NCBI GenBank assembly: GCA_947589345.1
Contig: CANQAC010000001.1
Coordinates: 54,757-118,756 of the forward strand
Length of the DNA: 64,000 bases
From: an uncultured Akkermansia sp.
Lineage (GTDB): Bacteria; Verrucomicrobiota; Verrucomicrobiia; Verrucomicrobiales; Akkermansiaceae
Reading direction: 5' to 3'
How positions within the stretch are numbered: the first letter of the stretch is position 1; each line of letters begins with the position of its first letter. The notes under the pieces were generated by a model. That model did not search any database. It saw only the letters and a program-made list of their open reading frames with translations, and was not told where the DNA came from. Of this stretch, positions 1 to 64,000 are shown piece by piece. The translations under genes were made by a program, and so were the position numbers.

Positions 1-3000
1 ATTCTCGGCGAGTGAACGTTTCAGTGCGTGCATGTGCAATACGCGTTCTTCCACGGTATTGCGTGCGATCAGACGGCAAAGTGTCACTGGGTTGCGCTGC
101 CCGATTCGGTGGCTTCTGCCGGCAGCCTGAGCTTCCACGGCAGGATTCCACCACGGATCCAGCAAGATGACGTAATCTGCCGCAGTAAGATTGATACCAT
201 AGCCGCCGGCTTTCAGAGAAATGAGGAAAACTTGGATGTCGCTTTCTTGAAAGCTCTTAATGCGTTTGCTGCGGGAAGGGATGGAAGTATTGCCATCCAG
301 GCGTTCAAAGCTTATATTTTTATCATGTAGAGCAATTTGCGCAAGATCAAGCACGTCCGTGAACTGACTGAACACGAGGACTCGATGGCCGGCAGCACGG
401 AGATCTTGCACAAGAGCGACCATGGCTTGAAGTTTGGAGGATTCCCCGGTGAAGTCAGGCAGTACCAGCTTACCATGGCAGCAGAGGCGTCGTAATTTGG
501 TCAGTTCAGCAAGCAGCGAAATAGCCTGAGTCTGCTTGTCCATTCGTCGTACAGCGCTACGGCGAATTGCTTCGTACAGGGAGCGTTCCTCGGCATTCAG
601 TTCTACGCCTATCACCATTTCCGTGAGTTCTGGTAATTGGGGAAGCACGTCAGCTTTGGTGCGGCGCAGCACCAATGGCGCTACAAGATAACGCACTCTT
701 TCTACCAATTCTGTTGTAGCGTGTGCAAATCCTTTACGTGCGCCGAGTAGCCCGGGGTTGAGGAAGTGCATGAGACTCCATAGATCCAGCAGGCTGTTTT
801 CGATGGGGGTGCCAGTCATACAGATGCGTGCCGCGGCGTGTAACCGGCAAAGTGTCTGGGTGCGGTTGGAGGTCGGGTTTTTAATGGTCTGCGCTTCATC
901 TAGAACGATAAGATTCCATGATACACTCGCGAAGTACGCTTCATTTGCGGTGACTTGGCCGTAACTGGCAAGCATCACTTCGCCTGCAAAGGGTTTTCTG
1001 GTTTGAACGCCTTTTCGTGTCTCGCTGAAGGATATGACACGGAGCTTGGGAGCAAAACGTGCACTTTCTTCCAGCCAGTTGGCACAGAGAGTGAGCGGAA
1101 CAACCACAAGCGCCGGCCCGGCTGCGGCGCATGCGTGGAGCACTGCGAGCATCTGCAGAGTTTTTCCCAATCCCATATCATCTGCGAGAATGCACCCAAA
1201 GCCGGACCTCACACGAGCCATCATCCAGCGGTAGCCTGCCTCCTGATAGCTGCGCAGGTTCGCGCGTAATAATGGCGGCACTGTGAGTTCATCGTAGTGT
1301 CGCAGCTGTGCGGCGTAGTTTTTTAGATTTTGCGGTAAGTTGGTTCCTTTCCAGTTTTGTATGAGACAGGGTAGGGCGGCCGTTGGTAGCAGGTTGCCTT
1401 TTTTACACAATCGAGTAGTGCGGTCAAGAATGCTGAGCTGGTCAATAAGTGTGGACGACGTACTCAGGTAGCATCCGGAGTCAATAGGTAAGAAGTTGCC
1501 GATACGGGCGTGATATGCTTGCAACAGCTCAGTAAGCTGCAACACGCGATGTTCGTCTACTCGTAATCTTGCCCCAATTTCAAACCAACCGTCTTGCGAT
1601 TCTGTCGCTTTAAGTTCCAAGTTGGATTTTCCAAGTTCAAACAGGTGCAATGTTTTACTCTGATCCCCCGTCCAACGAATGTCGACACCGATGCGCGCAA
1701 GTCGCTGCATGGTGAGCAATAAATGATCACGGCCTGAGATGACATCGTTCAATGAGCCGGTGTTTATGCAATGTTCAAGTTCCGGCACAGTATTTGCAAT
1801 AAGTTTGATTTGTTCACGTTCCTGTGCTAAATCGCGTCTCACACACACAGAGCCGTGTGGAGTTTGGACGAGTAAAGCCGTGTTGCCGCAGCCAGGCATG
1901 GATCGGGCATCGGTGTCGTTACCGTGTTCAATGCATAGTTTGATGTGGAATCTTTCTTGCACTCCTTCTATCTCAATAATCGGCTGACATGCCGATATAA
2001 CGAAGCAGCGCAGGTTCTCCGGAATTTCTCCTTGAAGGGTGAAAAATTGCTCCAGAGTAAGGAGAAGCCAGCTAACGTAGGTAGGGTCTGAGATATCCAA
2101 TTTCACCGGGCCGCGCTCCAGATATTCTACAAGCGCTTGCATGCGCGGTGTAAAGGCGGGAATGCTCGCAGTGTCGCCGGTTTCATCCACGCTGAGATGG
2201 TAGTATTGTTTACGGTTCATGTGCAGAACAACGCATCCTTTTTTTACTTCCACAACGACCAAAGGACGTGTAGTGTAAAGTTGGATGTGGTGTCGGGTAG
2301 CTTTGCTTGCTATGCGGAGTCTCGGGTGTCCGACCATTTCTGTCAACGGTACGATGCCTGTGACGTCGCGGCGTTTCAACGCCCGAGCAAGAGACGCCAT
2401 GATCAGATCTTGTCCGCTTTGGCAATTTAAGACTTCTGTATCAGCAATGTCATCGAGTTCCAGCTTCTGCCCGATGAGATTGTTTTTTGTGTTCACAAGT
2501 CGTGGTTCAAGGGCCTCAATGTATCCGAATTGATCGGTATGTATGTCCCAGAAGAGTTGATATTCCGGTGGAGTATTCACATATTCAACGAGGGTGGAGA
2601 GCCGGCTCCACTGTACGCCGACATCATGAAGCTTCATTTCGTTGCGTTCATACATTGGGGCATACTTGTACCGGTGAAGAATGGCGCTGAGATTCTCGCG
2701 AGCATTTTTCGTTTGCCTTGGTACGTTGAGTAGAGCTGATGCCGCATAAAAGGCCAGCAAATGCAGGCCCATGGCATCTGCCTGTATAACGGCGTCGTTT
2801 AATTCCCGTATGGAGAGCTGAAGACCGGTGTTGCGCAGAATGCTTTGAATGCCCATGGCCAGAGGCAGCCGCGAAATGGGACCCCTCAGCGTCGGAATCT
2901 TCGTGTGATTCACACCACGATTCTCAACGCTATCCCACAGGTCCATGGTATCAAAGAAAGCATTGAGATCATCCGCCTGCTTACTGTCCATGGTCGGCAA

Positions 3001-3867
3001 ATAACACAAGAGAAGTTCTCTTGCGCTTCGCAGCCACAGTTCCACAACGCGCCGTTGTGCGTTGGCTCTCACGGCCACAATAAGCGCCACCAGCAATAGT
3101 ATTGCGCTTCGTTCTTCGCCGACGGTGTAGAGCAGTCCCTCCCGCGTTCCAAAAAGTTCCTTGAAGGCGCTGTACGCTTTCCCCCAATTTCCTGTGTACA
3201 GTTGCCGGAATGCGTGTACAGCCAGTACTTCTCTTCTATGTCGTGGCTCAGTTTCCTGCACATGATTTTCCTCGGGTGCATTTTCTCGAAATATCTCCCA
3301 TCCGAGTTTCAGGAGTGGCGGCAGACAGTGCGTGTCGACGCATAGCTCATCCGGCAATGCCTGCATACAGTAGCGACACGCCAGCATGCTTTCTATCTCA
3401 TCACGCGCGGCGCCCGGCGGTACGTACTCTGCCCCCATCCATCGGGTTCCCAACACCGCATCCCAAAAGAGCGCGTGCTCCATGTACGGTGAGCCTTGCA
3501 AAACTTCTCTCCGACTGCTCAGTTCGTAGCAGTGCAGGAATTCTTCTGTATCATCTCTCAAAAGAGCGTATCTCGCCGCGCTCATGACGCGCTCTTTTAT
3601 TGGTATTGCCGTGGCGTACATGCTTGTACGTGCGGCGCGTCGTTTCATGATTGTTTCGCTTAGTTGCCGGGCCGTCCCCTCTTTCATGTACATCTTTCGC
3701 AAGTCAGGGAAATCTGGCTGTTGGACCACACGGTACAAAGCCATGCGCTTTACCACACCTTTTGGTATCTCACCCCTTTCGGAGATGCTTTCAATTTCCT
3801 CTCGCGAAAGTGGTCCGCAGATGGCGCAACATTGCTTAATCAGTGTGATTTTTTCCCTTTCTTTCAT
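1..3867 (-). CDS. SNF2-family (SWI2/SNF2) DNA helicase/translocase, C-terminally truncated by the window edge
   Basis: Missing from the ORF track because it has no stop in the window. Manual translation of the minus frame gives motif I ILADDMGLGKT (~1150-1190), motif II IVLDEAQTIKN (~880-910) and C-terminal VFLISLKAGGYGINLTAADYVILLDPWWNPAVEAQAAGRSHRIGQ. ATG at 3867 follows AGGAAAGGG; in-frame upstream stop at 3889-3891. Frame spot-checked, not read codon by codon. Confidence 0.9.
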   Translation of the reverse strand, partial: MKEREKITLIKQCCAICGPLSREEIESISERGEIPKGVVKRMALYRVVQQPDFPDLRKMYMKEGTARQLSETIMKRRAARTSMYATAIPIKERVMSAARYALLRDDTEEFLHCYELSSRREVLQGSPYMEHALFWDAVLGTRWMGAEYVPPGAARDEIESMLACRYCMQALPDELCVDTHCLPPLLKLGWEIFRENAPEENHVQETEPRHRREVLAVHAFRQLYTGNWGKAYSAFKELFGTREGLLYTVGEERSAILLLVALIVAVRANAQRRVVELWLRSARELLLCYLPTMDSKQADDLNAFFDTMDLWDSVENRGVNHTKIPTLRGPISRLPLAMGIQSILRNTGLQLSIRELNDAVIQADAMGLHLLAFYAASALLNVPRQTKNARENLSAILHRYKYAPMYERNEMKLHDVGVQWSRLSTLVEYVNTPPEYQLFWDIHTDQFGYIEALEPRLVNTKNNLIGQKLELDDIADTEVLNCQSGQDLIMASLARALKRRDVTGIVPLTEMVGHPRLRIASKATRHHIQLYTTRPLVVVEVKKGCVVLHMNRKQYYHLSVDETGDTASIPAFTPRMQALVEYLERGPVKLDISDPTYVSWLLLTLEQFFTLQGEIPENLRCFVISACQPIIEIEGVQERFHIKLCIEHGNDTDARSMPGCGNTALLVQTPHGSVCVRRDLAQEREQIKLIANTVPELEHCINTGSLNDVISGRDHLLLTMQRLARIGVDIRWTGDQSKTLHLFELGKSNLELKATESQDGWFEIGARLRVDEHRVLQLTELLQAYHARIGNFLPIDSGCYLSTSSTLIDQLSILDRTTRLCKKGNLLPTAALPCLIQNWKGTNLPQNLKNYAAQLRHYDELTVPPLLRANLRSYQEAGYRWMMARVRSGFGCILADDMGLGKTLQMLAVLHACAAAGPALVVVPLTLCANWLEESARFAPKLRVISFSETRKGVQTRKPFAGEVMLASYGQVTANEAYFASVSWNLIVLDEAQTIKNPTSNRTQTLCRLHAAARICMTGTPIENSLLDLWSLMHFLNPGLLGARKGFAHATTELVERVRYLVAPLVLRRTKADVLPQLPELTEMVIGVELNAEERSLYEAIRRSAVRRMDKQTQAISLLAELTKLRRLCCHGKLVLPDFTGESSKLQAMVALVQDLRAAGHRVLVFSQFTDVLDLAQIALHDKNISFERLDGNTSIPSRSKRIKSFQESDIQVFLISLKAGGYGINLTAADYVILLDPWWNPAVEAQAAGRSHRIGQRNPVTLCRLIARNTVEERVLHMHALKRSLAEN

Positions 3868-4007
3868 CCCTTTCCTTGATTCTCTTCCTCATTCTATCAG
3901 TTTTTCCTTTGTTGGAAAACACTATTCTTTTCCGCAGTTCTGTGTTGCTTGCAGCTTTTTTGAGGAAGAAGATTTTCCCTCATGCGGATGAGGGAGAAAT
4001 AAGGCGC

Positions 4008-4547
4008 TTAATTCAACGTATTGAGGGATGAGAAGCCGAAAGCTCCGGCCACCCACTGAGTTCCCGGGGACTGGAGAGCAAAGTTATAGGTGCGAGCTTT
4101 TAGATTGTAGATTCGGGTTGATTCATCCTGCCGGAAGAGGCAGAGCGATACATGGTTCATGAGTTCTGTGAGTTCAGCGTCTGCATTGATTCCCTCATTG
4201 GTTTCCATCGCGCGGGCCGTTCCTGTCACAATGTCGCGCAGCTTGCGTTCTGCGTGGCACAAGTGCCGCAATTCGTCATTTGGCGGAGGATCTCGGAAGA
4301 GGGCGAGAACGCGTTGAGTATCGTCCGTCAGCCTTTTCAAGCGGCGAGGTCTTACGTCCCCCTGTGGTAAGGATCCGCTCAGGTAAACACTCAACTCCAG
4401 CAAATAAGAATTACGCTGCTGAGTGGCTTGCCCCCAACGCATCCAAGCGTAATGAGCTTCTTGTCGCAGATGGTAAAGTTTGATATAGGTTGCCACAATC
4501 CAAGTGAGCACGGCCACGAGAATTCCCACGGGTACAGCGTATTCCAT
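4008..4547 (-). CDS. LemA-family membrane protein
   Basis: N-terminal TM helix followed by YIKL..LRQ, and C-terminal YN..ARTYN....P...VA..FGF pattern typical of LemA. Confidence 0.7.
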   Translation of the reverse strand: MEYAVPVGILVAVLTWIVATYIKLYHLRQEAHYAWMRWGQATQQRNSYLLELSVYLSGSLPQGDVRPRRLKRLTDDTQRVLALFRDPPPNDELRHLCHAERKLRDIVTGTARAMETNEGINADAELTELMNHVSLCLFRQDESTRIYNLKARTYNFALQSPGTQWVAGAFGFSSLNTLN

Positions 4548-4703
4548 AGGTCGCCATTCTCCTCTACCACGTCAGCCGTTGCAAGTTGTTTGACCCACCT
4601 GTTTGTGCGGCGGGTACAGAAAGCATGAAGGAAAGCAGCTCTGCGTCTGTGAAGATTGCGTCGTCGGCGTCGATTCGCTTGCCGTCCACCGTGCTCTCGG
4701 CTT

Positions 4704-4934
4704 CTACCACTCGGAGATGTCTCGACCTTGGGCATCATCGAAGGATCCGATGACGATGCGCACGATATCAATGATTTGCCAGATGAGGAAGCCTCCGGCC
4801 GTGATAAGCTGAATGATGCCAGAGATGATTTTACCGGAATAAAAACGGTGCAGCCCCCCCAATCCGATAACGAAGAGGAGACATGCGAGAATGAGAGTCA
4901 GAGTACGTGAGCGTGGGGAAGTGGAAATAGCCAT
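4704..4934 (-). CDS. TM2 domain-containing small membrane protein
   Basis: LILACLLFVIGLGGLHRFYSGKIISGIIQLITAGGFLIWQIID matches the TM2 signature (G.HRFY.G...G). Confidence 0.85.
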   Translation of the reverse strand: MAISTSPRSRTLTLILACLLFVIGLGGLHRFYSGKIISGIIQLITAGGFLIWQIIDIVRIVIGSFDDAQGRDISEW

Positions 4935-5051
4935 GACTTCATGCTAGCACGAGCAGAAGAGACAGAGCAAGCCGTAAAAAAATATATTAGTTTGTTGCAC
5001 GGAGTGGAATTTTGTGTGACAAGCGCAACCAAATCCTGTATAGTTCAGGGT

Positions 5052-6140
5052 ATGACTCAACCGGATTTTTTACCTGTACGCGATTTGGACAGCCGGGCAA
5101 TTCGCCACTTGCCGAAAAGAGCCGGAGTATCAAGTGGTGATGTAGATGTGGATGCGAGACTTGATGAAGTGGTGCAGAAGATATGCGGGAAGCATGATGT
5201 GGCCGTGGTGAGACGACTGCTAGGTGCGGCTTTGAACGCAGCTGCAGGAAATATTGATGAGCATGACCTGGAGATGATGAGTCGTACGCTGGATGAAATG
5301 TTGGCTGCGGACAAGATGTTCATGCCTTTTCGCAATGTACGCAAGATCACTTGTTTTGGTTCTGCGCGCATCAAGGAAAATGAACCCGCGTACCAGCAGG
5401 CTTATTTGTTCGCGCAGATGGCAGCTAAGCAGGGTTATATGGTCATTACCGGTGGCGGCCCCGGCATTATGCAGGCCTGCAACGAAGGAGCCACTGAGCA
5501 TTTTTCCTTCGGGTTGAATATCGCACTCCCCTACGAGCAGCACGCCAATCATGTGGTGGATGGCAGTGATAAGATGATGAACTTTTACTACTTCTATACG
5601 CGTAAGCTTAATTTTCTGAAGCAGACGGACGCTTTAGTTGCTTTCCCCGGCGGCTTTGGCACCATGGATGAAATCTACGAATGCATTACTTTGATGCAGA
5701 CCGGAAAGTCTACGCTTTTCCCCATCGTTCTGCTCGATCCGCCGGGTGAGACATTCTGGGGGCGATGGGTGCATTTTATTCGCAAAGAATTACTGGAGGC
5801 TGGTCTCATTTCGCCGGAGGACATGAGCCTGCTCTACGTGAGCAAGAGTCCCGAGGATGCTCTGGCAGTCATTGAGCGCTTTTACAGCTGTTTCCATTCT
5901 TATTATTTCAGCGGAGAACTCTTGAGCATTCGCACCATGCACGAACTGAGCACGAAGACGCTCGACTGGATTCGAGAGACTTTTAGCGACCTTATCCCCA
6001 ACGACGACATGGAGCAGTTAGCGGGAGATGAGCATGACCCGGAACCCATGCTTGTGAACCTGCCGCGCCTGCGCTTTACCCTGCGCCGTGGCCGTTATGC
6101 CCGCTTACGCGAACTGATAGACGCAATCAATGATGATTGA
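5052..6140 (+). CDS. LOG-family Rossmann-fold protein (TIGR00730-like nucleotide phosphoribohydrolase)
   Basis: FGSAR, ITGGGPGIMQA, FYYFYTRK, AFPGGFGTMDE motifs; start set at 5052 downstream of GTGACA-N17-TATAGT. Confidence 0.88.
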   Translation: MTQPDFLPVRDLDSRAIRHLPKRAGVSSGDVDVDARLDEVVQKICGKHDVAVVRRLLGAALNAAAGNIDEHDLEMMSRTLDEMLAADKMFMPFRNVRKITCFGSARIKENEPAYQQAYLFAQMAAKQGYMVITGGGPGIMQACNEGATEHFSFGLNIALPYEQHANHVVDGSDKMMNFYYFYTRKLNFLKQTDALVAFPGGFGTMDEIYECITLMQTGKSTLFPIVLLDPPGETFWGRWVHFIRKELLEAGLISPEDMSLLYVSKSPEDALAVIERFYSCFHSYYFSGELLSIRTMHELSTKTLDWIRETFSDLIPNDDMEQLAGDEHDPEPMLVNLPRLRFTLRRGRYARLRELIDAINDD

Positions 6141-6161
6141 CCCCAACTTTCACTGCCTCTC

Positions 6162-7319
6162 ATGAAAAAAGTCTTTGTTTCTGGAGCCTTTAGTGTGATC
6201 CACGCCGGACATCTTCAATTCCTGCGTGATGCTCGTGCGTTGGGTGACTATCTCATTGTGAGTTATCCATCGGAAAAACTGCTCTGGTCCCTGTACGGGC
6301 GTAAATCCGTGCTGCATGATGAAGATAAAGCTGCCGTACTCGCCGCTCTGGACGTAGTAGATGAGGTGGTGCTTTCCACCGATGAGGAAGTGGAAGTATC
6401 GTTCCGCAGCGTGTTCGAAAGGGTACGCCCAGATGTGCTGGCTGTGACTACAGATGACCGGTACATGGAAGCTAAGCGTGCCTTGTGCCAACAGTTGGGA
6501 GCAGAGTTTGTCGTGCTCCCGAAAACAGCGCCGAGTGACACACAGATGACCAGCAGTACTGATTTGCTGAACCGCGCTAAAGCTCCAGCCCATGTTCCGC
6601 TGAGGGTTGACTTTGCCGGGGGATGGTTGGATGTACCGGCAAATGCACGCGCTGGCGAATATATTGTCAATTGTGCGATCTCTCCCACTGTTTCCCTGTG
6701 CGATTGGGAGTATCGTCAGGGAGCCGGTCTTGGTGGCAGCGGTGGGTGGAGCGTTTTGAACGGATGGGATCCTGTGCATTCGGAATTGCAACTTGGTGTG
6801 GGTTGGCAGGATCCGGCTGTTATTGCTGAAACAGGTGCTTGCGTTTGGAAATCTGGCCCGCGGCCCGTGCTTGATTTTAAAAACACGGGCGCGTTCCTGA
6901 CCGGACGCATGGCGGTATTTGATACCTGTATTCGCCACGATACCCCGGGCCTCGCCTCGCTTCCGCGTAACTTGGATGCTATCGCTCGCGCCGGGCGTGT
7001 GGCCCGACTTGGTGTACAGCAGCAGGATGTGACGGCCTTGGCTGTGGCAGTGCAGATGAGCTACCGTGCTCAACTTGAAGAAGGTATGCAACCCCTGGCA
7101 GAGGTAGGACGCTCATTGGCTCACAAATATTGCGGCGGCGGACATGGTGGATATGCAGTGTATTTGTACGAAACCCAGGAAGATCGTGCAGCTGCTCTGG
7201 AGCTGTGTGAAGCTCTTTATCCGGTAGAGCCCTACTGCCGTACTTTTGGCCGTGATGAACCTGTGCCATGGGAGCCAAAGTTTCTTGCGCGTATGCGCCG
7301 TAGTCGTCAACAGGTCTAA
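6162..7319 (+). CDS. Cytidylyltransferase-like (HxGH) domain fused to a GHMP-kinase-like domain
   Basis: N-terminal VFVSGAFSVIHAGH; C-terminal PLRVDFAGGWLDVP, GAGLGGSGG and KYCGGGHGGY GHMP-like motifs. Confidence 0.75.
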   Translation: MKKVFVSGAFSVIHAGHLQFLRDARALGDYLIVSYPSEKLLWSLYGRKSVLHDEDKAAVLAALDVVDEVVLSTDEEVEVSFRSVFERVRPDVLAVTTDDRYMEAKRALCQQLGAEFVVLPKTAPSDTQMTSSTDLLNRAKAPAHVPLRVDFAGGWLDVPANARAGEYIVNCAISPTVSLCDWEYRQGAGLGGSGGWSVLNGWDPVHSELQLGVGWQDPAVIAETGACVWKSGPRPVLDFKNTGAFLTGRMAVFDTCIRHDTPGLASLPRNLDAIARAGRVARLGVQQQDVTALAVAVQMSYRAQLEEGMQPLAEVGRSLAHKYCGGGHGGYAVYLYETQEDRAAALELCEALYPVEPYCRTFGRDEPVPWEPKFLARMRRSRQQV

Positions 7320-7335
7320 ATACACTGCTGCAGAC

Positions 7336-7770
7336 ATGTCCGCTACACCCTCCAAACCTCGTGTCATGGTATCTGGCTGCTTCGATGTACTCCACAGTGG
7401 TCATATCGCTTTTTTGGAAGAGGCTGCAAGCCATGGGGAACTTTACGTGTCGCTTGGTTCGGATCGAACGGTGATGGAACTTAAGCACCGTCCCACCCTT
7501 TATAATGAGCAGGAGCGGAAGTACATGTTGGAGGCTCTGCGCTGCGTAAAAAAAGTGTATATCGGTCCCGGCTCCGGGAAATTGGACTTTGCTCCTCTGC
7601 TGGATGTAGTAAAGCCGGATATCTTCTTTGTGAACAGTGATGGATCCGACGATGAAAAGCGTGCTTTCATTGAGTCACGAAGCATTCGTTATATCGTCAG
7701 CTCACGTGTCCCGCATACTGGTCTGCCGATGCGTTCCACGACGGATATACGCCGTCAGCTCGGTAAGTAG
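7336..7770 (+). CDS. Adenylyl/cytidylyltransferase family protein
   Basis: VSGCFDVLHSGH (HxGH) motif, LGSDRTV..LK, C-terminal RSTT. Confidence 0.85.
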   Translation: MSATPSKPRVMVSGCFDVLHSGHIAFLEEAASHGELYVSLGSDRTVMELKHRPTLYNEQERKYMLEALRCVKKVYIGPGSGKLDFAPLLDVVKPDIFFVNSDGSDDEKRAFIESRSIRYIVSSRVPHTGLPMRSTTDIRRQLGK

Positions 7771-8054
7771 TGTTGAAGGCAAGGACAAAAGCAACGGATG
7801 ACAAAAGGAGCGGGAATCGTGCAGGGGGAGAGATGAGAGCTCAAGGGTTTAAGCGCTCAGGTGCGAAAGATGGCGTCGTGGATTGATTTTTATCCGGAGA
7901 TTAATGAACCGGACTTTTTTAAGGGATTGTTATGCTTTGCAATGAGGCAGCCGGCCCCTGTTTGAGCTGCGATTTGTGTTGCTTGTCATTTCGCCCTGCG
8001 CAATATGTTTTCTACCAGACAATGTGCTTGATTAGTACAAAATGCGGGCGTATA

Positions 8055-9050
8055 ATGGCACGCGTGAGTGAGCTGAAGGATGCAGCTTTGCGCGCATACC
8101 GTGCCATGTGTACGGCGCGCGCGTTTGATACAAAGGTTTCCGCCCTCTACAAGGCCGGCAAGATCTTCGGCGGGGTTTTCTTGGGCCGAGGACATGAGGC
8201 CATCGCCGCTTGCGAAGCTGTATTTCTCCGGAAGGGACGCGACGTGTACAACCCCTTCATCCGCGAGATGGCCGGTCGCTGTGCTTGGAGTGATGACGCC
8301 GTACTGGAGTCGGCACGCTCGTATTTTGGCAGCGCCCTGGGTTGCATGGGCGGCAAGGATGGCAATGTGCACTGGGGCATCCCCGCGCAGGGCATTCCCG
8401 CCCCGATTTCTCACCTCGGCGCCATGGTTTCTGTCGTAGCGGGCATGATGTTTGCCAAGCGTATGCAGGGCGTGAGGGACTGCGTCGGCGTGGTCAATAT
8501 CGGGGATGGAGCCACGTCTGTCGGCGCCGCGCATGAGGGTTTCAATTTGATCGCCGTGGAAAAGCTTCCGGTTGTCATCGTCGTCTCCAACAACCAATAC
8601 GCCTACTCGACGCCGAACAGTCAGGAGTTCGCCTGCGCTTCTCTGGCGGATCGCGGTCGCGGCTACGGCTTGCCCGCTTACGAGTGCGACGGTACGGATC
8701 TGCTGCAGACGCTGGACGTCATGCAGCGCGCGATTTCCGCCGCCCGCTGCGGGGAGGGCCCCCAGTGGATCGTTGCCGATACCCTCCGAATGTGCGGTCA
8801 CGGCGAGCACGATGATGCTTCCTACATCCCGGATGAAGTCCGACAAAAATACGCGCACAAGGATCCCCTGGAGGTGGCGCGGCGTGAGCTCATGGAGCAG
8901 GGATGGCTCGATGAGCAGGAGGATGCCTCTCTGCAGGCAGAGGTGCGCGATTTTGTGCAAAAGGCTTTCGCTCAGGCGCAGCGAGAAGCCACCCCCAACC
9001 CGCAATCCATGGATTGGAGCGCCGTTTCCTGGAAACCCGTACGAACATGA
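8055..9050 (+). CDS. 2-oxoacid (pyruvate/branched-chain) dehydrogenase E1 alpha subunit
   Basis: TPP-binding GDGA...N(N) motif, RMCGHGEHDD. The true start may be GTG at 8064 because the -10 box overlaps ATG 8055. Confidence 0.92.
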   Translation: MARVSELKDAALRAYRAMCTARAFDTKVSALYKAGKIFGGVFLGRGHEAIAACEAVFLRKGRDVYNPFIREMAGRCAWSDDAVLESARSYFGSALGCMGGKDGNVHWGIPAQGIPAPISHLGAMVSVVAGMMFAKRMQGVRDCVGVVNIGDGATSVGAAHEGFNLIAVEKLPVVIVVSNNQYAYSTPNSQEFACASLADRGRGYGLPAYECDGTDLLQTLDVMQRAISAARCGEGPQWIVADTLRMCGHGEHDDASYIPDEVRQKYAHKDPLEVARRELMEQGWLDEQEDASLQAEVRDFVQKAFAQAQREATPNPQSMDWSAVSWKPVRT

Positions 9051-10021
9051 GCGTGACTTACATCGATGCCATTCATCAGGCGATGGAAGAGTTGCTGGAG
9101 GAGGACCCGCTCGTCTTCATCTACGGGGAGGACATTGCCGGCAAGTTCGGCGGCGCCTTCAAGGCGACCAAGGGGCTCGCGGATCGTTTCCCGGACCGCG
9201 TGCGCAACGCCCCGATCAGCGAGGACGCTATCATGGGAATGGCTATCGGCGCTGCCATCGGCGGTCTGCACCCCATCGTGGAAATGCAGTTCGCGGATTT
9301 CGGCACGCTCGCCCTCAACCAGATGGGCAACAACGCCGGCGCCCACTTCTTCCGCACGGGTCTCCCCGTGAATGTCACCATGCGTATGCCCTGCGGCGGC
9401 ACACCCGGCGGCGGTCCGTTTCACAGTCAAAGCGTGGAAGCTCTCTTTGCGCATTACCCCGGCGTTCACGTCTTCACCCCCGCCACCGTGGCGGATGCCT
9501 ACTTCATGCTCAAACAGGCGGTGCAGATTCCCGATCCTGTTGTGTTCATGGAAAACAAGTTCCTCTACCGCTGGCTCAAGGCGGACACCTGGCTGGAGGA
9601 CGAGCCCTTGCCCGTCGGACGCGCCCGCATCGCCCGCGAGGGGGAGCACGCCACCGTGGTCGCTTTTTCCGCCATGGTGCCGGAAGCGCTCAAGGCTGCC
9701 CACGACCTTGCGGAGCAGAGCGGCTACGAACTCGAGGTGGTGGACCTGCGTTCCGTCAAACCTCTGGACACCGATACGATCCTCGCCTCGGTGGCGCGTA
9801 CGGCTCGTCTGCTGGTGGTGAGCGAGGATTTTCCGTGGGGCGGCGTGGCGTCGGAGGTGGTCTCCCGCGTGGTGGCGCAGGGGATGCACTTGCTGGATGC
9901 ACCGCCGCTTCGGCTCACGTCCAAGGAAAGCCCCATCCCCTACCATCCCGACCTCTGGCGGACGCATCGTCCGAGCAGCTCCACCATCGCGGAGGCCGCT
10001 CGCTACCTCATCTCTCTTTAA
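9047..10021 (+). CDS. 2-oxoacid dehydrogenase E1 beta subunit
   Basis: GEDI..FGG.FKAT, NAPISE, VEMQFADF, GGPFHSQS, VVDLRSVKPLD; ATGA overlap with E1 alpha. Confidence 0.93.
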   Translation: MSVTYIDAIHQAMEELLEEDPLVFIYGEDIAGKFGGAFKATKGLADRFPDRVRNAPISEDAIMGMAIGAAIGGLHPIVEMQFADFGTLALNQMGNNAGAHFFRTGLPVNVTMRMPCGGTPGGGPFHSQSVEALFAHYPGVHVFTPATVADAYFMLKQAVQIPDPVVFMENKFLYRWLKADTWLEDEPLPVGRARIAREGEHATVVAFSAMVPEALKAAHDLAEQSGYELEVVDLRSVKPLDTDTILASVARTARLLVVSEDFPWGGVASEVVSRVVAQGMHLLDAPPLRLTSKESPIPYHPDLWRTHRPSSSTIAEAARYLISL

Positions 10022-10045
10022 CTCACCCTCGCATCCCTCACTCCT

Positions 10046-11287
10046 ATGCCTCAAGTCCCCATCCTCATGCCCCAACTCGGCGAATCCATCACGGAGGCGA
10101 CCATTATGCATTTCCTGCTTCAACCCGGCGATACGGTGCAGGCGGATCAGGAGGTGCTGGAGGTGGAGACCAATAAGGCGGTGATGGGCGTGACGACCGC
10201 CTGCGGCGGCAAGCTGCTTTCCTTCTCGGTTGCCGAGGGTGAATGCGTTCCGGTCGGCGCCGTTTTGGGGATTATCGAGGCATCTCAAGAGGAGGTGGAT
10301 CGCTGCGGTGTGCAGACGCTGGAGGAGACCCACGCGCCTCTCCCCCATGCCACCACCCCCGCAGAAACGACCCCGGACGCCGGGGCTCATTTCCGCACGG
10401 AGGGCGAGTACCGCGAGGAAAGCGAGCCTTCTCGAATCCACCCCTCAGGCAAGGGGCTGCCGGTGCCCATCGGCGTGCGCGGCGCCCACTACCTCTCCCC
10501 GCGCATCCGCGCCCGCATGGACGAGCTCGGCATCACGGAGGCGGATATGGCCTACATCGTCGGCACCGGGGCAGGGGGGCGCATCACGATTGATGATTTC
10601 GAAAAGTTCTTGGAGTACGTGGACGGCTGGCCCTCCCGCCAGGCGAGTCCCATGCGCCGCAGTGTGGCGGACAGCATGCAGCGCACCTGGCGACGTCCGA
10701 TCGCGAGCGCCGGTCGCCCGGTGTACATGGGACCCATCATCATGCACCGCAAGAGCCACCCCCGCCGCCCCGGCTACACGCTCTACTTCGTGCGCGCCCT
10801 CGCCCTCGCCCTCGCCGAGGCTCCGGAATGCGCGGGCTACATGGTGGGCGGTCGTATCCTCACGCCGAAGCGCATCGACTTGGGCGTGGCCGTGCAGGTG
10901 ACGGACGGCGTGCTGGTGCCGGTGATGCGCAATGTGGATCGCTACACGCTGGATGAACAGATCGACGAGTTCAATAAAATTGTCCACCAGGCCCGCAGCC
11001 GCAGACTGGATGACGCTTACAAGGGTGGCGGCATTGCCACGGTGACGAATTTCGGAGGCTTCGGTCTCACCTTCGGCACGCCCATGCCCTTGCCCAGCGA
11101 GAGTCTCATTCTCGGTGTCGGCGCTGTGCAGAAAACTCCGGTCTGGAGCGATGAAGTGCAGTGCTTCATCCCCGTGGAGCAGGCGAACATCTCTGCCTCC
11201 TTCGATCACCGCGTGGTCGATGGCGGCGATATAGGCCGCCTCATGCAGCGCATTGCCTACTACCTCGAACACCCCGAACTCCTGTAA
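10046..11287 (+). CDS. 2-oxoacid dehydrogenase E2 (dihydrolipoamide acyltransferase)
   Basis: One lipoyl domain (EVETNKA), E3-binding GTGAGGRIT..D, catalytic SFDHRVVDG. No E3 (lpd) gene in this operon. Confidence 0.92.
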   Translation: MPQVPILMPQLGESITEATIMHFLLQPGDTVQADQEVLEVETNKAVMGVTTACGGKLLSFSVAEGECVPVGAVLGIIEASQEEVDRCGVQTLEETHAPLPHATTPAETTPDAGAHFRTEGEYREESEPSRIHPSGKGLPVPIGVRGAHYLSPRIRARMDELGITEADMAYIVGTGAGGRITIDDFEKFLEYVDGWPSRQASPMRRSVADSMQRTWRRPIASAGRPVYMGPIIMHRKSHPRRPGYTLYFVRALALALAEAPECAGYMVGGRILTPKRIDLGVAVQVTDGVLVPVMRNVDRYTLDEQIDEFNKIVHQARSRRLDDAYKGGGIATVTNFGGFGLTFGTPMPLPSESLILGVGAVQKTPVWSDEVQCFIPVEQANISASFDHRVVDGGDIGRLMQRIAYYLEHPELL

Positions 11288-11303
11288 TTTTTCCCCACCG
11301 TCC

Positions 11304-11345
11304 ATCGTAAATCGTAAATGTCTTATCGTAAATCGTAAATGAAAT
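11304..11345 (+). repeat. Heptamer tandem array: ATCGTAA x2, ATGTCTT, ATCGTAA x2, ATGAAAT
   Basis: Read directly; 7-nt register is kept across degenerate units. Confidence 0.95.
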
Positions 11346-11351
11346 TGTAGT

Positions 11352-11711
11352 ATGGACAAAGAAGAAATGGCGAAAAGAACAGCGAAGTTCGGGTTGCGTG
11401 TTGTGAAACTGTATCTGACGTTGGAGCAGGAAAAAAACGGGGCAGCGAATGTCATCGGCAAGCAGTTGCTGCGTTGCTCGACATCCGTTGGGGCGAATTA
11501 TCGAGCTGCGCTGCACGCAAAGAGTCGTGCGGACTTTTTGAACAAGATCAAAATCTGCGAAGAAGAAGCGGATGAAAGCGAGTACTGGCTTGAGTTGCTG
11601 GTTCAAGCAGGCTTAGTAAGCGCAGCCAAGGTGCGCAACTTGCGCGCAGAAGCTCATGAACTTTCCTGTATCATCTCAGCTACCGCCAAATCCACGCGCA
11701 CCGCGCGCTAA
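11352..11711 (+). CDS. Four helix bundle protein (TIGR02436 / 23S rRNA IVS / bAvd-like family)
   Basis: IGKQLLRCSTSVGANYRAA...S..DF.NKIKICEEEADESEYWLELL is the family signature. Confidence 0.92.
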   Translation: MDKEEMAKRTAKFGLRVVKLYLTLEQEKNGAANVIGKQLLRCSTSVGANYRAALHAKSRADFLNKIKICEEEADESEYWLELLVQAGLVSAAKVRNLRAEAHELSCIISATAKSTRTAR

Positions 11712-11727
11712 AATTTAAATCGTAAAT
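11712..11727 (+). repeat. Heptamer units immediately after the four-helix-bundle stop codon (AATTTAA ATCGTAA AT)
   Basis: ATCGTAA at 11719-11725. Confidence 0.8.
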
Positions 11728-11827
11728 AGGCGCCCAGCCGCTTTCCTCATAACACTCTGCCATGATTGATCCCGCCACCAATGCTTTTGCATTGCATTTC
11801 CCGCGCCTCCGGCGCGCTAGCATCCAA

Positions 11828-11862
11828 ATCGTAAATCGTAAATCGTAAATCGTAAATGAAAT
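11828..11862 (+). repeat. Heptamer tandem array ATCGTAA x4 + ATGAAAT directly upstream of lpxI
   Basis: Four perfect units at 11828-11855, then ATGAAAT overlapping the lpxI ATG. Confidence 0.95.
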
Positions 11863-13024
11863 GATTTCATTTCCAAACGCCGCTGGTATGACTCTCGGTC
11901 TATTGGCCGGTGCGGGTGAATACCCCCTCATGGTGGCTCAGGGTGCTCGCCGTGCCGGCGTTCGGGTCGTTTGCGCCGGTTTCCGCGGTGCGGTGGGACG
12001 CGATCTTCCTCCGCTTTGCGATGTGTTCCGTTCCTTCCGCGTGGGAGCGGTGGAGAAGCCGCGTGATTTCTTCCGCGAGCAGGGGGTCACCCATGTGATG
12101 ATGGCGGGACAGATCAAGCCCGCCTGTATCTACACGATGTGGCCGGATGCCACGGCTCGCCGCTTACTTGCTTCCATGGACCGCCGCAACGCGCATACGA
12201 TTTTCGGTGCCGTCTGTCGCTACGCCCAGCAGGAGTGCGGCTGGGAGGTTCTCCCTTCCACCACGTTCATGGAGGACTTCCTGCCCGCCGCCGGACACCT
12301 TGCCGGTCCGTCACCAACCCCTGAGCAGGTGGAGGAGGCGGCGCACGGCCTTGCCCTCGCCCGCCGCATTGCCCGTCTCGATATCGGACAGAGCCTCATC
12401 GTGCACGGCGACCGTGTCGTCTGCGTGGAGGGTTACAAGGGCACCAACGAGTGCATCTGGGAGGGCGCGGGTTCCTCGGATTCCCCGACCACGCTCTGCA
12501 AGGTCTCCAAGCCCGGACACGACATGCGCTTCGACGTTCCCTGCATTGGTCTGGACACCATCCGCCACTGCATCCGCTGCCATGTGCGCCACATCGCCCT
12601 GCAGGCTCATAGCACTATCATTTTCCAACGCGAGCAGGTTCTGCGACTCTGCAATGAACACGGCATCCTGCTGCAGGCGGTCGATCTCCCCTCCGAGCCG
12701 GAGCAGCTTCTTCCTTCTCTCTTCTCCGACCGCGACCACGCGCTCTTTCTCGCCCGCGAGCTCGATTCCCTCGGCATCGGCGGCAGCGCCGTCGTGTGTG
12801 AGGGCGTTGTCATCGCTGTGGAAGATCCCGACGGACTCGCCAAATGCCTCCGCCGAGCCGGTCGCTACATGAAGCGCATCCGCTTCATCCGCCTTGTCAA
12901 CTTCCTCATCCGTCTCCTCCTCCATCGCTCCTCCACTCCTCCCTCTCCCCCCACTCTCGCGACTCTCCGTCCCCTCTCCGATTCCGACCAAAAACTCGCG
13001 CGTAAGTACGGAATCTCATTTTGA
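11861..13024 (+). CDS. lpxI: UDP-2,3-diacylglucosamine pyrophosphatase LpxI with C-terminal extension
   Basis: LGLLAGAGEYP, MAGQIKP, LDIGQS, VEGYKGT, KVSKPGHDMRFDVPCIG motifs. Confidence 0.88.
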   Translation: MISFPNAAGMTLGLLAGAGEYPLMVAQGARRAGVRVVCAGFRGAVGRDLPPLCDVFRSFRVGAVEKPRDFFREQGVTHVMMAGQIKPACIYTMWPDATARRLLASMDRRNAHTIFGAVCRYAQQECGWEVLPSTTFMEDFLPAAGHLAGPSPTPEQVEEAAHGLALARRIARLDIGQSLIVHGDRVVCVEGYKGTNECIWEGAGSSDSPTTLCKVSKPGHDMRFDVPCIGLDTIRHCIRCHVRHIALQAHSTIIFQREQVLRLCNEHGILLQAVDLPSEPEQLLPSLFSDRDHALFLARELDSLGIGGSAVVCEGVVIAVEDPDGLAKCLRRAGRYMKRIRFIRLVNFLIRLLLHRSSTPPSPPTLATLRPLSDSDQKLARKYGISF

Positions 13025-13235
13025 CCCCACAATACCCTGTACCCCGGTGCCGAATCGTATTTTCTTGTGCGCTGGCCCTAGTTTTTATTCTTGATTTGTC
13101 CTGTAGCTTCTTCCACTAAAGGTGCCTCAGGAGTCGAAGTTTGACTCGTAGAGGAGCTAGACTCCTTGGCACGCGTCAACACTCCGGCTCCTTCTTTTTC
13201 TGAATCGTACAACGCCGTAAGTGAGCACCACTATG

Positions 13236-13300
13236 TGCCTTGGATTTTTCTTGTGGAAATCCGCTTGCCGTGCCAGAACATCATCAAGCGCGGCTCCCAC
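13236..13300 (+). repeat. 65-bp imperfect direct repeat, copy 1 (copy 2 at 14497-14561)
   Basis: 54/65 ungapped identity; the last 26 bp (AGAACATCATCAAGCGCGGCTCCCAC) are identical. Confidence 0.9.
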
Positions 13301-13504
13301 TTCCTTCAAGTGGACGAATGACTCAAGTGCGTAGCTTGTGGCGAGGTGCAATGCTTTCCGCTTGTCCTGAGTCACACATTTTGGTTTTGTCATTAGATGT
13401 TTTTTCTTGACTGTATGATGGCTCGTGCTACAATCGCGACTAATCTTGACTAACTGGTTCATCCTCATTCTGAAAACTAATTCTACACCTCTAATCTTAA
13501 TACT

Positions 13505-13903
13505 ATGATAAACAATAAGTTGCAATATAAGTTATGGCTTAAGCAAACTCTCCGTCTCTTGGTGGCCTCACTGACTTGTTTAGGGATTGCATCGTGCTCA
13601 CTTTTTTCCTCTGGGTCTCAAACCGTCTTAGTAAGCTCCAGCGATCCTGAAGCTATTCTCCGGGCAGACGGACAGTACGTCGGTAAGGGTTCCGGTTCTG
13701 CCACTCTGAAAAAGAACAAAACTCACATCATTACGGCTCAGAATGGGACGAAGCAAGGGGCTGCCGTGCTGGACAGCGAGATGTCAGTAACGGGAGTATT
13801 GGATTTAGTCGGGGGCATTTGCTTCCTTTTCCCGTTTCTCGGATTCTTGAGCAAAGGGGCATGGACCCTTGACAAAGACGCCGTTTACGTGGAGGTTCAC
13901 TAA
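13505..13903 (+). CDS. Putative lipoprotein with PEGA-like beta domain and C-terminal hydrophobic segment
   Basis: Basic N-terminus, lipobox LGIASC, V.VSSSDPEA.LRADGQYVGKG, C-terminal hydrophobic stretch. Confidence 0.7.
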   Translation: MINNKLQYKLWLKQTLRLLVASLTCLGIASCSLFSSGSQTVLVSSSDPEAILRADGQYVGKGSGSATLKKNKTHIITAQNGTKQGAAVLDSEMSVTGVLDLVGGICFLFPFLGFLSKGAWTLDKDAVYVEVH

Positions 13904-13935
13904 TTCATGAATTTGCCTCCGCTTTATTTTTTCAC

Positions 13936-13962
13936 AAGGCTAGTCTAGGACTAGCCTTTTCT
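13936..13962 (+). terminator. Rho-independent terminator
   Basis: AAGGCTAGTC-TAG-GACTAGCCTT perfect stem followed by a T-rich tail. Confidence 0.85.
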
Positions 13963-14040
13963 TTATAATGATGCCGGAATTTAGGACAGAGAGTTAAGCC
14001 CCCTTTAGCTTGTGCAACACAACGAGGAGGTCTTGGGCGA

Positions 14041-14379
14041 ATGCTTCCGCCGTTAGCGGACGCTAACTATGCTGACGTGTATTCCGGCGTCACTCCTCTT
14101 ATGCTTCTCGCAGAGAAGCCTGACAGTTGTGCAGACGATGTTCATTTCCTTGTCGAGAACGGGGCGGAAGTGCATCGACGTTCTTATGCCGATGAATCTG
14201 CACTGGGTGTTTATTGTCGAAGCCAACGACCGGATCTAGCGTTGGCCCTTATTTCGCATTTCTCTGATATACGCTACGAAGATGCCGGACACACCATTTC
14301 TTCCCTCCACCTCGCCCGCCGATATAATCTGCCTGAGCTTGTTCAAACACTACTCGCTCGCGGCGCGGTAGACGAGTAA
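14041..14379 (+). CDS. Short ankyrin-repeat protein (possibly 5'-truncated)
   Basis: GVTPLMLLA, FLVENGAEV, LHLARRYNLPELVQTLLARGA; AGGAGG at 14025-14030. Confidence 0.7.
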   Translation: MLPPLADANYADVYSGVTPLMLLAEKPDSCADDVHFLVENGAEVHRRSYADESALGVYCRSQRPDLALALISHFSDIRYEDAGHTISSLHLARRYNLPELVQTLLARGAVDE

Positions 14380-14496
14380 GTGTTTGTGGTGCGTCCGAGG
14401 CTGATTTGATGCGTCGCGTTTTTGGCAATGCACATAAATGATTGTAGGGAAGAGTCGCCGCGATCTCACTCACTCCTTTTTTACCGCTTGTTTGGT

Positions 14497-14561
14497 TGCC
14501 CCATATTTTCCTTGTGCGAATCCGTTTGTCGTACTAGAACATCATCAAGCGCGGCTCCCAC
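14497..14561 (+). repeat. 65-bp imperfect direct repeat, copy 2
   Basis: See copy 1 at 13236-13300. Confidence 0.9.
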
Positions 14562-14699
14562 CTCTTTTCGGCTACCGAACGAATCAGCTTCCTAGCTCGC
14601 AGCGGGGCACATCGCTCCCCGTTTGTCACCCGCGCTTGATTGTTTTTCTGCATTTTTGCGTTTTGATGAATTTTCTCCTGTTCCTCGCACGCTCTTTTC

Positions 14700-14728
14700 T
14701 TGAAATTTCGAGATCTATATGCTAGATT
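14700..14728 (+). promoter_or_regulatory. sigma70 promoter for mod-res (leaderless geometry)
   Basis: TTGAAA-N17-TAGATT-N6-ATG(14735). Confidence 0.7.
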
Positions 14729-14734
14729 CCGGGC

Positions 14735-16417
14735 ATGCCGATATTACAGTGGTTGACAAGAGAGACGGACGTGAGAGCTGCCGCGCAGGTGCCTTTCCGG
14801 GTGTTGGAGGAGGACGCTTCTTTGGGGTATGGAGAGGCGGGTACGGAGAACATGTTGATTCAGGGGGATAATCTCGATGCCCTCAAGGCTTTGCTTCCCT
14901 ACTATGCTGGGCAGGTGAAGTGCATTTACATTGATCCTCCGTATAATACAGGACACGCCTTTGAGCATTATGATGACAATGTGGAACATTCGCAGTGGCT
15001 GTCGTTGATGTATCCGAGATTGGAGTTGCTACGCCGATTTTTGAGCACTGAGGGTAGTCTCTGGGTGAATTGTGACGATAATGAAGCCCACTATCTGAAG
15101 GTGATCATGGATGAGTTGTTTGGACGCAATAATTTTCTGGCGGATGTTTCCTGGCAGAGAACGTATTCAACTCGCAACGATGCCAAGGGGATAGTGACAG
15201 AGGTGGAGCATATCCTAGCCTACGGAAGCAAGCCTGATTGGATGCCCAATAAGTTGCCTCGCACGGCTGAAATGGATGCTAAGTACAAGAATCCGGATAA
15301 TGACGTCATGCCATGGCGAAGTGATAATCCCTTTGCACCGGGAGCTTTGACACACCAAGGAATGGTTTACGCCATCCAACATCCGTTCACAGGGGCAATG
15401 ATTTACCCTAGCAGTGGTGCGTGCTGGAGATATCAACAGGAAATTATGCTTGAACATATGAACGGATGGTGTCCCTACAAATTGGAGGATTTGCATGATG
15501 CAAAGCAACGGGCAAACGTATGTGGTATAGGAGAGAAGGAGGTGAGACCCGGAGTGTTGGGCATTGTGTTGGCAGAGCCTTTGGAGGTGGCAGCTGCGAA
15601 GGCGCAAGCTGTGTACAAACGTGGGCAGTGGCCGCGTTTCTATTTTACCAAGGGAGGAAAGGGCGGCATCGCTCGTAAAACTTATCTCGAAAAGGTCGGC
15701 GGCAGATTGGCGACGAACTTGTGGCCCTACGCAGAAACGGGGCATACGGATGAGGCAAAAAAGGAAATCATTGCTCTCTTCGGATCGGCCATATTCGCCA
15801 CGCCAAAGCCGGAGAGACTTATCCAACGAATTCTCCATGTAGCAACCAATCCCGGTGATCTCGTGATGGATTCTTTTCTGGGCTCCGGAACGACGGCAGC
15901 GGTGGCGCATAAGATGGGACGACAGTACATAGGCATTGAGCTGGGGGAGCATTGCATCACGCATTGCCGCCCGAGGCTGGTGAAGGTAGTTGACGGGGAG
16001 CAAGGAGGCATCAGCAAGGCAGTGGGGTGGCAGGGAGGAGGAGGGTTCCGTTTTTACCGACTCGGGGAACCTTTTTTCAACGAGAAAGGCTTGATCTCTC
16101 GCGATGTGTCGTATAAGAATCTGGCGGTACATATTTGGTTTTCCGAGACCTACAAACCCATGCCGCAAAAGGAGCCGACGGGTGCTTTCCTCGGGGTGCA
16201 GGGGAACACGGCATACGTGGTGTTGCATCACGACATCTGCGGGACGGATGATTTGACTTCGGTGGTATACAGGAAACTGCGACGAGAAATTGACGCAGAA
16301 GCTCCCGGAGTCGAGAAAGTTGTGATATATGGTGAAAGCTGTCGGATGGGGCAGGAGAAGCTGCGGATGGCGGGAGTGATTTTCAAACAGATACCTTACG
16401 ATGTGAAAGGACACTGA
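14735..16417 (+). CDS. mod: Type III R-M N6-adenine methyltransferase (Mod)
   Basis: IQGDNL, YIDPPYNTG (motif IV), TPKPERL, DSFLGSGTT (motif I); beta-class order with a central TRD. Confidence 0.95.
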   Translation: MPILQWLTRETDVRAAAQVPFRVLEEDASLGYGEAGTENMLIQGDNLDALKALLPYYAGQVKCIYIDPPYNTGHAFEHYDDNVEHSQWLSLMYPRLELLRRFLSTEGSLWVNCDDNEAHYLKVIMDELFGRNNFLADVSWQRTYSTRNDAKGIVTEVEHILAYGSKPDWMPNKLPRTAEMDAKYKNPDNDVMPWRSDNPFAPGALTHQGMVYAIQHPFTGAMIYPSSGACWRYQQEIMLEHMNGWCPYKLEDLHDAKQRANVCGIGEKEVRPGVLGIVLAEPLEVAAAKAQAVYKRGQWPRFYFTKGGKGGIARKTYLEKVGGRLATNLWPYAETGHTDEAKKEIIALFGSAIFATPKPERLIQRILHVATNPGDLVMDSFLGSGTTAAVAHKMGRQYIGIELGEHCITHCRPRLVKVVDGEQGGISKAVGWQGGGGFRFYRLGEPFFNEKGLISRDVSYKNLAVHIWFSETYKPMPQKEPTGAFLGVQGNTAYVVLHHDICGTDDLTSVVYRKLRREIDAEAPGVEKVVIYGESCRMGQEKLRMAGVIFKQIPYDVKGH

Positions 16418-16419
16418 TT

Positions 16420-19038
16420 ATGGAACTAAAGAAATACCAGAATAGAACGTTGGACTGTTTACGTGCGTACCTCACGAAGGCTCGTATAGAAGGTCCCCAA
16501 AAGGCGTATGAGGAGCTGACCAAAGCCCCGGAATTGATGCAAAGGTTGGGTGGATTGTTGGGGTACAAGCCACTTCGCGGGTTGGAGAATGTGCCGCGGG
16601 TCTGCCTGAAGATCCCTACCGGCGGAGGTAAGACGATTCTGGCAGCGCATTCGCTGAAGATATTTGCCGATACGTGGTGCAACTGCGAGAATCCGGTGTG
16701 CCTCTGGTTCACGCCATCGGATACCATTCGCAAGCAGACTGTGGAAGCTCTGAAGAATCCGCGTCATCCGTACCGCAAGGTGTTGGATGAGGCGTTTGCG
16801 GGGAAGGTGCAGGTGTTTGACTTGGATGAAAAATTCAACATACGCCTTGCTGATTTGGAGCAGAACATCTGCATCATCGTTAGCACGATGCAAAGTTTCC
16901 GTCAGAGCGATACGGGCAAATACAATGTCTATAAGCATAACGAAAACTTGGAGCCTCATTTTGCCGCGATCTCGCCGGAGGAAGGAATGGAGAAAGATGA
17001 GCAGGGGAAAATCAAATACTCCTTTGCGAATCTGCTGTATCATTATCGTCCCGTAGTCATCGTTGACGAGGCACACAAGGCTGTGACAGAGTTGACCAAG
17101 GAGGTCCATCTGCGCATCAATCCCTGTGCCATTTTGGAGCTGACAGCCACACCTCATACCAACAATAATACGCTGTACAATGTAGAGGCTCTTGAACTGA
17201 AAGACGAAGAAATGATCAAATTGCCTGTCGTTCTGGAAGCTTGCAGGGATTGGGAGGAAGCGATCCAATGGTCTGTAATCCAACAGAAGTACCTAGAAAA
17301 GCAGGCGTCCGGCGAGACGGAGTATATTCGCCCCCTCGTGCTGATCCAAGCGCAGAGTCACCAAAAGGGAGACGAAACGCGAATGACTCCGGATCGGGTG
17401 AAGGAATATTTGATACAGGTGCATGGCATTCCGGAGAAGCAAATAGCTATTGCGACTGGGGATCAGAAGGAGCTGGACGCAGTCGATGTGTTTGACAGGA
17501 CTTGCCCCGTGAGGTTCATCATCACCATTGAAGCACTCAAGGAGGGCTGGGATTGCTCGTTTGCTTACATCCTCTGTTCTCTGACCAATATCAAGAGCAG
17601 TACGGCTATTCAGCAACTTTTGGGGCGTGTGTTGCGTATGCCCTTTGCCAAGAAACGGCAGGTTCCATGTCTCAATAAGGCCTATGCTTACGTTTGCTCC
17701 CCAAGTTTTACTACGGCTGCAGACGATATTGTCCAATGCCTCAGGGATTGTGGTTTCGATGAACGAGTGGCTCCGGCGTGTGTGGAGCAGGTTAAGCGGG
17801 AGGAGTTATTGAAAGGGTTGGGCTACTATGGGACGAGTATTATATTGACATCCGAAGAAGCGTATGAAGCACGTGAATCGGAAAATGTATATATGGAGGA
17901 CGAAGGTGAAGGTCGAAAACGTGTGTGGGTGACCATGCATGCTACAGAGGAGGAAGTAAATCGATTTGCAGAAAAGCTTCCCCCGGAGAAAAAGGAGGCA
18001 GCTCGTCACTTTGCAAGCTCGTTGAGACCGCCCCAGCCCCCGAAACTGCACGAGTCTCGAGAGCCTTTCCGTGTGCCGCGTTTGATGGTTGCACTGCAGG
18101 GGGAACTGATTCCTGCGGATACGGATGATATGGTTGAAGCTTTCGCGTGGGATATTAACAAGTATGCTACGGATAAGATTAAGCCGAATGAGATCACCCG
18201 GGATACGCATGGAACAACGGTTCAGATCGATATTGTGGGGAACGCTATTCAAAAATCAACAATTGGCATCATGTATGACACGAAGGATCAAGGCGATTTT
18301 GGATTTGAAGAGGGAACGGTTCCTGATGGGTGGACTCAGCCGGCGTTGGTGTATTGGCTGGATCAGAAGCTGCGTCAGAGTGATATCAACCAAACGCAGA
18401 TGGTGAAGTGGCTTTCGAGAGTTGTACATGATTTGATGGAAGAAGAAAGATTGACCATTGAACAACTCATGAATGCCAAGTATTCCCTTGCGCAGGTTCT
18501 GCGGGAGAGAATACAAAAAGCGCGGGAGAAAATGCGCTATTCGGTGTACCAACGTTGTCTGTTCGGACAGGATGCACGTGTTGAGCTCGATTTTGACAAC
18601 GGGTTTGAGTTTCGCGACGATATGTATGCCGATGCAATTCCTTATACAGGGAATTATATTTTCCGGAAACATTTCCTATCACGTATTCCTGCATTTGACG
18701 GAAAAGAAGATGGAGAGGAAATTGAGTGCGCAAAGATTCTTGATTCGTTGGATGAGGTGAAGTATTGGATACGGAATAAAGCCCTCGACCCCGCCTCCTT
18801 CTCCCTGCCGACAGCTTCCGGTCGATTCTACCCGGATTTCATTGCCCTGCTCAATGACGGACGTATTTTCGTGCTGGAGTATAAAGGGGCTAACCTGCTC
18901 ACCAATGAAGATACCGCCGAGAAAGCCGCTATAGGCAAGCTCTGGGAAAATCACAGTCACGGCAAGGGCTTCTTCATAATCGCTAACGGCTCAAAGGAGC
19001 CCGGATTCAGGAATAAGCTCAGGGAGAAAATGCTATGA
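16420..19038 (+). CDS. res: Type III R-M restriction subunit (SF2 helicase + PD-(D/E)XK nuclease)
   Basis: KIPTGGGKT, IVDEAH, LKEGWD, QLLGRVLR, C-terminal FYPDF..LLNDG.IFVLEYKG. Confidence 0.92.
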   Translation: MELKKYQNRTLDCLRAYLTKARIEGPQKAYEELTKAPELMQRLGGLLGYKPLRGLENVPRVCLKIPTGGGKTILAAHSLKIFADTWCNCENPVCLWFTPSDTIRKQTVEALKNPRHPYRKVLDEAFAGKVQVFDLDEKFNIRLADLEQNICIIVSTMQSFRQSDTGKYNVYKHNENLEPHFAAISPEEGMEKDEQGKIKYSFANLLYHYRPVVIVDEAHKAVTELTKEVHLRINPCAILELTATPHTNNNTLYNVEALELKDEEMIKLPVVLEACRDWEEAIQWSVIQQKYLEKQASGETEYIRPLVLIQAQSHQKGDETRMTPDRVKEYLIQVHGIPEKQIAIATGDQKELDAVDVFDRTCPVRFIITIEALKEGWDCSFAYILCSLTNIKSSTAIQQLLGRVLRMPFAKKRQVPCLNKAYAYVCSPSFTTAADDIVQCLRDCGFDERVAPACVEQVKREELLKGLGYYGTSIILTSEEAYEARESENVYMEDEGEGRKRVWVTMHATEEEVNRFAEKLPPEKKEAARHFASSLRPPQPPKLHESREPFRVPRLMVALQGELIPADTDDMVEAFAWDINKYATDKIKPNEITRDTHGTTVQIDIVGNAIQKSTIGIMYDTKDQGDFGFEEGTVPDGWTQPALVYWLDQKLRQSDINQTQMVKWLSRVVHDLMEEERLTIEQLMNAKYSLAQVLRERIQKAREKMRYSVYQRCLFGQDARVELDFDNGFEFRDDMYADAIPYTGNYIFRKHFLSRIPAFDGKEDGEEIECAKILDSLDEVKYWIRNKALDPASFSLPTASGRFYPDFIALLNDGRIFVLEYKGANLLTNEDTAEKAAIGKLWENHSHGKGFFIIANGSKEPGFRNKLREKML

Positions 19039-22000
19039 ATACAAAATATTTTGAACGTATAACTCCCAACGATCTCAACGATTGGGCGAATCTTGATGTT
19101 GCCTCAGTTGAGTTTCCTAGAATTATACGTATGCTATGTAAAAGAAGTGCTCCATTAGAGCAGTGTGAATTTTATTCAAACGAAACAACTAATAGACACG
19201 GATTTGATGGGATAACTGTGTGTCATAAAAGGAATAATTATGTTCCGCTTGGTACCACGTTTTGGGAAATAGGCACGGGGAGAGCAGTAAAGCACAAGGC
19301 GCAAACTGATTACCTGAAAGGGATAAAAGCAAAGAATAAATCTGATCGAACGAAGGCAACATTTATTTTTGTAACTCCGAGGAAATGGAATGAAAAAGAG
19401 GCATGGCGAAAAGGACAAAATAAAAAAAAAGAATGGAAGAATGTTAAAATATACGATGCAGAAGATATCTGTCAGTGGGCAGAAATGAACATCTTTGCAA
19501 ATGTTTTACTCAGGGAAGAACTAGGCAAAAGTTTTGAGTGTGTCATGACTTTAAGAAAATCATGGCAAGAATGGACGAGTGCATGTATGCCGCCATTAAA
19601 TGAAACAATCTTTAGAAGTGATATTGTAAGATATAAGGAAGAAATACTGACATGGTTAGGAAATAAGGGGCAAAGATACCTAACAATTAGAGCTGATACA
19701 GAGTTAGAGGGATTGGCTTTCCTTTATCTGCTTAGTCAGGAGAAAGATTTTGATGATTACATAGATAAATTCCTTGTTATAAAAAATCATGAGCAGGCTC
19801 TTGATATATGCGAAGCTTTTGCTTGTGTCCCAATAGCGGCTTCTTTTGATATAGCAAAAAAAATGTGCTCGACAAGGAATGGATTTCATTCTATACGCAT
19901 CATTACAGCGGGTGATTTCTTAGATGAGCGAGAAGATGAATTAGTTATAAAACTTTCAGTGCTGTCGAATTGGAGAGCTGAACGAATTTTGTCAGAATAT
20001 CCTAATAAAAGTAGGGATATTCTTAAAGAGTACGGAGGGTCTCGCTCCGAGCTACGGCGCCTTTTATCTGATAATCCATGTGTTCGGAGCCCCTGGTGGG
20101 GTGGGCTTGATCATGAAAATGCGAGATTGTTAATTCCTCTTTTATTTAATGGAGGTCGCTACTCATTTAATAATAGTTATCACCAAGCGGTTCTCCAGGA
20201 TTTACTAGAAGATAAAGATATTGGAAAGTATAATAGAGAATTGTTTGATTTAGCCACGGGAAAAGACGTCCTTTTGACCAGTGACATCACAGACGATTAT
20301 ATATGTTTTAAACAGGTGGAGAAGGCTCTCATTTTGTTTACAAAGAAGAAAATAGTGGAAAAAAAGGATATCAAAAGGTTTGAAGGAGTTTTATCTAAAG
20401 CTTTGTTATGGGGAGAAAAAAATATGGATGAGTATACAAGCTTCAAGGGAAATATATACAAAATTGCTGTGTTTTTAGTAGTCAAAAGAAGGGAGTATTT
20501 CCAATATTTAGACGAAGAAATTAATGTTATGTCAAACAATATTCAGTCTCAATTGTTTAAACTCCCAATAGACACTTTTTTCGCGAAAAATGGCAAATGT
20601 TGCCATTACATTGCCGAAGCGTGGCCTAGCAGATTTCTTAGTTATATAAACAACATTATTATTGAAGGTAACGAAGAAAAGACGAGAGAATGTCTGAATG
20701 GATTACCCATGACTGTGCAGTATAGTCTGAAGCAAGGATTGGAGCTACTTGCTGTCCATCCTGAATACTTTGAAAAATCTGTAATTGTTCTCTCTAGAAT
20801 ATATCAAATAATCGGATTAGAATGTTATTTTCACAGTCTACAATGCTTATTTCTAGCCTGTCATGCAATGACAAATGCAACAAGTGAGGAACGGTTGTTT
20901 TTGCTAAAAGCACATAAAATAGAGGATAGTATTGTTTCAAGAATATCGCAAAAAGAAGTTTTTGATAATACTGCAATTGCATTATCTAATTATTCTGCTA
21001 GATATCGTCGTGGAGAATGGGAACTCACTGAGGTAAATATTCCTTTTGAGGAAATAGAGAGGTACAGGGAAGGTATAAATGATATATGCATAGATACGAT
21101 TAAAAAGAGTGAACCAGAATTAATAGAATTACTACGACATATATTTGTGTTTTCTACTGAGCAAAGAAAAAGAATATGGAGAATACTTCAGGAGTCATGT
21201 AGAGGGATGAATAACGCTTCGCGACTTCGCTTTTGGAAGATAGTTCAAGATCGAATAGGAGAAATAAGGCGACTTGAAAACAAAAACAGAAACTCTCTAA
21301 AATTTATTCGTGAAGCTCGACAGTTTGCAAAAAGTGTCATTCCTGAGGATATATATACTTTCATAGGAATATTATTTTCATATTCAGTTGAAAGGCGTTT
21401 TTCGATTGGTTACGTAGGTGAGGAGAGGGAAGCAAGATTGACGCGATGGCGAACGTTTTTTATTAACCGGTTGCCTCGACGGGACGGATACTCGCTATCT
21501 AAGATACTAGGAGAGGGTGAGGATATCAATTACAGAGCCTTAGCAAGTTCAATTTCAAAATCTTTTCAAAATGAGGGAGTCGTGAATTGCATAAGGGAGA
21601 TTATTGTGAAAAAGGAGGAAACCCTAGTGATATTAGCCCGGCACATTCTAGACACGTATAAAGGTGTTGGATATATTTCGTTGTTGTCCTCTCTCCGGAA
21701 ACTGCTTTCTAAAGGAAATTTTTTAGAACTCATGCTTATGGATGGTTGGAGAGAAGAGAAAATAGAAATGCTCAAATCCATGTTACCGGAGGATGAGGAA
21801 AACTTCTGGAGGAAAATTACGGCAAATACGATTCTGAAGTTCTCTTCATCGGATGAATTCTTCCTTTCTCACTTGTATAAAGTTGGTAGGTTTAATGATA
21901 TTATAGAGTTTGTTGGCGGACATATGCAATACTTCGGAATATCAGAAAAAGGAGAGAAAATCGTGTTAGACAGTGCTTTTGCTCTCAGTGATTGCATGGA

Positions 22001-22709
22001 GAAAGAAAAGACGCCTTCGGCTGTTGCTAATGGGCGCATCATTCCTGTTTTAAATTATTTTGCAGAACACAATACAACAGAGGAACTGTATAAGATTGAG
22101 TACAAATTACTCTCTCATCTTAATATGGGGAATTATCGTTTTCCTGGGATAAAAAAACGATTACTCCAAACCCCGGTTGAACTCATTGAATGGCTATCGA
22201 TGGATCCTAGTTCTACTCAGGAGTTCCAAATTTACCATAAGATGCTTCGGATTATATTGGCCCCCCCCAATATACTTGAATTAGTATCTGATGGACGGGA
22301 ACTCCTAAAATTAATAACATCTATTATAACAAGTGGCATAATAAATTCCTCACATAAGAGGGGAGCCTTTGTAAGACTCATTGCGGGTTTTTGGGCAAGG
22401 ACAGAGAGAAAGGAAATACTTCTAGGTATCGGAGAAATTATGGAACAGTTGATCAAATCCGGCAATTTTAAAAAGAATTTTCTTGACGGCGTTCTTTCTG
22501 ACGCATATGGCACAAGTAACCGCGGTCTATTTTCTACTGAAGCATGTGAACGGAGGGCTATAAAACGATTAAACAACATGGCAATTGAGCTTAAACCAAA
22601 TTGCCCTTTAACATCTAGGCTACTTTCTGAAGCGTCGATCTCTCTTAAAAAGCACATTCAATGGCTTGATGACATGGAACGATTGGAAGAAAGAGAGAGA
22701 GAATATTAG
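19035..22709 (+). CDS. 1224-aa AT-rich hypothetical protein; N-terminal restriction-endonuclease-like domain, candidate defence protein
   Basis: Long ORF coupled to res (ATGA overlap); N-terminal GFDG..VPLG...WEIG..KAQTDY.K..FVTPRKW..YDAEDICQW motifs. Confidence 0.75.
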   Translation: MNTKYFERITPNDLNDWANLDVASVEFPRIIRMLCKRSAPLEQCEFYSNETTNRHGFDGITVCHKRNNYVPLGTTFWEIGTGRAVKHKAQTDYLKGIKAKNKSDRTKATFIFVTPRKWNEKEAWRKGQNKKKEWKNVKIYDAEDICQWAEMNIFANVLLREELGKSFECVMTLRKSWQEWTSACMPPLNETIFRSDIVRYKEEILTWLGNKGQRYLTIRADTELEGLAFLYLLSQEKDFDDYIDKFLVIKNHEQALDICEAFACVPIAASFDIAKKMCSTRNGFHSIRIITAGDFLDEREDELVIKLSVLSNWRAERILSEYPNKSRDILKEYGGSRSELRRLLSDNPCVRSPWWGGLDHENARLLIPLLFNGGRYSFNNSYHQAVLQDLLEDKDIGKYNRELFDLATGKDVLLTSDITDDYICFKQVEKALILFTKKKIVEKKDIKRFEGVLSKALLWGEKNMDEYTSFKGNIYKIAVFLVVKRREYFQYLDEEINVMSNNIQSQLFKLPIDTFFAKNGKCCHYIAEAWPSRFLSYINNIIIEGNEEKTRECLNGLPMTVQYSLKQGLELLAVHPEYFEKSVIVLSRIYQIIGLECYFHSLQCLFLACHAMTNATSEERLFLLKAHKIEDSIVSRISQKEVFDNTAIALSNYSARYRRGEWELTEVNIPFEEIERYREGINDICIDTIKKSEPELIELLRHIFVFSTEQRKRIWRILQESCRGMNNASRLRFWKIVQDRIGEIRRLENKNRNSLKFIREARQFAKSVIPEDIYTFIGILFSYSVERRFSIGYVGEEREARLTRWRTFFINRLPRRDGYSLSKILGEGEDINYRALASSISKSFQNEGVVNCIREIIVKKEETLVILARHILDTYKGVGYISLLSSLRKLLSKGNFLELMLMDGWREEKIEMLKSMLPEDEENFWRKITANTILKFSSSDEFFLSHLYKVGRFNDIIEFVGGHMQYFGISEKGEKIVLDSAFALSDCMEKEKTPSAVANGRIIPVLNYFAEHNTTEELYKIEYKLLSHLNMGNYRFPGIKKRLLQTPVELIEWLSMDPSSTQEFQIYHKMLRIILAPPNILELVSDGRELLKLITSIITSGIINSSHKRGAFVRLIAGFWARTERKEILLGIGEIMEQLIKSGNFKKNFLDGVLSDAYGTSNRGLFSTEACERRAIKRLNNMAIELKPNCPLTSRLLSEASISLKKHIQWLDDMERLEEREREY

Positions 22710-22916
22710 ACGATCCATTAAAAATCATAGGAAGAATCCTTTAGAAGGATTACAACAAAGCATGTAGGATTTTATTGTCTGCTGTTGGTACAGGAGATCT
22801 GTGGTAGCGTTAATATGAATTTACAGTCAGATTTTATTGAATAATCCTAAAATAAATATGTATGGGATTTGCTCCTTTGAGGAAGAAACGCCAGAGCATT
22901 TTCACCCCTCTTTTTT

Positions 22917-23016
22917 CAACTATTTAACCGGTCCTTTCATGTCAACTAATTTTACTGTCCGGCTTTTGTTGATTCGCTTTTCTCACTTGAATCGTCGTTG
23001 CTTTCACGTTAGAATA
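22917..23016 (+). repeat. ~100-bp imperfect direct repeat, copy 1, carrying promoter motifs (copy 2 at 24326-24426)
   Basis: Shared blocks TATTTAACCG, CATGTCAACTA and CTTTTCTC.CTTGAA.CGTC.T.GCTTTC..GTTAGAATA; includes TTGAAT-N17-TAGAAT. Confidence 0.85.
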
Positions 23017-23363
23017 CCTGCCATGAACACCCCGAAGTTAGGCGAGCTGGAGGAGAAATGGAACCAGTTTGTGGTGTGACTGCATGGGATATGATTTGAA
23101 TATCACCAGGGGCTCCCTTTAGATGATAAACGGGGCGATAAAGAACATGAGACTGATGGAAGAAATATTTGGAGAGAGTTCGAGAGCGGCGGCATTGAAA
23201 GAGTTTTGTATATTACAGTTCCATTGCTGGTTAAATACCTATTTTTAGCGCTGAGACCAATAGAAATGGGTATTGAAAGGAGTAGAGCTATCCACTTTTG
23301 ATGGCAAAGAGAGACATGAGTCAACGTTTGATGCTTGATTCCCGCTTGATAGTGTGTAATCCA

Positions 23364-24230
23364 TTATATGTATTTTGTATTTTTAACAAAAGGCAAAATA
23401 CCGGCTCTAGCTATGGTCGGCTGAGTAAGGAAAGGTTCTTCCCTTACTTCATTTGCGTTCGTGAGAAGTCTCATTACTTCATCATACGATTGCTGACACT
23501 TTAATCCCAATATTATTCTACATATATACTTCGTTAAGTTTGTTACGAAATAAACACCATCATGAAATATCGTGTCCTTTACTATGCGCACGTACAAACG
23601 GTGTTCTTTCTCATATTCCCATTCTTTGGATTTCACAAACACGTGGGGAGAAATCGAAACCTCTGATCGAGCAAGATTTTTGAGATCGGTAAAAGGATGG
23701 TAATCGTATCCTGGGTATTCCGGTTTTTCTTCTGTGTAAACAACTGGAATAAGGACGGCTGGCATACGGTAGTGTCCATTGGAATTCGCTCCTAGAGGAA
23801 GCATACATCCTGACAGATACAGACAACATTTAGTCAGTTGTGCATCAATCATTAAAATGTCATATGGATACGGTGTAGGTTGTTGGTTCAAATCAAGATT
23901 AGTTTTAGTCTCAGAGAAATCGAATTGAAATTCAAGACAGATACCGCGGTGATTGTCCGCATAGTGAGCCCACATAACGGGATGACATGGAGTTTCCGTA
24001 AAACATATCATTCCATGCAGGTTATCCCCGACAGGAGAAATGGTATCTTTCGTTGTAAATTCCATCGGATCATTGCAATCTTCGGGGAAAATTACTTTTA
24101 ATTCGTCGTTCTTCAGAATATTTTCCAGATATTCGGACTTCATATATATGTAGAATGACCGTTTTTGGACAGGTTTCTTGAAATATGCTCCATTATTCGC
24201 TGGGTGTTCTTCGTCCATGTGTGAAATCAT
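23364..24230 (-). CDS. DUF2971 domain protein
   Basis: NDPMEF, CFTE...VMWAHYADNHRGICLEF and KSKEWEYEKEHR are the DUF2971 signature. Confidence 0.85.
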   Translation of the reverse strand: MISHMDEEHPANNGAYFKKPVQKRSFYIYMKSEYLENILKNDELKVIFPEDCNDPMEFTTKDTISPVGDNLHGMICFTETPCHPVMWAHYADNHRGICLEFQFDFSETKTNLDLNQQPTPYPYDILMIDAQLTKCCLYLSGCMLPLGANSNGHYRMPAVLIPVVYTEEKPEYPGYDYHPFTDLKNLARSEVSISPHVFVKSKEWEYEKEHRLYVRIVKDTIFHDGVYFVTNLTKYICRIILGLKCQQSYDEVMRLLTNANEVREEPFLTQPTIARAGILPFVKNTKYI

Positions 24231-24325
24231 AGAGTCATTCTATTAAATTATTCCGACATAGCAAAGATTTTTCTGTTTCTAGTCTCCCCTACGAGGGAAC
24301 ATCGGAAAACTTCTCCTTTTCCTAC

Positions 24326-24426
24326 CAATTATTTAACCGTTTCCTCCCATGTCAACTACATTCCCTTTACATTTACCTGACGAATCTCTTTTCTCGCTTG
24401 AACCGTCATCGCTTTCCGTTAGAATA
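24326..24426 (+). repeat. ~100-bp imperfect direct repeat, copy 2 (divergent promoter region)
   Basis: TTGAAC-N16-TAGAAT on + toward 24508; TTGACA on - toward DUF2971. Confidence 0.85.
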
Positions 24427-24507
24427 AGGTTCTGGCAGGTTTCCGCTTGAGTACTTTCGTCCTTTCGTGGTGGGAGAAGTGGATATATAAAAGGAGGGAT
24501 TTTAGGC

Positions 24508-26199
24508 TTGAATTCCTATGTTAAAATTGCGAGGATGCCATCTATGAAAGCATATGGGAATCTAGAAGAATTGCATTTGGTTTATGATGAAGTTTTCTTC
24601 CAAAAATTAATACAAGAAGAGATACTAGCGAAATACACTGGTTTTTACGTGACATCAATTGTCGCGTCTAGGGAATCAGAATCGTATAATATGTTAACTT
24701 TGATCGAAGCGACAGATGAAAAGGATTTTACACCACAGAAATTCCAACCTTTCTCGTTGTTTGAGAAAAAAGAGTGGCGATATATGGTGACCAAGCATGG
24801 CATGATTGTGGAGTCCATAGGAAAGAAGATATCAGAGGCAAGCAGACAAGGAGAGTGGAAGGAGGAAGAAAAAAGTTTGAAGTTTGGTAGATTAGAATTT
24901 TTAGGGAATTGGTATGTCCCGCCAGCTATGCAGGTATCGGAGGGGTTTCCTACTTCCCCCATCAGTATGATGTTGAGAGGGAAAGGCGAAGAGGGAGCCC
25001 ACATATGGGAATGGTCCGACTCTTCAGGGATGTTGTATTCTAAGCTTGTAGGTAATCCTCAATTGTTAAAAGAAATATCTCAACGGATTAAAAATCACTC
25101 AAATATATTAATAGATGAAATAACGGACAAAATCTCGAATTTAATCATTGCTCTGCCCGTAAAATGTTTGGAATGTGAGATAGAGGGAATTAAAGGGACC
25201 TTGGATAAAATAAGAGTACACCCGTGTTGGCTGAACGGTACAAAGCCACGCCCATTGCAGTTAATAGCGTGGAAAGAAAGAGACGGGATGCAGAGTATTG
25301 CCATAGAGAATGCTCGAGAGGATGGGACTTTTGTAGTTGCTAATAACGACAATAAAAAACAAAGGATTGCTTTATATGACGTAAGTAATAGGCTCATATT
25401 GTATGAGACTGGTACAACGATCATGCGTAATATCACAGCAAAATTTTCGCTTTGTGTGCGAGGGACAACAATATGTCGCCTATTTAAGAAGGAAGGAACC
25501 ATCGAAAAAATACGTTTGCCAATTAATCAAAAAATTCAAACTGGTTACACTGAACCTTTAGTGCTAGATGAGCCACTGCGTCGAAGGTTGTATCAAAGGT
25601 CTCTGGAAAAGCTGATAGAGAAAAAGCTATTCATACAGTATTGTCCCACTAGTGCTGAGCACCGCGATGCATTGCATAAGCAAGCAATAGAGGATATACG
25701 ATCTTTAATTACGAAGTATGGAGAGCGCAAAGTTTACCTATGGGATCCATACTTATCGGCTAATGATGTCCTTGAAACTTTATTTTATAACAAAAATAGC
25801 GGAGCGCAGATGAGAGCATTGACACGATTAAAGAGTTCTGAAGGAACGCATAAATCAGAGCTGATACGGCAGTATCATGATATATTGGATGCGGCGTGTA
25901 TCAAGCCCTTTGGTTTGAATATAGAATTCAGAGCTTCTGCTAATTCTCCTAACGCTGATTTTCATGATAGATTTCTGATGTTTCCTGATTTTGGGGATGA
26001 ACCTCTCGTTTGGTCGTTAGGAACGTCTGTTAACTCATTTGGTAGAGAACATCATATTTTTCAGCAAATCCAACATGCAAGACCCATCATTGATGCCTTT
26101 GAGGGGATGTGGGATAAACTACAGAATGAACGAAATTTAATCTGGAAGATTACTTCAGAGGAAGTCATTAAGAAGTATGGCGAGCCGTTGATTGAGTGA
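24508..26199 (+). CDS. 563-aa AT-rich protein with C-terminal phospholipase-D-like nuclease domain (resembles VPA1262-type proteins)
   Basis: C-terminal LWDPYL..., FHDRFL...WSLGTSVNSFG motifs; AGGAGG upstream of TTG start. Confidence 0.7.
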   Translation: MNSYVKIARMPSMKAYGNLEELHLVYDEVFFQKLIQEEILAKYTGFYVTSIVASRESESYNMLTLIEATDEKDFTPQKFQPFSLFEKKEWRYMVTKHGMIVESIGKKISEASRQGEWKEEEKSLKFGRLEFLGNWYVPPAMQVSEGFPTSPISMMLRGKGEEGAHIWEWSDSSGMLYSKLVGNPQLLKEISQRIKNHSNILIDEITDKISNLIIALPVKCLECEIEGIKGTLDKIRVHPCWLNGTKPRPLQLIAWKERDGMQSIAIENAREDGTFVVANNDNKKQRIALYDVSNRLILYETGTTIMRNITAKFSLCVRGTTICRLFKKEGTIEKIRLPINQKIQTGYTEPLVLDEPLRRRLYQRSLEKLIEKKLFIQYCPTSAEHRDALHKQAIEDIRSLITKYGERKVYLWDPYLSANDVLETLFYNKNSGAQMRALTRLKSSEGTHKSELIRQYHDILDAACIKPFGLNIEFRASANSPNADFHDRFLMFPDFGDEPLVWSLGTSVNSFGREHHIFQQIQHARPIIDAFEGMWDKLQNERNLIWKITSEEVIKKYGEPLIE

Positions 26200-26376
26200 A
26201 TAAGGGAGCAAGATTGGGAACTGATGATCCCCTTGTCCGGAGCTTCAGTTATTCGAAAATTTCTAATAACTGCCCCGGATGGGAAGAAGTACAATGTGAA
26301 TCACTACGGGTTGCAGATGGCGATAGAGGTGGGGTTCAAGGTGAACGAAGAAACTCATGCTTGAATGAATGGCTAA

Positions 26377-26546
26377 CGTATTCGGAATACGTATGTCAAG
26401 CCATCAGTCAGAAAAACAATCTTTTCTTTTCAGTGCCTTTCAAAATCAGGTCATTGCCTCCGGCAGAGAAAAACACTCAATTAGTGGTTGGCTTGCCGCT
26501 TCATGACGAGTGGGATACGATCAAAGTTATACGTATTCCGAATACG
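26377..26546. promoter_or_regulatory. Putative invertible promoter: 134-bp segment (26395-26528) between 18-bp perfect inverted repeats; OFF orientation
   Basis: IRL CGTATTCGGAATACGTAT (26377-26394), IRR ATACGTATTCCGAATACG (26529-26546); TTGACA on the minus strand at 26394-26399; TATACT at 26548-26553 outside the segment. Confidence 0.8.
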
Positions 26547-26580
26547 CTATACTTTGCTCGTCCAAGTGGACAACGATCCT

Positions 26581-27228
26581 ATGAAAAAGACAGCTATGAC
26601 ATTATTGGCGTGTGCCGCGCTTGGCGTCGCATACGGTCAGGAAGAGCAGCAGAAGAGCGGGTTCGGTCTCGAGCTGAACGCTGCTTATAACTTCGCGTTG
26701 AAGGATATTTCGAAAGCTGAAGAAGGGATTCCTGCTTTCAGGGCAGATACGTACGGGGTGGATTTGACCGCCGTGTACGCCTTCAACAAGAATCATGCCG
26801 TGAATATCCGCTTCGGCTACACAACGGGTGATGATGAGCATACGTTTTATGAGCCGGGATACTACCCGGAGAATCTCAAGGTAGAAGTACAGAATATCTA
26901 CATCATGCCCGGGTATCGTCTGACGACGCCGCTGAATGACTCCCTCAGTTTCTTCGGTGGTGTCAATATGGGCCTTGCTCAGACAAAAGGAAAGATTGAG
27001 GATTCCTGGCTGGAAGGGAGCTTCAGCGAGAGCAAGAGCAAGTGGGGCTTCGCGTGGAGTGTGGAACTTGGTGTGTCTCAGAAAGTGACCGAGACCGGCT
27101 CCGTGACTCTTGCCCTCCAATTGCAAGGACTGTACGGACGCCCTGATTTCGGGGATGAAGGGGAAAGCGCTAAGGCGGAAAGCCAGCTCAACCTCGGCGT
27201 GCGTCTGGGGTACAGCTGCCAGTTCTGA
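26581..27228 (+). CDS. Outer-membrane beta-barrel protein (OmpA/OMP_b-brl-like, ~8 strands), paralog 1
   Basis: Signal peptide MKKTAMTLLACAALGVAYG, alternating beta strands, terminal Phe (GYSCQF). Confidence 0.85.
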   Translation: MKKTAMTLLACAALGVAYGQEEQQKSGFGLELNAAYNFALKDISKAEEGIPAFRADTYGVDLTAVYAFNKNHAVNIRFGYTTGDDEHTFYEPGYYPENLKVEVQNIYIMPGYRLTTPLNDSLSFFGGVNMGLAQTKGKIEDSWLEGSFSESKSKWGFAWSVELGVSQKVTETGSVTLALQLQGLYGRPDFGDEGESAKAESQLNLGVRLGYSCQF

Positions 27229-27254
27229 TGGTCTTGATACCATGATCAACAAGC

Positions 27255-27284
27255 AGGCGGGGCATAATATGCCTCGCCTTTTTT
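27255..27284 (+). terminator. Rho-independent terminator
   Basis: AGGCGGGGCAT-ATA-ATGCCTCGCCT followed by a T run. Confidence 0.85.
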
Positions 27285-27309
27285 GATTTTCCTCGCCGAA
27301 TCAATGGGC

Positions 27310-27339
27310 TTGACATGCGTATTCTGAGAGCTTTATACT
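27310..27339 (+). promoter_or_regulatory. sigma70 promoter of OMP paralog 2
   Basis: TTGACA-N18-TATACT. Confidence 0.85.
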
Positions 27340-27367
27340 CATCTTGTCCGAGTGGAAAAATCATTTT

Positions 27368-28021
27368 ATGAAAAAGACAGCTATGACATTATTGGCGTGT
27401 GCCTCGCTCGGCATCGCGTACGGTCAGGAGGAGCAGCAGAAGAACGGGTTCGGTCTCGAGGTGAATGCCGCTTACAACTTCGCGCTAAGAGATCTTTCGG
27501 AAGGTAGTGAAGAGGTGCCTGCCTATTCGGTGGATACGTATGGTGTGGATTTGACCGCTCTGTACGCCATCAACGAGCATCATGCCGTGAACATCCGCTT
27601 TGGTTACACAGCGGGCGATGATGAGCATGCGGTGTATTACGAGGTCAGAGACTATGTTTTTCCGGTTAATGTAAAAGCAGAGATGGAAAATATCTACATC
27701 ATGCCCGGGTATCGTCTGACAACGCCCCTGACCGATTCCTTGAATTTTTTCGGCGGGGTCAATGTCGGTCTTGCTCAGACGAAGGGGAAGCTGGAGGCAA
27801 GCGCTTTTGGAAAGACATTGAGCGAGAAAAAGGACAAATGGGGCTTCGCGTGGAGCGCGGAAGTTGGCGTGACGCAGGAAGTGACCGGCACCGGCTCCGT
27901 GACTCTCGCCCTCCAAATGCAGGGATTATACGGACGTCCGACGTTTGATCAGGTGCTTGCGGGAAGACCCAGTTTTCAGCTCAACCTCGGCGTGCGCGTT
28001 GGCTACAGCTGCCGGTTTTGA
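27368..28021 (+). CDS. Outer-membrane beta-barrel protein, paralog 2
   Basis: First 36 nt identical to paralog 1; same strand pattern; ends GYSCRF. Confidence 0.85.
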   Translation: MKKTAMTLLACASLGIAYGQEEQQKNGFGLEVNAAYNFALRDLSEGSEEVPAYSVDTYGVDLTALYAINEHHAVNIRFGYTAGDDEHAVYYEVRDYVFPVNVKAEMENIYIMPGYRLTTPLTDSLNFFGGVNVGLAQTKGKLEASAFGKTLSEKKDKWGFAWSAEVGVTQEVTGTGSVTLALQMQGLYGRPTFDQVLAGRPSFQLNLGVRVGYSCRF

Positions 28022-28045
28022 GGAAACAGTAAGCAAAGTTCACCA

Positions 28046-28083
28046 AGCAGGCGAGGTCTTCGTAGTAGGCCACGCCTGTTTTT
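28046..28083 (+). terminator. Rho-independent terminator
   Basis: AGCAGGCGAGGTCT / AGGCCACGCCTGTT stem followed by Ts. Confidence 0.75.
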
Positions 28084-28382
28084 CGGGACGCGATGCGTGG
28101 TATGTTGTTTCAGAGTAGTCGCACAGAGAGTACTGCACAGAGATATAACGTACTGACTTTGTGGAGTCAACTTCCGCCCTGTGAACAGGTGCGATGCAAG
28201 GCGTTTTGCAAATGGTCGCGGCCAGTCTGATTTTGAGATAATCGTGTTTTCAACGGAAATTTGAGACGGGACTGAATGTATGCAAGCGAATACGCGGGAA
28301 ACATTTCAATGTCGAAGCAACAATGACGAGTCGTGAAAGTTTTTCGTTAGTGAGGGGAGGGCAGAGGAGTAGCGCCCATCGG

Positions 28383-29444
28383 CTAAACTGCGTTCATCGG
28401 TGGGTGCGTTGGATATGGTTGCTGCTGGGTCAGGCAGTGAATAGCTCCGCCTTCCAGTAAAAAGGGACGAGCGTCGATACCCAGGATGTGCATGCCGGGC
28501 ATGGACTCGCGCAGGATGCCAAGTGCCGTATCGTCCTGATTGGGTTGTCCAAAGGTGGGGACCAGAACAGCATGATTGCAAATTAAAAAGTTGGCATAGC
28601 TGGCAGGCAGCTGGTGCAGGCGCCAACCGCTCCGAATAAGTGGGGAGGGCATAGGCAGGGGGATAACTTCCACGCGCGAACCGGAAAGCGTTCGCAGGTC
28701 TTGCAAGCGTTCATGATTCTCCGCGAGGACGTGGTAATTGGGGGAATGGGGATTTTTTTCGGTGACGGCGACCACGACATCTTCGCGCACAAAGCGCACC
28801 ATGTCATCGATATGTCCGTCGGTATCATCCCCTTCAATACCGGCTCCCAGCCAGAAAATTCTTTTGGCGCCAAGCATACGGTGCAATTCGCGCTCGACGT
28901 CAGTTTTGGATAGGCCGGGATTACGGTTGGGGTTGAGCAGCACCGCTTCGGTTGTGAGGATGAGTCCTGAGCCATTGCCTTCGATAGCGCCTCCTTCCAG
29001 AACCACTTGGCTGCTCAGTACGGGTAGGTGCAGGGCAGAGGCCATCCGACCGGCTATTTTATCATCTTGATCCCAGGGGGAGAATTTGGCGCCCCATGCG
29101 TTAAACCGCCAATCCGCAACCTGCAGAGTACCATCGCTGCGTTCCACAAAAATCGCACCGTGATCACGGCACCACACATCATCGCTTGCGTGATCGTAGA
29201 ACTCAATGCCTGAATCGTTACCAAGCAGTGAGCGGATGTGATTTTGCAGCGGGTACTCAGCGTTGATACGCACTGTGGCGTGTTGAGCGATCGCTGCGGT
29301 CAAGCGAGCAAAATGGGGTTCCAGTTGGCGCAGGCCGCCATTCCACAGCTCGTTGCGGTGGGGCCAGGTAAGCCACACAGCGAGCTGGGGCTCCCACTCG
29401 GCCGGCCAGCGAAGCGCATCACCACATTCAGGCTGAGTAATCAT
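28383..29444 (-). CDS. aguA: Agmatine deiminase (PPAD family)
   Basis: WPAEWEP, DVWCRDHG, LEGGAIE, DDTDGHID, YANFLICN, GGAIHCLTQQQP. Confidence 0.93.
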   Translation of the reverse strand: MITQPECGDALRWPAEWEPQLAVWLTWPHRNELWNGGLRQLEPHFARLTAAIAQHATVRINAEYPLQNHIRSLLGNDSGIEFYDHASDDVWCRDHGAIFVERSDGTLQVADWRFNAWGAKFSPWDQDDKIAGRMASALHLPVLSSQVVLEGGAIEGNGSGLILTTEAVLLNPNRNPGLSKTDVERELHRMLGAKRIFWLGAGIEGDDTDGHIDDMVRFVREDVVVAVTEKNPHSPNYHVLAENHERLQDLRTLSGSRVEVIPLPMPSPLIRSGWRLHQLPASYANFLICNHAVLVPTFGQPNQDDTALGILRESMPGMHILGIDARPFLLEGGAIHCLTQQQPYPTHPPMNAV

Positions 29445-29576
29445 ATAAGCACATTAGTATCTGAAGTTTCTCCAAAATGCAAGTGAAAACCGAATCAAAT
29501 GCATTTGTGGAAGCGTGAGAGGGGCATGTTTTCCTTGCTTATTCATGGCAGCTGCGCTATGATGAAAGTCGAAGTT

Positions 29577-30707
29577 ATGGCAAGTGTATTCGGAGAACTC
29601 TTTCGCATCAGTACGTGGGGTGAATCCCACGGCGTCGGTATTGGGGTTGTGGTGGATGGATGCCCGCCCAACATTCCGCTGAGTCGCGAGGTTGTTCAAG
29701 CGGAGTTGGACCGCCGCCGCCCCGGGCAGAGCGCTTTGACAACGCCTCGTAAGGAAACTGATGAGGTGGAGATACTCAGTGGTGTGAGTGATGAGGGAAA
29801 GACGCTTGGGACACCAATTGCGATGCTTGTCCGCAATGCAGATGCAAAAAGTTCGGCGTATGATGAAATGCTGCACAAGTATCGCCCGTCGCATGCTGAT
29901 TACGCTTACGATGCAAAGTATGGGATTCGCGCTGCTGCCGGGGGTGGGCGAGCCAGCGCTCGTGAAACCATCGGGCGCGTGGCTGCTGGCGCTGTGGCGA
30001 AAGCCGTGCTGGCGCAGTTTTGTCCGCAGATGCAGGTTGTGGCTTGGGTGAAGCAGGTGGGCGATATGCGCTGCGAAACGCCTCCGGAGCAGGTGAAAAA
30101 ATCCGTGGTGGAAAGCAACCCGGTGCGCACGGCGGATGCGGCAGCAGCAGAACGGATGGGCGCGGCTATCGAAGCGGCTCGTGGCAAGGGTGACTCGCTG
30201 GGCGGCGTGATAGGCTGTGTGGTGAGGTACGCTCCGGCGGGATTAGGCGACCCCGTCTTTGACAAACTGGAAGCGACGCTCGGACATGCCATGTTGAGCA
30301 TCCCCGCGTGCAAAGGTTTTGAGGTAGGCAGCGGATTCGCCGCAGCTGCAATGTGCGGTTCGCAGCACAATGATGCCTTTTACATGTCCGGGAATGATGT
30401 GCGCACGCGCACCAATCACTCCGGCGGCATTCAAGGAGGCATCAGCAATGGAGAAGATATTGTGATGCAGCTCGCGTTCAAACCGACGGCCACTATTATG
30501 CTGGAACAGGAAACTGTGACGGATGAACGACAGGCCTCCACACTGCGTGGCAAAGGGCGCCATGATCCCTGCGTGTTGCCGCGCGCTGTTCCGATTGTGG
30601 AGTCCATGGCTTGGCTTGTGCTGCTGGATCATGTGCTGCGGCAGCGTGCGCAGTGCGGAGTGATCCCGGAGCCGCGCGCCGCGACGGTGGAAGAGCAGGG
30701 TAATTAG
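29577..30707 (+). CDS. aroC: Chorismate synthase
   Basis: [45 protein letters not shown]. Confidence 0.97.
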
Positions 30708-30744
30708 AGCAATGGCCTTGTCCGATGAGCTTGTCTCGGTTAGG

Positions 30745-31224
30745 TCACCGGTTCAATCTGACTTCGGTTGTGCTGCAAATCAGATGGCCCATCATAGCCT
30801 CCTGCACCGCAAAGAGGGCGGCGCGCTGTGCCGGGGAAGCATCCAGGTATCCGTGCAAGTGGGTGAGACCGTGTACGATGTAGCGAATTAGCTCTTCCGG
30901 TTCGGGAATGGAGTGCTGCGTCGCGTAGCGGGCAGCTGTTTCATAGCTCACGATGATTTCGCCGTAGGGGAAAGTGATGACGTCTGTGGCAATGGGGTCA
31001 TTCAGAAAGTCGCCATGGACACGTGCGATAGTTTGATCATCTACGAGTGATATCTCAATTTCCCGCAGAGTAGAGAGCACATGTTGAGGGCCACGTGGCG
31101 TGGCCAGCAGTACGGGCAGCAGCTGCTCAAGGGCTTGCTCACAGGAAGTAGCCCAAGGTCGGGAGGGCCAAGCCGGCTTGCCATGGAGGTAAATGCCAAT
31201 GTGCGGGAGCATAGCGCGGGTCAA
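30745..31224 (-). CDS. ybeY: rRNA maturation endoribonuclease YbeY
   Basis: TDVITF, GEIIVS, HGLTHLHGYLD metal-binding motif; start may be ATG 31212. Confidence 0.88.
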   Translation of the reverse strand: MTRAMLPHIGIYLHGKPAWPSRPWATSCEQALEQLLPVLLATPRGPQHVLSTLREIEISLVDDQTIARVHGDFLNDPIATDVITFPYGEIIVSYETAARYATQHSIPEPEELIRYIVHGLTHLHGYLDASPAQRAALFAVQEAMMGHLICSTTEVRLNR

Positions 31225-31700
31225 TCAGGGCGGTCTTGTTTCTGCTGCGTACGCGCTTGGCGGAAAAAAGAGCGAAACTGTTCGCTGCAGAGTTCTGCTA
31301 AGACTCCGCCTGTTACCGGGCACTTATGATTGAGCGGAGGGTTGCTGTCCAGCAGATGAATCCACCCCCCGCAAGCTCCGCATTTGGGATCAGCCATGCC
31401 GAATACAACGCGCGCCGGCCGGCAATGTACCAGCGCTCCGGCACACATTGGGCAAGGCTCCTTTGTCACATACACCGTGCAGTCCTCCAGTCTCCAATCG
31501 CCCACAGCTGCTTCCGCTGCGGTGATCGCGATCATTTCCGCGTGGGCCGTGGCATCCTTGAGAGTTTCCACCTGATTCCAACCACGAGCAATTACCCTAC
31601 CTTCTTTGACGATGACGCAGCCGCAAGGCACTTCGCCGGCCCGTTCGGCTTTCGCGGCCTCCAGTAGCGCTTGCTGCATGAATTGCTCATCCTCCGACAT
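31221..31700 (-). CDS. tadA: tRNA adenosine(34) deaminase
   Basis: GEVPCG, AHAEM, EPCPMC. Confidence 0.93.
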   Translation of the reverse strand: MSEDEQFMQQALLEAAKAERAGEVPCGCVIVKEGRVIARGWNQVETLKDATAHAEMIAITAAEAAVGDWRLEDCTVYVTKEPCPMCAGALVHCRPARVVFGMADPKCGACGGWIHLLDSNPPLNHKCPVTGGVLAELCSEQFRSFFRQARTQQKQDRPD

Positions 31701-31720
31701 GAGCGCGTGGAAAGCACAGG

Positions 31721-32218
31721 TTAACGCAGGGTGATGCGGGGGTCGTTATCCAACACCTCCTGCAGCTCTTTCCAACCCTCCGGGGTTTGGTTTTGAAACA
31801 TGTGCAGGTAAAGAGACACTACGCCGGCCGGATATTTTTCAAATAATGCATCGACACCAACTTTTAGCTTGTCAGCATCCAATGCAGCAGGCAGATTATC
31901 CACCACTCCCTGTCCATTGTGAGCAATCCCGAGCGTATCTAAGAATGACACAAGCATGTCCGTGTGCTTGCGCACCAACCACACCTGCAGAAGATGATCC
32001 CCTATGGCCTCCGTCGGTTTCCACGCCAACATTTTTTTAAGCCAGGCAAATTGTTCGGCTACCGGTTTTTGACGCACGTAAACCGCTCTGAGTTTCTTGA
32101 GAGCAGCCAGCTCCGTCACCGCCGCGCGGTACACATTACGCTCCTGATTGCGCATCCATTCCAAAAAGACATTCAGCGTCTCCTCGTCGATCTTCTCAAA
32201 AATGGTGTATGACTTCAT
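31721..32218 (-). CDS. Conserved hypothetical protein
   Basis: Coherent 165-aa ORF in an operon with tadA/ybeY; no recognised motif. Confidence 0.7.
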   Translation of the reverse strand: MKSYTIFEKIDEETLNVFLEWMRNQERNVYRAAVTELAALKKLRAVYVRQKPVAEQFAWLKKMLAWKPTEAIGDHLLQVWLVRKHTDMLVSFLDTLGIAHNGQGVVDNLPAALDADKLKVGVDALFEKYPAGVVSLYLHMFQNQTPEGWKELQEVLDNDPRITLR

Positions 32219-32305
32219 GGTGTGAACGAGTGCTACTAAATCATAAATCAACCCGCATAGCAAGAAAAATCAGTACAAGAAAACTGCCTCTGCAACAATG
32301 CAGGC

Positions 32306-32334
32306 TTGCCAATTGTAAGGCAAAGTTGTATAAT
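32306..32334 (+). promoter_or_regulatory. sigma70 promoter of secA
   Basis: TTGCCA-N17-TATAAT. Confidence 0.75.
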
Positions 32335-32383
32335 GACCGGGCGCTCGGCGCGTGGAATAACAAGAAGTACAGAGCAGGAGAAA

Positions 32384-35300
32384 ATGATCAAGTGGATACT
32401 CAACAAGATTGTTGGTTCAAAAAACCAGCGCGAGTTGCGCAGGCTTCGCCCGGTCGTGAAGCGTATCTTGGATAAAGAGAAGGAATGGGAAGAAGAGGAT
32501 GTCGAGTTTTTGCGCAAAAAAACGCGTGAGTGGCAAGCGTATCTGCACCGGTTTAAGCCATTGGATATGCCGCCGCGTGGTATCATTATGGCGGCTGATG
32601 CTGAGGCTTTGCAAGGATACGCCGCGCGGCTTAATAAGCGTTTCGAGGCTCTTGGGGATCTTTTCCCCAAGCTGCCGCATGTGGAGGCCTTGCCGGAAAG
32701 TATTGAGGAGGGGAAGAAGGCCTTCATGGATATTGAACCAAAGTTTGACAAATTGCGCGCCAAGTATCTGGAGACCATATTGCCGGAGGCTTTTGCGGCT
32801 GTGAAGTTGGGTGCGCGTCAACTTTGTGGCAGGACGATTGATGTGTGCGGTACGGCTACGGAGTGGAACATGGTACATTTTGATGTGCAGTTGGTGGGCG
32901 GAGTGGCACTGCACCGTGGATTTATTGCAGAAATGGCAACAGGTGAAGGCAAAACACTGGTAGCGACGCTTCCTGTTTACCTGAATGCACTCACCGGATT
33001 GGGTGTGCATGTGGTCACAGTCAATGACTACCTTGCTCGGCGTGACTCAATGTGGATGGGGGCGCTTTTCAATCATTTGGGACTCACGGTAGGTTGCATT
33101 CAGAGCATGATGCCCAATGACCAACGCCGTGAGCAATATGCTTGCGATATCACTTATGGCACCAATGCCGAGTTCGGTTTTGACTACCTGCGCGACAATG
33201 GTATGGCATCCACTCGGGAGGCCCAAGTGCAGCGCGGACACTACTTCGCAATCATTGATGAGGTGGACTCCATTCTCATTGATGAGGCTCGTACTCCACT
33301 CATCATCTCCGGTCCGGCGGTTGTCGAGATGGAACAACAGTACGACTCCTTGAAGCCAATCATTGAAAAGGTGGTGAAGGCGCAAGTAGAGTTGTGTAAT
33401 CGCCTGATGACAGAAGCTATGGAGTACGCTAAGTCAGGTAATACTGAGGCTGCCGGCCGCTGTTTGTACAAGGTGAAGTTGGGCATGCCGAGGAATCGTG
33501 CTTTCATGCGAAGCCAGCAAGATCCGGAATACCGCCGCATGGTGGAAAAGTACGAAATGCTCTTGCTGCAGGATCCGCGCAAGATTGAGCAGTACAAGCT
33601 TAAGGAAGAGCTCTATTTCTGCGTTGATGAAAAAACTCATGATGCTGATTTGATGGAGCAAGGGAGACAACTGATCAGCCCCGGGCATCCGGAGGCTTTT
33701 GTCCTGCCGGATATTGGTACGGAGTTCGTGAACATTGATGAGGATGAACGTCTCAGCGAACATGAAAAAGAGAAGCGCAAGCAGGCGCTCACCCGCAAGT
33801 TGGAGGAAACCGGCATCCGTCTGCACACCACGAGTCAGCTTCTCAAAGCGTACACGATTTACGAGCGAGATAAAGAATACGTGGTGAAGGAGGGTAAGAT
33901 CATCATTATTGATCAAAATACGGGCCGCGAGATGCCGGGTCGCCGTTGGAGCGAGGGATTGCACCAAGCTGTGGAGGCTAAAGAAGGGGTGACCGTGGAG
34001 GAAGAGAACATGACCTATGCCACCATTACCATTCAAAACTATTTCCGCTTGTACACTCGCTTGGCGGGCATGACTGGCACCGCTGAAACTGAGGCTGCCG
34101 AGTTCCACGATATTTATCGTTTGGATGTGCTCCCGATCCCTACCAATAAGCCCTGCATCCGTGAAGATTTCAATGACCTTATCTTTAAAAGTCGGCGTGA
34201 AAAGTTTAACGCGGTGGTGGCAAAAATTGTCGAGCTACATAAAAAGGGACAGCCCGTGCTTGTTGGTACCGCTAGTGTAGAGGCTTCCGAAACACTCTCC
34301 CGCATGCTCAAAATCGCCAAAATTCCACACGAAGTGTTGAATGCAAAGAATCACCAGCGTGAGGCGGAAATCATCGCTTTGGCCGGTCAGCGCGGAGCTG
34401 TCACTGTATCAACCAACATGGCCGGACGTGGCACCGATATTAAATTGGGAGATGGTGTCGCGGAACTGGGAGGGTTATTTGTTCTGGGTACGGAACGCTA
34501 CGAATCTCGCCGTATTGACCGACAGTTGCGTGGCCGCTGCTCTCGTCAGGGCGATCCCGGTGCATCGCAGTTTTTCTTATCCTTTGAGGATGACTTGATG
34601 CGCAATTTCGGAGGCAGTGAACGAATGACTCGTATCATGGATCGCTTTGGCATGGAAGAAGGGGAGGCCGTAGAAAATCGCCTCATGAATAAGGTAATTG
34701 AAGGGGCGCAGAAACGTGTGGAGCAGCGAAATTACATGTGGCGCAAACATGTGTTGGATTATGATGATGTGATGAATCAGCAGCGCACTATCGTTTACGC
34801 TATGCGTAATGATGCCTTGCTCTGCGAGGAGCCGCGTATCATGCTTTACGAAAATCTTGAAGAAGCGGTGCGCCTTAAATGCGAAAATTATGTGGGAGAC
34901 GAGTTGGATGGCATGGTGCAGGCTGAAGGTTTGTTGCAGTGGGTGAATACCAATTTCCCCATCGGCAAGGGACATGATTCTTCCTGGCTGGAGGGTAAGT
35001 CTGCCGCTGATGCAGCTGAGGCCATTATTACCTTGGTGCATGAGATGTATGAGAAGAAAGTGGGCAGTGAGCGCCCCGATTATGTGGATCGAATGGAGCG
35101 AAGCATCATGTTGCAGGCTATTGATAAGATGTGGCAGCGCCATATCAATGATATGGATGCTCTGCGCGAGGGCGTACGCTTGCGCGCCCAAGGGCAACGA
35201 GATCCTTTGGTGGAATATAAACGCGAGGCGTACGGCCTGTTTGAAACCCTCATGCAGGATATTCAGCTTGACATGATTTCTCGCATGTTCCGCACAACGA

Positions 35301-35611
35301 CCAATTTGAGCGCATTTGAAGATTTCTTGGCGTCTCTGCCGCAGGATCTTGGTGCGAATGATTCTCCCGTTGGCGGCATGGAAGGGGATCTACTGGCCAG
35401 TTTGCGGGGGCAGCTTCAGCACATTCGCGAGCAACAGGAGGCAGCCACCAGCGGCGCCTTGCCAGATGTGGCTCCTGACCGTGAAGAGAAGAAGGTGACA
35501 TTGCCAAATCGCAAGAAAAGGTTAGTGAATATCAAACGTGAAAGTACCCCGGGTAAATCTAACGGAGCCACTCCCACCTATAATCCCGAGGATATACATC
35601 CTTCTCTCTGA
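32384..35611 (+). CDS. secA: Preprotein translocase ATPase SecA
   Basis: AEMATGEGKT, VTVNDYLARRD, IIDEVDSILIDEARTPLIISG, STNMAGRGTDI, QLRGRCSRQGDPG; AGGAG RBS before ATG 32384. Confidence 0.98.
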   Translation: MIKWILNKIVGSKNQRELRRLRPVVKRILDKEKEWEEEDVEFLRKKTREWQAYLHRFKPLDMPPRGIIMAADAEALQGYAARLNKRFEALGDLFPKLPHVEALPESIEEGKKAFMDIEPKFDKLRAKYLETILPEAFAAVKLGARQLCGRTIDVCGTATEWNMVHFDVQLVGGVALHRGFIAEMATGEGKTLVATLPVYLNALTGLGVHVVTVNDYLARRDSMWMGALFNHLGLTVGCIQSMMPNDQRREQYACDITYGTNAEFGFDYLRDNGMASTREAQVQRGHYFAIIDEVDSILIDEARTPLIISGPAVVEMEQQYDSLKPIIEKVVKAQVELCNRLMTEAMEYAKSGNTEAAGRCLYKVKLGMPRNRAFMRSQQDPEYRRMVEKYEMLLLQDPRKIEQYKLKEELYFCVDEKTHDADLMEQGRQLISPGHPEAFVLPDIGTEFVNIDEDERLSEHEKEKRKQALTRKLEETGIRLHTTSQLLKAYTIYERDKEYVVKEGKIIIIDQNTGREMPGRRWSEGLHQAVEAKEGVTVEEENMTYATITIQNYFRLYTRLAGMTGTAETEAAEFHDIYRLDVLPIPTNKPCIREDFNDLIFKSRREKFNAVVAKIVELHKKGQPVLVGTASVEASETLSRMLKIAKIPHEVLNAKNHQREAEIIALAGQRGAVTVSTNMAGRGTDIKLGDGVAELGGLFVLGTERYESRRIDRQLRGRCSRQGDPGASQFFLSFEDDLMRNFGGSERMTRIMDRFGMEEGEAVENRLMNKVIEGAQKRVEQRNYMWRKHVLDYDDVMNQQRTIVYAMRNDALLCEEPRIMLYENLEEAVRLKCENYVGDELDGMVQAEGLLQWVNTNFPIGKGHDSSWLEGKSAADAAEAIITLVHEMYEKKVGSERPDYVDRMERSIMLQAIDKMWQRHINDMDALREGVRLRAQGQRDPLVEYKREAYGLFETLMQDIQLDMISRMFRTTTNLSAFEDFLASLPQDLGANDSPVGGMEGDLLASLRGQLQHIREQQEAATSGALPDVAPDREEKKVTLPNRKKRLVNIKRESTPGKSNGATPTYNPEDIHPSL

Positions 35612-35634
35612 CATCCTGACCTTTCTTTTGTGAA

Positions 35635-36711
35635 ATGGCTGTGAATATACGCTCCGTGCTGGAATATGTTCCCTATTTCCGGGGAAAACTTATGGTGGTG
35701 CACGTAGCCCGGAGTCTTCATGGAGCGGATGAACTTGTGGATGCCTTGTTGGATGCCGACGCCTTGCACGAAATTGGAGTTCGTTTGATACTCGTGGCTG
35801 AGGGGGAGGATTCCGCGGCTTTGCAGCACCGCGCTGATAAGTGCGAGATGCACGCCGCCGTGGCGGATTTGCCGCTTACGGCCGGTGAATGCGCTGTTGC
35901 TCGTGTGCGAGAAATCGTTGAACGACGTCAGGTAGCGATTGTAGCCTCCGGAGTCTCCGGTCGTTTTGACGAGGGCAGTGTTCATCTCGCGGTGCAGCTC
36001 GGCGCTGCAAAATATATCTGTTTGCAGACGGATGAGGTGCCTCGCCGTGAGGGACAACCAATTTTTGCCATCCCGGAGAGTGAGGTGGCAGGGTTAGCTC
36101 CTGACTCATGTTCACATGCGGAGGAATTGCAAGCTGCAGCCGCGGTCTGCCGGAGAGGAATTGCACGTGTACACTTGTTGGATGGGTTGCATCGTGGCGT
36201 ACTGCTGGATGAGCTGTTTTCTGAGGAAGGAGTGGGAACCATGGTGCATGCCGACTCTTACCGCGAGATTCGTCCGTTACAGCGGGACGACATTCCTGAG
36301 CTACTTTCTATGATTGCACGGTGCGTGGCTGACTCTAAACTTGTGCAGAGAACCTACGAAAGTATTCGCGATAATTTACACAGTTATTACGTGTATACAC
36401 TGGACGACACCATTGTCGGCTGTGTGGCATTGTACCCTTACGCCGAGTCTGACTGCGCGGAGTTGGGGTGCCTGTTCATCAAAAAGAATTATGAGGGACA
36501 CGGTTATGGTCGGGCGATGTGCCATTATGTAGAAAAAAAGGCACGTCAACTCGGCTTTCATCGCATCTTTGCTGTCTCTCAGAGCGCCGTTGATTATTTC
36601 CGTGATCGCCTGCATTATAAGCAGATGTCTCGAAGCGAGCTTCCTGCGTCGCGTTTGCTTGCGCTTGAGGAAAGTGGTCGTCACTCGGAAGTGTTCGGGA
36701 GAGACCTTTGA
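35635..36711 (+). CDS. argA: Amino-acid N-acetyltransferase (N-acetylglutamate synthase)
   Basis: Kinase-like N-domain (YVPYFRGK; LLDELFSEEGVGTMV) plus C-terminal GNAT (AELGCLFI..YEGHGYG). Confidence 0.9.
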   Translation: MAVNIRSVLEYVPYFRGKLMVVHVARSLHGADELVDALLDADALHEIGVRLILVAEGEDSAALQHRADKCEMHAAVADLPLTAGECAVARVREIVERRQVAIVASGVSGRFDEGSVHLAVQLGAAKYICLQTDEVPRREGQPIFAIPESEVAGLAPDSCSHAEELQAAAAVCRRGIARVHLLDGLHRGVLLDELFSEEGVGTMVHADSYREIRPLQRDDIPELLSMIARCVADSKLVQRTYESIRDNLHSYYVYTLDDTIVGCVALYPYAESDCAELGCLFIKKNYEGHGYGRAMCHYVEKKARQLGFHRIFAVSQSAVDYFRDRLHYKQMSRSELPASRLLALEESGRHSEVFGRDL

Positions 36712-36789
36712 AAAGCAGTCTCTGCTCTCTGTTGTGAGTCACAGCACTACACGGAGAGACTATACCTCATACGGGTATCGTTTCCCACG

Positions 36790-36815
36790 AAAAAGCGCGC
36801 CATCACGGCGCGCTT
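36790..36815 (-). terminator. Terminator between convergent argA and the pilin-like gene
   Basis: AAGCGCGCC-ATCAC-GGCGCGCTT preceded by an A run. Confidence 0.8.
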
Positions 36816-36846
36816 GATTTAATAAAAACTGGTCGAGGAGCCTTTA

Positions 36847-37611
36847 TCAGGTCTCGGGGGTCAGCACAAGGTGATCTGCGGCGGTAGCGCGGCCGCGCTT
36901 AGTCTCAGGGAAGATATCTTTGCCATCCTTGAAGACGCCGATTTCTTCATTCTCCTCGGTGTCCTCCACGATATCCTGCTGATCCGAAACTGAACCATCG
37001 CTCGACAATACGAAGAAGTGCCCGCGGAATGAAATCATATCAATCTGCAATTTATCGCCGGTATATGGAGTGGCACTCGGGTACACAGAGCACATAGCCA
37101 ACGGAGCGTTGCTTTTGGAAACAGCAATCTTCACATTGTCATCTTGCGGGTCGCGGCGCATCACGTAAGACATGGCGTTTTCCCCGGGACGCAGCGCATT
37201 GCCACTTGCCAGTTTCTCATCGCCTTCCTTTTGGATGACCAGACCGGGCGCAGAGAGCTTGGCGAAGAAAGGTTTCTCGGATTCGACGCCGCTCTTGAAG
37301 AAGAGCTGGCGGAAGTATGCGTTGGAGTGGTCGCCCTTCAAATCGCCGAAGTCACGATCAGTGTTGTCCTCCTGAAGTCGCTCGCCAGTGGCATCGCAGG
37401 GGAAGCTGCCGTTGTCCATCTTGAATTGCTGGAGCAGGGTAAAGACACTTTTGAGGTTGGAGTTGGCCTTTTGGCGGTCGCCATCGTTCATGTGATCAAG
37501 AATGGGACCGTAGCCAATAGAGGCGAGGGTCGCCAGAATAGCAATCACAACCATCAATTCAATGAGGGTGAAGCCACCTTTGCCGGTTTTCTTAAGGATG
37601 GGGGTTTTCAT
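36847..37611 (-). CDS. Type IV pilin / pseudopilin-like protein (prepilin N-terminal cleavage/methylation domain)
   Basis: KKTGKGG|FTLIELMVVIAILATLA class III signal. Confidence 0.9.
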   Translation of the reverse strand: MKTPILKKTGKGGFTLIELMVVIAILATLASIGYGPILDHMNDGDRQKANSNLKSVFTLLQQFKMDNGSFPCDATGERLQEDNTDRDFGDLKGDHSNAYFRQLFFKSGVESEKPFFAKLSAPGLVIQKEGDEKLASGNALRPGENAMSYVMRRDPQDDNVKIAVSKSNAPLAMCSVYPSATPYTGDKLQIDMISFRGHFFVLSSDGSVSDQQDIVEDTEENEEIGVFKDGKDIFPETKRGRATAADHLVLTPET

Positions 37612-37699
37612 AAAGCTGTTTGAACTTCGGGAACAAGTTAGCATGATAGCGGCACGATTGCAAGAAAGAAATTAGCAAAGGTCGAAAAAACTAAAAAAA

Positions 37700-38842
37700 T
37701 CAATCATTTTTTCGGTTCAGGTAGCTGCGAATTCCTTGCTCATAAAGCTCCGGCTCCAGTAGGAAGGAATCATGCCCTTTGCGGGAATGGATACGTACGT
37801 AGTTTGCTGATACCCCCGCTTTGAGTAAGCGCCTGTGGAAAAAAGAAATCTGGCGTGGAGTGAAGCAGCAGTCCGTGTCTATCGAATAGAGCAGAAAGGG
37901 GATGTTGTGTCGGGCATATACGCTATAGGCCGCTTGCAATGAAGATTCTCCACTCAGACTGGGTAGGTCGAAAGATGCCCACATATTGACAATACGTATG
38001 TAGGAATTGGCATCGAAACGTTTGGCGAATTTGGAGCCTTGGTGTATCATGTAGCTTTCCGTGTTGCGCGTGGGCGTGTACCAAGTGAGCAACCCATTTG
38101 GCGAGGTTACGCCGCGGCGCGCGCGTTTCTCCAATCCGCGTTGAAAGACAAAGAGTTTGTGGCAGATAATACGCGCAAGAGCCAATCCTCGCACGGGGGG
38201 GGCTGTCAGCGAGTAGCGACCCGCGCAGTAGTTCGCGTCCAGCTCAATGGCCGCAATTTGCTCAAATACCGAAAGCTTATGCTCAATGGGAGGGAAATCC
38301 GACACTCCGATGAGGATCGCGCTTTTCACTCGCTCCGGGTACATGTGGGCCAACGCTAACGATAGCATGCCTCCCACGCTAGGCCCTACCACAGAAAAGC
38401 GCTGAATGCCCAGCGACTCGAGCAGCTGAACTTGAGCGCGTGCTTGGTCATTGGCTGTTACCATGGGAAATCTGCTTCCCCATACCTCTCCATCCGGTGC
38501 GGTGGAGCAGGGGCCCGAACTCCCGTAACAACTACCCAAGAAGTTAGCGCAAACAATAAAGTAGCGTTCTGTATCCAGGGGCTTACCCGGACCGATCATA
38601 TGATCCCACCAACCGTCGTAATTTTCCGGTTGCCAAAAGCGACCAGCTTCCGGCAGCGTGGTGTTGCGGCCGTGCGCGTGGTGGCTTCCCGTGAGGGCGT
38701 GGAAAAGGAGTACGGCATTGCCGGCATCGGGAGCAAGCGTCCCATACGTTTCATAGGCAAGCTGCATCCCCGGTAATACATCTCCGCTTTCAAAGCGAAA
38801 TTTACCGAGCGGGTATATATGACTGATTACTTCCTCTTCCAT
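37700..38842 (-). CDS. metX: Homoserine O-acetyltransferase
   Basis: YETYGTL, LFHALTGSHH, GPSVGG nucleophile elbow, KGHDSFLLE. Confidence 0.92.
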   Translation of the reverse strand: MEEEVISHIYPLGKFRFESGDVLPGMQLAYETYGTLAPDAGNAVLLFHALTGSHHAHGRNTTLPEAGRFWQPENYDGWWDHMIGPGKPLDTERYFIVCANFLGSCYGSSGPCSTAPDGEVWGSRFPMVTANDQARAQVQLLESLGIQRFSVVGPSVGGMLSLALAHMYPERVKSAILIGVSDFPPIEHKLSVFEQIAAIELDANYCAGRYSLTAPPVRGLALARIICHKLFVFQRGLEKRARRGVTSPNGLLTWYTPTRNTESYMIHQGSKFAKRFDANSYIRIVNMWASFDLPSLSGESSLQAAYSVYARHNIPFLLYSIDTDCCFTPRQISFFHRRLLKAGVSANYVRIHSRKGHDSFLLEPELYEQGIRSYLNRKND

Positions 38843-38867
38843 TGAAATTGGTGCTATGTTGGTATAA

Positions 38868-38895
38868 TAAAAGGCCGGTGAAAAACCACCGGCCT
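38868..38895 (-). terminator. Terminator downstream of rpmJ
   Basis: AGGCCGGTG-AAAAAC-CACCGGCCT with a U tail on the minus strand. Confidence 0.8.
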
Positions 38896-38932
38896 CGCGA
38901 AAAGCTACAGGCTTGTGCGTGTGGCGCCGGGA

Positions 38933-39097
38933 TCACTTGACACCCTTCTTGCTGAGGCGAGTGCCAGCCGTGGCGCCTTGGCGAGCCTTAAACTTGGGGT
39001 TGCTCTTGCAGATAACGTAGAGCGTTCCCTTGCGCTTCACGATCTGGCAGTCAGCGTGGCGGCGCTTCATGGAGGCAAGTGAGGAAAGAACTTTCAT
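38933..39097 (-). CDS. rpmJ: 50S ribosomal protein L36, B-type, 54 aa (not in the ORF track)
   Basis: [54 protein letters not shown], translated manually. Confidence 0.95.
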
Positions 39098-39293
39098 GGA
39101 ATTTGAAACAGGTTTATAGATTCACGACTAGATCCTTTTTGTGAGCTCAGCTCACGGGAGCGCACATTATATCCTGATACTCTCTTTTGTAAAGACAAAT
39201 TTTCGCGGTGGAGAAGTTTTTTGTGACAGGACATGCATTCGGATTGCACTATCATGTCCGTGGGGCTATACTTCCCGCAGTGATTTGTACCCC

Positions 39294-40595
39294 ATGAAAA
39301 CTTTACGCTATACACCCATCCCTGCTTCGTTTTATCAAGCCACGCGTGATACGTTGGCCTCCCGTCTTCCCGACCGCTCGCTAGTTGTGGTTCACGCCAA
39401 TGATGTTTATCCGACGAATGCCGATGGTACCATGCAGCACCATCAAAATGCCGATTTGCATTACCTGACCGGCATTGATCAGGAGGAAACTATTCTGATT
39501 ATGCGTGTGGGAGCAAATGGACAGCATGAGGATACTCTGTTGTTGCGTGAAACGAATGAGCGTATTGTCATCTGGGAGGGAGCCCGGCTTACCCGGGAGG
39601 AAGCGAGTGAACTCTCCGGTATCCGGGACGTACGGTGGACCAGTGAATATCAAATGCTTGTTGCTGAAGCTGCGTCTGCTGCTGAGTACGTTTACTGGGA
39701 GCGTGATGTTCACCCGCGGCGTTATACGGATGTGCAGACACGGAACGAACGCATGTTGGCCGCATTTGAGTCAAATTATGCAAAGATGAAGATACGCAGT
39801 CTCTACCCGATTTTGGCTGAGATGCGGCTGAGCAAGGGAGCGCCGGAAATAACTCAGCTCCGTGAGGCTTGTAAAATCACTGGTGAGGGGTTCGCTGCTA
39901 TTCTCCCGAAAATTAAACCTGGCATGGGAGAATTTGAAATGGAAGCCTTACTGAGCGGAGAGTACATTCGCCGCAGCTCCCGTAAATTTTCATTTCTCCC
40001 CATTATCGCCTCTGGTCCGGACACCTGTGTGCTGCACTACATTAGCAATCACAAAAATTGCAAAGATGGCGATCTCATCCTTTTCGACATTGGCGCTGAA
40101 TATGGTGGTTATGCCGGCGATATGAGCCGTACCATTCCTGCAAACGGAAGATTCTCTCCACGCCAAAAAGCTGTGTACGAGGCTGTGTTGGCAGTGCATC
40201 GTTACGCGGCTTCTATCATGCTGCCTGGTGTACGAAAGGCTGGCTATGAGCGCCGCGTGCGAGCGCGCATGGCTCAGGAGCTTGTTAAACTCGGCTTGCT
40301 CTCTCCTGAACAATTACAGGACAAAGGGGGGGATCTTACTTGCGTCCGTAAATATTACATGCACAGCGCTTCTCACTCTCTTGGGCTGGATGTGCATGAC
40401 GTCTGCCCTGAAGATCCGGTTTTTGCGGTGGGACAAGTGTGGACGATTGAACCAGGCATCTACATTCCTGAGGAAAATCTGGGAGTGCGTATTGAGACGG
40501 ATGTGCTCATTCACCCCAGTGGTGTGGAGGATCTCATTCCTGGAGCCCCATTGGAGGTAGCAGACATTGAGCGCCTCATGCGCGCCGGTGCTTAA
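39294..40595 (+). CDS. pepP: Xaa-Pro aminopeptidase (M24B)
   Basis: AMP_N domain (FHQNAD-like QNADLHYLTG), DIGAEYGGYAGDMSRT, HSASHSLGLDVHD, TIEPGIY, VRIETD. Confidence 0.92.
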   Translation: MKTLRYTPIPASFYQATRDTLASRLPDRSLVVVHANDVYPTNADGTMQHHQNADLHYLTGIDQEETILIMRVGANGQHEDTLLLRETNERIVIWEGARLTREEASELSGIRDVRWTSEYQMLVAEAASAAEYVYWERDVHPRRYTDVQTRNERMLAAFESNYAKMKIRSLYPILAEMRLSKGAPEITQLREACKITGEGFAAILPKIKPGMGEFEMEALLSGEYIRRSSRKFSFLPIIASGPDTCVLHYISNHKNCKDGDLILFDIGAEYGGYAGDMSRTIPANGRFSPRQKAVYEAVLAVHRYAASIMLPGVRKAGYERRVRARMAQELVKLGLLSPEQLQDKGGDLTCVRKYYMHSASHSLGLDVHDVCPEDPVFAVGQVWTIEPGIYIPEENLGVRIETDVLIHPSGVEDLIPGAPLEVADIERLMRAGA

Positions 40596-40921
40596 AATAC
40601 CTGTTTTTTGCCTCCGTCGACCCTCCCTCCTGTGCGTCGGCCGGGGGCTGCCTTGAGGCAGTCGCATGGGCAGGCTGTCCTGCTCCTTTTTCTGGCCTGT
40701 TCTTGTGGAGTACGTGTGGCAACTCTCCGTGTGGAGAGTCCTGCGTAAGTCTTATTTCGCCGAATCTTGCGATGAATGGTAGAACGGTGTCGATCAAGCG
40801 TCGGCTTATCGCACAACGGGGAAACACCAGAGAAATTGGCAAGCGCAGTTGCTGACGCCCACATTTCTCGGAATACTTGTCTTTTTGAATCACGTCGGGA
40901 GAATTGCGGAGGGGGGGGCAT
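40592..40921 (-). pseudogene. Possible IS30-family transposase N-terminal HTH remnant
   Basis: LDRHRSTIHRKIRRN resembles the IS30 HTH motif (LGRxxSTIxRExxRN); no DDE domain and no terminal IRs found. Confidence 0.3.
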
Positions 40922-41025
40922 GGTAGAATTGTGTCTGCCTTGTGTTCATTGGAATTTTTTCGTGTTTTTATCCGTCGCGTGCAGCTGTGCATTCCGCTTT
41001 TGCTTTGGTTTTGACGAACGGTGCA

Positions 41026-41054
41026 TTGACAGAGCTGTAGCAAGGTGCTAAGAT
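41026..41054 (+). promoter_or_regulatory. sigma70 promoter, leaderless geometry
   Basis: TTGACA-N17-TAAGAT-N6-ATG(41061). Confidence 0.8.
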
Positions 41055-41060
41055 AGACGC

Positions 41061-41519
41061 ATGAGTACGATCGTGAACGAGGAGCAACTTGCCGCCGTGA
41101 AAAAATGGGTGGCAGAAGGTGTAGATCTCAATGGTATTCAGAAGAAACTGCAGAGCGAGTATGGCCTACACCTCACTTACATGGATGTACGCTTCCTGCT
41201 TCTTGACCATGGAATAGAGCTTGCAAGCGAAAAGCCTTCCCCTGACGTTGCTGCGAATGACCCGCAAAGTGAATCCAAAGAACACCTTTCAGAGGGAGGA
41301 GAGGGCAATGTGTCAGGGACGGTGCGAGTGGAGTTAGATGACTTGCAATTGCCCGGCACTTTGATCTCTGGCAAGGCTCATTTCCCGGGTGGGGCTGAGG
41401 GCGCTTGGCAAATCGACCAGCTTGGGCGCTTTGGATGGAGCAAGTTAAACGGAACCCCTTCTCCGGAGGAAATGAAGAGCTTCGAACAGGAACTCACGGC
41501 TATGCTGCGCCGCTCGTAG
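41061..41519 (+). CDS. Conserved hypothetical protein
   Basis: 152-aa ORF with its own consensus promoter. Confidence 0.75.
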   Translation: MSTIVNEEQLAAVKKWVAEGVDLNGIQKKLQSEYGLHLTYMDVRFLLLDHGIELASEKPSPDVAANDPQSESKEHLSEGGEGNVSGTVRVELDDLQLPGTLISGKAHFPGGAEGAWQIDQLGRFGWSKLNGTPSPEEMKSFEQELTAMLRRS

Positions 41520-41524
41520 AACCG

Positions 41525-41971
41525 TTAATTGCTTGGTACGAGCGGCAGATTTGAAAGGGGATAATCGGGCACGCAGGTGAGCTGAACACCGTACAGATCT
41601 GCAATAGCACGCGCCTCCGATTTTTGGTAATCTTCGCCGTAGTAGATAATTTTCACCCCATGTGCGCACAGGGCCTGCATACAAGAGGTGCAGGGCATTG
41701 TGGTGCATGCTACGATTTTCGCCTCTCCCCGCTTAAAAAGGCTGCACAAGTTGGTTTCTGCATGCAGCATGAACTTTTGGCGCTCGTCGCGAGAGTTCCA
41801 AAAACCGGGAGGAGCCGTAAAACCGGGGTAAAGTCCATTGTAGGCGGTACCGATAACACGATTGTCGGCATCGAGAGCCGCTGCTCCCACTTTGCGGTAA
41901 GGATCTTCGGAGCGCAGGGCCGCCACGTGCGCCAGTGCCATCACATATTCCGGGATTGAAAGACGAGCCAT
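41525..41971 (-). CDS. dCMP deaminase family protein
   Basis: RSEDPYRKVGA, HAETN, PCTSC zinc motif. Confidence 0.9.
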   Translation of the reverse strand: MARLSIPEYVMALAHVAALRSEDPYRKVGAAALDADNRVIGTAYNGLYPGFTAPPGFWNSRDERQKFMLHAETNLCSLFKRGEAKIVACTTMPCTSCMQALCAHGVKIIYYGEDYQKSEARAIADLYGVQLTCVPDYPLSNLPLVPSN

Positions 41972-41984
41972 GGACAGATTTGTG

Positions 41985-43274
41985 TTAATCGATCGGGAGT
42001 ATTTCGTCCTCTACTAATTGTTCAAGCGTTTGCCGACGCCGGATGAGGGTGACCTTGTCACCATCCACCATGACCTCAGCCGCCAAGGGGCGTGAGTTGT
42101 ATGTGGAGGACATACTAAAGCCGTACGCCCCCGCGCTCATTTCGGCCAGGAGCTCGCCGGGCTTTACATCCGGAATGCTGCGGTTTTGAGCTTGGAAATC
42201 ACCGGACTCACAGATGGGGCCCACTATATCCGCTACCACTAAATCATCCCTGTGCTGGCGGACCGGCCAGATTTCGTGGTAACCCTCGTAGAGTGCGGGG
42301 CGGATGATATCATTCATGCCCGCATCGATCATCTTGAAAAGCTTGCTTTCACCTTTTTTCTCGTAAACACAGCGGGTGAGCATGACGGCCGCATTGCCGA
42401 CAAGGCGGCGACCGGGTTCGAGCAGAATGCGCAGTCCGAGGGGCTTCAGCAAGGGGATGAGAGCCTGAGCGTACGATTGGATCGTGATCTGCTGCGGGTG
42501 TTCATCCCACCATTTTTTTTCACCGGAGGCCAGGCACCCATCGTAAATGATACCGATGCCGCCGCCGATGCTCCAGAACTCAATGCCATAGGTTTCCTTG
42601 AGACGGGCAGCGATAGGCGCTATTTTTTCGACGGCCATGACGAAGGGGGTCACATCCGTGAGCTGAGAGCCGATATGCATCTGAATGCCTCGAATACGCA
42701 GATGGTGCATTTGCGCGGCAATCTCAGCGTAGAGGGATTCAATGCGCGAGATGTCCACGCCAAATTTATTCTCATTCGTCCCGGTGGTGATGTATTTATG
42801 CGTGTGTGCATCGACGTTGGGGTTCACGCGCACGGCCACAGGAGCTACAGTGCCTATTTCGGCAGCGATGCGGTCGATCTCGCGCAACTCATTCTCACTT
42901 TCACAGATGAAGCAATAGATGCCCGAAGAGAGGGCGTAGCGGATCTCAGGCTCAGTCTTGGCAACTCCCGCATATGTGCACAATGCCGGGTTGCCCCCCG
43001 CGCGGATGACACGCCAAAGTTCTCCGCCGGACACGATATCAAAACCACAACCGCGTTGCGCCATGAGTCGCAGAATGGCGCCGTTGGAGCAGGCTTTGAC
43101 GGCGTACGCAATGTGTACGTCCACACCTTCAAAAGCATGTTGGAACTCATCCAGATCATTCAGAATAGTATTTCGGCTGTATACAAACGTGGGGGTGCCG
43201 TATTGATCGGCAATTTGGTTCAGCGCCACTCTTTCGCAGTGAAGCGTTCCATTTTTATATGAGAATTGGTGCAT
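41985..43274 (-). CDS. lysA: Diaminopimelate decarboxylase
   Basis: YAVKACSN (PLP Lys), VRVNPNVDAHTHKYITTG..ENKFG, HIGSQ, EPGR, GPICESGD, GAYG. Confidence 0.96.
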   Translation of the reverse strand: MHQFSYKNGTLHCERVALNQIADQYGTPTFVYSRNTILNDLDEFQHAFEGVDVHIAYAVKACSNGAILRLMAQRGCGFDIVSGGELWRVIRAGGNPALCTYAGVAKTEPEIRYALSSGIYCFICESENELREIDRIAAEIGTVAPVAVRVNPNVDAHTHKYITTGTNENKFGVDISRIESLYAEIAAQMHHLRIRGIQMHIGSQLTDVTPFVMAVEKIAPIAARLKETYGIEFWSIGGGIGIIYDGCLASGEKKWWDEHPQQITIQSYAQALIPLLKPLGLRILLEPGRRLVGNAAVMLTRCVYEKKGESKLFKMIDAGMNDIIRPALYEGYHEIWPVRQHRDDLVVADIVGPICESGDFQAQNRSIPDVKPGELLAEMSAGAYGFSMSSTYNSRPLAAEVMVDGDKVTLIRRRQTLEQLVEDEILPID

Positions 43275-43307
43275 AAGGTTGTTCGGTCGTTTCAGTATAA
43301 TCACTTA

Positions 43308-44444
43308 TCAGAGTTCATCCTGCGTAGTCGCTTCTGTCTTGGATTCCGTGTTTGGGGCATCATCAATAATAGCTGCTACCCAGTGCAAATCCACAGAGTT
43401 TTCCAGCGCCAGCTTCAAGAACATGGTAAAGGGAACGGCAAGCAGCATCCCTATCGGCCCCCATACCCATCCCCACACGATCACTGACACAAGTACCATG
43501 GATGTAGCTATTCCAAATTGTTTGCCCAGAAAGAGGGGCTCAATTCCGTTGCCGATGGCAAAGTTGATGGCCAAGTATCCGCCCGCTACAATAAACATAC
43601 TTCCCCAGTCTTGCATCACCAGCGTCAGTAGTATGGGCGGTATGGCCGCAACAATAGAACCTATGGTCGGAATGAAGTTAAGCGTGCAGGCCACAAACCC
43701 CCACATGAAAGCAAACGGTACCTTCATTATGTGACAGAGAAACCACGCCAGCAAGCCTGTAACTACGCTTGCGAGTATCTTTATAATCAGGTATTTTTGC
43801 ACGCCCTGCAATGCCGTGATCACCTTCAACTTTCCCTGTAAACTATTGGGAAGATTATTCAAATTCCGTCGGAAAAGAGGGGCCTCCCCCAGCAAAAATG
43901 TCATCAATATAAGTACAAGTACCGTCAACGATATAATGGAGAGCACTTGTCCGGTAAGCGATTGTGAAAACTCAATTATCTGCTGACTGTGACTGTTAAT
44001 GAGATTCATTGGCGAGTCGAATAGTTCGCGCAACTGTTCACCGAAGAAAAATTGATCTGACCACTTTAGTAACTGGTCCACGCGGTGTTCCAGATGGGGC
44101 ATAAAGTCTCCTTGCAGGGTGGCCTTCATGTCAGCTGCTAAAAACTTGGTCAGCATGGTCAGTCCGTACAGTACCGCTATATCCGCTACCACGGTACATG
44201 TGACTGCCAACCAGTGCGGAAATCGTATCCTCGTACGTAGCAGTGCTGTGAGCGGGTAACTCACGATTGCGAGAAAAGCCGCCAGCACGATAGGCACCGT
44301 CACGTCACGTGTGTACTTCAAACCAAAAAGCACAATAAAGGCTGCAGCCGCTGCGATCAGAGCGCGAGTCCCTTCTCCCATAGCTTTCTGTTCCTGCTGC
44401 TTTGCCTCCCTCATCGGGGGAATATTTTGCCCAGCGCTTCTCAT
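43308..44444 (-). CDS. AI-2E family transporter
   Basis: Multi-TM protein with LNFIPTIGS, GNGIEP.FLG, WGWVWGPIGMLLAVP; start set from TTGAAA-N17-TAGAAT-N7-ATG(44444). Confidence 0.9.
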   Translation of the reverse strand: MRSAGQNIPPMREAKQQEQKAMGEGTRALIAAAAAFIVLFGLKYTRDVTVPIVLAAFLAIVSYPLTALLRTRIRFPHWLAVTCTVVADIAVLYGLTMLTKFLAADMKATLQGDFMPHLEHRVDQLLKWSDQFFFGEQLRELFDSPMNLINSHSQQIIEFSQSLTGQVLSIISLTVLVLILMTFLLGEAPLFRRNLNNLPNSLQGKLKVITALQGVQKYLIIKILASVVTGLLAWFLCHIMKVPFAFMWGFVACTLNFIPTIGSIVAAIPPILLTLVMQDWGSMFIVAGGYLAINFAIGNGIEPLFLGKQFGIATSMVLVSVIVWGWVWGPIGMLLAVPFTMFLKLALENSVDLHWVAAIIDDAPNTESKTEATTQDEL

Positions 44445-44597
44445 CCCGGCTATTCTATATCTCCGAGCCTCACATTTCAAGGGAGAAACGTTGCATCCGA
44501 ACATTTTTCTCGTGCAACGCCGCTCAGTGAGTGCATCTGAGCTTGACAGGTAGGGGTGTCGGTCGGTATAATGAGCGCAGACTTTTCTGAGTCCTCT

Positions 44598-45869
44598 ATG
44601 GCTATCAGGTTTCGCATAGCAGACACTGCCCGTGGCAACATGGAGTCGCTACGCTATCGCACGCGGCGGCGCGCGATTATTCTCATGGTAGTCATCTTGT
44701 CGGTCTTGCTGGGAGGGTTGGCAGTTACGAAGATTCTCATAGCTTCGCCTCCCTCGCCGGAGTTCATCGTTTACCAAGGAGAGAGTCAGGAGGATGTGGT
44801 CAAGGAGGTGCCCAAGGTACGCGATATATCCGGAGGTAAACCACCGACCGCACCGCCGGTGGCCATTATTGCAAGCAACACACCCATCGCGCAGCCGACT
44901 TTTACCGTGGATGTCCCCATGGACGATACTCCGACCATGAGTAATACGGGCTTCGGAGACGTGGGGGGCGGATTGGGGGATGGACTTGGTGAGGGATCCG
45001 GGCGTGGAGGTATGGGTGGTAAGAAAATGGATTCGGCCTTTAGCGGGTATTTTTGGGATCTCAAACGCAGCGTAGATGGTAAAGCATCGGCCTTTGCAAG
45101 TGAGATCAGCAACGAACAGGTTCTGGAGTTTGAGAGCAATTTTTATAACAAGAATTGGGACCCCGGTATGTTGGTGATGTACATGCGTTCCAAGATGCAA
45201 CTTTACAGCACATGTTTCTTTATGCCGAATTGCAAGGATCAAGAAGCCGTGCATGCCTATGATCCCACCGGTAAGCAGGGACTCAAAAAGAGTCGGTGGC
45301 TCGTGCTTTATCGTGCCAAAGTGAAGGCACCGGCGTCTGGGACATTCCGATTTGTCGGGGCTGCGGATACTGTAATGGCTGTGCGTTTTAACGGACGAAA
45401 CGTACTGGCGTGCGGCTTGCACAATTTGCGTAACGCCAAATGGCACGAATGGCTTGATTATCCTGATGAGAAAAAGAAGCGCACTCTTGTTGAATACCAA
45501 GGTACCGAGATATGGAACCAAGGTATGGGAGGTTTTGAGGTAGGAGACCCGGTCACCGTGGAGAAAGGGGAGTGGTATGAGATGCAGGTGATGATATCAG
45601 AGATTGGTGGTGGGGAGTTCGGTTTCTGTTTGCTTATTGACGAGGATGGCGGTGAGAAGAAGACGACGAAAGATGGGAAGCCTTTGTTCCAACTCTTCCG
45701 CACCGCTTTTTCTTCTCCCACGGTCGAGAGCGCGTATGAGGCTATACCTGCGGAAAACAAATCCAGCGATGGCGAGGGTGAGGTGACTCTCCTTCGGGAT
45801 ATCCCCTATGACCCTGATAGTCGTGTTTGGGAAGCCAAGGCCGTGGATATTTCTGTGAAGATGAAATAA
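44598..45869 (+). CDS. Membrane-anchored protein: TM helix, Pro/Gly-rich linker, PA14-like C-terminal domain
   Basis: APASGTFRFVGAADTVMAVRFNG and GEWYEMQVMISE resemble PA14; promoter TTGACA-N18-TATAAT at 44543-44572; exact start uncertain. Confidence 0.65.
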   Translation: MAIRFRIADTARGNMESLRYRTRRRAIILMVVILSVLLGGLAVTKILIASPPSPEFIVYQGESQEDVVKEVPKVRDISGGKPPTAPPVAIIASNTPIAQPTFTVDVPMDDTPTMSNTGFGDVGGGLGDGLGEGSGRGGMGGKKMDSAFSGYFWDLKRSVDGKASAFASEISNEQVLEFESNFYNKNWDPGMLVMYMRSKMQLYSTCFFMPNCKDQEAVHAYDPTGKQGLKKSRWLVLYRAKVKAPASGTFRFVGAADTVMAVRFNGRNVLACGLHNLRNAKWHEWLDYPDEKKKRTLVEYQGTEIWNQGMGGFEVGDPVTVEKGEWYEMQVMISEIGGGEFGFCLLIDEDGGEKKTTKDGKPLFQLFRTAFSSPTVESAYEAIPAENKSSDGEGEVTLLRDIPYDPDSRVWEAKAVDISVKMK

Positions 45870-45981
45870 GAGTGCCTGCCGGACCTCGTGAAATAACTTT
45901 GCAAAACAAGTTGTTTGGTGTTGGCAAACCGTTTGAATTATGGTAGCATAATCTCAGGATCTTTAACTCTTCCTTATTATT

Positions 45982-46125
45982 ATGATTGCTATCATCAAGC
46001 GTATGTTGTTGATAATGGCTGTTTTGTGTAGTCTTTTTTGCATGAACGGTTGCGCGTCAGCCGAAAGTTTCTTGCGCTACCTGTTCAGCGTACCTGGGAA
46101 CGTGTTTAACGCTGTGGCACCATAA
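45982..46125 (+). CDS. 47-aa small lipoprotein (not in the ORF track)
   Basis: MIAIIKRMLLIMAVLCSLFCMNGCASAESFLRYLFSVPGNVFNAVAP; signal peptide with MNGC lipobox-like motif. Confidence 0.6.
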   Translation: MIAIIKRMLLIMAVLCSLFCMNGCASAESFLRYLFSVPGNVFNAVAP

Positions 46126-46132
46126 GACAATC

Positions 46133-46525
46133 ATGAGAGACATTAAAAAGTACATTGCGATCCCGGTGGTGATGTTGGTGGTGTCCTGCCAGCAAGGCCC
46201 CCCTCCGGGCGGGAGCGTTGGAGTTCGCACCTATTCAGATGCTGTGGTACACATTGGACAGGTAGATCCCGCCTATCAGGCTTATTTCCAAGAGCAAAAC
46301 GCTGCTAATTATTCCCTGAGCGACCAAAGGCGCGCTTACATCGCCGCTGCGCAAACTGCTCGAACGCCGGTGCGCGCATCGGATTACCATCCGGGAGATG
46401 TGCGCCGAGTGGCGTCGCGTGGTAAAAAACGTTCCACCGGCAGGGCGCGTGTGGTACGTAAAAAGGCGAGCAACGCGAGACGACAAGCCCTGGCTGTACG
46501 CAGGCGTACAGGTCGAAGACATTAA
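46133..46525 (+). CDS. Putative lipoprotein with Arg/Lys-rich C-terminal tail
   Basis: LVVSC lipobox; strongly basic C-terminus. Confidence 0.65.
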   Translation: MRDIKKYIAIPVVMLVVSCQQGPPPGGSVGVRTYSDAVVHIGQVDPAYQAYFQEQNAANYSLSDQRRAYIAAAQTARTPVRASDYHPGDVRRVASRGKKRSTGRARVVRKKASNARRQALAVRRRTGRRH

Positions 46526-46539
46526 CCCCCACTATCACC

Positions 46540-47214
46540 ATGAACGATGACTCCGCAGTGCAGCGAATAGACGCCGCAGAGCAGGCGAGCGGAGAGTTGA
46601 CTCTCCCGGCGCGTGCGGAGACGAATCGTACGGAAGTGCAGGGATTGCCGAGGAATTTGTTGAGTACGCTGTGGGGAACAGGGTTGATGTTGCTGGCGTT
46701 GGGGATTTTATATGAATTGTACGCATGGGGCGGCGATGAGAGGGCCATGTGGGTAGGCGTATCGCTGATGGTTTTGGTACCCGTGTTGGTGGTTGTGGCA
46801 CACGTGCTACGAGTGCGTCAGTCGGGTAAGCCGGTTGCGTCGCTGTGTTTTTTTGTGCAGTTGTTGCTGGATACGCTTGTACTGCCATTTTTGTTCTACA
46901 TCCCGGCGTTGTGGATTCGGCTGTTGGGACCATTTATGGTGTTCGCGTACGGATTGAGTTTGATGTGGTACGGAGCCTATTACGATACGGTGATGTGCTT
47001 GCTTGCGGCGTGTGTGCTTGTATTGGCTGCGGTGGTGAGTTTACCCTTTTGCTACGGGTTGGCGCCGGCACTGGGGGGTGTAGTGATTTTTTCGGGTGGC
47101 TTGGTCATTATAATTTTTGCCTATCGGCTCAAGAAAACGCGCGAGAAGCGCATTGCGGCGTACGAACAAGCCCGGACCCGTCAGCAATTCAACCGAGAGC
47201 AGGGGGAGGGTTGA
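46540..47214 (+). CDS. Integral membrane protein (~6 TM), unknown function
   Basis: Six hydrophobic segments. Confidence 0.7.
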   Translation: MNDDSAVQRIDAAEQASGELTLPARAETNRTEVQGLPRNLLSTLWGTGLMLLALGILYELYAWGGDERAMWVGVSLMVLVPVLVVVAHVLRVRQSGKPVASLCFFVQLLLDTLVLPFLFYIPALWIRLLGPFMVFAYGLSLMWYGAYYDTVMCLLAACVLVLAAVVSLPFCYGLAPALGGVVIFSGGLVIIIFAYRLKKTREKRIAAYEQARTRQQFNREQGEG

Positions 47215-48148
47215 GCCCGTTCTCTTCTGCGTAGAGCAACAACCGTTTTTTGAGTTCAAAGCGGTTGAGACGAATCAGCCCTTCTGCTCCGAATTGCTCA
47301 CAAGTACATGCAGCGATGGCGCTGCCGCATACCATGGCGTGGCACATGTCTTCCCACTCCACTGCCTTACCGCGGATGACGATGTTTAAGTAGCCGGACA
47401 AAGCGCCTAGGTAGCTGTCACCTGCACCCGTGGGATCTGCGGTATGCTCAAGACGCATGGGCGGGCAGTGAAAGCAGCGCACGGCGTGATGGTCGTCACG
47501 GTGGTACATTGTGGATCCTGCACTGCCATGTTTCACAATGGCATAATGCGGACCGGCTTGTAAGAGAGCATATCCAGCAGCGCTCAGATCCTCTGTTTGT
47601 GCGAACTCACGAGCTTCCTCATCATTCATCAGCGCGACATCTACCATAGATAGCAATTGGCGTGTGTAATTCGGTTCTCGGATGATCCAACTTTTCATGA
47701 AGTCAGCTAAGATCAAGGCATTAGGGTTGCACTGCCGCAGGAAAGCAACTTGCAGAGGAGGAGTTACGTTGGCTGCTACCACCACACCGACGCTTTGGCG
47801 CAACTCGTCTGGCAGGGTCGGTTGCCATTGAGCTTGTACGCCCTCCATCGTGCGCAAGGTAGCTCGTAAATTCATATCTTCTTCGTATTGCCCGGTCCAA
47901 GCAAAAGTTGAGCCGGGAGCATGGATGACATGTTGGAAGTTCACCCCACAACGCTCGAGTCTTGCCTGCCAGTCAGGAGGATAGTCATCACCCACTACCC
48001 CAATCAATTCGTGGGCTGGGCAGATAAGCCGGGCGGCTAGTGCGGCGTAGATGCCTGAACCTCCTGCCACCTTGTCGGCCCTCCCCGATGGAGTAATCAG
48101 AGTGTCGATGGCAATTGTGCCATATAGGATGAGAGGTGCGGGGATCAT
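47189..48148 (-). CDS. PfkB/ribokinase-family carbohydrate kinase
   Basis: GGSGIYAA, IVKHGSAG, DPTGAGDSY. Confidence 0.9.
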   Translation of the reverse strand: MIPAPLILYGTIAIDTLITPSGRADKVAGGSGIYAALAARLICPAHELIGVVGDDYPPDWQARLERCGVNFQHVIHAPGSTFAWTGQYEEDMNLRATLRTMEGVQAQWQPTLPDELRQSVGVVVAANVTPPLQVAFLRQCNPNALILADFMKSWIIREPNYTRQLLSMVDVALMNDEEAREFAQTEDLSAAGYALLQAGPHYAIVKHGSAGSTMYHRDDHHAVRCFHCPPMRLEHTADPTGAGDSYLGALSGYLNIVIRGKAVEWEDMCHAMVCGSAIAACTCEQFGAEGLIRLNRFELKKRLLLYAEENGLNPPPALG

Positions 48149-50445
48149 AGCTCCTCATTTGGTTGCATCATGCGAAGCAGCGTAGCCTCGTCAATGATGG
48201 GCACGCCTGCCTTGACAGCTTTCTCGCGTTTGCTGCCTCCGCCTTCTCCGGCAACCAAATAACTCGTTTTTTTCGTTACCGACCCGCTTGCCTTTCCTCC
48301 GGCAGCGCTGATGCGTCGCTCCATCTCATCGCGTGGGATACTCAAAGCTCCGGTTAGTACAAAAGTCAGTCCTGTCAGGGGGCCTTGCTTTCCTTCCGCC
48401 GGATTCTGGACATAGCAATCAGAGACGGGCAGAATTCCCAACTCATGCAGCTCATTCAGCACATGCTTTCCAGCGCTTGATTCCCAATAAGCCAAGAGCT
48501 TGCGACAGGAGACGGAACCAATGGGGTTGACGAGGCGTAATTTGTTCTTTCCATCTGGTTCCAGCGATAAATACCCACGCTCCATATATGTCGCCGCCGA
48601 TCCGTGTATCCTTCGCAGGAGTTCAGCTCGTTGGCTTTCAAGACCAGCTCTCTCTTTGCCCTTATTGGACGGGGATTCAGGGTTTAGTTTGTTGTAAGCG
48701 CTGATGCTATCCTCCAGTTCAACGAGGGTACGGAGGTAATCAGAGTTGGCCAGCTCATTGATATCGCGATGGTATTTTGCAACTTCTCGTGCGGTGATGC
48801 TTCCGATGGAAGGGATGCCGAAAGCCGTAATCCAGCGTTCCATGGGAAATTTGCGAGCTCTTTCCAAAGAGTCAATAGCCTTCGAGGCGTTTTTTTCGCC
48901 AAAGCGGCGTGGATCCTTCGTTGTGCCCAGATTAAGCGCTCCGAGTTTTTCCCGGGTAAGCTTAAAGAGTTCCAGTGGCGTACGTATCAGCCCTGTGTTC
49001 ACTAGAGCCTCAGCTACCACACCACCGAGATTTTCAATGTCGAGAGCTGCGCGAGAACAAAAATAACTTGTACGCGTCACTGCCTGAGCAGGGCAAGCAA
49101 AGTTTGTGCAACGCCATGCCACTTGCCCCTCTTCTTTCGAGACGGGTGCGCCGCAGCTGGGGCATACACCGCCAACTGCTTCCGACAAACTGTAGGGCTG
49201 TGCCATTGCGGACCTTTTAGCTTCTACCACCTTCACGACAGAGGGAATGATTTCTCCTGCTTTTTCGACGAGTACGGTGTCACCAATGCGTACGTCTTTA
49301 CGAGCGATTTCATCCTGGTTATGCAGGGTGGCACGCGATACCGTGGAACCGGAGATAAGTACCGGTTCCAACTCCGCCACAGGCGTGAGTACACCAGTGC
49401 GCCCTACTTGCACGGTGATTCCCAGTAACTTGGTTTCCCTTTGCTCTGGTAAATATTTAAAAGCAGCAGCCCAGCGAGGGGCCCGTGCAGTGGTTCCTAA
49501 CTCATCGCGTCGCGCAAAGTCATTCAGCTTCACCACAGCGCCATCCGTGCCGAATCCCAGTCCTCGACGTCGACGGTCCATCTCCTTCACTGTCGCCCGT
49601 AGTTCATCTAAACTGTGTGCATGCAGGATAGGTTTGTTGTATGGTATTTGCATGGCTGCAAGCAAGTGTTCATAGTCATCCATGCAGTGCAGGGGAGGGC
49701 CGTCATAGGCCCCCATTCCATGAGCCAGGAAACGCAGAGGTCGCCGAGCAACCTCCGTTGCATCAAGAAGCTTAATGGTGCCCGCTGTCGCATTACGCGG
49801 GTTGGCGAAGGCAGGCAATCCTTCCGCATCGCGTTGTGCATTCAGCTCATCAAATTCTGCGGAAGGCATAAAAATTTCCCCCCGCACCTCCAGTACATTC
49901 GGCGCTCCAGACGGTAGTTTTTGAGGAATGCTCTTGACTGTACGAACATTGGTGGTTATATCATCCCCCACATTTCCGTCCCCGCGCGTGGCCGCGTATG
50001 CAAGTTCTCCTCCGCGGTACATAAGCGTCACTGCACAGCCATCTATTTTAGGCTCTACCACTACATGGGGTGACACTTCTCCAAGCGCCTGACCTAGCCT
50101 TTTGTAAAAATCTATCAACTCTTCGTCGGTCTCTTGCCTGGGTGCAGCCTTGTGCTCAAAGACGTCATCAATGCTGAGCATCGGTATCGGGTGCTTGATT
50201 TTAGCAAATCCTTCAGCCAAATCATTTCCTACCCGCTGAGTTGGCGACTCTGCCGTTTTATATTCCGGGTGCCGTGTCTCTATTTCTTCTATCTCGTGGT
50301 ACAGCCGATCGTACTCAGCGTCTGTAATTTCAGGCGTAGCTTTCGCGTAGTACAGCTCATTATTGTGGTTCACCACGCGGCAGAGTTCCTCGTAGTGGGA
50401 ACGTTCATCTATTTCATGCCGGCTTGAGTATTCAAAAAGATCCAT
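48145..50445 (-). CDS. ligA: NAD-dependent DNA ligase
   Basis: EPKIDG (adenylated Lys), ATRGDG, EVRGE, GTDGAVVK, QVGRTG, C4 zinc finger, BRCT (FVLTGAL); start likely MDLF at 50445 after TTGACC-N17-TATACT. Confidence 0.97.
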   Translation of the reverse strand: MDLFEYSSRHEIDERSHYEELCRVVNHNNELYYAKATPEITDAEYDRLYHEIEEIETRHPEYKTAESPTQRVGNDLAEGFAKIKHPIPMLSIDDVFEHKAAPRQETDEELIDFYKRLGQALGEVSPHVVVEPKIDGCAVTLMYRGGELAYAATRGDGNVGDDITTNVRTVKSIPQKLPSGAPNVLEVRGEIFMPSAEFDELNAQRDAEGLPAFANPRNATAGTIKLLDATEVARRPLRFLAHGMGAYDGPPLHCMDDYEHLLAAMQIPYNKPILHAHSLDELRATVKEMDRRRRGLGFGTDGAVVKLNDFARRDELGTTARAPRWAAAFKYLPEQRETKLLGITVQVGRTGVLTPVAELEPVLISGSTVSRATLHNQDEIARKDVRIGDTVLVEKAGEIIPSVVKVVEAKRSAMAQPYSLSEAVGGVCPSCGAPVSKEEGQVAWRCTNFACPAQAVTRTSYFCSRAALDIENLGGVVAEALVNTGLIRTPLELFKLTREKLGALNLGTTKDPRRFGEKNASKAIDSLERARKFPMERWITAFGIPSIGSITAREVAKYHRDINELANSDYLRTLVELEDSISAYNKLNPESPSNKGKERAGLESQRAELLRRIHGSAATYMERGYLSLEPDGKNKLRLVNPIGSVSCRKLLAYWESSAGKHVLNELHELGILPVSDCYVQNPAEGKQGPLTGLTFVLTGALSIPRDEMERRISAAGGKASGSVTKKTSYLVAGEGGGSKREKAVKAGVPIIDEATLLRMMQPNEEL

Positions 50446-50550
50446 TCCTGAGCTCGAGTATATCATCTTCCCCTTCTCGGGTCAATGTGCATCTTTGCCC
50501 TCTTCCTCGTCTGCGAGTGCCGTTTCTCGATACACACGTGCAAAAAAGGC

Positions 50551-50579
50551 TTGCATACAACGTTCTGCTCGTGTAGAAT
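50551..50579 (+). promoter_or_regulatory. tRNA promoter
   Basis: TTGCAT-N17-TAGAAT. Confidence 0.75.
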
Positions 50580-50590
50580 CCGCACACCCC

Positions 50591-50662
50591 GCCGGTTTAG
50601 CTCAGTGGTAGAGCACCCGATTTGTAATCGGACGGTCGTCAGTTCGAATCTGACAACCGGCT
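50591..50662 (+). tRNA. tRNA-Thr (anticodon TGT)
   Basis: Cloverleaf: GCCGGTT/AACCGGC acceptor, GCTC/GAGC D arm, TTTGTAA anticodon loop, GTCAG-TTCGAAT-CTGAC T arm; CCA not encoded. Confidence 0.97.
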
Positions 50663-51128
50663 TGAGGGGGAGGAGGGGCGGAAATGCTAGGGGGTAGCGA
50701 GTAAAATGGGGTGTCGGGGTTTTCATGGTAAAGGTAATCACCTTCAGCCCTCAAGCTTTTCTGCAAGTTACCGCACACTCTGCCGACTTTACGGAATTGT
50801 TTCGTTGGGTCATTACGGAGAGAGAAGAAAGTGAAAGTCCCCTCTCGAAATGCAAATTAGTGGGCGGATAGCCGGCACCGTGTTCGCACGCACCCCTGCA
50901 CGAGTGTGCAACCTATGGCAAGAGATATTTTGGCACTAAGAATGGGTCGGAGTCCTCTTTCTTTTCGCACGGAAGGGCGCTATGCGCGATCCTTCCCTCG
51001 GTTTTGGAGCGTCATGCATTCAGTTCACCCGTACCTTACCGTGGAGTTTTTCGGCAACATTATGACTTGACTTCTTCGTTATGACATGTTAGAAGCTTCG
51101 CCGTTCTTTTTAACGAACAGCGTAAAAG

Positions 51129-53219
51129 ATGCCGGAAAAGAAACATTTGTTATACATTGATGGCCTGCGAGGTTTGGCGATCATCCTGATTATCTTGTTC
51201 CATATGGGTGAAAGCATGTGGGCGCATGGGTGGCTCGGGGTGGACATTTTCTTGGTCATGAGCGGGTACTTCCTCACGAGGGGGCGTCTATCGACATCCT
51301 CCTTATGGGGGGGCTCTGAAACTTTTTCCTTCGTTAAAAGACGCGTTCAGCGCATTGTCTTTCCCATGTTGGTCGCTATTCTGCTGGCCATTCTTGTCGG
51401 TTTCTTCCTACTTGGCAATGGACAGGAAGATCTGACCTGTGACGAGGGGTGGTGGGCATGTATCTTTCGAGCGAATTTCTTTTTGACAAAGCGTCTCGGG
51501 GATTACTTTGCCCCCGATTCTTCGTACATGCCCCTACTGCCCATGTGGTATCTCTCTGTACTCTTCCAAGTGTACCTCTTGTTTGCCGTGGGCAATGCTC
51601 TTCTGCAGCGTCTTCCCCGGCTTTGGCTCAGTGTCGTACTCGGTTTAGCGGCATTTCTTTCTTTTGCGCTTGATTTCAGTTTCTTAGCGCACAATGTTCT
51701 CGAAGAGTTAGAGCTCCCTGTTTGGGAGCAAGAGAGTGAGGTTTCCTATTACTCCACCCTCCCGAGAATCTGGGAGGTCATGGCGGGGGGATGGCTCGCA
51801 TGCATGGCGTCTCCCGTCGGCAGTTCTCCCCGCCGAGTCTGTTTGTACAGTCTCATAGGTTGCGCATTCATTTTGCTTCCGGCTCTCGGGGTACTCCCGG
51901 GTTGCCCGGATGAAATAGCCAAGTTGCTGTGCATCATCGGCACGTTGCTTGTAATTCGTTACGCACCCTTGAGTCCGCTCAATCGAGTCCTTTCAAACCG
52001 CGTTCTCACATGGCTCGGCTCTATTTCCTTTTCACTCTATTTGGTCCACATGCCCGTGATTGTTTCTCTGCGACTGTGGTCATTAGGACTTTTTGGATGG
52101 CCTTATCAACTTACGGCCTTTGTGTTGAGCATTGTGCTCGCCTGGTGCTTCTGGTTCCTCATAGAGACCCGGAAACCGGCATTCTGGTTCATTCTGCTAC
52201 TTTGGGTCGGTACACTTCTGCTCTGTCGTCAGGGGCGAAAGAGTGACGGTTTCAGTGATTGGGTGAATGCTACCCTCCACATCAAGGGGGAGGGAGGCTC
52301 AAGTAATCTCCCCTACAAAGAGAAACAGCTTTGCGATGATCCGACTACCACGAAACACTGGAATCCCGCACAATCTCGTGCCGGTGGCAATGGCAAAAAC
52401 GGCGCACCCCTCCCTCTGTTGCACATAGGGGATAAATCCAAGACTCCTTTCTTTGTGTTGATGGGGGATAGTCATGCCGAACATTTGTACGCAGGTTTAG
52501 ATCAAGCGATGCGTAAGGAAAAACTTTCCGGCGTGTACTTCATGCCTTATACAGTCCCCTTCTATGACATTCCTCTCCGTAAATTCAACATGAACATCCG
52601 GGCTACCTTTGAGTGGTTGCGTGCCAATCCGCACCTCACTCACGTTATTATTGCCCAAAGATGGATTTCCCGCTGGGACGGGTATTACTGGGGCGACAAA
52701 AAGGTTCGCGCAATGACCTTTCTTGGCGACGCCTCTTATCTTCGGAATCGAAAATACACGCCTGATGAACTTCAGAGCAGAAGGCGCATCACTGAGGCTT
52801 TGCGTGAGTATCTCACCGTGTTGCGGGATATGGGCAAGAAAGTCATTCTCATCGCGCCAACACCTGAATTCGGCAGCGCTCTGCTATTCAATAAAGTCCT
52901 TCAATGGCATAATGAGCCCGCCCTCACTAAGGCAACATTGAACTGTTCGCGAGAACTTTACCTTGCTTACAATGATCAAGTATTCAAGGTCTTTCGTCAG
53001 CTCCGTGATGAAGGGTTATGCGAAGCGATCGTCGAGCCTCTCAGCACGTTGCGGCCGGGCAAAAACGCCTTTTCGTGCGTGAGCGATGGACAATACTTAA
53101 TGCGAGACGGCAATCATCTGAGCACCTACGGTTCCCTCGTCATGGTACAGAAGCTGCTGCCAAGTATACGCGCGGCGCTTTTGGAAAAATCTCCGCCTCC
53201 TGCCCCTCAGGTTCCGTGA
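51129..53219 (+). CDS. OafA-like O-acyltransferase (Acyl_transf_3 + C-terminal SGNH domain)
   Basis: IDGLRGLAI, GVDIFLVMSGY, WYLSV, GSISFSLYLVHMPV, GDSHA, DGNHLS. Confidence 0.92.
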   Translation: MPEKKHLLYIDGLRGLAIILIILFHMGESMWAHGWLGVDIFLVMSGYFLTRGRLSTSSLWGGSETFSFVKRRVQRIVFPMLVAILLAILVGFFLLGNGQEDLTCDEGWWACIFRANFFLTKRLGDYFAPDSSYMPLLPMWYLSVLFQVYLLFAVGNALLQRLPRLWLSVVLGLAAFLSFALDFSFLAHNVLEELELPVWEQESEVSYYSTLPRIWEVMAGGWLACMASPVGSSPRRVCLYSLIGCAFILLPALGVLPGCPDEIAKLLCIIGTLLVIRYAPLSPLNRVLSNRVLTWLGSISFSLYLVHMPVIVSLRLWSLGLFGWPYQLTAFVLSIVLAWCFWFLIETRKPAFWFILLLWVGTLLLCRQGRKSDGFSDWVNATLHIKGEGGSSNLPYKEKQLCDDPTTTKHWNPAQSRAGGNGKNGAPLPLLHIGDKSKTPFFVLMGDSHAEHLYAGLDQAMRKEKLSGVYFMPYTVPFYDIPLRKFNMNIRATFEWLRANPHLTHVIIAQRWISRWDGYYWGDKKVRAMTFLGDASYLRNRKYTPDELQSRRRITEALREYLTVLRDMGKKVILIAPTPEFGSALLFNKVLQWHNEPALTKATLNCSRELYLAYNDQVFKVFRQLRDEGLCEAIVEPLSTLRPGKNAFSCVSDGQYLMRDGNHLSTYGSLVMVQKLLPSIRAALLEKSPPPAPQVP

Positions 53220-53348
53220 CAACCCGATTTGCGTACGGATTACTCAGGATACGCACTCCGCTAAGAACTCTCTTCGGCTCGACTTTTCGCTCGGTTCAGT
53301 ACGTGACAGTCGTTCGACTTCGTTTTATGCGGAATCCTTGAAGGAGCG

Positions 53349-53398
53349 AAAAAAGAGCCGCCCCGAAGCTCCTCCGATGGAGGAAAGCGGGGCGGTTC
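53349..53398 (-). terminator. Terminator of OMP paralog 3
   Basis: GAGCCGCCCCG...CGGGGCGGTTC stem with an inner CCTCC/GGAGG hairpin; A6 run on + is the U tail on -. Confidence 0.8.
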
Positions 53399-53433
53399 GT
53401 GATGGAGGCTTTTCTATGCTCTGGTGTAGCAGG

Positions 53434-54354
53434 TTAAAAAGTGCAGGAAAGGCCGCAGCGCACGGTGTTGTGGTATTGGCGGGGGGAGGAGTAGGAGGCG
53501 TCGTCCCATTCTTCTTGCGGGGCGCGTTTGGGATGGGCGGAGGAGCCGCTGAACTGATAGGCGGCAAAGAGGCCGATGTGCGGAGTGATGTTGTAGCGCA
53601 GGCCTATTTCTGCGGAGTAGGTGAAGGCGTAGTCGGAGTCATGCCATTTGATGGTGGTGGGGTAGTAACCTTCTGGTGCGCCAAGAAAGTTATCGTATTC
53701 TCTGCATTTGAGGCTGCGGGAGATGATGCCAATGTTGGCTCCGAGGAAGAGATGGGCGTTTTCCGAGAGACCAAAGGTGTAACGCAACCCCGGCATGAGG
53801 ATGAAGTCGGTTACCTTGTAGCGCTCGGAGTAACCATCATCCGAATACGTTAAGGAGTCGCTGCCGTAAGCAAAGCCGAAACGTATGTTGGCTGAGAGTC
53901 CCGAAGTGATGGTGCGTGCAACGGTGATATCTGCACCGTAGGTGTTGACTTTAGGGGCAAGTTCTTCCCAGTCTGCACGCATGATGGGGCGGGTGGCAAA
54001 GTTTGCGGATCCGGCTATCTCTACGGACCAGGGTGATGGGGTTGCTTTGGGCTGGGGAGTGGGAGCTGGTTGTTCTTGTGGGGGTGTTGCCGGAGTGGGT
54101 GCGAGGTTTTCCGGCGAGACCGGGGCGTAAGTGTAGCCAGCGAGGTTGAAGGTTTGCCCGGGGTAGACGTAGGTGGATCGGGTGGATCGTGACGCCGGGG
54201 AGGTGTTGATGGGAGCGTAGGTGTAGCCGGCAAGATTAAAGGCTTGTCCGGGGGTGACGGGACCCACGACAGCAGGGGTACAGGGGTATGCGCCTGCGGT
54301 GAGAGTACCTGCGACGAGCAGGGCGACAGCAGAGATTGTTGGGTGGTGTTTCAT
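53434..54354 (-). CDS. Outer-membrane beta-barrel protein, paralog 3, with N-terminal repeats and Pro-rich linker
   Basis: Same strand motifs as 26581/27368 (TYGADIT, NIRFG, LMPG.R, GANIG, YSAEIG); terminal GLSCTF. Confidence 0.85.
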   Translation of the reverse strand: MKHHPTISAVALLVAGTLTAGAYPCTPAVVGPVTPGQAFNLAGYTYAPINTSPASRSTRSTYVYPGQTFNLAGYTYAPVSPENLAPTPATPPQEQPAPTPQPKATPSPWSVEIAGSANFATRPIMRADWEELAPKVNTYGADITVARTITSGLSANIRFGFAYGSDSLTYSDDGYSERYKVTDFILMPGLRYTFGLSENAHLFLGANIGIISRSLKCREYDNFLGAPEGYYPTTIKWHDSDYAFTYSAEIGLRYNITPHIGLFAAYQFSGSSAHPKRAPQEEWDDASYSSPRQYHNTVRCGLSCTF

Positions 54355-54405
54355 AGTGCGGCGCATTTTAGCAGGTCCGGCAGACGTAAACAAGGAAAAA
54401 TTTGC

Positions 54406-54416
54406 GGGGGGGGGGG
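54406..54416. repeat. G11 homopolymer (C11 on the OMP3 coding strand) upstream of the OMP3 -35 box
   Basis: Read directly; promoter TTGTTT(54393-54388)-N17-TAAAAT(54370-54365) on the minus strand. Confidence 0.9.
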
Positions 54417-54657
54417 TGGTAAACGCTTTATTATGAATAAATAAGAATCTTTTTGGGCCGGCTCATTGTACAGGAGGAAAGCGCCTTGGAAGTGAGAGGA
54501 AGTCGGAATGGAGAAGGAGTGAGGTAGGAAGGGGAACGTGGGAAGGTACCTATTTAAAGGAGCTGCTTTGTGTCTGTCTGGGAACTTTATTTTTGCGACA
54601 GTGAAGGGTTTGTCAAATTTGCTTGAGAAGGAGGAGAGGATGGAGTATAGTGAGGTC

Positions 54658-56148
54658 ATGAAGACGTACCAAGTGATACTCGTAGTCGCGTGTGCAATGA
54701 TTGGGGTAGGTTTTGGAGCAACGGATAAAAAGGAGGGGGCTCGGAAAGCGATTCCGAACTTGGGACGCGTGATGTTTATCGGCGATTCCATTACGCACGG
54801 GGTAGCTACAGGTTCCTACCGCTGGGCTCTGCATAAGGTATGGGTGGATAATGGTATTGACTTCGAGGTGGTCGGAGTGGAGACAGGGAACAATGGTCGC
54901 GGGGTAGCAGCCGGAACTGTGTACATCGGCAAAGAATTTAACAATAAGCACGCGGCCATGAGTTCTCAGCGTGCGTATGAAACTGCGGGGCGCCTTCATA
55001 CTTCCGGCCGTTTGGATGGCACGGATATTCTGGATTGGCTCGGTATCGATAAAACATACACTGGTTCACGCCGGATTGAAGGGAAGGCGCCGGATACGTA
55101 TTTTATCTTACTGGGCACAAATGATACGTTGAGTGACTACCAGAAGAAAGGAGGGATAGGGGGTCATGAAAATGAGGCTCAGGCGGCGTTGTTGGACAAG
55201 AAAAAGGGAGATCTGACCGTCATCGTGGATGCTATTCGGCAGGTTAACAGCAAGGCGCGTATTTTGGTGCTCTCCGTTCCCACGTGGGGGGATATTGCTC
55301 CGGGCAATAACGATCGTCCAGAGGATTATGCAGCCATTGTGCACAATTACGATAAGAAGTTGGCCGCGTGGGCAAAAAGCAAGAAAGTGATATTGGCAGA
55401 TGTGAATCAGGGACTCATCGATGTAGCGAACACGGAGAAGCCCTATAAAGGAGTACCGGACTTCTTTAACAAAACGGATGGTCTGCACCCCACGCCTCAG
55501 GGGGACCTGCTTATAGCCGGTCGAGTAGCGCAAGCGCTGGGGTTAGCGGGTCGATCCGGAGGAGTAGTGCGGAAGGCGGCTGCTAAGTTTGACATGTCGG
55601 CAGCAAGTTTGTATGAAGCGGCGAGCTCCAAGAATGGTGTGGAACTCAAGGATGATACGCTTACGATCGCGGCGGGTAAGGAGATTAAAGTTAATTGGCC
55701 TGAGAACTCTGACCTGAGTAAGGGATTTACTGTGAACTTGAGAGTCAGCGTGGGAAATGGGGCTGCCGGGGGATGGGATACGGAGAAAGGTCTCGTACTC
55801 AACGTCGGCAATGGCGAACACAGCGGCCAGCTCACGATCACTGAAAGTTATCTCGTTTGGAATGGGTCAGACATCATTTTCTCGGCAGATATGTCCAAAA
55901 ATACCCAAGCGCTGCGCGTTTCGTGGCTTCCGGGAAGCACATCTTCCAATGTGCCGAGTGGTTTTTATGTTTGGGTAGGAGATATGCTGGTGGGTGAAGC
56001 ATTAGCAGATGATGGCGCTGCGACCAAGGGCATTGCCCTGAGTAACTCCAGCAGCACGGCGATTAAAGTCGAACATCCTGCAGCAGACGGTACGGCGAGC
56101 GCGCCGGCGCCCAAAGGCTACGTGAAAGAGGAGACGCTTGCCAAATGA
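54658..56148 (+). CDS. Secreted SGNH/GDSL hydrolase with C-terminal beta-rich domain
   Basis: Signal peptide; FIGDSITHG, LLGTND, DGLHP catalytic blocks; TTGAGA-N17-TATAGT-N6-ATG. Confidence 0.88.
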   Translation: MKTYQVILVVACAMIGVGFGATDKKEGARKAIPNLGRVMFIGDSITHGVATGSYRWALHKVWVDNGIDFEVVGVETGNNGRGVAAGTVYIGKEFNNKHAAMSSQRAYETAGRLHTSGRLDGTDILDWLGIDKTYTGSRRIEGKAPDTYFILLGTNDTLSDYQKKGGIGGHENEAQAALLDKKKGDLTVIVDAIRQVNSKARILVLSVPTWGDIAPGNNDRPEDYAAIVHNYDKKLAAWAKSKKVILADVNQGLIDVANTEKPYKGVPDFFNKTDGLHPTPQGDLLIAGRVAQALGLAGRSGGVVRKAAAKFDMSAASLYEAASSKNGVELKDDTLTIAAGKEIKVNWPENSDLSKGFTVNLRVSVGNGAAGGWDTEKGLVLNVGNGEHSGQLTITESYLVWNGSDIIFSADMSKNTQALRVSWLPGSTSSNVPSGFYVWVGDMLVGEALADDGAATKGIALSNSSSTAIKVEHPAADGTASAPAPKGYVKEETLAK

Positions 56149-56164
56149 AGGCGGGAGAACTTGT

Positions 56165-57046
56165 TCAGCAAATTGACTCTCGCGCCTTTTTTGCCTCGGT
56201 AAGCCATTGTTGCAGTCCTTGGCTGTTCTTCTCTCGAAGGAGCCGCAGCACACGCTGTTGGTCCGCGATGCTCCGCTCCAAATACGGGCATATCGCTTCG
56301 GAATTTTGTGTGAGGATGTCTCTCCAAAGGGCTGGGGACCCGCTGCACACCCGTGTGGTGTCGCGAAATCCGGTTGAGGCCATCACGCGCAGGTGATCGA
56401 TGAGGAGACCATCATCCGGCATGGCAGCGCGCGCCGCGAGGGCCGCAAAAATATGCGGCGCATGCGAGATGGCCGCCACCACACTATCGTGGTGAGTCGC
56501 GTTTGTCTGAAAGACAGATGCTCCCAGTCTGCGCCAAAAACGAGCGACTCGTCCGAAAATGGCGTCATCTGCTTGATTTTCATTGGTTAACACAACAACC
56601 GCATTCTCGAAAAGATTCGCCTGGGCGTGTTCAATCCCTTGTTTTTCGGAGCCGGCCATGGGGTGCGAGCCGACAAAAATGTGCCCCGATTCCTTCAAAA
56701 AAGAGCCAACCCCGGCATGCACATCCTCCTTTGTAGAACCCACGTCCGTGACAACCGCGTTCCCCCCGAGTCCCCGTTCAAACTTTTTTGCCAAGTCTAA
56801 AAATGTACCCGTTGGCGTGCAGAGGACGATCAGATCGGCGCCTTTTACTGTCCCAAGAAGTCCTTGCGAACAGATATCTGCCAGTTTGTGCTCTCGTGCA
56901 AAATTCAGCGGTGATTTTCTTCTTGCCCACAGCCGGATTTGCACTCCGGGCATGTATTTTCGAATGGCCATGGCCAAGGAACCGCCGATGAGACCGGGAC
57001 CCAGGATGGCAACAGAGGAAAAAGGATTGGAGGAGCCGGAATTCAC
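56165..57046 (-). CDS. tyrA: Prephenate/arogenate dehydrogenase
   Basis: GPGLIGGS, VTDVGSTK, GSHPMAGSE, HD..VA.ISHAPH, GFRDTTR. Confidence 0.93.
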   Translation of the reverse strand: MNSGSSNPFSSVAILGPGLIGGSLAMAIRKYMPGVQIRLWARRKSPLNFAREHKLADICSQGLLGTVKGADLIVLCTPTGTFLDLAKKFERGLGGNAVVTDVGSTKEDVHAGVGSFLKESGHIFVGSHPMAGSEKQGIEHAQANLFENAVVVLTNENQADDAIFGRVARFWRRLGASVFQTNATHHDSVVAAISHAPHIFAALAARAAMPDDGLLIDHLRVMASTGFRDTTRVCSGSPALWRDILTQNSEAICPYLERSIADQQRVLRLLREKNSQGLQQWLTEAKKARESIC

Positions 57047-57696
57047 GGCACGTAGAATTGGAAATTAGTGCCGCGGACCTTCAGCTTCTTACCACTGGGG
57101 TATGGCTGGTTGGTTTTTGGGTTAATGATGCGAATCTTTTTGCTGGGATCCAGCGGATTCCAGACACGAGTTGGGTCGCCCTCCACTCTGGCCGCGGTGG
57201 GGATGGGCCCCGTGTTGGTGATCTGTTTAAGGTCTGTGTTGGGTGCAGACGGCGTGGTCGGGGTGGTTGCTGCCGGAGGCTGTTGGGGCGGTGTCAAATT
57301 GATGACCGTCGGCTGCACATTTTGTGCCGTTGGTTGGACTTCAGCCGGTACAGGCGTGGTTACAGGAGCCGGAACAGGGGCAGGAGTGACAGTCGTTGCA
57401 GGTTTCGGAACCGGTTGGGGGGCAATCACAGGCGCGGGAGCCGGTGCAGCAGCCGGGGGAGGAGAGGTCGGCGCAGCAGGAGCAGAGATGAAAGAGGAAG
57501 CTGCCGGAGCTTGCTCCCACGTCGTTGTCTGCACCGGCTGCTCCTCGGTTGGCGCTGGTTGCGGGGGGGCAGGAGCTTCGCGACGTGGCCGGTAGGGCAT
57601 CTCAGGCACAGGATCCGTATCCAGCACGCAACCCGGAAGACCGAGTGCTACGACACCCGTGCAACATGCGGTGAAAATGCGCGTCAACTTCATCAT
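57043..57696 (-). CDS. Pro/Ala-rich putative lipoprotein
   Basis: LGLPGC lipobox, long PAPAP linker, short C-terminal domain; promoter TTGACA-N17-TATAGT at 57748-57720. Confidence 0.75.
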   Translation of the reverse strand: MMKLTRIFTACCTGVVALGLPGCVLDTDPVPEMPYRPRREAPAPPQPAPTEEQPVQTTTWEQAPAASSFISAPAAPTSPPPAAAPAPAPVIAPQPVPKPATTVTPAPVPAPVTTPVPAEVQPTAQNVQPTVINLTPPQQPPAATTPTTPSAPNTDLKQITNTGPIPTAARVEGDPTRVWNPLDPSKKIRIINPKTNQPYPSGKKLKVRGTNFQFYVP

Positions 57697-57851
57697 ACAA
57701 ACAGGTATCAGACTGCCCAACTATAGGCCTCGATACCGGATTTGTCAACTCTAAAACGCGGCATGACCAGGCTTATCTGCGACTTCTTTCAAATTTGCAA
57801 AAATATGCGTTTTTTTTGAACAATATCGGGAGTATCGGGTATCAAACAGGC

Positions 57852-60431
57852 ATGATGAACAACAACCTGACCACTAAAATGATGGAAAGCCTGCAAGCGG
57901 CGCAGCGTGCGTCGCAGGCGGCGGGCCGGGCAGAAATACTACCCGCGGAAGTCTTGTTGGCACTGCTTAGGCAAGAGGGCGGTATCGTGAGAGCGGTGCT
58001 ACAGAAAGCCGGGGCGGATGCTGCGCGTCTCGAAACCGGGCTGGAGAGTGTGCTGAGCCGTCAGCCGCGGCAGCAGGGCGCTGTGGCAAGCAGTCCGGGC
58101 ATTGGCGCAGCGCTGGATCGCGTACTCAACGCAGCAGAGGAGCAGCGCAAGGTCATGAAGGATGATTACCTGAGCGCCGAACATTTCTTACTTGGCGTAT
58201 ACAAGGCAGATGAGGCGTTGGCTAAGCTGTTGGCAGAATGTGGCATGCCGCAGGAGAAATACCTGCAAGCGCTCAAGGATGTGCGAGGCAACCAGCGTAT
58301 TACAGATCAGGATCCGGAGGAAAAATACCAGACTTTGGAGAAATACGGTACGGATCTGACAGCCCGTGCCCGACAAGGCAAGATTGACCCTGTCATCGGC
58401 CGGGATGCGGAAATTCGCCGCGTGTTGCAAATCCTCTCTCGCCGTACAAAAAACAACCCGGTGCTTATCGGGGAGCCCGGCGTGGGCAAGACGGCGATCG
58501 CGGAAGGTCTTGCGCGCCGCATTGTGAATGGCGATGTGCCCGAGGGCATGAAGAACAAGCGTCTCGTTTCACTCAATATCGGTTCCATGCTTGCCGGCGC
58601 CAAGTACCGTGGCGAGTTTGAGGAACGACTCAAGGCGTTCATCAAAGAAGTGAGCGCTTCCGAAGGGCAGATTATCCTGTTCATTGATGAGTTGCACACG
58701 CTGGTTGGCGCCGGGGCAGGGGGAGACAGTTCCATGGACGCTGCCAACTTGCTCAAGCCGGCTCTGGCACGCGGCGAGCTGCGTACAATTGGCGCCACCA
58801 CGCTGGATGAGTACCGCAAGTACATTGAGAAGGATGCTGCTTTGGAACGCCGCTTCCAGCCTGTTTTTGTGGCTGAACCGAGCGTTGAGGATACAATTGC
58901 TATTCTGCGTGGCCTCAAGGAGCGCTACGAGGTACACCACGGTGTACACATTACCGACAGCGCTCTCGTGGCGGCCGCCACCTTGAGCAATCGCTACATT
59001 ACCGACCGTTTTCTGCCGGATAAGGCGGTGGATTTGGTGGATGAAGCTGCCGCTCGTCTCAAAATTGAACTGGATAGCATGCCCTCGGAAATTGATGAAC
59101 TCAGCCGCACCGGCATGCAGCTGGAGATGGAGCGACAGGCATTGGAAAAAGAAAAGGACGAAGCTTCTCGCGAACGATTGGAAAAAATCACCAGGGAATT
59201 GGCCGATAATAAGGAAAAAACGTCCGCCTTGCTTGCGCGTTGGAAGAGTGAGCAGCAGGTGGTGCAGCGTGCCCGCGAAGCTCAGCAAAAAATTGACACC
59301 TTACGCACTCAGGCCGAGCAGGCTGAGCGCAAGGGAGAACTCTCTCGCGCTTCCGAAATCAAGTACGGCGAGCTGCCCGCTGCCGAGCTTTCCCTGAACG
59401 AAGCTCGTAAAGCGTTAGCAGACCTGCAGAGCAGCGGTGACGGTTTGCTCAAGGAGGAAGTGACCGAGGTCGATATAGCCAAAGTCGTCTCCTCATGGAC
59501 CGGCATTCCCGCCGCCAAACTTGCTGAGGGAGAACGTGAAAAGCTTGTGCACATGGAGGAGCGTTTGGGACGACGATTGATCGGTCAGAAGAATGCGGTA
59601 AAGGCTGTGTCAGATGCGGTGCGTCGCTCTCGCGCGGGTCTCCAGGATGAGCATCGTCCCCTTGGTTCATTCATTTTCCTGGGGCCAACCGGCGTAGGCA
59701 AAACGGAATTGGCCAAGGCTCTTGCTGAGTTCCTGTTTGATGACGAGGCGGCCATGGTGCGCATCGATATGTCTGAGTACATGGAGAAGCACAGTGTGTC
59801 GCGCCTCATCGGGGCGCCTCCGGGGTATGTGGGGTATGATGAAGGCGGGCAACTCACGGAGGCTGTGCGCCGTCGCCCTTACAGTGTAGTTCTTTTCGAT
59901 GAAATTGAGAAGGCCCATCCGGATGTCTTCAATGTGCTGTTGCAAGTGCTCGACGATGGACGAATCACCGATGGACAGGGGCGCACGGTAGACTTCACGA
60001 ACACTGTGCTCATTATGACCAGCAACATTGGTTCGCGTTTTATCCTGGATGAGCAGGATGTGGCTACCCGCAATGAAAAGGCTCTTGATGCTCTGCGTGG
60101 ACATTTCCGTCCGGAGTTTCTTAACCGAGTGGATGATATGATCATCTTCGATCGACTCGGTGCGGATGACCTCAAACAAATCGTCAACATTCAATTGGAT
60201 CGTGTTCGCAAACGTTTGGCTGCGCGCAGTATGAAGTTGGAGCTCACCGATGCTGCGGCGGATTTGGTAGCCGGCCACGGGTTTGACCCCGTGTATGGCG
60301 CGCGACCTCTCAAGCGAGCGATACAGCGTGATATTCTCGACCCGCTGAGTATTGCCATACTTGAAGGGCGGTATAGCGATGGCAGTACCATTCGGGTGGA
60401 TGTGCGAGACGGCCGGATATCTTTCGAGTGA
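57852..60431 (+). CDS. clpB: ATP-dependent chaperone ClpB
   Basis: Two AAA+ modules ([16 protein letters not shown]), coiled-coil M domain, GARPLKR. Confidence 0.97.
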
Positions 60432-60480
60432 GAGCAGGGCAAAGTCTAACTCTGTAAGTTATTCAACTATTCGGCAACGT

Positions 60481-60507
60481 GTGGGGTCTGTGCCCTTCAG
60501 ACCCCAC
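60481..60507. other. Perfect 10-bp-arm palindrome/hairpin without a U tail
   Basis: GTGGGGTCTG-TGCCCTT-CAGACCCCAC, 10 nt upstream of ATG 60518. Confidence 0.85.
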
Positions 60508-60517
60508 GTGATTGTAT

Positions 60518-60808
60518 ATGAGAAACAGGAATATCACTCGCTACACGTACGAAAACACCGATTTCCAAGGCTGGAGAGTCAGCATTCAGCGCTGCGGGCG
60601 GATCATCACCCGTTATTTTTCCGACCTGCAGTACGGCTCAGAGGAAGAATCATACCGCCGCGCGGTAGACTACCGGGACGAGGTGTTTGCCGAAATGGCG
60701 CGCCATCGCCACGATTTGCCGGATTACATGGATTCGGAGCTGGCTCACTTGCAGGATTTGCTGCGTCAGAAAGAAACGTCCGCTTCATACGCCCGACGCC
60801 GGAGCTGA
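60518..60808 (+). CDS. Stand-alone AP2-like DNA-binding domain protein
   Basis: GWRVSIQRCGRIITRYFSDLQYGSEEESYRRAVDYRD: three-strand plus helix pattern of bacterial AP2 domains. Confidence 0.6.
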   Translation: MRNRNITRYTYENTDFQGWRVSIQRCGRIITRYFSDLQYGSEEESYRRAVDYRDEVFAEMARHRHDLPDYMDSELAHLQDLLRQKETSASYARRRS

Positions 60809-61189
60809 GCTCACCATAGGCTTCAGTTTACGCTTCAGTTCTCCGTTCTTAAAGAAATACGCTTTTTCAATGCGTTGCAACTGCACCATTGTATCTTCCA
60901 AGATGGTAATGAGCGGCTGCTTGATGCCGGGCGTGTTGTCAATGTAGCGCCATAGCGCCGCTTCATCCGCTTGCGTGTAGAGCTTGCGTAACTCTTGCTG
61001 CACCTTATCCAGCGCCGGCAGAGCCGCTTGCGCGCTTGCGTCACTGGTCACACTCTGTAAGACTTCCAGTTGCTCCCGCAGAGATTTTTCCAGCTGTACG
61101 CACATCTCCTCTTCTTCCTCCGCATGCGCTGTACACACCATGTACACGCAGCACATCATCAGGGCAGGGAGTGTCCACCGCAGATTCAT
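60785..61189 (-). CDS. Exported hypothetical protein
   Basis: Signal peptide ending TAHA; TTGACA-N17-TATGAT-N7-ATG(61189). Confidence 0.75.
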   Translation of the reverse strand: MNLRWTLPALMMCCVYMVCTAHAEEEEEMCVQLEKSLREQLEVLQSVTSDASAQAALPALDKVQQELRKLYTQADEAALWRYIDNTPGIKQPLITILEDTMVQLQRIEKAYFFKNGELKRKLKPMVSSAPASGV

Positions 61190-61309
61190 GCTCGGTATCA
61201 TATCTTTCCGCTTTGGGTCTGTCAACCGTCAATTTAGCAAAGCATACGCATTTTATGCTGGAAATATGGGGACAAATGTGCCATAATGAGACCCGTAACA
61301 GGGAGAATC

Positions 61310-62047
61310 ATGAGTGAGACTGCCAGCAATACTGTGCCTTACAAGCGAATTTTGCTCAAGCTGAGCGGGGAGGCTTTGCGCGCACCCGGCAGCCGGGATA
61401 ATATATCGCCGGAGATCGTGGCCCGCATTGCGCGCGAGATAGCTGAGGCTCAGCAAAAGGCCGGTTTGCAGATTGCGATTGTGGTGGGTGGCGGCAACAT
61501 TTGGCGTGGCGCTAAGGCCAGCGTGCGCGGGATGGATCGCCCCACGGCGGATTACGTGGGCATGCTCGCCACGGTGATGAACGCATTATCTATTTGCTCG
61601 GCCGTGCAGGAGGCGGGGGTGCCGTGTCATGTGATGAGCGCCATTGAGATGAAGAATGTGGCTGAACCTTACGTGCGGAATATGGCGCGAGATCTTCTGA
61701 GAGCCGGGCAAGTGGTGGTTTTTGCTGCCGGTACAGGAAATCCGTTCTTCAGCACGGATACTGCGGCGGCTCTCCGCGCGTGCGAGGTAAACGCCCAGAT
61801 CGTTATGAAGGCTACCTCAGTGGATGGTGTGTACACTGCGGATCCGAAGGTAGACCCGCATGCCACACGCTTTAATACGATCACCTACGAGGAATGCATT
61901 GCTCGCGAGCTTAAGGTAATGGATCAGACGGCGTTTACTTTGTGCAAGGACAACAAGAAGCCGATCATGGTGTTTGATATGCATCAGCCCGGCAATATCA
62001 CGCGTGCGCTGCTTGGTGAGCAGATAGGCTCCATCATCAGTGTGTAA
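61310..62047 (+). CDS. pyrH: UMP kinase
   Basis: RILLKLSGEAL, VVGGGNIWRG, GMLATVMN, GTGNPFFSTD, VMDQTA. Confidence 0.97.
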   Translation: MSETASNTVPYKRILLKLSGEALRAPGSRDNISPEIVARIAREIAEAQQKAGLQIAIVVGGGNIWRGAKASVRGMDRPTADYVGMLATVMNALSICSAVQEAGVPCHVMSAIEMKNVAEPYVRNMARDLLRAGQVVVFAAGTGNPFFSTDTAAALRACEVNAQIVMKATSVDGVYTADPKVDPHATRFNTITYEECIARELKVMDQTAFTLCKDNKKPIMVFDMHQPGNITRALLGEQIGSIISV

Positions 62048-62081
62048 CTTTTCCCCTTAACCCTATACCCCAAACACAATT

Positions 62082-62648
62082 ATGGATGAAGAAACGCTAC
62101 TCCTGGAAGTAGAGACGGCGATGGATGAGGCCCTCAGCCGCATGGGTGAGGAGTTTGCCGGTGTTCGCACCGGGAAAGCCTCCCCCTCTCTCGTGGATAA
62201 TATGGACGTTTTTGTAGCTTCTTACGGCACAAGTATGAAACTAAAAAGTCTGGCTGTAGTCAGCACGCCGGATGCCCGCTCCATTCTTATCCAGCCTTTT
62301 GATCCCGGTACACTCAACGATATCAAAAAGGCCATAGCCGAGAGCCGTCTCAACATCGCGCCTGTCATTGATGCGCGTTCTGTTCGCCTTCCCATCCCGG
62401 AACTGTCCGGAGAGCGTCGTAAAGAACTCGTCAAATATGTCAAGAGTCTGGCCGAGGAATCGAAGGTGCGCGTGCGTGCTGCCCGCAAAACCGGTATGGA
62501 CGGCGTGAAAAAGCTCAAGGCAGACAATGTACTCACCGAGGACGGCGTGCGCCTGGCTGAGGACAAAGTACAGAAGCTCACCGATAAATATGTGAAGAAG
62601 ATAGACGAGCAAGTTGAGGCGAAAGAAAAAGAGATTATGACAGTGTAA
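62082..62648 (+). CDS. frr: Ribosome recycling factor
   Basis: VRTGKASPSL, IQPFD, LPIPELSGERRKELVK, KEKEIMTV; follows pyrH. Confidence 0.97.
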   Translation: MDEETLLLEVETAMDEALSRMGEEFAGVRTGKASPSLVDNMDVFVASYGTSMKLKSLAVVSTPDARSILIQPFDPGTLNDIKKAIAESRLNIAPVIDARSVRLPIPELSGERRKELVKYVKSLAEESKVRVRAARKTGMDGVKKLKADNVLTEDGVRLAEDKVQKLTDKYVKKIDEQVEAKEKEIMTV

Positions 62649-62672
62649 CCCCCATCCCCCCGAAAAAATCAT

Positions 62673-62993
62673 ATGAGTACTCCACAGACAAACGTGTTGG
62701 CATCCGGTATTGAGATTGTCGGAACTATCCGTTTCCAGAACGATATGCACATCGATGGTAAAATTGACGGCAAGATTGAGTCTGAGTCCGGCAAGGTTAC
62801 CATCGGCGAGAAGGCTGATATCAAGGGCAATATCAAGGCCGGTGAGGTCTATGTGTACGGGCATGTAGATGGCAACGTGCACAGTGACCGTTGCCACTTG
62901 CATGGGCAAGCTATCGTGAATGGTGACATCACTACTTCCCGACTCTCCATGGATGAAGGCGCTCGCCTCAGAGGCCGCGCCGAGATCGGTTAA
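62673..62993 (+). CDS. Bactofilin (polymer-forming cytoskeletal protein)
   Basis: IDGKIDG.I, GNIKA..VYVYG.VDGNV, VNGDITTSRLSMDEGA beta-helix repeats. Confidence 0.9.
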   Translation: MSTPQTNVLASGIEIVGTIRFQNDMHIDGKIDGKIESESGKVTIGEKADIKGNIKAGEVYVYGHVDGNVHSDRCHLHGQAIVNGDITTSRLSMDEGARLRGRAEIG

Positions 62994-63016
62994 CTACTCT
63001 CAAAGAATCTTCCATG

Positions 63017-63052
63017 GCAAGGGGGGAGATTTCATTCCTCCCTTGCTTTTTT
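63017..63052 (+). terminator. Rho-independent terminator of pyrH-frr-bactofilin
   Basis: GCAAGGGGGGA-N8-TCCTCCCTTGC followed by T6. Confidence 0.85.
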
Positions 63053-63414
63053 GTACCCTCTTCCCCCAGAAAAGAGAGGGAAACTGCGTGGAACGAAAGC
63101 TGGCGTGTTCCCGGGGACATCTCGTTCTTTTTCTGCCCGATGGTGGGTAAAAAACGGCTGGTTGTGACCGTGGCTCGGGCTGCCTTTTAAAGCGCCCCAT
63201 TTTTTAGTTGCAACGTCGGGTAGGGTACGGTGTTCTTTGCCCGCGTCGTGCAGATCCCTTTCGGATAGTAAGTGGTACCTTATTCACATCACCAAAAGCC
63301 ATCGTATCGGTGACAGGAGCTTTTTTTCAATAAGGGGGAATTGGGCGCGTTGTAAGGATGGGAAAGCGAGGCGGGAACATCTGACGGCGCCTATTTAGAA
63401 TGCGTGACCGGGGA

Positions 63415-64000
63415 TCACCTTCGCGCGTGGGCGGTGGCGGAGACGGCAGATGTGTTGGGGAGAACGAACTTGCGGAGTTGCACCGTGGCGGCCGTTGCGC
63501 CGAACTCCCGCACACAACAGGCGGCGAGTTTGTGCGCCAGCGTTTCCAGCAGCAGAGAAGGTGCTGCCTGAGCCAGTTGAATGAGGCGGCGGGAGAGTGC
63601 ATCGTAGTCGATCGTACGCGTGATATCGTCCTGCATGTCGCCGAAGGGGAGGGGAGGGGTGATCGAGACCTCCGCCTGCACGGGCTGGGGCGTGGCGCGC
63701 TCGCTTTCCGGAACACCCAGACAGCAAGTGAAGGAGAGTTCATGCAGCTGCACTTGATCCTGAGGGAGAGAGCCATCGCCACGCTGCATGAGCGCCTGCA
63801 AAGCGCCCAGGTGCGGCACCACGAGATCGGGGACAGCCTCGCAGAGCTGGGCGGCATTGTTGTAGCCGGTCAGCACACCGATGGCAAAGACTCCGGCGCA
63901 GTGGGCGGCCGCCATGTCGTGCTGCATATCGCCGATGAAAGCGGTCTGGTGCGGGTCGAGACCATGCTGGGCAAGAAGGGTGTGGATGTGAGCCTCCTTA
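63415..64000 (-). CDS. folB: HAD-family hydrolase fused to dihydroneopterin aldolase (5'-partial)
   Basis: Frame stays open to the window edge: ...TAFIGDMQHDMAAAHCAGVFAIGVLTGY (HAD motif IV), then FolB motifs LGVPESER..PQPV, TIDYD, LLETLA, LRKFVLP. Confidence 0.88.
   Translation of the reverse strand, partial: KEAHIHTLLAQHGLDPHQTAFIGDMQHDMAAAHCAGVFAIGVLTGYNNAAQLCEAVPDLVVPHLGALQALMQRGDGSLPQDQVQLHELSFTCCLGVPESERATPQPVQAEVSITPPLPFGDMQDDITRTIDYDALSRRLIQLAQAAPSLLLETLAHKLAACCVREFGATAATVQLRKFVLPNTSAVSATAHARR

Follow-up and report, generated by a model that had tools for sequence, protein, structure and literature searches.

Introduction

To our knowledge, the PF05635/TIGR02436 family of small four-helix-bundle (4HB) proteins is large, occurs in many phyla and has been without an assigned function since 1993, except for its DGR branch. 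The DGR accessory protein bAvd, likewise a four-helix bundle, is small and basic, assembles into a pentamer and binds nucleic acid. Small inserts of another kind, the Correia elements of Neisseria and the enterobacterial ERIC sequences, are palindromic, are co-transcribed and fold in RNA, and Correia elements have been reported to be cut by RNase III.

The closest known thing to the cassette analysed here is the ORF-bearing intervening sequence (IVS) of 23S rRNA, found in Coxiella burnetii and also in Leptospira, Brucella and Xanthomonas. The IVS of C. burnetii has a 28-bp stem, carries GACAGAT heptamers in variable number before the start of S23p and is cut by RNase III, and the mobility of such sequences has long been suspected and never shown (PMC4990558). 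A conserved motif, GxxRxxxSxxxNxxE, has been described for the family, and IVP genes have been noted in cas loci (PMC3936711). The GGGAATC repeats of Xanthomonas and Nostoc (PMC4692102) and the heptanucleotide elements of Geobacter metallireducens (PMC2700814) are intergenic runs of 2 to >20 imperfect 7-nt units; they are present in tens to hundreds of copies and their role is undefined (PMC4692102, PMC2700814), and for the Xanthomonas repeats a potential to form stem-loops or cruciforms has been noted (PMC4692102).

In this work a 64,000-nt stretch of DNA (the window) from an uncultured Akkermansia sp. was analysed together with its source genome, a rabbit-gut Akkermansia MAG of 2.25 Mb in 102 contigs that is 99.55% complete. 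The window contains a 4HB gene bordered by heptamer arrays and placed between two genes of a housekeeping operon.

Results

Organisation of the E2-lpxI junction

Analysis of the window revealed a block of 573 nt (11288-11860) inserted between the E2 gene of a 2-oxoacid dehydrogenase (10046-11287, + strand; Pfam Biotin_lipoyl, E3_binding and 2-oxoacid_dh) and lpxI (11861-13024, + strand; Pfam LpxI_N and LpxI_C). The E2 stop codon (11285-11287) forms the left edge of the insertion, and the E2 genes of relatives end at the same point. It is followed on the + strand by a 16-nt spacer, TTTTTCCCCACCGTCC (11288-11303), which on comparison with empty-site spacers such as TTTCAAGTCTTTTTCC is probably what is left of the former E2-lpxI spacer, of an upstream module since deleted, or of both. 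Longer versions of this spacer occur in the relatives L042 and L043, and that of L043 is a whole module with a GC hairpin.

The left array block, (ATCGTAA)2 ATGTCTT (ATCGTAA)2 ATGAAAT, was delimited from the sequence and by repeat search at 11304-11345 (+ strand). Because its orientation is the same as that of the right array, it is a direct and not an inverted arm, and the two make up the direct repeat D2 (37 nt, 86% identical, 517 nt apart). The 21-mer ATCGTAAATCGTAAATGAAAT has 2 exact copies in the whole genome, both on the + strand of this locus, one at 11325-11345 and the other at 11842-11862, where it overlaps the lpxI start codon. The left block is separated by TGTAGT from the 4HB ORF, which encodes 119 aa and lies at 11352-11711 in the same orientation as the operon (+ strand).

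The last codons of the ORF overlap a GC hairpin, CGCGC-ACC-GCGCG (11695-11707, + strand), which is the first part of the right-end module that belongs to the 4HB gene itself; the module profile described below matches this 3' end of the gene at 11683-11729 with E=5e-6. The linker AATTT and a short right arm of 1.5 units, AAATCGTAAAT, follow directly after the stop codon (11712-11727, + strand, with the short array at 11717-11727). AGGCGCC comes next, so that the end of the arm reads ...AAATAGG, the usual module end; many modules end in ATCGTAA-ATAGG with a hairpin next to it. Further on, a gene-less right-half module occupies 11741-11860 (+ strand) and is the best match of the module profile (E=7e-14). 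It comprises a conserved inner part (CCATGATTGATCCCGCCACCAATGC...), a GC hairpin (11802-11816), the linker CTAGCATCC and a right array, (AAATCGT)4, at 11826-11853, after which AAATGAA stands directly before the lpxI ATG. Homologous modules are found at C89, C29, C92 and C58. By eye, the inner part of the gene-less module and the 3' end of the 4HB gene are ~58% identical over 24 nt, a resemblance that had raised the idea of this inner part as a decayed gene end.

The succession of hairpin, linker and array is repeated within the block as the direct repeat D3, which pairs 11692-11727 with 11801-11836 (36 nt, 75% identity) and in which GCGCGC-TAAAAT-TT-AAATCGTAAAT (11703-11727) corresponds to GCGCGC-TAGCAT-CC-AAATCGTAAAT (11812-11836). 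An initial annotation of this DNA had given coordinates for the arrays, the 21-mer and the GCGCGC motifs, every one of which matches the sequence, and had stated correctly that the heptamer array is found nowhere else in the window: the dimer ATCGTAAATCGTAA, with up to one mismatch, occurs 5 times in the window, all at the E2-lpxI locus, against a mean of 0.02 in shuffled sequences. A search of 10800-12400 against Rfam gave no family match.

The same annotation had pointed out a "-10-like" hexamer in the two GCGCGC motifs. This hexamer falls in the variable linker, and a promoter/terminator scan gave no hit on the + strand at the hairpin-linker motifs, either as promoter or as terminator; its reading as a promoter element was dropped.

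The 4HB protein

Profile searches confirmed the family membership and the E2 and lpxI neighbours assigned in the initial annotation. The 119-aa protein scored 62.8 bits against PF05635 (cut-off 33.8; residues 5-109 of 119) and 78.1 bits against TIGR02436 (cut-off 24), and its gene is the sole TIGR02436 gene in the 2.25-Mb genome. By sequence similarity the nearest solved structure is PDB 2RLD (E=1.6e-20), an entry with 5 chains, and on the strength of this similarity the protein is possibly a four-helix bundle assembled in a pentameric ring. In the region of the family motif, GKQLLRCSTSVGANYRAA, the R, S and N are in register, the final E is changed to A and the G is displaced; the ANYRAA form is common to all the Akkermansia copies translated.

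Values of dN/dS among the diverged copies (the window copy, L043, L044 and L045) ranged from 0.08 to 0.14. As they lie at about 0.1, the protein is maintained and under purifying selection.

Filled and empty sites

The 4HB gene with its arrays is an insertion into the E2-lpxI spacer, as had been claimed from the window alone. The distance from the E2 stop codon to the lpxI ATG is 4-24 nt in 19 of 19 congeneric species, in which the spacer is empty and carries neither the 4HB gene nor heptamers, compared with 573 nt in the source genome. At the junctions ahcY-folC, prfB-like-trmD and purS-like-purQ, a 4HB cassette is present in some Akkermansia species and the source genome is clean, with spacers of 5-17 nt. 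The number of 4HB copies varied from 0 to 16 per genome among 31 Akkermansia genomes.

No target duplication of fixed length was seen in the comparisons of filled with empty junctions. As read from these junctions, 4HB cassettes occupy the short gap that separates the stop codon of one co-transcribed gene from the start codon of the next; their co-orientation with the host genes was established on four junction types read directly. Neighbour orientations derived from the longest ORFs contradicted inspection and were discarded, these calls being wrong because of shadow ORFs in GC-rich DNA.

The many contigs of the 102-contig source MAG that break at heptamer arrays raise the question of an assembly or binning artefact, in which the arrangement would be a chimeric join induced by the repeats. 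The probability of such a join is close to nil, since E2, the insert and lpxI are all covered by one 2361-nt contig of an independent run on rabbit gut, and since the arrangement is also shown by nine ENA contigs and by the assemblies of two other species (L042 and L043).

In the metagenomes, all 9 contigs encoding the identical 4HB protein are filled at E2-lpxI, and so are both contigs with an identical E2. No contig skipping the insert was found in 4 metagenomes, and no excised or circular form was seen in the contigs searched. The initial annotation had suggested a repeat-bounded cassette that moves or excises; a second-site copy with 90% identity (L044, see below) speaks indirectly for movement, while excision found no counterpart, circles being unseen and 9 of 9 contigs being filled.

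Run X15 contains one contig of 260 nt in which an E2 end (92% identical) is joined to gene-less modules, skipping 524 nt. The joint is of a kind marked unreliable, and as a gene-less allele the contig is a weak lead.

The position of the arrays directly before two start codons, and the variation of their unit numbers between strains, are features that a vertically inherited small regulator could have, the heptamers being operator sites (iterons) or phase-variable repeats that control lpxI. Such a regulator is decidedly improbable, given that the 4HB gene and arrays are missing from the 19 congeners with their 4-24 nt between E2 and lpxI, that the 4HB unit is also found at another locus in another species (L044), that the + strand is without a promoter-like site and that the arrays are spread over unrelated loci.

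Heptamer arms of 4HB genes in Akkermansia and across phyla

All 20 of the other Akkermansia 4HB loci that were fetched carry imperfect 7-nt flanking arrays, mostly inverted. At the 18 loci with two flanks, a lag of 7 beat lags of 5, 6, 8, 9 and 10 in every case upstream and in 17 cases downstream, and at 11 of the 18 the pairing between the flanks exceeds that of shuffled flanks by >3 sd. Upstream and downstream arrays are reverse complements of each other, and there is often a GC hairpin on each side of the ORF (e.g. L023). The unit varies with the junction (TTGACGA, TTACGAT, ATTTACA, TACGAAG, ACAAAGG and GGTACAT), the stop codon of the upstream gene often falls inside the first unit, and the last one leads into the start codon that follows.

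A lag-7 array, defined as at least 0.75 identity over 28 nt, was then sought at 78 homologue loci from many phyla. Such an array was present in at least one flank at 52 of the 78 loci and in both flanks at 21, and not one of the 78 reached the threshold at lags of 5, 6, 8 or 9. Inverted repeats scoring at least 14 between the flanks were found at 39 of the 78 loci, and the repeats printed were mostly heptamer arrays. The earlier expectation that 4HB loci have 7-mer arrays of their own was thereby upheld at 20 of 20 Akkermansia loci and at 52 of 78 across phyla.

The ground plan of the 4HB family thus consists of inverted arms and not of direct arrays. The intact form reads as a palindrome, composed of a left array, a GC hairpin, an inner segment, the 4HB gene, an inner segment, a GC hairpin and a right array, and the transcript of an intact cassette would fold into a stem of >40 bp enclosing the 4HB gene.

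The window copy and its relatives

Search of the window locus gave 0 inverted repeats and direct repeats only, and the predicted RNA fold of the window copy was no better than those of shuffled sequences (z=+0.47). The closest relatives are of several kinds. L042 (97% aa) agrees with the window copy in site (E2-lpxI) and layout, its left spacer being longer. L043 (95% aa) lies at the same junction, with one complete right-type module ahead of the gene and a tandem of three behind it; its DNA is 93% identical to that of the window in the 4HB gene, 81% in E2 and 90% in lpxI. L045 (78% aa) has ordinary inverted arms.

L044 (90% aa, 87% DNA) belongs to another Akkermansia and occupies another site there, ahead of a different gene that looks like menD from its N-terminus. 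It has in common with the window copy the inner layout GTAAATCGTAAATGAA..ATG-ORF-TAA..AAATCGTAAA, which in L044 is preceded by (TTACGAT)4 and a hairpin and followed by a hairpin and (AAATCGT)3. These arms are inverted (43 nt, 93% complementary, 668 nt apart), and the RNA fold has z=-3.8 relative to shuffled sequences. The 4HB unit has occupied at least two sites. Since the 4HB DNA of L044 is more alike to that of the source genome (87%) than are the flanking orthologues (73-75%), the comparison suggests a transfer after the species split.

As judged from the close relatives L042-L045, the direct-repeat look of the window copy is secondary. The direct-repeat flanks described in the initial annotation are those of a truncated, one-armed derivative of the inverted plan, standing in tandem with a gene-less module. 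Entry of the cassette into the E2-lpxI spacer would date back to the ancestor of a small Akkermansia clade of the rabbit gut, and its left half would have been lost or replaced, the right-half modules being now in tandem. The present copy may be described as leftover right-type arrays, the gene with its 1.5-unit arm and the gene-less module that abuts the lpxI ATG. A stem cannot form in the window copy, which leaves the protein and the dynamics of the arrays as all that could matter for it; the 4HB gene of the window is conserved despite the absent stem.

Dispersed gene-less modules and variation between strains

ATCGTAA arrays without the gene are scattered over the genome, one of the observations that the initial annotation had named as speaking against its own reading. 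Seven more places, distributed over 6 other contigs, carry exact arrays of at least 2 and at most 9 units, and the ATCGTAA dimer gave 36 genome matches against 0 for a control pattern. The arrays are part of a module that consists of a GC hairpin, a linker such as TAAATTTCC or TAGCATCC and (AAATCGT)n, often with ATAGG and a further hairpin. Copies were counted with an nhmmer profile of hairpin, linker and array, a loose regular expression having given mostly noise, and the profile yielded 19 matches at E<1e-3 on 15 contigs, that is, ~20 modules dispersed in the genome. The units include the variants ATCGTGA, ATCGTAC, ATCGTCC and ATCCCAA. In modules C29 and C89 a conserved inner segment is enclosed by a right arm and an inverted left arm, and many modules are one-armed.

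Strains and near relatives differ in these modules. L129 and L130, whose protein is identical, have an extra module of ~115 nt between the right array and lpxI, the short arm of L126 is longer than that of the window copy, and the junction of L042 looks recombined inside the GC hairpins; numbers of units and modules differ among L042, L043, L126, L129 and L130. Strains thus continue to gain or lose modules, in a repeat-mediated way, at their arrays and hairpins. In the sole RNA run, the repeated module was present and the 4HB gene was not covered.

The modules could be regarded as an independent MITE- or REP-like repeat family spread by some other function, with the 4HB gene as a passenger or as a gene that lands preferentially, in which case the arrays would say nothing of the role of the protein. 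The modules do show many dispersed copies with conserved ends, as in MITE and REP families. Two arms are present in the copies C29, C89 and L044, yet many copies are one-armed, and Y1_Tnp/RAYT is absent from the genome. A passenger gene would also agree with the ~20 modules that stand without a 4HB gene, with the direct arrays that bracket an AbiEii/DUF6088 toxin-antitoxin pair on C11, with genome G043, which has 13 array hits and no 4HB gene, with the gain and loss of modules in strains whose 4HB protein is identical, and with the correlation between the counts of 4HB and Y1_Tnp (rho 0.49 in 31 genomes, phylogeny ignored). We nevertheless hold it to be doubtful. The link between gene and array is seen again in unrelated phyla, where the heptamers are quite different ones (52 of 78 loci), as well as in the rRNA intervening sequences, and a local repeat family is therefore insufficient as an explanation; genomes without a 4HB gene, with the exception of G043, are poorer in ATCGTAA arrays (Mann-Whitney p=0.005, phylogeny ignored); and the source genome, G014, G016 and G045 have cassettes in the absence of a Y1 transposase or a reverse transcriptase (RT).

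Search for enzymes

The initial annotation had noted that no RT, DGR template or rRNA is nearby, and for RT the observation extends to the genome: RVT_1 gave 0 matches in the whole 99.55%-complete sequence, as did Y1_Tnp. Both RT and Y1 transposase are absent from the source genome and from G014, G016 and G045. We know of no enzyme that could be recognised as responsible for the spread of the cassette.

These searches bear on whether the 4HB protein is an accessory of a DGR-type or other retroelement, that is, an Avd-like RT cofactor whose arrays would be products or templates of reverse transcription. It is established that bAvd, of the same fold family, binds RT and RNA, and RTs can make tandem short repeats. 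An accessory of this type is highly improbable here, with RVT_1 lacking from the source genome and from 12 of the 23 Akkermansia genomes that bear a 4HB gene, and with no template/variable repeat pair near the 4HB gene; for the source genome the DGR reading is largely refuted.

Proposed model

Taken as a whole, we consider it moderately probable that the locus is an IVS-related 4HB cassette of operon spacers, one-armed in the window, and that cassettes of this kind act through RNA processing and through recombination between arrays. Expression of the 4HB gene would come from transcription of the host operon reading through it. The two-armed stem of intact copies would be cut by RNase III and the host cistrons freed, as in the rRNA intervening sequences; we infer this cleavage by analogy with the latter, and it would be inapplicable to the window copy because the stem is absent. 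The arrays may end upstream translation in any frame, as with a TAA in each 7-nt unit all three frames meet a stop within 21 nt, and at the ...AAATG with which the array ends translation of the next gene may begin. Dispersed arrays and hairpins could recombine, or serve for template switching, by means of host functions, and the cassette could in this way spread and be rearranged. The putative pentamer might bind the heptamer repeats during spread, a role for the protein that is purely inferential.

The same features could be put together more boldly as a recombinase-free system, in which the arrays are landing and exchange sites. Array-to-array recombination would bring in, exchange or remove units built as "cargo - GC hairpin - linker - array", and the pentameric 4HB protein would bind the arrays and promote or protect such events. 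Such a system would also capture the AbiEii/DUF6088 pair of C11, and the intervening sequences of rRNA would be copies that landed in rRNA. We find this extension improbable and retain the IVS-related operon-spacer cassette as the preferred reading.

Discussion

The E2-lpxI locus ties the PF05635/TIGR02436 family to the unexplained excess of heptanucleotide repeats in bacterial genomes, and does so in a gut genus with cultivable members. To this the present analysis adds five operon junctions that are filled in some genomes and empty in others, the fifth being that of an aminotransferase gene with a membrane-protein gene, a copy at a second site, a protein under purifying selection, flux of modules between strains and the absence of RT and Y1 transposase. 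In the literature searched, no published link was found between non-rRNA 4HB genes and heptamer arms. Annotators should treat small 4HB genes and their flanks as one inserted unit.

Compared with known systems, the cassette shares with the ORF-bearing intervening sequences of 23S rRNA a PF05635 4HB protein of ~120 aa, a place inside a host transcript, the lack of a recognised transposase and, in the window copy and its relatives, tandem heptamers at the start of the ORF with a variable number of units. It differs from them in that its host is the E2-lpxI operon junction and not helix 25 or 45 of 23S rRNA, and in that the window copy has direct arrays only and no stem. Moreover, the Akkermansia protein is under purifying selection, whereas the ORF of Coxiella has been reported as decaying and, in all likelihood, untranslated, and the cassette is accompanied in the source genome by many gene-less modules. 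With bAvd the 4HB protein of the window shares the fold family, while RT and template/variable repeats are missing and the context is that of a housekeeping operon. The location and, in the window copy, the stem of the rRNA intervening sequences are absent, and so are the features of DGRs.

The units of the heptanucleotide elements surveyed in other bacteria are unrelated in sequence to those of the window modules, and the surveys make no link to a 4HB gene; unlike those elements, the arrays of the window genome are coupled to a GC hairpin and linker as a fixed module. Correia elements and ERIC sequences are gene-free inserts with defined terminal inverted repeats and target duplications, whereas in the family of the window cassette the ends are heptamer arrays, no fixed duplication was seen and some copies carry a conserved gene.

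Abundance of the module in rabbit-gut communities

The depth and presence of the module formed by the GC hairpin, linker and heptamer array (window 11793-11886) were surveyed in the sequencing runs X1-X4, X15 and X19. In the rabbit-gut metagenomes its summed contig depth exceeded that of its flanks by a factor of tens to a few hundred, and the module was also found in an RNA run; therefore, it is very abundant across these gut communities and not only in its own genome. The gene-less modules at window 11760-11846, C89:~400-500 and C29:~2000-2265 (C89 and C29 being other contigs of the same genome) have in common a conserved inner segment beginning CCATGATT..CCCGCCACCAATGC. Judged from its sequence, this segment could be either a short ORF (MIDPATNAF...) continuing into the array or the decayed 3' end of a gene.

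Junctions of the cassette with neighboring genes

Alignment of L043, a relative's locus at the same E2-lpxI junction whose four-helix-bundle protein has 95% amino acid identity, with window 9851-13024 revealed that identity shifts abruptly along the locus, being 81% in E2, 93% in the four-helix-bundle gene and 90% in lpxI. This jump suggests that two rabbit-gut Akkermansia species have recombined, with a breakpoint close to the cassette.

The starts of the folC-like genes at the filled ahcY-folC sites of the Akkermansia loci L031, L030 and L039 were compared with the empty site in the genome under study (C7:30800-31040). At the filled sites codons of the right heptamer array seem to replace the first ~9 codons of the folC-like gene and to give it a new start, TTG or ATG.

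Arrays elsewhere in the genome

Outside the window, C30:24556-25498 holds a 327-codon open frame containing an in-frame heptamer array with the units ATCGTAA ATCGTAA ATCGTAC ATCGTAA, translated as QIVNRKSYIVNS. This frame had no Pfam match, and a second module is located past its end; it may represent genuine read-through, or the ORF may be spurious. One end of contig C6 (C6:1-90) carries (CACGGAATAAAA)n, a tandem repeat with a unit of 12 nt, immediately next to a GC hairpin and a heptamer arm of the left type.

The start of contig C11, (CCAAATC)15, is probably joined to the end of C92, (ATCCCAA)11. Also outside the window, C11:103-2160 contains two minus-strand genes, one for an AbiEii toxin (PF08843, E=5e-36) and the other a DUF6088 gene, which lie between directly repeated copies of (ATCGTAA)n-ATAGGCGC..CTAGGCGCC. 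At the right end there is a GC hairpin-linker-array module, the same as that of the four-helix-bundle cassette.

What the first reader, a model, noticed from the sequence alone, without database searches (positions are those of the whole stretch)
26377..26553. Invertible promoter (inverton) in the OFF orientation controlling an outer-membrane beta-barrel gene, confirmed internally by the paralog's promoter
Seen: a perfect 18-bp inverted repeat, CGTATTCGGAATACGTAT (26377-26394) / ATACGTATTCCGAATACG (26529-26546), encloses 134 bp. Each repeat is itself a quasi-palindrome (CGTATT-CGG-AATACG) with an asymmetric core. A TTGACA -35 lies at the left end of the segment pointing away from the OMP gene. 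A TATACT -10 lies just outside the right IR, and the -35 position currently reads AAGTTA. Inverting 26395-26528 gives ggcTTGACA-TACGTATTCCGAATACGC-TATACT-ttgctcgtccaagtgga...ATG. This aligns with the intact promoter of the tandem paralog, gggcTTGACA-TGCGTATTCTGAGAGCTT-TATACT-catcttgtccgagtgga...ATG (same 18-nt spacing, 11/18 spacer identity). Established: recombinase-flipped promoters drive phase variation of surface proteins in gut bacteria. Inference: a split-promoter ON/OFF switch in which the recombination site is the promoter spacer. No recombinase is encoded in this 64 kb, so it would act in trans.
Basis: partly seen in the sequence, partly recalled or inferred. Interest (0 to 1): 0.9.

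Follow-up and report, generated by a model that had tools for sequence, protein, structure and literature searches.

The report
Akkermansia invertible promoter switch, OFF
A 134-bp DNA segment in front of a small outer-membrane barrel gene of a rabbit-gut Akkermansia is a copy of the flip-flop promoter switches already known in this genus, here in the OFF position; it is a good example, not a new kind of thing.

Summary
A perfect 18-bp inverted repeat (26377-26394 / 26529-26546) brackets 134 bp. The segment carries a TTGACA -35 box at its left end, pointing away from the gene. A TATACT -10 box stays fixed just outside the right repeat. Flipping the segment gives TTGACA-18 nt-TATACT, the same layout as the fixed promoter of the tandem paralog at 27310-27339.

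The organism is an uncultured Akkermansia. The switch belongs to the published Akkermansia inverton class (Jiang 2019 motif; "group 138").
- Seventeen homologous barrel-gene loci have the same repeat pair at -205/-49: 14 OFF and 3 ON.
- In 74 of 74 repeat pairs from gut Verrucomicrobiota, the variable 3-nt centre is complementary between the two arms.
- The genome encodes eight paralogous tyrosine recombinases, none in this window. Two of them abut switches with the same repeat.
- Those two switches are seen flipped in contigs of the same strain.

This locus was seen only OFF, at about 4-5x depth in two samples, so flipping here is inferred and not shown. An ortholog in a sister species is locked ON.

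Verdict: a real switch, a new member of a known kind, of modest interest.

The parts
26377..26394 (.). Left inverted repeat (IRL), CGTATTCGGAATACGTAT. The 15-nt core site is CGTATT-CGG-AATACG, plus 3 inner bases.
   Evidence: I1; same core as the recombinase-linked switch on contig C64
26395..26528 (.). Invertible segment, 134 bp between the 18-bp repeats (140 bp between the 15-nt cores), now in the OFF orientation.
   Evidence: homologous segments on C2 (72%) and, inverted relative to the flank, on C16 (79%); inverted in ortholog L002
26394..26399 (-). -35 hexamer TTGACA carried on the segment. Its last A is the first base of the repeat. It now points leftwards, away from the gene.
   Evidence: conserved as ggcTTGACAta next to the repeat in 17 loci and in more than 70 Verrucomicrobiota loci
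26529..26546 (.). Right inverted repeat (IRR), ATACGTATTCCGAATACG. In the ON state it forms the promoter spacer.
26548..26553 (+). Fixed -10 hexamer TATACT, outside the invertible DNA.
   Evidence: conserved as TAtACT/TACACT/TATCAT/TATAAT at the same distance in all homologous loci
26560..26571 (+). Conserved leader hairpin GTCC-aagt-GGAC, at or near the predicted 5' end of the mRNA.
   Evidence: present in all 21 aligned leaders; GTCC/GGAC changes to GTCA/TGAC in L015 and L018
26581..27228 (+). Controlled gene OMP1: 215 aa, signal peptide plus 8-stranded outer-membrane beta-barrel.
   Evidence: PF13505 E=2.2e-15; AlphaFold2 pLDDT 82.6 with 8 strands; Foldseek hits OmpA-TM, Ail, NspA, OmpX, OmpW; dN/dS 0.19-0.25 against orthologs
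27255..27289 (+). Intrinsic terminator after OMP1. It makes OMP1 and OMP2 separate transcription units.
27310..27339 (+). Fixed promoter of the paralog, TTGACA-18-TATACT. Its spacer keeps only the left half-site CGTATT, so it looks like a decayed, locked-ON switch.
   Evidence: (I2)
27368..28021 (+). Paralog OMP2: 217 aa, 70% identical to OMP1.

Best explanation
This is a copy of the Akkermansia-type invertible promoter (inverton), sitting in the OFF state.

Proposed mechanism: a tyrosine recombinase encoded elsewhere in the genome binds the two 15-nt sites CGTATT-NNN-AATACG and exchanges strands across the matched asymmetric centre, inverting the 134-bp segment. The best candidates are the 323-aa enzyme on contig C64, whose own switch has the identical core site, and its 69%-identical paralog on C16.

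The segment carries only the -35 box (ggcTTGACAta) flush against the site. The -10 box (TATACT) and a short hairpin leader stay with the gene. In one orientation the site becomes the 18-nt spacer of a complete sigma-70-type promoter, and the 8-stranded outer-membrane barrel gene at 26581 is transcribed. In the present orientation AAGTTA sits at -35 and the gene is silent or only weakly read through.

The result is phase variation of one member of a small family of surface barrels. In this genome OMP1 is switchable and OFF, OMP2 is constitutive, and the C16 copy is switchable and ON in the assembly.

Shown: the anatomy, the family membership, both orientations at homologous and orthologous loci, and active inversion of two sister switches in this same strain.
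Inferred: that this copy still flips, which recombinase flips it, and the transcriptional consequence.
For: 1. Anatomy: searches confirm the repeats, the -35 and -10 boxes, and the absence of a promoter before OMP1 in the present state.
2. Virtual-ON promoters: at 17 homologous loci plus the 4 fixed or single-site copies they align base for base (TTGACA, 2 nt, 15-nt site, 1 nt, TAnACT, hairpin, ATG 34 nt after the site).
3. Orientation: among the 17 loci with both repeats, 14 are OFF and 3 ON (L010, L013, own C16). L010 (ON) and L016 (OFF) share their flanks.
4. Ortholog L002: same left flank and the same OMP1-OMP2 tandem. Its segment is inverted (ON), and its right site has been converted to the paralog-type spacer.
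5. Repeat centres: the three orthologs carry CGG/CCG, GGG/CCC and TGG/CCA, changed on both arms together. Family-wide, 74 of 74 pairs are complementary, with 22 different centres. Shuffled partners give a mean of 5.2 and a maximum of 15.
6. Recombinases: eight paralogous tyrosine recombinases are encoded. The C16 enzyme abuts a same-family switch that drives an OMP paralog. The C64 enzyme follows a switch with the identical core CGTATTCGGAATACG.
7. Same-strain contigs with 0 mismatches: the C16 switch is inverted in run X4 relative to X1-X3. The C64 switch is inverted in X4, and both forms occur within sample S1.
8. An ON-form contig of a ~90%-identical locus, jointed exactly at 26395/26529, occurs in run X5.
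9. OMP1 is intact and under purifying selection, dN/dS about 0.2 at dS 0.43-0.60.
10. Literature: this Akkermansia class has read-proven flipping, including a switch next to two autotransporter-domain genes (PMC11892184) and the cps1 switch (PMC13343947).
Against: - No ON form of this locus was seen in the strain itself. X1, X3 and X4 contigs at 98% identity or more show only OFF, with no joints and no loose ends. Close relatives in X6 and X12 are also OFF. Depth is only about 4-5x, and Logan contigs drop rare variants, so this is weak negative evidence.
- The other recombinase-less switch of the genome (C2:95450-95619) is also seen in one orientation only, while both recombinase-linked switches flip. 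Orphan switches may therefore flip rarely or not at all.
- In ortholog L001 a recombinase homolog lies about 0.7 kb upstream. In the window that position holds a defence island that reaches to about 20 nt from the left repeat, so a cognate enzyme may have been lost.
- No RNA data exist.
- No terminator was found between the co-directional upstream genes and OMP1, so OFF may be leaky.
Confidence: 0.75

Rival explanations
1. Frozen relic: a former inverton that is structurally intact but no longer flips in this strain. The cause could be loss of its cognate neighbouring recombinase to the defence-island insertion, or paralogous enzymes that do not act in trans. OMP1 would then be permanently OFF, or expressed only by read-through.
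For: - Only OFF is seen in two samples, and in related strains of three further runs.
- The second orphan switch is also static, while the two recombinase-linked ones flip.
- L001 keeps a recombinase homolog upstream that the window lacks.
Against: - Both 18-bp arms are still perfect, although neutral sites have diverged (dS 0.43-0.60) from orthologs.
- Known dead copies show what decay looks like: the outer half-site is lost in OMP2 and in L002.
- OMP1 remains under purifying selection.
- The identical core site is used by the active C64 switch.
- Read depth was too low to see a minority orientation.
Confidence: 0.17
2. Miniature mobile element: the roughly 170-bp unit with terminal inverted repeats and an outward -35 is a MITE-like insertion that landed in either orientation at different loci. 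It would not be a segment flipped in place.
For: Homologous segments with terminal inverted repeats occur at several places in the genome (C1, C2, C16, C64, C54). Hybrid promoters made from a -35 in a terminal repeat are well known for IS elements (own knowledge).
Against: - The unit sits at exactly the same distance from the start codon (-205/-49) in 17 loci across species.
- Loci with the same flanks differ in orientation, not in presence or absence (L002 against window/L001/L003; L010 against L016).
- Same-strain contigs show clean in-place inversion of the C16 and C64 units.
- Neighbouring genes are tyrosine recombinases, not transposases.
- No target-site duplication flanks the repeats.
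Confidence: 0.03
3. Operator pair: the two 15-nt quasi-palindromes are binding sites for a dimeric transcription factor that loops the DNA, and the arrangement never changes.
For: Each arm is a near-palindrome of the kind bound by dimeric regulators, and one of them overlaps the promoter spacer.
Against: - Operators have no need for the asymmetric 3-nt centres of the two sites to be reverse complements, yet they are in 74 of 74 pairs with 22 different centres.
- The interior DNA is found in both orientations.
- The fixed paralog promoter works without the second half-site.
Confidence: 0.03

Closest known systems
Akkermansia muciniphila invertons: the IR motif and promoter motif of Jiang et al. 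2019 (Science 363:181) as quoted in PMC13343947 (CGGATT..AATCCG); 'inverton group 138' of PMC11892184; the cps1 capsule switch of PMC13343947
   Same: Same genus. Same site design of 6-nt arms around a short centre. A similar 140-160-bp invertible segment: the published example 2092093-2092109-2092267-2092283 has 17-bp repeats with 157 bp between them. A promoter-like motif rides on the segment, and surface-protein genes lie downstream; the published example lies next to two autotransporter-domain genes. The composite TTGACA-NN-site also occurs with CGGATT..AATCCG arms in A. glycaniphila, with a partner site 158 bp away.
   Different: The arms here read CGTATT/AATACG (T for G at arm position 3). 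Both variants and hybrids occur in this genome. The controlled gene is a small 8-stranded barrel of a subfamily that I found only in Akkermansia MAGs, most of them from rabbit gut. Flipping of this copy is not read-proven. The papers I could read call the motif on the segment a 'promoter motif'; I did not find them stating that only the -35 is mobile. Jiang 2019 itself is not in the library.
E. coli fimS switch with FimB/FimE
   Same: A short invertible promoter segment bounded by short inverted repeats. It is flipped by tyrosine recombinases, with several paralogous enzymes able to act on it, and gives ON/OFF phase variation of a surface structure (own knowledge).
   Different: fimS carries the whole promoter inside 314 bp with 9-bp repeats. 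Here only the -35 moves, and the recombination site is the spacer. The Akkermansia enzymes have Asp where XerD has the His of HxxR.
Bacteroides fragilis capsule promoter invertons (Mpi serine invertase; Tsr tyrosine recombinases)
   Same: A gut commensal with many same-motif promoter switches spread over the genome. Most have no adjacent recombinase and are flipped in trans by a few enzymes (own knowledge; cited in PMC13343947).
   Different: Different phylum, different repeat motif, and a complete Bacteroides-type promoter inside the segment. The global invertase Mpi is a serine recombinase.
Neisseria Opa proteins
   Same: A multi-copy family of 8-stranded outer-membrane barrels with variable surface loops, each copy independently phase-variable (own knowledge). 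The fold class matches: NspA, OmpX and Ail are among the Foldseek hits.
   Different: Opa switching works by slippage of CTCTT repeats in the coding region, not by DNA inversion. There is no sequence relationship.
Hybrid promoters of IS elements (outward -35 in a terminal repeat joined to a resident -10; junction promoters of IS911 and IS30 circles)
   Same: A promoter is assembled only when a recombination event brings a -35 next to a -10 across the recombination site (own knowledge).
   Different: Those arise by transposition or circle formation and are not a reversible in-place switch.

Membership tests
Akkermansia inverton class (Jiang 2019 / group 138) | Inverted repeat pair matching the class motif: 6-nt arms CGGATT / AATCCG around a short centre. 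| tested here: met
   The arms are CGTATT/AATACG, one transversion per arm from the quoted motif. Pure, variant and hybrid arms coexist in this genome (CGGATTATGAATACG and others). Both arm types follow TTGACA-NN in named Akkermansia genomes. I compared against the motif as quoted in PMC13343947, not against the original logo.
Akkermansia inverton class (Jiang 2019 / group 138) | Short intergenic invertible segment of about 140-160 bp carrying the class promoter motif. | tested here: met
   There are 140 bp between the cores. Seventy-four pairs cluster at 138-144 bp in Akkermansia. ggcTTGACAta abuts the site. The published promoter logo itself could not be read, because it is a figure and Jiang 2019 is not held.
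Akkermansia inverton class (Jiang 2019 / group 138) | Both orientations supported by sequencing reads from one strain. | tested here: inconclusive
   This locus is only OFF at about 4-5x in samples S1 and S2. Sister switches of the same genome are seen in both orientations with 0 mismatches. Only assembler contigs were available, not raw reads.
Akkermansia inverton class (Jiang 2019 / group 138) | Host is Akkermansia or a gut Verrucomicrobiota relative. | tested here: met
   All close relatives of the OMP gene are in Akkermansia MAGs. The composite motif with a partner site occurs only in Akkermansia, Opitutales, Intestinicryptomonas and Merdousia records.
Tyrosine-recombinase promoter switch (Fim-type) | A tyrosine recombinase that acts on the repeats. 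| tested here: inconclusive
   Eight paralogs with PF00589 are encoded. Two abut same-motif switches that do invert.
Tyrosine-recombinase promoter switch (Fim-type) | Catalytic R-K-H-R-H/W-Y signature in the recombinase. | tested here: inconclusive
   Alignment to XerD (1A0P) shows that R of box I, R of HxxR, the GH histidine and a C-terminal Y are present. Asp replaces the first His of HxxR (DVLRH). The alignment is weak (E 0.0014).
Tyrosine-recombinase promoter switch (Fim-type) | The partner sites share an identical asymmetric crossover region. | tested here: met
   The 3-nt centres are complementary in 74 of 74 pairs with 22 different centres. Changes are concerted among the three orthologs. 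The exact cleavage positions are unknown.
OmpA-like 8-stranded beta-barrel (Pfam PF13505 OMP_b-brl) | Score above the Pfam gathering threshold, a signal peptide, 8 antiparallel strands and a C-terminal aromatic residue. | tested here: met
   57.7 bits against a cut-off of 28.7. The AF2 model has helix 3-17 followed by 8 strands, pLDDT 82.6. Foldseek hits OmpA-TM, Ail, NspA and OmpX at E 1e-9 to 1e-5. The protein ends in ...YSCQF.

The most novel reading that the evidence does not exclude
Two-tier phase variation. Switches that sit beside their own recombinase gene (C16, C64) would flip often and set the level of recombinase. Recombinase-less 'orphan' switches with the same site, such as this one, would flip only rarely and only in cells whose master switch is in the permissive state. 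A single genome would then hold fast and slow surface-variation loci run by one enzyme family. The split promoter, with the recombination site as its spacer, would further let recombinase bound to the site act as a repressor of the ON promoter.
Probability: 0.15. Interest if true: 0.55.

Novelty: new member of a known kind. Interest (0 to 1): 0.3.

Why it matters
Akkermansia is a candidate probiotic, and its surface variability affects colonisation, phage sensitivity and immune recognition. This locus adds a small Opa-like family of 8-stranded barrels to the list of its phase-variable surface molecules. It also gives an unusually clean natural series within one gene family: a switchable OFF copy, a switchable ON copy, and a decayed locked-ON copy.

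The family-wide data sharpen the model of how these switches work. They show that only the -35 box is mobile, that the recombination site doubles as the promoter spacer, and that the 3-nt centre always co-varies between arms. The data also nominate a specific recombinase clade for testing. None of this changes the established picture that Akkermansia uses many promoter invertons.

Tried and rejected
- Direct proof of flipping at this locus. Logan contigs of 12 DNA runs were laid on it. The same strain shows only OFF. The ON-type joints found (X5 26395/26529; X9 loose end) come from loci about 90% identical, or from other loci, so they do not count for this strain.
- RNA evidence: no RNA run holds the gene.
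- Public metagenome contigs: exact-pattern scans for the ON junction, and for the state-independent right junction, both gave 0 hits. The species is simply absent there, so this is uninformative.
- Link to the A. muciniphila type strain through the OMP: two protein-guided scans found homologs only in uncultured Akkermansia MAGs, most from rabbit gut. I could not tie this gene to the published switch at 2.092 Mb.
- Jiang et al. 2019 is not in the library. The class motif is taken second-hand from PMC13343947 and PMC11892184.
- 'Address code' idea, in which different 3-nt centres keep the switches of one genome from recombining with each other. Rejected: centres are shared within genomes (CGG at C1 and C64; TGA at C2, C16 and C54 here; GCA at many loci of one Lapin MAG).
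- Contig breaks at switches as evidence of mixed orientation. Four of 204 contig ends hold 4 of 41 core sites, but near-identical recombinase paralogs could also break the assembly, and no overlapping partner contigs were found. This is kept only as weak support.
- Leftward function of the OFF promoter: the left flank offers only TAGCCA at the -10 position and there is no leftward ORF, so the switch is ON/OFF and not a toggle between two genes.
- More distant OMP paralogs (C1:108193-108810, C2, C54, C90) have ordinary fixed promoters and no repeats.

Full report
**What is in the sequence.**
CGTATTCGGAATACGTAT (26377-26394) and its exact reverse complement (26529-26546) enclose 134 bp. The repeat finder extends the pair to 21 nt at 95% (I1). 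Each arm contains the quasi-palindrome CGTATT-CGG-AATACG. Its centre is three bases long, so it can never be symmetric, and this gives the site a direction.

The left end of the segment reads TGTCAA on the + strand (26394-26399), which is TTGACA pointing left. TATACT lies at 26548-26553, one base outside the right repeat. The hexamer now at the -35 position is AAGTTA. Inverting 26395-26528 produces ggcTTGACA-18 nt-TATACT.

The tandem paralog has gggcTTGACAtgCGTATTCTGAGAGCTTTATACT. The repeat finder independently reports 26382-26402 as the reverse complement of 27307-27327 (I2). The consensus scan calls 27310-27339 an 11-of-12 promoter. It finds no promoter in front of the first gene as the DNA now stands, and it finds a terminator between the two genes.

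**What the switch controls.**
The genes at 26581-27228 and 27368-28021 are 70% identical and both match PF13505. An AlphaFold2 model of the first has pLDDT 82.6, with a signal helix followed by eight strands. It matches the transmembrane barrels of OmpA, Ail, NspA, OmpX and OmpW. The positions that vary among homologs fall in three blocks of the alignment. By analogy with known 8-stranded barrels I take these to be surface loops; loop orientation was not tested. The gene is intact and under purifying selection against orthologs (dN/dS 0.19-0.25 at dS 0.43-0.60). It is therefore used, although assemblies show it OFF.

**Organism and family.**
The window lies in a 2.25-Mb, 54% GC, 102-contig genome. 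All relatives of the barrel gene are in uncultured Akkermansia MAGs, mostly from rabbit gut.

All 18 related loci carry at least the gene-proximal site at -49/-48 from the start codon. In 15 of them a partner site lies at about -205; L002, L006 and L012 show one site only. Written in their actual or virtual ON form, the promoters of 21 copies align without gaps: ggcTTGACAta, the 15-nt site, one base, TAtACT, a GTCC-N4-GGAC hairpin, and the ATG 34 nt after the site.

Among the 17 copies with both sites, 14 are OFF and 3 are ON (L010, L013 and the paralog on contig C16 of this same genome). L010 (ON) and L016 (OFF) share their flanks.

The locus orthologous to the finding in a sister species, L002, has the same left flank and the same OMP1-OMP2 tandem. 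Its segment is in the ON orientation, and its right site has been overwritten by the paralog-type spacer. It is a copy locked ON. The window's own second gene has the same decayed spacer. Decay of a dead switch is therefore visible in this family, and the finding's repeats show none of it.

**Signature of site-specific recombination.**
The three orthologous loci carry centres CGG/CCG (window), GGG/CCC (L001) and TGG/CCA (L003). The base has changed on both arms together.

The loci were dominated by Akkermansia, including the cultured A. glycaniphila, and by gut Opitutales, Intestinicryptomonas and Merdousia. About 70 of them have a partner site 139-144 bp away in Akkermansia, 152-162 bp in Opitutales, or 127 bp in Intestinicryptomonas. 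The scattered hits in other phyla have none.

Over all sources, 74 of 74 site pairs have fully complementary centres, using 22 different triplets. Shuffling the partners gives a mean of 5.2 and a maximum of 15 matches. An operator pair or a hairpin would not need this. A recombinase that exchanges strands across the centre would.

**The recombinase.**
The genome has 12 PF00589 genes. Eight of these form one paralogous family.
- On contig C16, a 329-aa member lies directly beside, and divergent from, a switch of the same family (TGTATTTGAAATACG / CGTATTTCAAATACG). That switch is ON in the assembly and drives a 63%-identical barrel paralog.
- On contig C64, a 323-aa member (69% identical to the C16 enzyme) follows a switch whose core CGTATTCGGAATACG, and even its flanks, match the finding's left repeat.
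- Three further members, about 90% identical to each other, are each preceded by their own repeat pair.

Aligned to XerD, these enzymes keep the arginines, the GH histidine and the tyrosine, but have Asp at the first His of HxxR. The alignment is weak.

In ortholog L001 a recombinase homolog lies about 0.7 kb upstream of the switch. In the window, homology to L001-L003 stops about 20 nt left of the repeat. It is replaced by a RhuM fragment and a VPA1262-N-domain gene, part of a defence island. This copy probably became an orphan through that insertion.

**Is inversion happening?**
Only assembler contigs of public runs were available, not raw reads. For the same strain (0 mismatches):
- The C16 switch is exactly inverted between the repeats in run X4 (sample S2), on one 421-nt contig: 2314-2507 forward, 2508-2674 reverse, 2675-2734 forward. 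Runs X1-X3 (sample S1) have the assembly's orientation.
- The C64 switch is inverted in X4.
- Within sample S1, both forms of the C64 switch occur. A 1769-nt contig of X2 has the reference form. A contig of X3 runs from the left flank through the repeat into the reverse complement of the segment's far end.

The recombination system is therefore active in this population.

The finding's own switch shows only OFF in X1, X3 and X4, at 3.6-5.4x, with no joints or loose ends at 98% identity or more. Close relatives in X6 and X12 are also OFF. The other orphan switch (C2:95450-95619) is likewise seen in one orientation only.

An ON-form contig jointed exactly at 26395/26529 exists in run X5, but it comes from a locus about 90% identical. 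No RNA run holds the gene. The species is absent from the metagenome contig collection.

**Interpretation.**
I am confident that this is a structurally intact member of the Akkermansia inverton class in the OFF state. The promoter is split across the recombination site. The enzyme must come from elsewhere in the genome.

I think it likely (about 0.75) that it still flips, catalysed by the C64/C16-type tyrosine recombinase. The reasons are that the arms are perfect, the centre co-varies among orthologs, the gene is under selection, and sister switches with the same site are active.

The main rival (about 0.17) is a frozen OFF relic. It is favoured only by the shallow negative read data and by the stillness of both orphan switches. 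A MITE-like insertion and an operator pair are both contradicted by the in-place orientation polymorphism and by the centre covariation.

**Comparison with what is known.**
Akkermansia is already reported to hold the highest number of intergenic invertons per genome (PMC10028968). It has a published repeat motif and promoter motif (Jiang et al. 2019, quoted in PMC13343947 as CGGATT..AATCCG). Thirty-two same-group invertons are catalogued in the type strain, one of them next to two autotransporter-domain genes and drifting in orientation over mouse generations (PMC11892184). A capsule switch has been experimentally verified (PMC13343947).

The finding differs only in the following:
- a T-for-G arm variant, which coexists with the canonical arms in this genome;
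- its target, a small Opa-like barrel;
- its host, an uncultured Akkermansia assembled from a rabbit-gut sample.

The split-promoter reading and the centre covariation are useful refinements. I did not find them stated in the papers I could read. Earlier notes of this scan had already proposed the split promoter for other Akkermansia genomes.

**Verdict.**
This is a new member of a known kind. Interest is 0.3.

Noticed in passing
window 26560-26571, and the same position in L001-L018 and C16: There is a conserved leader hairpin GTCC-N4-GGAC just downstream of the -10 box of every barrel gene of this family, with one compensatory change (GTCA/TGAC in L015 and L018). It probably forms the 5' end of the mRNA. 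A stabilising 5' stem-loop like that of E. coli ompA is a possible role.
   Followed up: partly
window 27307-27339; L002:535-565 and 1317-1347: The paralog's constitutive promoter is a decayed switch. TTGACA and the left half-site CGTATT are kept, but the right half-site is replaced (CTGAGAGCTT). In sister species L002 the same spacer has overwritten the right repeat of the first gene while its segment was ON, giving a locked-ON copy, probably by gene conversion between the tandem promoters.
   Followed up: yes
G000 contig C16:7262-9145 (L028) and contig C64:1-1237 (L029): Two recombinase-linked switches of the same family are caught inverted in same-strain contigs. C16 differs between samples S1 and S2. 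C64 shows both forms within S1. In the assembly, the C16 switch drives a third barrel paralog in the ON state.
   Followed up: yes
G000 C2:48951-50145, C4:2724-3917, C13:44236-45261: Three tyrosine recombinase genes, about 90% identical to each other, each have their own repeat pair (CGAATTnnnAATCCG / CGGATTnnnAATACG) ending 8 nt before the start codon. Recombinase expression itself may be phase-variable. C13 ends exactly in such a repeat.
   Followed up: no
G000 recombinases C16, C64, C2, C4, C13 (also C6, C53, C21): A family of eight paralogous tyrosine recombinases. The five listed first have Asp at the position of the first His of the XerD HxxR motif (DVLRH).
   Followed up: partly
window 24508-26364: The left flank of the switch is foreign DNA up to about 20 nt from the repeat. 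It holds a 563-aa gene with a VPA1262 N-terminal domain (NF040700, E=5.6e-50) and a 46-aa RhuM fragment. In ortholog L001 a recombinase homolog lies in this upstream region instead.
   Followed up: partly
G000 C2:95450-95619 (L177:351-520): A second orphan switch of the same family, with the TGA centre, sits OFF-like in front of a 377-aa ORF that starts near C2:95662. Only one orientation is seen in runs X1-X3; X4 contigs do not cover the switch.
   Followed up: partly
L055, L056, L059, L068, L082, L084, L085, L117 (Opitutales, Merdousia); L035, L066, L080, L107 (Intestinicryptomonas porci): The same TTGACA-NN-CGTATTnnnAATACG composite, with a complementary partner site, occurs in other gut Verrucomicrobiota at characteristic spacings (152-162 bp and 127 bp). 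In the Opitutales and Merdousia loci the site is followed directly by ATGGACAC or ATGAACAC.
   Followed up: no
window 53437-54054 (-): There is a third, distant barrel paralog (28% identical). Its N-terminal region has a repeated Pro/Thr-rich stretch. It has no repeat pair upstream. Another first-stage note reports a G/C homopolymer beside its promoter.
   Followed up: no
G000 contig ends C54:1-77, C64:1-77, C13 end, C19 end; L006 start: Contigs tend to begin or end at these repeats: 4 of 204 ends hold 4 of 41 core sites. C54 and C64 both begin exactly 77 nt before the inner edge of a repeat, as expected if a k=77 assembly graph branched there.
   Followed up: partly
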